A stretch of 20,000 nt of DNA from contig NC_057757.1 of assembly GCF_004010195.1 (NCBI RefSeq), positions 6,216,306 to 6,236,305 on the forward strand, written 5' to 3'. This document shows positions 1 through 20,000 of this stretch, one piece after another (the first letter of the stretch is position 1; each line of letters starts with the position of its first letter). Made by a program: the position numbers and the translations under genes. Below the pieces are notes generated by a model. The model worked only from the letters and a program-made list of their open reading frames with translations. It ran no database searches and was not told the origin of the DNA. This DNA is from Chiloscyllium plagiosum. Its lineage: Eukaryota.

Positions 1-425
1 TCTTCAGGACAAATGCAAGGTTATCAAGTTTCCAATAATCATAGTGACCTAAACCACAGTGCCAATTGGTTGGCAATCTGTCTGTGGCTACAGCATGCCA
101 TGGTATGGTAAAAAAAAACTACAAGCACCTCGAGCTTCTGGGTAATTGTTTTTGTTTAGAAAGCAAGGTTTTAGCAGCTTTCTTTCTGTTTGCATCCACT
201 GAAACTCTGTCACCTTCAGTAAGTGCAAATGAGCCACAGCAACGCCTCAGTCAATCAGAGTCAACATGCTAACCAGTCAGGGTCGTCTTCACCTGTAGTG
301 TAAGTTGCTGTGATGGTTTGCGTTTTGGCATTCTTGTGTTTTGTCCTGATGAGTGCAAGACAGAAAAAACGTGGGACAACGCATCTCTCTTCTCAGCAAT
401 TTCAGGTTCTGTACTACAAGTGAAA
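1..425. mobile_element. Decayed inverted pair of Penelope-like element termini with hammerhead remnant (truncated by window start)
   Basis: 1-20 (tcttcaggacaaatgcaagg) is an imperfect reverse complement of 331-352. The + copy reads ttgtc-CTGATGA-gtgcaagaca-GAAA...gacaa (341-379), with ttgtc/gacaa able to form stem I. Confidence 0.5.
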
Positions 426-1227
426 TGATTGCAATGGATGTTTAATAATAGTTCTTGAGATTACAGGTGGGCCAGTACTTGGTTTTTTTTTAACTTTATT
501 TGAGAGAGGACAGGTCTGAAATGGTATAGCTTGGAGCAGTTTATAAGAGTATGCAGCCAATTAATAGTTGCCTATTCTTTCTCTGACTAAACCGGCTTAG
601 AATCCTAAGGTTACGTGTCACATTTGCACCCTCTGTGTTTGAATGTCCTGCATGGGATTGATCGGACCAGGTCTCAATGTCCAATGTAAGGAGTACAATT
701 CTCGATCCACTCTGTCTTTGCGGATTCTCGGTTTTCCCGGAAAGGGAATGTTTAGTGCAGTGAAAACGCCAGGCTGAGCTGGCACTGGGTGCAGGCCTCC
801 GCCCTCTGATGAGGCCTAACAGTGTTGCTGTATCGGAGTGCATTTAAATTGCGTTGTCCTTATTCCATTATCAAGGTGACAGCCCTGGAAGCAGTCCTTT
901 CACAGCTGCTGAGTTTGTGGTCAGATTGAACTGTATCCTGAATGGATTTGGGATGTGTGGCTGGGACAGTTTGTCCAGATAAGTCAGTTTCATTATCAAA
1001 GTCTCAACCCTTTGATACTTTCGGTTCACGTTCCAGTTTCATGGAAATATTTATTATTTGTTTTGAAAGCAGTTTGATTTTCAACAGGAGCAGCTCCAGG
1101 TCTGGATACTGAAGCCTCTCGGGTGGGCATCTGTGTATTGAGACTGCCTGGTGGCTTTGTTAGTCATTTTTAGATCAGTTCTGATTTCTGCTGGAAGTGT
1201 TTTTCTATTTAAGATGTGTGTGACTCG

Positions 1228-1230
<3 letters not shown>

Positions 1231-1266
<36 letters not shown>
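1231..1266. repeat. (TC)18 microsatellite followed by a pyrimidine-rich low-complexity tract to ~1420
   Basis: Perfect TC run read directly; explains the ERERER/SLSLSL ORFs. Confidence 0.97.
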
Positions 1267-1272
<6 letters not shown>

Positions 1273-2947
1273 TGTCCGTTCCCCCCGCTCGTTCTCCATC
1301 ACTGTTCCCTCCCGGCCTTCTCTTTCTGTCTATTTTTCTGCCTCCCTGTCTCTGTCTCTTCACCCTCCTTTTTCTGTCTACCTCTGTCTGCCTTTTTGCC
1401 TATCTGTGCCACCCTCCCTCTGACTGAGCTGAGCAGAATCACATCAGGCTCTCAATCGCTCTGCCAGGCTCATGCCAGCCACTGGGATTGCTGCAATTAA
1501 CCTCAGTGCCTTCTGGGCCTTTTGGGCAAACATTAACCACGAGGGACTGTTGGAATTGTGGTGGGATGGGATCGGCATTGCCCAAACACACCTTGACAGG
1601 GAAATCTGCAACGTTTACTTCTGCTGGTATCCTGTGTGACCTGATCCTCTGTTCATTTGATTCTAGTACAGTCAGCCTCAGTATTTTCTGGTTAATGAGT
1701 GCTGGGGACAGAGGGGGGGGGGGTGCACAGTGGTAAGAATGTGTTGATCAGGACATCTGGAAGGAACTGAGTATACGTGAGGCCATCTCTCTCACCTGCT
1801 GCAGATCACCTCCCCTTCAGTTATGGCTGGGGGTTGGGGTCCATGGTCAGTCTGACCCTAGGTGCAGCCTGGGCCACGACCCAGTCTTGGCATGGGGTGC
1901 CCACAGAACCTCGCAAGTCTCCATTCTGCCTCCCAGAGCTGTTCACCTGCATGAGTCGACCAAAGGTCAGCTCTGATCAGGGTGGGATGTTTACTGCTCG
2001 TGACTCAGAAGGTTGTGTGTTCAACCAGATGGGGCGTTTTTGCGTTTGCATTTAAGGTGTGAATGTAGTCAGAGTCTTACTGGAAAGGACAAGTGAAGGG
2101 GATGTGCAAGCTAGCCCTCGCTGAGCTCTCCCTGTGCTAGAAAGGGTTGTTGAGAAGGTGGGAGTGTGTATCAGTTGCCCCTTAAGGGTGGCCTCTGGTC
2201 ATCAATGGCTGGTGGTCTTTCACCACACAAGTCCATTAGGGGGTGAGCTTAGAAGTCACTGATACAGGTAGTAATGTTGGCCAGAGGAGAGGGAGTTGGG
2301 TCAGTCTGTTTGGATGGTGTCACAGTGTAACATGTGCTAGGTCCTCTGGCATCCTTGTGTGTCATGTTTGTTCAGTTGGGCATCAAGAATGTATCAAGTG
2401 AGTCTCCCACCTCCATGCTCTCTCCTACTTGCTCCCATAGTCAGATTGGTGCTTCTTTGAACTTGTGTGGGGACACTAATGTCGAGGGTTGGGGGAGTGT
2501 AGGTGACCACAGGGGTTAGAGTAAGGCAGACATTCAGTGAATCGGACAATTTTGAATGCTCAGTTTGGTCACTTCACCTCTACCTCACCAAACGTGGCGA
2601 CAGGGAGCGGATGCATGCCTCACACTGGCTGCCACCCCCCTCCCTCCCCCACCCCCGGCAGAGGGAGGCAGCAACAATCATCTGGTCATTTTCAGGAAAA
2701 CAAATGTTGGATGCCTCCCGCTACCATCAGGCCGCTGGAGTCGTGATTGTCAGTGGCAGCAGAGATGGGAAGGTAAAGAGTGAATCCTGCTCTCTCTGGG
2801 TGTCACATCCCATGGGACATCCAGGCCCTCTCCCATGCACTCTGAGTGTATCAGCCTGCTCCATCACAGGAAGCTCCAACCCCAACTCCCTCCTCAGCAG
2901 AAACCCACAGTTCCTCCCTGTATTGGACATACCGAGTTTGAGAGGAT

Positions 2948-3260
2948 GGGGCTGCACAGTGGCTTAGTGGTTAGCGTTGTTGCCTCACAGGGCCAGGGAC
3001 CCGGGTTTGATTGCAGCCTCGGGTGATGTTTGCGCACACTCCCTGTGTCTGTGTGGGTTTCCTCTGGTTTCCACCCCTCGGTCCAAAGATGTGCAGGATT
3101 GGCCATGCTAAATTGCACCATAGTTTCCAGGGATGCGCAGCTTATAGATGGGTTAGCCATGAGAAAAGCAGGGTTACAAAGATTGGGTGAGCTGCTCTTC
3201 AGAGAGTCGGTGTGGACTCAATGGGCCAAATGGCCTGCTTCTGTACTGTCTGGATTCTGA
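2948..3260 (+). mobile_element. HE1/V-SINE-type tRNA-derived SINE, diverged
   Basis: A box gtggcttagtgg, B-box-like ccgggtttgatt, central tgtgtctgtgtgggtttcctc...gtccaaagatgtgcagg, CR1-like tail atgggccaaatggcctgcttctgtactg. Confidence 0.9.
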
Positions 3261-3931
3261 GGCTCCCTGGCTGTACCTGAGCGGGTGATCCACAGAGGTC
3301 AGAGTGCAAACTGGGCGATGGTAATCAGCAACCAACTGACCCATCCCCCTGCCGTGCGAACTCTGCTACAGATTTAGATGCAATCTGCTACATGTTCAGT
3401 TTAGATGGTGCTGTACACCCTGGTGTTGAAGGCTGCTCCTACTTTGTGGGGCAAAGCAGTGTCACTGGAATCTGATATTCTGGAGGGGTTTAAAAAGTAA
3501 CAGCCAGTATCCAGTAACACTGGTAGTTATGTGAGACTGCCGTAAATTAATGACCATAAATATGCTGGAACCATTGCAGGTTAAAATTAGTAAAGCTTCA
3601 CTTCCTGACAGTTGGGTTTTCAACTGGCGCTGGTCGAGTCAAACTGATGTGCCGCTACCTCCGGGTGCAGATTGCAAAAGGCAACTTTCTTTCTTTCCTG
3701 AGCTGTCATGGTTGGCACTGAGCTATTGCTTCCTCATTCACGTGCGCTCAATCTCGGCTGTGGCACCCAGCATTTCCTGGACCTTCCGACACTTGTGTCG
3801 GATTTGTAGCATTGCAAGTGAAGAACAGGGTTCTGTCTTGCAACAGGAGACACGCAGAGAGCGGTTGCGGTTTGTATCGTCCTTGGGGGAGCATAGCAGG
3901 CAGTGTTGACTGGAGAGTGGACTCATCTTGG

Positions 3932-4254
3932 AGATTAGATTAGATTCCCTACAGTGTGGAAACAGGCCCTTCGGCCCAAACAGTCAACATCAACCCTCTG
4001 AAGAGTATCCCACCCCAGATCTATTTCTCTCTGACTAAAGTACCTAACACTATGGGCAATTTAGCATGGCAAGTCCACCCTAACCTGCACATCTTTGGAC
4101 TGTGTGAGGAAACCGGAGCACCCGGAGGAAACCCACGCAGACACGGGGAGAATGTGCAAACTCCACACAGACAGTCGCCCCGAGGTGGGAATTGAACCCG
4201 GGTCCCTGGCGCCGTGAGGCAGCTGTGCTGACCACTGAGCCACCGCGCCGCCCC
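3932..4254 (-). mobile_element. HE1/V-SINE-type SINE, full length
   Basis: Minus strand begins gggcggcgcggtggctcagtgg, B box gggttcaattcc, conserved central domain, CR1-derived tail ending in (AATCT)n. Confidence 0.95.
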
Positions 4255-5539
4255 CAGACGTGCGAGTCATTTGGCCAAAGTGCAATCTTTTCACCTGGAC
4301 AGACAACATATCCTATTTCAAAGCAGCGTCTAATGTAATTTATACCGTTTGACTGTCAGAAAGTGCCTGCAGCCCAACCGTGACTGTATTTGTGCACGTC
4401 ATGAATGTTGAGACTGTTGGATTCAAAGCTGCACCCTTCAACACTATCCCTGTGGGGCTGCAATGAAACCGAGCCCTCTGGTGGTTGGTATATTTGTGCC
4501 TCCACTTTATCAAGGTCTCCATTCAGGCAGCAGCGTTTGTCCATACCTGCACAAATCAGGCTGAAGCCTCTGATCTAAATGGTGCGGAATTCAGTAGCTG
4601 AGGAAATGAAGGAGCTCTGTCATACATTTTTATTCAGGCATTGTATCCAAATGCTTTTCTGCTGCAGTAGTGGAGTTCCGCAGCTAGGAGTCACTGCGTG
4701 CAGCAATTTGGGAGCTGCCAGCAAGACGTGTGTTTTTCATTTTCCCCTCTGCTCAGGCTGACAGCTGTTAATCACCCCCCCAAAAAAATGAAAGCTGCTT
4801 TCAAAGACAGGATTTCCCAAGTGTACGCAACAGTAAACTCATGTAGAAAGATGCAGACAAAGCACGCGTGAGCCCTGCGAAGCAGCTCCTCCCTGAGTGA
4901 GGGATGTGCACTTCTCTGCAAATGCCCCTTTCTTCCCCCCCCCCCCCCTCCCCTGCCAGCCTGCGACGCAATTCTTCGAATGTGTAGTCGGGCGCCTGAA
5001 TTCTCCCCTCCCTCCTGCATATTCCACTTGGAGAATATGGTTTTAACAGCCTGGCCTTATATAATAAACCAAAAAAAAATTGGCCATGTCAGAGAGTTGA
5101 AACAAATAAAAACAGAAATTACTGGAGAATCTCATCACTCTTCTGTCCACCAATCAGCCAACCATTAGGCCGAACCAACTTGTGCCAATCCAGATGGTTC
5201 CTGGTGTGGGTGGCACAGGTGGCTACAGTTGGAAAGCTTTTAAGCTCCCTACAACTTGCCCTAACTTGAATTGTTCACTGTGCTGGTTGGGCTGCTTGAA
5301 GTTTAGGAAGTGTTTTTTTTATTTAGAAAGCTGTAGCCTCAGCGGTGAATGAATTCCCAAATCGGGAATGCCAGGCTCTGTCCAGGGTATCAGAAACAAG
5401 AACAGGAATTTCTGGAGAAACTCAGCAGATCTGGCAGCATCACGACTGTTCAGAAGAAGCTTCAGTGGACTCTCAACTTTAGCTGTGCTTACTCTCTCCA
5501 TAGATGCCAGGTTCAGTACTGGGTCTGCTGCTTTTAATC

Positions 5540-6186
5540 ATTTGTGTAAATGGTTTGGATGTGAACATAGGAGGTATGGTTAGTAAGTTTGCAGACGACA
5601 CCAAAATTGGACAGTGAAGAAGGTTACCTCAGATTACAACAGGATCTTGATCAGATGGGCCGAGGATTGGTTGGTGGAGTCTAATTTAGATAAGCATGAG
5701 GTGTTGCATCTTGATAAGGCAAATCATGGCAGGACTTACACAGTTAATGGTAGGATCTGAACAAAGGGACCTTTGTTCAAAGGTTCATAGTTCCTTGAAA
5801 GTGGAGTTGCAATTAGACAGGGTGGTGAAGGCAGCATTTGACACATTTGCCTTTGTTGGTCAGTGCATTGAGTTTCAGAGTACGGAGGTTAAGTGGTGGC
5901 TATAAACAACATTGGTTAGGCCAATTCTAGAATATCGCAATCAGTTCTGGTCTCCCTGCGATAGGAAAGATGTTAATCTTAAACGGGTTCGGAAAAGATT
6001 TACAAGGCTGTTGCTAGGATTGGAAGTTCTGAGCTATAGGGAGAGATTGATTACACATTGGGCCTGTTTTCCCTTGAGTGTAGGAGGCTGAGGGGTGACC
6101 TTGCAGAGATTTGTAAAATCATGAGGGGGATGGATAGGGTGAATAGCCAAAGTCTTTTTCCCAGGGGAGGGGAGACCAAAAGGGCA
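5540..6186 (+). mobile_element. CR1 LINE ORF2 3' fragment, decayed
   Basis: agtaagtttgcagacgacacc encodes SKFADDT (RT catalytic motif); ORF 6058-6267 contains GLFSLECRRLRGDL, typical of the CR1 C-terminus; many stops and indels. Confidence 0.92.
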
Positions 6187-6364
6187 CAGAATCATCGATA
6201 TGTGCAGCACGGAAACAGACAATTTGGTCCAAATCGTTTATGCTGGCCATATCCGAAATTAATCTAGTCCCATTTGCCAGCCCATATACCTCTAAACACT
6301 TCATATACCCATCCAGGTGCCTTTTAAAAAACTTCCTCTGGCAACTCATTCCATACACGCACCT
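6187..6364 (-). mobile_element. CR1 LINE 3' end fragment
   Basis: Imperfect reverse complement of the CR1 3' end at ~6540-6750 (e.g. ggcaactcattccatacacgcacc vs ggtgcgtgtatggaatgagctgcc). Confidence 0.85.
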
Positions 6365-6371
6365 CAAACCT

Positions 6372-6750
6372 CTGAGGGTGACCCTATAGAGGTTTATAAA
6401 GTCATGAGGGGCATGGATAGGGTAAATAGATAAGGTCTTTTTCCAGGGGTGGGGTAGTCCAGAACTAGAGGGCATAGGTTTAGGATGAGAGGGTAAAGAG
6501 TTAAAAGGAACCTGAAGGACAACTTTTTCACACTGAAGGTGGTGCGTGTATGGAATGAGCTGCCAGAGGAAGTGGTGGAGGCTGGTACAATTACAGCATT
6601 TAAAAGGCATCTCGATGGGTATATGAATAGAAAGAGTTTAGAGGGATGTGGGCCAAGTGCTGGCAAACTGGACTAGATCAGCTCAGGATATTTGGTCGGC
6701 ATGGACGAGTTGAACTGAAGGCTCTGTTTCTGTGCTGTGTGACTCTATGA
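6372..6750 (+). mobile_element. CR1 LINE 3' end including 3'UTR and short tail
   Basis: Encodes remnants of RGDxIEVYK and VVRVWNELP; ends ctgtttctgtgctgtgtgactctatga. Confidence 0.92.
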
Positions 6751-6843
6751 CCTGTTCAGTTTCTCCAGCAATTTCTGTTTTTGTTTCAGGTTTCTAGCAT
6801 TTGCTGTCCTTTGCTCTCTTTTTTGTATATATTGTTCTGCCAG

Positions 6844-7505
6844 GGATTCCCCCCCCGCCCCGCAACTTCTAACAGTAATTTTGTCATGACCTCCTGGCCT
6901 TTATCTGTTTCATGAAAACACTAAATGGCCTCTTGGCTACTTGCTTGGCCACGAGGGCGAGGGTCCCTGTGAGGGTGCAGCGGTTCCTCTCCATTCCCAA
7001 ATACCTCTGGGTCTCGTGCCATCTGTCAGCTGTGCCCTCAAGTCTTCAGAATTTCCAGCATCGCCAACCTCACTCCCGGCAGTCAAGTGGCATCAACATT
7101 GTTGACAATTTAAAACACTACTCTGTGCGAGAGTCAAACCTGTCCCCACGGGCACTGGCAAACCTTTTGGGTGTAGCCTCCATTGGACAGTTTTCCTTTC
7201 CTTCTGAAAAGCAAAATCCAAGATTGGAGTACGCTTTCTCAATCGTGGTGAGCTGTTTCGTGGAAAACTATGCCACTTGTACATCAAGGAACATGTACTC
7301 AGGGAAGGAGGGAAGTAGAAGGCTAGCAAATATATCATTTTCAGAAAAACTCTGATGAATGTCTACACAGTTAAATTAATCAATATCGGTGTACATTTCA
7401 TGCTATTTGTATATTTTAATGACATACCAAAGTCTCCTCTGCTGCTGTTGATGCTTAGAATGTGTTGTCTGTTTCATAGCAAATAAACATGCAGTAAGTA
7501 CTCAT
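6844..7505 (+). other. Candidate terminal exon / 3'UTR of an unidentified gene
   Basis: Pyrimidine tract plus CAG ending at 6843; no recognisable repeat; UTR-like tttgtatatttt; AATAAA at 7482-7487 followed by a GT/T-rich tract. Motif evidence only. Confidence 0.3.
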
Positions 7506-7639
7506 TGTTGTTTCTTCATTTACTTTGCTTCTGTGCACATTGGAAGGGAACAGAAGTTCACACACTGGATTATGTTCGAACTCATTCATTGTTGATCTGC
7601 AACCTAACACAGTTTATTCACCATTGCCTGTCTTCGGTT

Positions 7640-8030
7640 CCACTGAAATGGCACATCCACCTCCAATACAACAAGTGATCTAGTAGCAGTAACTGCTGTG
7701 GGAGAGAGTTCCAAACGTCTCTCTTGAAAACCTCCGTGACATCGCTCCTGTAAATTCCAGAGAATTAAAACGTCGTTTGTGTAATTGTAATTTGAGTCCA
7801 AGAATCATTCTAGTGCATTGATACTGCACTCCCTCAAAGGCCAATAAATTCTTCCTAAGGTCTGCCATCTGGAACTGCACTCAAGATACTGCAGGGTTTC
7901 CTGTATATAAAATGCAATAACAATGGTAATCCTCTCATGATTTATACACTTCTGCAGTGCAATCCTCTGGATATAAAGACCAGTGCTCTATTAGCTGTTG
8001 TGATTATTTTCTGTACTTGTTCATCATGCT
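7640..8030 (-). mobile_element. Old CR1 LINE fragment
   Basis: ORF 7680-7880 QFQMADLRKNLLAFEGVQYQCTRMILGLK resembles the CR1 QFWSPHYRKDVEALERVQRKFTR segment in ORF 9589-10044. Confidence 0.75.
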
Positions 8031-9036
8031 TTTTTCCCCTCAAAAATATACTTTTACAAATTTTGTGATAAAGTATATCACAAAGTGTTTCCATTTGAAA
8101 ATTACAGAAAACATGACAAACTTCAAGTGTCCATACTCCAAAGAAGACTCCTATCAGTAAATGGCTTCTTTCTCTCGCTCCACCCACTCATGCCAGACAT
8201 GATGAGTTTCTCCAGAATTTCTTGTTTTTAAGCCACAAAGCCTGTTCCACTCTTGTCTGCCTCAGTGAATTGTTATTGTTTCAATACGTGCGATACGCAT
8301 TGCACGTCGGGCATTCAGTCTGAGGTAAAACAGCTCAAGTTGAAATTTACAGAAGGTGCAATTGCAATAAACTTTACTCCCTGTACCACGTCCCACTCTG
8401 AGGTGCTTCAAGATGACTTCAATGCTCTTAACGTTCACAATGCACAACCCTGGTCAAGCTTGAGGGGTTCTACAGACATTAAAGAACTTTAGACAGTGAC
8501 CTTTCTGCGTTACTCCTCTGCGGTAACTGCCCTAAACAACAGTGGGTCTCTTAGTGGGTAGTCCTAGGCTTGGGACTGTGCCAGTCTGTAGTGCTCAGTC
8601 AAGGACATGTCATTGCTCTGTACTTGTTTGTGATGTTTTAATCATATGTCAAACTCCCAAGTACCATGGACTCTCACTGTTTTCACCGTTATGAAAGTAT
8701 CCTTTATGTCTAAGCAAGCCAACCTCTTTTCTCGCATTAGCTGCCACAGTTTTGGCCAGTTCATCCTTGTACTGTTACGCTTCTACATTAAAGGGATTGG
8801 ATAAATACTATTTGCATTTTGTCAGTCCCTTGGGCAATTGGAACCGAAGCACCTTTGGCTAAATAGTTTTTTTTTAAAACGGTTGGGTAGACATTCTGCA
8901 TTAGCGAAGCTCCCGAGTGATAAATGTTGGCCACAATCATCTCTATAAATAGGATCTCCTAATCTTAAGCGGCGGTCAAGAGATGCAAAGCAGCCCTTCA
9001 GAAAGAGGTTGTATTAAGTCTCCTGCAAGTCAGCAC

Positions 9037-9295
9037 TGGCTGAGGGGGCATAGTCCTATCTCACAGCCAGAAGGTTGAGTCTGAGTCCCACATGAGGAAT
9101 CTGAGCCCAATATTCCAGGCTGACAATCTAAGGGAGTACTGCATTACCATCTTTATGTTGAGAGGTTGAAACTGCAGCTTTGTCTCCCCACTCCCAATCT
9201 CACAAGTAAAGGATACAGAGCAGTATATTTTGAAAATGAGCAGGAGCATTCTCCCCAGTTGCCTGGTCAACTTGTATTCCTCATCCCCAACACCT
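9037..9295 (+). mobile_element. Ancient Deu-domain (SacSINE1/AmnSINE-like) SINE, heavily decayed
   Basis: cagaaggttg...agtccca head, aggctgaca, and tattttgaaaatgagcaggagcattctcccc...cctggtcaac resemble the DeuSINE consensus as recalled. Confidence 0.55.
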
Positions 9296-9592
9296 TAACC
9301 TCAAATGTTACAGCGCAGTACAGGCCCTTCAGCCCTCAATGTTACACCAGCCTGTGAAAATAATCTGATGCCCATCTAACCTGCATCACTCCATGATATC
9401 CATATATATATGTCCAATGACCATTTAAAAGCCCTTAACGTCGGCAAGTCTACTCATGTTGCAGGCAGGCCATTCCACACCCTTATTACTCTGAGTAAAG
9501 CAACTACTCCTAATACCTGTCCTAAATCTATGTCCCCTTGTGTTAGTCTTCACCATCTGAGGAGAAAGGTTCTCACTGTCCACCCTATCTAA

Positions 9593-9720
9593 TTGCAACA
9601 TTTAAGAGGCATTTGGATGGGTATATGAATAGGAAGGGTTTGGAGGGATATGGGCCGNNNNNNNNNNNNNNNNNNNNNNNNNNNCGAAGGGTCTGTTTCC
9701 ATGCTGTACATCTCTATAAC
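9593..9720 (+). mobile_element. Short CR1 3' end inserted antisense in the larger CR1; contains an assembly gap
   Basis: catttaagaggcatttggatgggtatatgaatagg closely matches 6597-6630; ends gtctgtttccatgctgtacatctctat. Confidence 0.85.
9658..9684. other. Assembly gap (27 N)
   Basis: Run of n characters. Confidence 1.
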
Positions 9721-10904
9721 TTTGATTATCTTATACGTCTCAATTAAGTCACCTCTCAAACTCCTTCTCTCCAATGAAAACAGCCTCAGCTCCCTCAGCC
9801 TTTCCTCGTAAGGCCTTCGCTCCATCCAGGCAATCCTAGTAAATTTCCTCTGAACCCTTTCCAAAGCTTCCACATCTTTCCTATAATGCGGTGACCAGAA
9901 CTGCACACAATACTCCAGGTGCAGCCTTCCCAGTGTCATGTACAGCTGAAGCGTGACCTCATGGTTCCGAAACCCAATCCCCCTACCCCATAAACGCCAA
10001 CACACCATATGCCTTCTGAACAACCCTATCAACCTGGCTGGCAACTTTCAGGGATTTATGCACCTGGACACAAATCTCTGTTCATCTACACTATCAAGAA
10101 TTTTACCATTAGCCGAGTTCTCTGCATTCCCGTTACTTCTTCTGAAGTGAATCACCTCACACTTTTCCCATATTAAACTCCATTTGCCACTTCTCAGCCC
10201 AGCTCTATGTCCCTATGTAACCTAAAACATCCTTCGGCACTATCCACAATTCTGTCTACCATGGTGTCATCTGCAAATTTACTAACCCATCCTTCCATGC
10301 CCATATCCGGATCATTAATAAAAAATGACAAACAGTGGTGCCCCAAAACAGATCCTTGCGGCACACTACTGGTAACTGAATTCCAGGATGAATATTTCCC
10401 ATCAACCACCACCCTCTGTCTTCTTTCAGCTAGCCAACTTCTGATCCAAACCGCTAAATCACCTTCAATTCTGAAACTCTGTATTTTGTGCAATAGCCTA
10501 CCGTGTGGAACCTTATCAAACGCCTTACTGAAGGTCATATACACCACATCAACCACTTTACCTTCACCCACCTGTTTTATCACTTTGTCTAAAGAACTCA
10601 AAGGTTAGTGAGGCACGACCTACCCTTCACAAAACCATGTTGGTTATCCCTAATCAAATTATTCCTTTCCAGATGATTATAAATCCTGTCTCTTATAACC
10701 TTTTCCAACACCTTACCTACAATCGAAGTAAGGCTCACTGGCCTATAATTGCCAGGGTTGTCCTGACTCTCCTTAAACAAGGGAACAACACTTGCAGTCC
10801 TCCAGTCTTCTGGCATTACTCCTGTTGACAATGATGCCATCAAAAAAAATCAAAGCCAAAGGCCCTGCAATCTCCTCCTTGGCTTCCCAGAGAATCAGAG
10901 GATA

Positions 10905-11664
10905 GACAATAGGCAATAGACACAGGAGTAGGCCATTTGGCCCTTCGAGTCAGCACCACCATTCATTATGATCATGGCTGATCATCCACAATCAGTATCC
11001 TGTTCCTGCCTTATCCCCATAACCCTTGATTCCACTATCTTTAAGAGCTCTAGCCATCGCTTTCTTGAAAGTATCCAGAGACTTGGCCTCCACTGCCTTC
11101 TGGGGCAGAGCATTCCATATAACCACCCCTCTCTGGGTGAAGAGGTTTCTCCTCAACGCTGTTCTAAATGGCCTTCCCCTTATTTTTAAACTGTCCTCTG
11201 GTTCTGGAGTCACCCATCAGTGGAAACATGCTTCCTGCCTCCAAAGTGTCCAATCCTTTAATAATCTTATACATCTCAATCAGATCCCCTCTCATCCTTC
11301 TAAACTCAAGTGTATACAAGCCCAATTGCTCCAAACTTTCAACATATGATAGTCCCTCCATTCCGGGAATTGACCTCGTGAAACTATGCTGCGCTCCCTC
11401 ATTAGCCAGAATGTCCTTCCTCAAATATGGAGACCAAAACTACACACAATACTCCAGGTGCGGTCTCACCAGGGTCTGTACAGCTGCAGTAGGACCTCTT
11501 TGCTCCTATACTCAATTCCTCTTATTATGAAGGCCAGCATGCCATTAGCTTTACTTCACTGCCTGCTGTACCTCCCTGCATGCTTGCTTACATTGACTGA
11601 TGTACAAGAGCACCTAGATCTCATTGTACTTCCCCTTTACCTAACTTGACTCCATTTAGATAGT
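10905..11664 (-). mobile_element. CR1 LINE 3' ~760 bp of a second subfamily, nested in CR1
   Basis: ORFs 11164-11424 (LGLYTLEFRRMRGDLIE) and 10992-11213 (RRNLFTQRGVVIWNALP); candidate TSD AGGATA at 10899-10904 and 11665-11670. Confidence 0.92.
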
Positions 11665-11883
11665 AGGATAAAGCCCATCCAGCCCAGGCATCTTATTTAT
11701 TTTCAGATCTTCCAAAATTGCTAAAACCTTCTCTTTGTCAACCTCAACCCCATATCTTGTAGCCTGTATCTCCATATTCTCAATAACATTGCCTTTTCCA
11801 ATGTGAATACTGATGAAAAGTATTCATTAAGTGCTTCCCATGTCCTCAAATTCCACACACAACTTACCACTACTATCTTTGAA

Positions 11884-12845
11884 GTGAATGAAGTTTTTTT
11901 TCTGTTGATGGGACATGGGCATCTCTGCCTAGGCCACTGTTTATTCCTCCATCCTCAATTGTCTTTGCAAAGTACGGTGGTGAGTTGCCTTCTTGAATTG
12001 CTGCAGTCCACATGGCGTAGGTAGACCCACAGTGCAGTTAGGGAGGAATTTCCAGGATTTTGCCCCAGTGACTAAAGGAACAACAATACATTTCCAAGTT
12101 GGAGGGGAACTCGCAAGGGCTGGTGCTCTCATTGTATCTCCTGCCCTTGTCCTTCTAGATGATAAGGATTGAGAGTTTGGGTAAGTTGCTGCAGTGCACC
12201 TTACACACTGCATCAATGGCTGGGGAGTGAAAGGTGGATGTGGTGCCTATCAAGCGGGTTGTGTTGTCCTGGATGGTGATGAACTTCTTGAGTGTTGCTG
12301 GTCCTGCACTTCTCCAGGCAAGTGGGGAGTATTCCATCACACTCCTGACTTGTGCCTTGTAGATGATGGGCAGGCTTGGGGAGACCGGAGGGGACTTATT
12401 CAGTTATAACCACTGATTTGGTTCTGCTGTTCACAATGTCAAATAGCACGTCCTGGCTGATACTATCTAGTCCTATTAGGATCCTCAAAAGCTGATCAGT
12501 TTTTGTCACTTATCAGCCCAAGCCTGAATGTAGTCCAGATTTTGCTGTGTTTGAACATAAACTGCTTCCATTTCTGAAGTGTCATGAATGGTGTTGAATA
12601 TTGTGCAACCAGAAGCGAACATGCCCACCTCTGACTTTATGCTGGAGGGACAGTCATTGATGAAGCTTCTGAAGATTGCTGGGCCTGGGACACTTTCCTA
12701 AGGACCTTGGGCTCTTGTGGTGCAGTGGTAGTATCCCTACGTCTGAGTCAGGGGGTCCAGATTCAAGTCCCACCTACTCCAGAGGTGTCTAGTAGCATCG
12801 TTGAACAAATTGGGTAGAATGTATCTACCTCCAAGGAACTCCCGT
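11884..12845 (-). mobile_element. Old CR1/L2-group LINE 3' fragment (same family as 14455-16820)
   Basis: ORF 12155-12340 MEYSPLAWRSAGPATLKKFITIQD parallels ORF 16181 APTTLKKLNSIQD; extensive reverse-complement similarity to the + copy. Confidence 0.8.
12708..12827 (+). mobile_element. Short (~120 bp) tRNA-derived SINE-like element
   Basis: A box tggtgcagtgg, B box gattcaagtcc; flanked by degenerate direct repeats cctaaggacct / tccaaggaact. Confidence 0.75.
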
Positions 12846-13190
12846 GGTAAGAGTTCTACAGCTTCTAGAATCTGAGGTTTAAAAATCACCTACTGCCAAT
12901 GATAATCTCACCATCTAATCTATCATTTTGAGTGTTAATTTAAAATTCTCTTGCTCATTGGTTCTGGGTCCATCCAGGAAAGGCATGAGAAAACATGCAG
13001 TTAACTTTCACGTGTTTATGTTAAATGTCGGACTTGCCCAAAAATACTTGATTCATGAAACTTGTAAATGTACATTCAAAGCATTTTACAGGAAATGCAA
13101 TACAATTCAACTTCTCTCCATTCAGTATCTTGGGTGCATTGAAGAGAATTTGCAGTATTCAGTGCAGACTGATGCTCAGACCAGTGGTAC

Positions 13191-13364
13191 TTAGAGTCAT
13201 AGAGATGTACAGCATAGAAACAAACCCTTCAGTCCAACTCATCCCTGCCGATCAGATATCCTAAATTAATCTATTTCCATTTACCAGCATTTGGTTCATA
13301 TCCCTCTGAACCCTTCATTTTCGTGTACCCATCCAAATGCCTTTTAAGTGTTGTAATTGTACCT
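13191..13364 (-). mobile_element. CR1 LINE 3' end fragment
   Basis: tagagtcatagagatgtacagcatagaaaca... is the reverse complement of the CR1 3' terminus seen at ~6720-6750 and ~9690-9717. Confidence 0.9.
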
Positions 13365-14099
13365 TTTACCACTGGGACTCCTTTTCAAGGCCAGAGAATT
13401 GATCCGACCCCTCAGTGAGAACTTTCACACTCGGTCAAAGTTCACAATGGCCGTTGTTACCTCAGACCCTGAAATATCGGGTCACGACCTCACTGGGGGT
13501 CCTGAAGCCAACTTTGGGAAGCCCTGGCTCAAACTGTGGAGGTTGCTGGCGAGCGCCAATGACTTTGTCAACAGCGTAGTCACTTGGGTAATGTGTAAGG
13601 CACTGGATCAAACTGGGAGAGGGGGCGTCCTGCCGTAAAAGGGGTCCGGGTTCGAGATTTTTGGTTGCAAACTCTTGAGGCTGCAATGCGCTATGGGCAG
13701 CTCCGAATGAGTGCTCAGCTCCGAGACCACTTTAACTACTTTTTCCCAAACTGTGAGTGGGAACTAAATGACTCAACCTTAGGGCCTGGATCCTGCAGCA
13801 CCAACAATAGTAATCCTCGCATGTTTTTGAAAAGTGATCACTCCTCTCACAAGGCTTTGTGTTTCTCTCGCTGTGTTCTTCGAGATGTACTCCCCCAGCT
13901 ACCTACTCTTTCAGTTCTGTCCCACCCTCTCCCCCGTCCTGACAATTCTCATTGACGGATCATGCTTGAAATCAAGTCCTGGGAAAGACTTCGGAGCCCC
14001 TGGATTGGATCGAGAAGACGTATGATTGGTTTAAATGTATCCAGAGACACTATGCAAATCACACCTATTGTTTGGGGCTAGTAGGTTTGAAGGGATGGT

Positions 14100-14316
14100 T
14101 GAAACTTTATTGCTGGAACAGCACAGCAGGTCAGGCAGCATTCAGGGAACAGGAGATTCGACGTTTCGGGCACAGGCCCTTCTTCAGGTTCCTGAAGAAG
14201 GGCCTGTGTCCGAAACGTCGAATCTCCTGTTCCCTGGATGCTGCCTGACCTGCTGTGCTGTTCCAGCAATAAAGTTTCAACTTTGATCTCCAGCATCTGC
14301 AGACCTCACTTTCTCC
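14100..14316 (+). mobile_element. Young palindromic Penelope-like non-autonomous element with 13-bp TSD
   Basis: Arms 14099-14188 and 14191-14280 (90 bp, 2 mismatches, 2-nt loop), unpaired 3' tail to 14316; exact TSD TTGAAGGGATGGT at 14087-14099 and 14317-14329. Confidence 0.85.
14186..14225 (+). ncRNA. Minimal type I hammerhead ribozyme motif
   Basis: aggttc-CTGAAGA-A-gggc(ctgt)gtcc-GAAA-cGTC-gaatct: intact core, stem II, stem I aggttc/gaatct, loopless palindromic ACGT stem III; predicted cleavage after C14219. A mirror core lies on the minus strand. Confidence 0.7.
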
Positions 14317-14534
14317 TTGAAGGGATGGTATAAGTCTTATCAACATTAACTCTTTGGTGTCACTGTGGACAAATATATTAACTCACTGAGTTGGGTAGTA
14401 ATGAGTTTAAATGGTAAATGGAGATGCAAAGTTTTACTGCAGGTTGAAGTCATACCCAGCACGTAGGAATGTGGTTGTGGTTGTTGGAGGTCAGTCATCT
14501 CCGCTCCAGGACATCTCTGCAGGAGATCTTCAGG

Positions 14535-14769
14535 TAGAAATTTTCCTTACTATCCTATTCAGAGACGTTAAACACCCCTAGAATAAGTGGCACTTGAACC
14601 CAGGCCTCCTGGCTCAGAGATAGGGATAATACCAGTGTGTCACAAGTACTTGACTGCCTCAGGATAGTATTTCCTAATCAACCATTCCAGAGATTTTATT
14701 GCGCACCTCTGGAGCATGTGGGATTTGAACCCAGGCCGCTTGGCTCACTACCACTGTGCCTCAAGAACT
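14535..14769 (-). mobile_element. Tandem pair of the short tRNA-derived element (14535-14650, 14664-14769)
   Basis: Both units contain ttgaacccaggcc (B box, reverse complement) and match 12708-12827; separated and flanked by GGAGTTCCTCAGG-like 13-mers. Confidence 0.75.
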
Positions 14770-14813
14770 GGAGTTCATCAGGATCATGTCCTAGGCTCAA
14801 CTACATTCAGTTG

Positions 14814-15111
14814 AATAGAATAGAATCCTACAGTGTGGCCCAACAAGTCCACACTGACCCTACAAAGAGTATTCCACCCAAACCCATTCCCTATTAGTCT
14901 ACATTTACCTCTGACTAATACAGCTAACCTTGGATACTATGGACTATTTAGCATGGCCAATTCACCTAACCTGCACAACTTTGGACTATGGGAGGGAACC
15001 GGAGCACCGAAATGGGGAGATCTTCGCACGGACAGTTGCTGAGGCTAGAATCGAACCCAGGTCCCTGGTGCTGTGAGGCAGCAGTGCTAACTACTGAGCT
15101 ACCTTGCTGCC
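14814..15111 (-). mobile_element. HE1/V-SINE-type SINE
   Basis: A/B boxes on minus strand, central domain, (ATTCT)n tail; candidate TSD CAGTTG 14808-14813 and 15112-15117. Confidence 0.92.
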
Positions 15112-15249
15112 CAGTTGCTTCATCAATGACCTACCATCCATCATGAGGTCAGAAGTAGGAATGTTCTCTGTTAGCTGGGCAATGTTCAGTCCCATTCACA
15201 ACCCCTCAGATACAGAAGCAGTCCATGTCCCTATGCAGCAAGACCTGGA

Positions 15250-15622
15250 TTTTTGATTTTGATTTTATTGTCAAGTGTGTTCAGTACAAAAGTACAGGAG
15301 TACAGTGAAAAGTGAACAATGCCGCCACACAAGGTGCCATCTTAGGTACAAGTAGGGAGGTATAGAATCTTCAGAACAAGTTTGAAAGAAAGAACAAAGT
15401 TAAAAGTTAACCATTGCAGCAATCCTAGTGCAGTGACACCTTGTTAGTTTTAAGTAGAAAATAAACAAGTAAAGCTGAAAGTTTAAACAATTCTTAAGTT
15501 CTTAGCCACAGTGAAACTGCACAGACAGGACCCACCTAAAGACCGGAAGTCCACTCTGAGGCCACGCTGGGCCAAGAGACTGCCATACCTCACAGGCGGG
15601 TTGCCCCACCAGGTCTGTGCTT
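15250..15622 (-). mobile_element. Unclassified non-LTR-type repeat, 3' part
   Basis: Minus-strand AATAAA (15264-15269) then (ATCAAA)-like tail; shares gccatcttaggtaca (15336-15350) with 18226-18240; interrupts the LINE. Confidence 0.55.
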
Positions 15623-15632
15623 GACTACATTC

Positions 15633-15902
15633 CCGACTCAGGCGACTGACTGTGTGGAGTTTGCACGTTCTCCCCGTGTCTGCGTGGGTTTCCTCCGGGG
15701 GCTCCGGTTTCCTCCCACAGTCCAAAGATGTGCAGGTCAGGTGAATTGGCCATGCTAAATTGCCCGTAGTGTGTTAGGTAAAGGGGGAAATGTAGGGGTA
15801 TGGGTGGGTTACGCTTCGGTGGGTCGGTGTGGACTTGTTGGGCCGAAGGGCCTGTTTCCACACTGTAAGTAATCTAATCTAATCTAAGTAATCTAATCTA
15901 AT
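15633..15902 (+). mobile_element. 5'-truncated young HE1-type SINE
   Basis: Central domain plus CR1 tail with (TAATC)n repeats; exact 8-bp direct repeat CTACATTC at 15625-15632 and 15903-15910. Confidence 0.95.
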
Positions 15903-16597
15903 CTACATTCAAGCATGGGTTAGTTAGTGACGCGTAATATTTGCACCAGGCAATGACTATCTCAAACAAGAGAGAATCTAACCATTTCCCTATTGATGTT
16001 TATTGGCATTACTATCACTGAACCCCACTCCCGCCACCAACTAGCAACATCCTGGCATTTGCAAAGATGCTAGATCAGGCCAGCGTTCTGCACCTGCATA
16101 AGCAAGTCAAAAGCATGGAATTATGTGACAAGTAGTTCACCTCCTGACACCCCACTATTCACAAGGCACAAGCCAGGAATATGATGGAACGTTTGACGCT
16201 TGCCAGGAAGCCTGAAGCTCCAACAACGCTCAAGAAGCTCAACAGCATCCAGGACAAAACAGTCCCAACTCACTTGCAACCCATCCACATCTTAAACACC
16301 CACTCCCTCCACCACCGACATTCAGTGTGCATCGCCTACAAGAAGCACTACAATGACTCATCAAGGCTCCTCCGACCTTGGTGCTTTCCAACCCTCAATG
16401 TTTACTGCCTTGAAGGACAAGGGCTGCAGACATATCGAAACACCACCACTTGCAAGTTCCCCTCTCAGCCACACACTATCCTGACATCCCTTCAATGTCG
16501 CTGGGTCAAAGTCCCACAATTCCCTCCTCCCTAACTGCCCCATAACTGCAGTGCTTTAAGAAGGTAGCTCCCCAGCCCCTTCTCAAGATAAATGGGG

Positions 16598-16757
16598 ATG
16601 TGGATGTAGATGTAGGTTTGCTCACTGAGCTGGATATTTCATTTCCAGACGTTCCGTCACCCTACTAGGTAACATTTTCAGTGGGCCTCCGAGCGAAGCA
16701 CTGCTGGTAATCCCTGCTTTCTGTTTATATGTTTGGGTTTCTTTGGGTTGGGGATGT
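16598..16757 (-). mobile_element. Penelope-like 3' fragment with mutated hammerhead
   Basis: Minus strand ca-CTGAAAA-t-gttacc(tagtag)ggtgac-GGAA-cGTC-tg (16646-16683): stem II intact, two core substitutions; (ACATCY)n-like tail; interrupts the LINE 3'UTR. Confidence 0.6.
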
Positions 16758-17108
16758 AATTAGGGGTGGGCAAAAATGCTGCTCCAACCAGCGATACCCA
16801 CATCCCATGAAAGAATTTAAAATACTCTAAAAAAAAGACACAGACCATAAAAAAGTGAAACACAACTTCAAGTTCACTTCTAGGTTGATGCAGTTGTGTG
16901 AGACTTGTCTTAAACTTTGGTTGGACCAAATATTTTGAACAGGTCGGGTCTCCATTTTATAAGAAGAATTCAGCAGCAATGAAGGAGTTACTAAAGCAGA
17001 CTCACAAGGATTATAGTTAAACTGAGATCACAAGAAGCTGAACAGGGTCTTTCTTGAGTTATTTGCCTGAAGGCAGATTCAACCTACAGCTCACGTCCAG
17101 GTTCAGCA

Positions 17109-17436
17109 AGAACAGAATCCCTAAAGTGCAGATACAGGCCATTCAGCCCATTGAGTCTATATTGACACTCCAAAGAGCACCCCCAACCACACCTTATCCC
17201 CATATTTCCCATGGCAAATCCACCTAACCTGCACATCCCTGGACATTGTGGAATAATTTAGCACGGCTAACCCACCTAACATGCACATCTTTGGACTGTG
17301 GGAGAAAATCAGAACATCCACAGACTCAGGGAGAATATGCATACTCCACATGGACCATTATCTGATGCTGGAATTGAACCAAAGTGCCTGGTGCTGTGAG
17401 GCAGCAGTGCCAACCACTGAGCCACTGTGCTGCCCC
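17109..17436 (-). mobile_element. HE1/V-SINE-type SINE, diverged
   Basis: Minus strand begins ggggcagcacagtggctcagtggttggcactgctgcctcacagc; B box ggttcaattcc; CR1-like tail. Confidence 0.92.
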
Positions 17437-17485
17437 ATATGGAAATTGGGACTGTCCTTAGAATTAGAATTGGCTTTATTGTCCA

Positions 17486-18100
17486 TAAGACTTCGGAGTG
17501 GAAGCAAGGCCATTCGGTCCATCGAGTCCACTCCACCATTTACAGTAATCATGGCTGATGGACATTTCAATTCCACTTACTCGCCCTCTCACCGTAGCCC
17601 TTAATTCCTTGCAAGATCATGAATTTATCGATCTCTGCCTTGAAGATACCTAATTTCCCAGCCTCCACTGCACTCCGTGGCAATGAATTCCACAGGCCTA
17701 CTGCTGTCTGGCTGAAGGAATGTCTCCTCATCTCCGTTCTAAATTGACCCCCTCTAATTTTAAGGCTATGCTCACGGATCCTACTCTCCCTGCCCAACAG
17801 AAACAACTTCCCAGCGTCCACCCTTTCTAAGCCATGCGATATCTTGTAAGAGTGGTACTTAGAGTCATAGAGATGTACAGCATAGAAACAAAGGCTATGC
17901 TCACGGATCCTACTCTCCCTGCCCAACAGAAACAACTTCCCAGCGTCCACCCTTTCTAAGCCATGCGATATCTTGTAAGTTTCTAATAGATCTTCCCTTA
18001 ACCTTCTAAACTCTAATGAATACAATCCCAGGATCCTCAGCCAACATCATATGTTAGGTCTACCATTCCAGGGATCCATCTGTGCGAATCTCCGCTGACA
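17486..18100 (-). mobile_element. CR1 LINE 3' fragment with internal duplication
   Basis: ORF 17567-18025 YSLEFRRLREDLLETYK...RRHSFSQTAVGLWNSLP. Confidence 0.92.
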
Positions 18101-18108
18101 TGCAAAGA

Positions 18109-18163
18109 GACCCACAGCCTGTGGTTTACAAGACCAGTGCTCTAACTACTGAGCTATGGGACC
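18109..18163 (-). pseudogene. tRNA-Thr(TGT)-derived fragment, 3'-truncated
   Basis: Minus strand ggtcccatagctcagtagttagagcactggtctTGTaaaccacaggctgtgggtc: D arm gctc/gagc, anticodon TGT at 18128-18130; closely resembles vertebrate tRNA-Thr(UGU) as recalled; T arm and 3' acceptor strand missing. Confidence 0.8.
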
Positions 18164-18834
18164 TGTTTGACCACATTGCATTCAAATGAGTGCACCAAAA
18201 TGTTTGCAATATTGCTGCTTTTGGCGCCATCTTAGGTACAGGATACCTAGGTACAGAGACTTAAATATTCGTTACAGAATTGAAAGAATAATAAATGAAG
18301 TCCAGCATGGGAATACAAAGTTTTTAAAAATTACTCGAATTACCTCGAAAAGTCCAGCATAAGAATAAAAGGTTTTTAAAAAATGTACTCAAATTACACA
18401 TTTTCACCAAGTTCGTGCAAGCACCGAGCCTCCAGATCACACCGGGCTAAGTATCCAGGCCATGACAGGTTTCCAAAGCTCAAGGCCTCACTTCCAGTCT
18501 ACAAAGGCCTTATGTTCCCTCCACAACTCCCAGGCCTGGGACTCTCCTCCTCTCCACTGCCTCCGATCCAGGACTCACGTTCCCCCCCCCCCACCCCCAC
18601 CAACAGCAGCCTGGTCTCAGAATCGCCACTGGGACATGCCAGCGATGGTTGCCTGTCTGGGAGTCACCGCCTCCATTTCCTCCGGGTCATTTTAAGAAGT
18701 TAAACATTTGGGGAAAAGAAAACTGCAGAAAAAGAGAAGGGGACAAAAAATTAAAAGAACTGATAGAGCAGAGCATCTCCAGCTGGAGCTCCCTACTCTG
18801 CCGCCTCCACATTGTTTTAGTTCAAAGCAAGTGA

Positions 18835-19660
18835 GGGATAAAAATAAGGAGGTCTCACTACAAACATACAATGCTAAAAATCACACAACACCAGGTTATA
18901 GTCCAACATGTTTATTATATACAAGACAGTAGTTAGGCCACAGCTGGAATTCTGTGAACAGTTTTAGTCCTATTATCTAAGGAATGACATCCTGGCTTTG
19001 AAGTCTAGATTAGAGTGGTGCTAGAAAAGCACAGCAGGTCAGCCAGCATACGAGGAGCAGGAAAATCGACGTTTCGGGCAAATGTCCTTCATCAGGAATG
19101 GAGATTGCTCCATCAGGAATTGCTCCATTCCTGATGAAGGGCTTTTGCCCGAAACTTCGATTTTCCTGCTCCTCGGATGCTGCCTGACCTGCTGTGCTTT
19201 TCCAGCATCACTCTTATCTAGACTCTGCCTTCCAGCATCTGCAGTCCTCACTTTTGCCTCTCCTGGCATTGGAGGCAGTCCAGAGAAGGGTCACTAGACT
19301 GATCCTGGAAATGGAGGGACTGCCTTATCAGGAGAAATTGAGGCTGTACTCATTGGAGTTTAGATGAATGAGAGGCGACCTTATTAAAACATGTAATTTT
19401 CTTAGGGAATATGACAGGGTAGATGTGGAGACCTTTGGAAGAGTCTATGACCAGGGAGCATCATCTCTGAACAAGGGACTGTCCAGGAGGAGAAAGTGAG
19501 GTCCAGCAAAGGGACTGTCCAGTTAAGGATTTCTATCTCTCAGAAAGCAGTGAATTTGTGGAATTCTTCAATGCAGAGGGCAGTAGAGGTCTTTAGTTGG
19601 CTTGTGGGTGATCAGATCTCATCCAATGGAGGAGTGGTCAATGGGCTGAATGGCCTCAGA
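18835..19660 (+). mobile_element. Old CR1 LINE 3' fragment hosting three small insertions
   Basis: gttaggccacagctggaattctgtgaacag (VRPQLEFC), ctgtactcattggagtttagatgaatgagaggcgacctt, 3' end atgggctgaatggcct. Confidence 0.85.
19002..19260 (+). mobile_element. Palindromic Penelope-like element with hammerhead cores, related to 14100-14316
   Basis: Arms 19002-19103 and 19123-19224; + core CTGATGA-A-gggc(tttt)gccc-GAAA-cttc (19131-19158); tail ccagcatctgcagtcctcactttt; degenerate TSD tcctggctttgaag (18990-19003) / tcctggcattggag (19261-19274). Confidence 0.85.
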
Positions 19661-19675
19661 CTAAGGGCTGGTCTT

Positions 19676-20000
19676 ATAGGGGAGGCGGAGTTGAGAGAAG
19701 GGCGTGAATGACATTGAAGGGGCGGGGCCAACGCTCATGGGCGGGATTAGTCACTGCGGTGGGCGGGCAAAGGACGAAGTGGTTGGGACGCGCTGCCTGG
19801 GGGCGGCGTCAGGATGGAAGGGGCGGGGTCAGCGCGGGGCATAAGCTGCGAGGGGGCGAGACTGACGTAAAAGAGGGGGCGGGGCCAGAATCGAGGAGGG
19901 CGGGGCATAAACAGTGCGGGGCGCGCGGCTGACGTGGAGGGGGCGGGGCATAAGCGGCGAGGGTGCAAGACAGACGTGTGAGTGGGCGGGGCTAGCGGCG
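19676..20000. promoter_or_regulatory. CpG island edge with clustered Sp/KLF GC boxes and CRE-like sites; probable promoter
   Basis: Abrupt rise in GC and CpG; GGGCGGGG boxes near 19719, 19820, 19876, 19898, 19940, 19984; TGACGT at 19863 and 19930. Confidence 0.75.

Follow-up and report, generated by a model that had tools for sequence, protein, structure and literature searches.

The closest described counterparts of the element reported here are the SINEU elements of crocodilians, which prefer a site in Mariner-N4_AMi; the copies flanked by this target are reported as 90% for SINEU-3, 23% for SINEU-1 and 13% for SINEU-2 (PMC4494074). The same source describes a 16-bp target site duplication (TSD) for SINEU-3 with tandem copies sandwiching it, names Tx1-Mar as the proposed partner, and counts an element as target-preferring when the target is present in >20% of its flanks (PMC4494074). 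Target-preferring LINEs of the Tx1 clade are also listed there, namely Tx1L in Tx1D, Tx1-8_Crp and Tx1-4_AMi in LTR elements and Tx1-9_AMi in Harbinger elements (PMC4494074). CR1-like LINEs are reported as dominant in a shark genome (10.1101/443036), and a further report (PMC5786205) added nothing on the present element.

The element occurs as three units, A, B and C, in a stretch of 20,000 nucleotides (the window). Like the SINEUs, it is a SINE that recurs at a single position within a different transposon and runs opposite to it, with tandem copies that sandwich the duplication, and its duplication resembles the 16-bp TSD of SINEU-3. The likeness extends to the difficulty of interpretation, as only 13–23% of SINEU-1 and SINEU-2 copies lie at the target and hitch-hiking is the rival explanation there too. 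However, SINEU heads derive from snRNA (U1/U2), whereas the units here have tRNA-type A and B boxes and Rfam matched no snRNA family to any of the three, so the element is not a SINEU member. Further, the SINEU target is a Mariner element and the target here is the reverse transcriptase (RT)-coding motif of a LINE, and targeting is measured for SINEU, with Tx1-Mar as proposed partner, whereas here the targeted fraction is a bound and the partner putative. If preference is the cause, the element may work like the weakly preferring SINEUs. With the Tx1-clade LINEs of the same source it would share an endonuclease preferring a site inside another mobile element; those LINEs are autonomous and encode the enzyme, whereas only a short non-coding passenger is seen here. 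Ordinary SINE2 families have similar A and B boxes, aligned heads and dispersed copies, but the element is much shorter, has no detectable body or tail in common with them and shows a long duplication at these loci. No SINE target, or other target, inside the RT of a LINE was found in the literature searched, and short motifs of the element returned unrelated papers only. The family is undescribed in that literature; Repbase, Dfam and SINEBase lay outside the search, so it may already be catalogued. We tentatively regard it as an old SINE of tRNA type that partially prefers the GVPQG-coding site of the LINE, the dimer having arisen by sequential insertion, and our confidence in this reading falls a little short of even.

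Decayed LINEs and SINEs crowd the window, which is animal DNA, and we take its repeats to resemble those of cartilaginous fishes. The features around the two loci are collected in Table 1.

Table 1. Units, target copies and host LINE segments in the window
Feature	Position	Strand	Remarks
Unit C	12709..12824	+	SINE copy, A box 12718–12728, B box 12760–12770; antisense to host LINE
Unit A	14538..14651	-	SINE copy; also at the orthologous site in organism C
Unit B	14668..14770	-	SINE copy; 12-nt deletion between A and B boxes
Left target copy	14523..14537	+	15 nt, one base lost
Middle target copy	14652..14667	+	16 nt, between units A and B
Right target copy	14771..14786	+	16 nt
Target copy LINE-downstream of unit C	12693..12708	-	16 nt, then host RT (SVxGP...)
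Target-like sequence LINE-upstream of unit C	12825..12841	-	17 nt; host target and CR1-type 3' coding end match about equally
Plus-strand host, RT region upstream of site	14437..14522	+	highest summed depth in all three contig runs
Plus-strand host, remainder	14787..16838	+	pieces 14787–14812, ~15113–15250 and ~15895–16838 with poly(A); broken up by later insertions, SINEs among them
Minus-strand host LINE	11893..12692	-	begins just past the GVPQG site, ends in a short poly(A)
Flank upstream of unit C	12842..12990 (end approximate)	-	host LINE not detectable; probably decayed 3' coding region of a different CR1-type LINE

The preliminary description of this DNA held that the units are homologous and lie antisense to a single LINE family, which is borne out by profile searches and by alignment of the hosts. 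Each unit is ~115 nt long and none has a poly(A) tail; aligned identity is 80/111 (72%) between C and A, 72/105 (69%) between C and B, and 76/102 (75%) between A and B. A profile built from the three finds exactly three full copies in the 20-kb window, which are those three, and the tail profile, within the window, matches only them. The proposed tRNA origin of the units fared less evenly. An A box (1–2 mismatches) and a B box (0–1 mismatches) are present in all three, and the unit head aligns in a profile search with the head of another, more abundant SINE in the window (E 0.0036). Against this, ARAGORN called no tRNA gene, Rfam gave no tRNA match, and the fold of the unit consensus is not a cloverleaf. 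The unit is best read as an old, dispersed, non-autonomous retroposon with a probable tRNA-type pol III head (SINE2). DNA-pattern scans with the unit and the host LINE, together with protein-led locus scans, returned no loci in prokaryote, viral and metagenome collections. An open frame that spans the dimer matched a single unrelated repeat protein in protein searches and otherwise nothing, and a scorpion-toxin domain in Pfam (E 0.03, below cut-off) was taken as chance. A second tRNA-headed SINE, which we presume to be HE1/V-SINE-like, is more abundant in the window, with at least five copies (2946–3260, 4023–4253, 14813–15112, 15629–15885 and 17200–17435), two of which interrupt the plus-strand host.

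The 13-mers of the target noted earlier at 14522–14534, 14651–14663 and 14770–14782, and cctaaggacct at 12697–12707, were all located as written. The duplication fits 16 nt better than 13, with a one-base shift and with GTAG included. These four letters are ambiguous and could belong to the target or to the unit 3' end, and one dimer elsewhere has a unit ending before GTAG. The duplication is 15–16 nt around units A and B and uncertain on one side of C, and the junction register on the head side is identical in the three units. At 14523–14786 the layout is a tandem array that sandwiches the duplication, target-unit-target-unit-target; this is the one locus at which the spacer was recognised as the target. 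A G-to-A change relative to the common LINE sequence recurs in three of the five target copies. The site was also said to encode the GVPQG motif of the RT (GVPQG/SVLGP), and this stands up well: the downstream flank aligns right after VPQG of an RVT_1 protein (E 3e-6, pairwise), and the empty-site consensus of LINE contigs continues in frame through GVPQG/SVLG. The peptide of the plus-strand host upstream of the site did not align to the expected place in an RVT_1 relative. Elsewhere in the window, a different CR1-type LINE with an RVT_1 match (10197–10604) has its own VPQG site empty. By eye, and maybe by chance, a 10-nt stretch in the unit head resembles the LINE just downstream of the insertion point (regions 12725–12740 and 14635–14790), so that the target copy in a filled allele could come to lie within a hairpin.

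The hosts belong to one LINE family and are 72–76% alike over three segments. Their RT piece found no homologue in a protein search, and the C-terminal piece matched five unnamed proteins. The units had been described as flanked on both sides by the host LINE, which holds for the plus-strand copy; at unit C the host similarity ends, upstream, at the motif. There, the 30 nt downstream of the target (the 12693 side) match the plus-strand host better than any of 2000 shuffles, while the upstream flank, in anchored shuffle tests against the same host, gave p 0.04–0.52 over five lengths, and 70/500. Compared with the CR1-type 3' regions in the window, the upstream flank scored 2/500 for one of the three copies and 0.43 and 0.61 for the other two, and no match came from a profile built on the three CR1 copies. 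The minus-strand locus is one of two things, a filled LINE whose upstream part has been lost or a composite that was truncated.

Several other features of the same region were observed. In the minus-strand host, at 12400–12505, ~250 nt of LINE are gone after WADK and ~110 nt of other sequence stand in their place, the minus-strand translation of which resembles, by eye, a CR1-type 3' coding piece. The ~700 nt between the hosts (13370–14090) have no match elsewhere in the window and contain short open frames. Near-perfect, related palindromes lie at 14098–14281 (arms of 91 nt, 98%) and 19002–19224 (102 nt, 92%); they are apparently head-to-head copies of one short repeat, and Rfam gave sub-threshold miRNA-like matches only. 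At 17762–17979, in a CR1 3' region, an exact 89-nt direct repeat recurs at a spacing of 129 nt, and the 42 nt between its copies are identical to 13183–13224, 4.7 kb away; this points to either a recent templated insertion or an artefact of assembly.

For family copies elsewhere, contigs of related organisms A, B and C were aligned to 14330–14812 at 80% likeness (11883, 10321 and 7422 records; runs X1, X12 and X17), with summed depths that are not usable as copy numbers. Run X1 may itself be the sample from which the window derives. LINE contigs that depart at 14534 (355, 273 and 238) go on into the empty-site sequence, as do 7 reads. Between 14529 and 14536 the summed depth drops in the three runs from 52049 to 16, from 175965 to 25 and from 10325 to 21, and 0.01–0.2% of the depth crosses the LINE–unit junction of the plus-strand locus. 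The great majority of the host LINE copies aligned are empty at the site. The fall samples mainly LINE copies near the consensus and old filled hosts fail the 80% threshold, so little can be read about them from the low depth at 14536. Raw RNA consists of 57 reads from one poly(A) single-cell run, all <95% alike and on both strands, and is no evidence on expression.

Contigs of the unit depart at 14626 (326, 254 and 233) and 14634 (298, 237 and 215 in X1, X12 and X17) and continue through the head. Beyond the 5' end of the unit, the consensus is all T or A in each of the three runs; for the contigs departing at 14634 it comprises 13 letters with an agreement of 0.49–0.50 (0.49–0.55 over both departure points), as against 0.60–0.69 for homologous continuations. 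This consensus describes the head (5') side of the unit, the 3' flank having no consensus among the 24 of 942 loose-end rows listed. Most family copies thus have unrelated DNA around them, rich in A immediately before the head, the outcome that the preliminary description had set against its own headline of a sequence-specific SINE that disables the RT of LINEs, and with most copies off the site genome-wide there is at most a partial site preference. In simulations calibrated to the agreement of the homologous rows, an all-A/T flank consensus appeared in ≤2% of replicates if ≥40% of copies were targeted and in 0–20% at 30%, and was frequent at ≤20% targeted if the background was T-rich; the three runs share orthologous loci and are not independent. 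The simulations are compatible with a targeted share of 5–25%, the fraction is bounded under ~30–40%, and ≥40% is very unlikely.

Two joints between LINE and unit are found in the contigs, from 14500 to 14602 (LINE-left to unit) and from 14747 to 14787 (unit to LINE-right), in one contig each in runs X1 and X12. Locus C does not yield them (18/38 and 18/26 matches), and they hint at further filled loci, the intervening letters not being given. By our reading, 9 of the 15 joints listed (of 86) are shaped as head-to-tail dimers at other loci; the sole dimer spacer with printed letters among those listed is not the LINE target. The joints listed also include one from 14639 to 14787 in X12.

Organism C carries unit A at the orthologous site (record 24, 14493–14623, 9 differences in 130 nt), and organism B has the junction of A, target and B (record 16, 14640–14733, 1 difference in 94 nt). 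The insertions are therefore much older than the species splits, and all copies seen are old and dead. The contig of organism C (775 nt) stops aligning at 14623, inside unit A, and has ~645 nt of further sequence, so the dimer may differ there. Site patterns among the units are 18 for AB|C, 13 for AC|B and 14 for BC|A in 45 informative columns (one-sided p 0.21). A and B thus appear no closer to each other than to C, which fits three separate insertions or a very early duplication. Relative to four relatives, both hosts differ at 4 of 41 residues, with 3.95 expected, and 2 of these are identical. The lack of an excess of shared changes in unit or host would suit separate insertions, and also a composite copied before mutating. 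A recent tandem duplication giving A and B was rejected, given their 75% identity and the dimer junction in organism B. Chance was rejected as well: a random insertion within 2 nt of the site in one orientation has a probability of 2.5e-5 to 2.5e-4 per insertion, assuming 4e4–3e5 LINE sites in a genome of 3–4 Gb.

Under the favoured reading of a partial preference, the steps would follow established target-primed reverse transcription. The SINE RNA would be made by pol III, and the endonuclease of a partner LINE, Tx1-like by analogy, would nick the abundant site above chance and prime reverse transcription of that RNA; profile searches found no partner LINE in the window. Staggered nicks would duplicate ~16 bp, and because the duplication regenerates the site, a second SINE could then insert, giving the target-unit-target-unit-target layout. 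We infer the nicking, the priming, the duplication and the second insertion here. The hosts were most likely dead already, in which case the site would be a safe and abundant landing pad and not a means of switching off active LINEs. The LINE sequence upstream of the site at the minus-strand locus would have gone with a subsequent deletion, or through 5' truncation of the host. In favour of preference, no young composite subfamily is seen in the depth across 14529–14536, and the two LINE–unit joints, the dimer-shaped joints and the SINEU precedent point the same way. Against it, the bulk flank consensus is unlike the target, so no general preference for the motif is visible.

An old composite of LINE and SINE, which the preliminary description had offered as its alternative, is the main rival. 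A single SINE insertion would have hit the RT site of a LINE copy that was being transcribed, the broken copy would have kept its 3' end and retrotransposed in trans as a minority subfamily, an early dimer would have formed by slippage or unequal exchange between the 16-nt duplications, and the minus-strand locus would be a 5'-truncated composite joined to a CR1 piece at short homology. The shared head-side register would fit such a history and speak against preference, as would the equal divergence of units (69–75%) and hosts (72–76%). The minus-strand locus starts exactly at the motif, where its host likeness ends, as a truncated composite could, and no targeting enzyme is needed, since the bulk of the family has A-rich, unrelated flanks. 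The G-to-A change in the target copies would also be expected under common descent, although one such match in ~45 positions is not unusual. Set against these points, no base change relative to the family majority is, by eye, common to all three units at the positions shown, the hosts lack an excess of shared changes, and the dimer needs an extra event yet A and B show no excess either. Further, no sibling with the plus-locus junction was found among the closer LINE copies, judging from the small share of depth that crosses it. We consider the composite unlikely, though it is a serious contender.

A narrower form of targeting holds that one subfamily, or one of two partner enzymes, is truly specific for the 16-bp site, with hundreds to thousands of independent antisense insertions; we would judge this improbable. 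Ancient local copying or gene conversion supposes that a filled LINE was inverted and duplicated nearby, or that the filled state was copied between neighbouring LINEs, long before the sampled species split, so that the two loci represent one event. The loci are 1.7 kb apart in inverted orientation, all parts are equally old and the minus-strand host is rearranged, as such copying would have it. Yet the similarity is confined to LINE and unit, shared changes are not in excess, and there are joints elsewhere that fit filled loci; with hosts this diverged, the recent local inverted duplication that had been raised as a way to undo the headline is excluded, and the ancient form seems to us very doubtful. 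Strict sequence-specific targeting of the LINE RT motif by the whole family, with disabling of the RT, would accord with all three full copies in the window being at the site and with a tandem form and a duplication of 16 bp that recall SINEU-3, which is at its target in 90% of copies (PMC4494074), but it is refuted by the all-T/A consensus of 215–326 contigs per row in 3/3 runs, the flank simulations and the almost entirely empty LINE copies, and could be saved only if the contigs were another family sharing just the head, so it is contradicted as it stands and we give it next to no credence, the weaker partial preference alone surviving from that headline.

Regardless of which reading is correct, LINE copies that are almost all empty imply no apparent effect of the insertions on the success of the host LINE. 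The composite, if true, would be a routine old subfamily, useful only for repeat annotation. If the reading of a specific subfamily is true, the element would be a tRNA-type SINE whose target is the conserved RT motif of a different retrotransposon; no target of that class came up in the literature searched. The preference, if real, would point to an endonuclease with a 16-bp duplication and would extend the list of sites favoured by target-preferring retroposons to a coding motif of a LINE; such a motif is conserved, and the host element has little room to escape by mutating it.

Follow-up and report, generated by a model that had tools for sequence, protein, structure and literature searches.

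Penelope-like elements (PLEs) have been described as inserting with a 5'-truncated copy in inverted orientation at their 5' end, a tail of 30–40 nt at one end only and a target-site duplication (TSD) (PMC3846280, PMC8557442, PMC8969392, PMC2377424). Their pLTRs carry minimal hammerhead ribozymes (min-HHRs), mostly as single motifs from truncated elements, which are weakly active as dimers, and in Schistosoma pairs of min-HHRs were reported on opposite strands, 100–700 bp apart (PMC4209133). For the Poseidon element of Anolis carolinensis, the PAc protein was reported to cut and to extend both target strands. Its reverse transcriptase (RT) initiates at two internal sites of the RNA, between which the tail lies, the template being uncut RNA, and the hammerhead needs the protein in order to cut and is dispensable for insertion (PMC11167929). 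Non-LTR retrozymes, which are kin to PLE pLTRs, are described as head-to-tail tandem units that release circles (bioRxiv 10.64898/2026.07.22.740005).

We analyzed a palindromic insert in a window of 20,000 nt (the whole stretch of Chiloscyllium plagiosum DNA under study), which consists of repeat-rich non-coding DNA of vertebrate type with SINE-like and LINE-like repeats. The features of the insert, and of a second copy in the same window, are as follows.

14087 to 14099, no strand: left TSD, 13 nt
14100 to 14188, minus strand: inverted arm, the reverse complement of 14191–14279 without the tail, with a private C-to-T change at 14142
14160 to 14187, minus strand: minimal hammerhead core (C3 at 14187, C17 at 14160), stem II perfect, stem I broken
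14186 to 14225, plus strand: minimal type I hammerhead, predicted cut after C14219
14189 to 14190, no strand: centre junction TT, site of the family 5' boundary
14189 to 14281, plus strand: direct arm, the putative end module (pLTR) of a family of PLE type, from a minority subfamily, with a private C-to-T change at 14209
14282 to 14316, plus strand: unpaired tail of 35–37 nt without poly(A), with a sharp family 3' end at 14316/14317
14317 to 14329, no strand: right TSD, where the apparent empty-site contigs of organisms B and C start
18990 to 19274 (element 19003–19260), plus strand: older, second palindrome from a sister subfamily, 4.9 kb away and with a TSD

A sequence-only reading of this DNA had described a 217-bp palindrome with a 2-nt centre and two arm mismatches, flanked by an exact 13-bp TSD, and this description was confirmed. 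Positions 14087–14099 are identical to 14317–14329, for which the computed chance probability is about 2e-5 when 1,200 position pairs are allowed. The lengths given for the parts needed a slight correction: the arms, described as 90 nt long, measure 89 nt inside the element and 91 nt with TSD bases included (14098–14188 paired with 14191–14281), and the tail, described as 36 nt long, measures 35 nt (14282–14316) or 37 nt (14280–14316), depending on where the arm is taken to end. The last 2 nt of the left TSD also pair with 14280–14281, forming a microhomology at the left junction. Each of the two mismatches (14142 T:G 14237 and 14170 G:T 14209) is a C-to-T transition on the plus strand. Their common G-U compatibility had been pointed out in that reading; for any two transitions within a palindrome, however, chance alone makes both compatible on a chosen strand with a frequency of 0.25, and the compatibility is therefore no sign of selection on RNA structure. 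The unit is reduced to 217 nt and is without any ORF, and its whole plus strand folds to a single hairpin (MFE −201.5 kcal/mol, z −24).

Both arms carry a min-HHR motif with a CUGANGA/GAAA/NUH core, an extra base after A9, a G10.1–C11.1 pair and a palindromic, loopless helix III. On the plus strand, C3 lies at 14192 and CUGAAGA at 14192–14198, followed by the extra A at 14199, GAAA and C17 at 14219; stem II pairs 14200–14203 with 14208–14211 (4 bp: GC, GC, GU, CG), helix III is a loopless ACGU at 14215–14218 and stem I pairs 14186–14191 with 14220–14225 (6 bp). Because the outer three pairs of stem I use the left-arm bases 14186–14188, its length of 6 bp is partly an accident of the junction. 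The minus-strand hammerhead has the same core and an entirely Watson-Crick stem II, and two A-A mismatches beside the first pair break its stem I; the motifs were thus found as first described, including the poor stem I of the minus strand. A descriptor of the loopless minimal hammerhead, composed after the motif had been seen, matched the window twice, once per arm, against 0.005 matches per 20 kb in 200 Markov-1 resamples. In Rfam, no hammerhead family matched the window at E ≤ 1. Six of the seven Rfam matches in the window at this threshold were microRNA models on the two hairpins, all under the gathering score.

In ensemble folding of read-through RNA, stem II had a probability of 0 and the hairpin won completely. 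The RNA 14180–14316, put forward earlier as a substrate for self-cleavage, would bury the motif as well, since its catalytic core pairs with left-arm bases and is unpaired with a probability of at most 0.03. When the RNA starts at 14186, stems I and II are present in the MFE structure, but their ensemble probability is only about 0.05. A double-hammerhead dimer joined through ACGU reached −15.5 kcal/mol, compared with −8.3 kcal/mol per monomer (2 × −8.3). The variants listed among family members fell in loop II (14204, 14206), at 14209 and on the 3' side of stem I (14222, 14224), and none of those listed lay in the core. At 14209, C, which restores a G-C pair, was found in 574 of 594 RNA reads and in 84–92% of contig depth. 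The second copy has another base at N7, and the variants listed included no change on both sides of stem II. The hammerhead is probably a motif inherited from the family, and the copy at this locus, predicted to be buried in the ~90-bp hairpin of any read-through RNA, most likely does nothing.

The second copy has arms of 102 nt (19002–19103 and 19123–19224) with 8 mismatches, and both of its hammerheads are damaged. Its degenerate TSD (14 nt, 12 of 14 matching) reached a score that was equaled in 2 of 150 random flank pairs. Relative to the tail, the left end falls in the register seen in the first copy, the 2-nt overlap of arm and TSD is common to both, and in each of these two full copies of the window an inverted 5'-truncated copy adjoins the 5' end. 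The centre of the second copy is different and longer, with short internal duplications that look templated.

Several other features of the window were recorded. Decayed remnants related to the module, a short inverted arm with a deleted direct arm along with a tail-bearing 3' piece, lie at 5395–5545 and 6748–6820, and a TSD was looked for around them and none was found. Positions 335–420 hold the hammerhead-like start of a sequence-unrelated family, with a CUGAUGA core and a possible 5-bp stem I; the GAAA/helix III part is decayed and no TSD was found when sought. An exact 89-nt direct repeat (17762–17850 and 17891–17979) is spaced by 129 nt, and the 42-nt piece between its copies (17851–17892) is identical to 13183–13224, representing either a small, very recent insertion accompanied by a long duplication or an artefact of the assembly. 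A truncated tRNA-like match exceeding the Rfam gathering score (18107–18163, minus strand) is likely the head of a tRNA-derived SINE or a pseudogene, and the G+C-rich stretch 19600–20000 (CpG observed/expected 0.97, against 0.33 for the window), with repeated GC-box- and CRE-like words, is possibly the edge of a CpG-island promoter. An assembly gap of 27 N (9658–9684) lies within a LINE-like stretch.

The abundance and the boundaries of the family were analyzed by aligning four runs (X2, X9, and X13, DNA contigs, and X21, RNA) at 85% likeness to 14171–14770, which covers the right arm, the tail, the right flank and 18 nt of the left arm. The module was extremely abundant in all three species (A, B, and C), the summed depth being no copy number. 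In four of the four runs, a sharp family 3' end was followed by unrelated letters: loose ends behind 14316/14317 numbered 246 + 859 in X2, 792 in X9 and 297 + 886 in X13, and the letters that follow agreed by only 0.33–0.35, which indicates neither poly(A) nor a common continuation. As most loose ends stop behind 14317, T14317 probably belongs to both the family and the TSD. At the other end, depth dropped 13- to 24-fold across 14190 in all four runs, partly as an edge effect that local alignment shows where the aligned stretch begins, and 5' loose ends with mixed letters before 14189 were listed for two of the four runs (308 RNA reads in X21 and 68 contigs in X2). The family 5' boundary coincides with the front edge of the hammerhead and precedes the predicted cut by 30 nt.

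Depth at 14188 was only 0.9–1.9% of that at 14204 in the three DNA runs, and 5 reads against 576 in the RNA run. In addition, 58–73% of this depth showed A, against the G of this copy, with up to 42% non-A in X2. The idea of the palindrome as a mobile unit in its own right is not supported by these data, less than 2/100 of the depth at 14204 reaching 14188, mostly with A and not G, and by the other centre of the second copy. The two arms of the insert bear identical minority-subfamily letters. The predicted cut site lies inside both of them, so the template was uncut, like that of PAc in vitro.

A right flank free of the element was apparently found in both of the two other species. The contig of organism C (962 nt) aligns from 14317 to 14498 with 6 of 182 letters different and continues upstream with 779 unlike letters, and that of organism B (917 nt) aligns from 14317 to 14493 with 7 of 177 letters different and has 739 unlike letters upstream; each flank alignment also shows one gap. 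The upstream letters do not fit the tail and by length would end at 13348 (B) and 13308 (C), within the repeat 13196–13363, where such contigs should break. Judged from the alignment of the right flank and the upstream lengths, these contigs appear to represent the empty site in two of two other species. Since the two related species appear to have an empty site, the insertion would be young, in support of the earlier proposal, and the 2 differences among 91 arm positions fit an insertion after a species split of 3–4%.

In total, 12,955,460 RNA reads, about 2/100 of one poly(A) single-cell library, were examined, and 2,562 of them aligned, nearly all on the module. These reads come from other copies, because 97 of 100 run on into unlike letters. 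RNA depth in this part of the library was 0 on the unique flank 14331–14430, so that expression of the locus found no support, and no pile-up of read ends was seen at 14219/14220 in this library, which is unsuited to show cut ends. A-to-I editing was considered and found no support, since the A>G and T>C changes among the variants listed for the RNA run are also present in the DNA runs. Behind 14315, a group of 175 X21 reads runs on into a common sequence (agreement 0.87) that contains an AATAAA word; these reads probably stem from another copy near the 3' end of a well-expressed transcript.

Taken as a whole, the insert is probably a dead-on-arrival insertion unit of an endonuclease-bearing (EN+) PLE, whose mirror arm was built during insertion. 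Its assignment to the PLEs is based on structure, four of five features having been found, and the Penelope-type origin proposed earlier is supported by the architecture reported in PMC3846280, PMC8557442, and PMC11167929. Like the EN+ PLE insertion units (Penelope/Poseidon and Neptune) described in PMC3846280 and PMC8557442, it has a head-to-head inverted 5'-truncated copy, a 30–40-nt tail at one end and a TSD, although the TSD measures 8–10 nt in the rotifer cases of these reports and 13 nt here. The motif also agrees with the dimer-type PLE min-HHRs of PMC4209133, as the sequence-only reading had suggested: both are type I, with no helix III, palindromic positions 15.2–16.2, an extra base after A9 and G10.1–C11.1. 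However, stem II has 4 bp here and 7–8 bp in the Schistosoma min-HHRs, and the two motifs abut, with cores 4 nt apart, whereas the Schistosoma pairs are 100–700 bp apart (PMC4209133).

By eye, the PAc template shows the same extra base and loopless ACGU (PMC11167929). The tail ends 97–98 nt after the predicted cut here, in rough agreement with the RT start 82–89 nt after the cut in PAc. In contrast, the PAc ORF starts inside the hammerhead, while the equivalent frame here stops after 19 codons, and PAc favours AT-rich targets, while the TSD here has a G+C content of 6/13 (PMC11167929). Non-LTR retrozymes are likewise non-coding, with a type I hammerhead, and were found in the sole chondrichthyan sampled in that report; this assignment was rejected, as the insert is one head-to-head pair with no tandem and cannot release circles (bioRxiv 10.64898/2026.07.22.740005).

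Searches for relatives were carried out at several levels. An autonomous partner with RT and GIY-YIG domains, for which the sequence-only reading had suggested a search, was not found in linkage with the family: the 30 of 61 window ORFs scanned against Pfam gave two RVT_1 fragments, at 10194–10849 on the minus strand, and no GIY-YIG domain. The 40-residue open frame 14196–14315 gave no candidate homologue among longer proteins, which is weak evidence. Copies of the module in viral contigs numbered 0 in a pattern scan, and 81 loci matched by pattern in metagenome contigs were all taken as chance, the longest BLAST match to the window copies being 38 nt. We found no literature naming this shark family, which may well be catalogued in Repbase/Dfam. 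The insert is a very common, already described kind of leftover and no new system.

We propose the following route of insertion. Only the PLE end module would have been copied, that is the last ~128 nt from the minimal hammerhead to the tail end, together with an inverted tail-less copy. A PLE RT/GIY-YIG protein, presumably acting on a short or truncated template, would nick the two target strands about 13 nt apart, as the TSD suggests. The 3' end of the bottom strand may then prime cDNA synthesis at the tail end of uncut element RNA, where the family 3' end is observed, and the second arm would be made in the same event, likeliest by priming from the 3' end of the top strand at a second RNA site ~35 nt upstream. 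Both cDNAs would halt at the observed boundary, the front edge of the hammerhead, either at an RNA start or at an RT stop, and would then be joined end to end at TT.

Two-site priming of the mirror arm, to which we give about even chances, is favoured because the anole PLE has been shown in vitro to extend both strands and to use two start sites that flank the tail (PMC11167929). A PLE origin could also be combined with a single cDNA, which would run to the template's 5' end, fold back and copy itself, the endonuclease trimming it ~35 nt short of the tail end before joining to the target. This variant, whose probability forms part of that given above to the PLE insertion unit, yields the same final structure; self-priming has been proposed for head-to-head PLE junctions (PMC3846280) and resolution by the endonuclease for the tail (PMC8557442). 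The identical minority-subfamily letters of the arms, as one cDNA would give, fit either route and slightly favour one template. Nevertheless, the usual family letter at 14188 is A, which provides no ready-made hairpin at the cDNA end, and in vitro the anole protein starts at internal RNA sites when it extends the two target strands (PMC11167929), so that we regard the fold-back as possible and the less probable of the two routes. We also consider, as a long shot, that the ACGU palindrome of the hammerhead is a clasp that pairs two short RNAs and presents two templates to a dimeric PLE protein, one being primed per nicked strand. On this speculative account, the RNA copied would be a short species starting at the front edge of the hammerhead, which would be less a cutter than a clasp. 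If true, it would account for stubs terminating at the hammerhead, for boundaries that never coincide with the cut site and for the high frequency of head-to-head stubs.

Outside this insertion-unit explanation, and in line with the sequence-only reading, the palindrome, or a hammerhead-headed unit of ~130 nt, could form a non-autonomous family with its own master RNA, served by a PLE protein in trans and comparable to a solo retrozyme. The very high abundance and the sharp boundaries at either end would suit such a family, the 5' boundary would follow from a short master RNA that begins at the hammerhead, and non-autonomous PLE derivatives are known, namely Chlamys (PMC8557442) and the non-LTR retrozymes (bioRxiv 10.64898/2026.07.22.740005). 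We nevertheless find it rather unlikely, as the centre of this copy is not the family norm and differs from that of the second copy, from a palindromic master one would expect left ends that vary or 5' flank that is carried along, whereas both copies end in the same register, and the tandem array given as the defining trait of non-LTR retrozymes (bioRxiv 10.64898/2026.07.22.740005) is absent. The different centres could also mean different masters, because the two full palindromic copies read come from different subfamilies. The earlier proposal of two mutually exclusive folds, here in the form of a working host RNA switch between hairpin and self-cleaving hammerhead, would draw on the intact core of both arms and on stems I and II in the MFE of RNA from 14186. 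With the hammerhead fold at ~0.05 in the ensemble of that RNA and 0 in read-through RNA, a dimer at −15.5 against −201.5 kcal/mol for the hairpin, an insertion apparently absent in two related species, a silent unique flank and no end pile-up in the one poly(A) single-cell library, not built for cut ends, it appears very improbable. We give even less credit to a MITE, that is a remnant of a DNA transposon, for which the long inverted arms, the TSD and the high copy number would speak. The inverted repeats are not terminal, since in both copies a tail of 35–37 nt extends beyond the right arm; solo copies with a single arm occur, as seen from the loose ends at 14189; the TSDs of 13 and ~14 nt are not of a fixed short length; and a hammerhead motif is present. 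The warning of the sequence-only reading that the insert is no MITE is supported by the tail, the solo arms and the TSD lengths.

Two points are new here: two relatives apparently retain the empty site, and the 14180–14316 test RNA is flawed. The finding also points to an annotation hazard, since the hairpin attracts weak matches to microRNA precursors in Rfam and resembles a MITE. The locus is ordinary, but the specimen is clean: it is young, both of its junctions are readable, and apparent empty sites are available in two relatives. Thousands of such stubs in one genome constitute a natural data set on the way in which PLEs construct inverted arms and on the reason why copying halts at the hammerhead.
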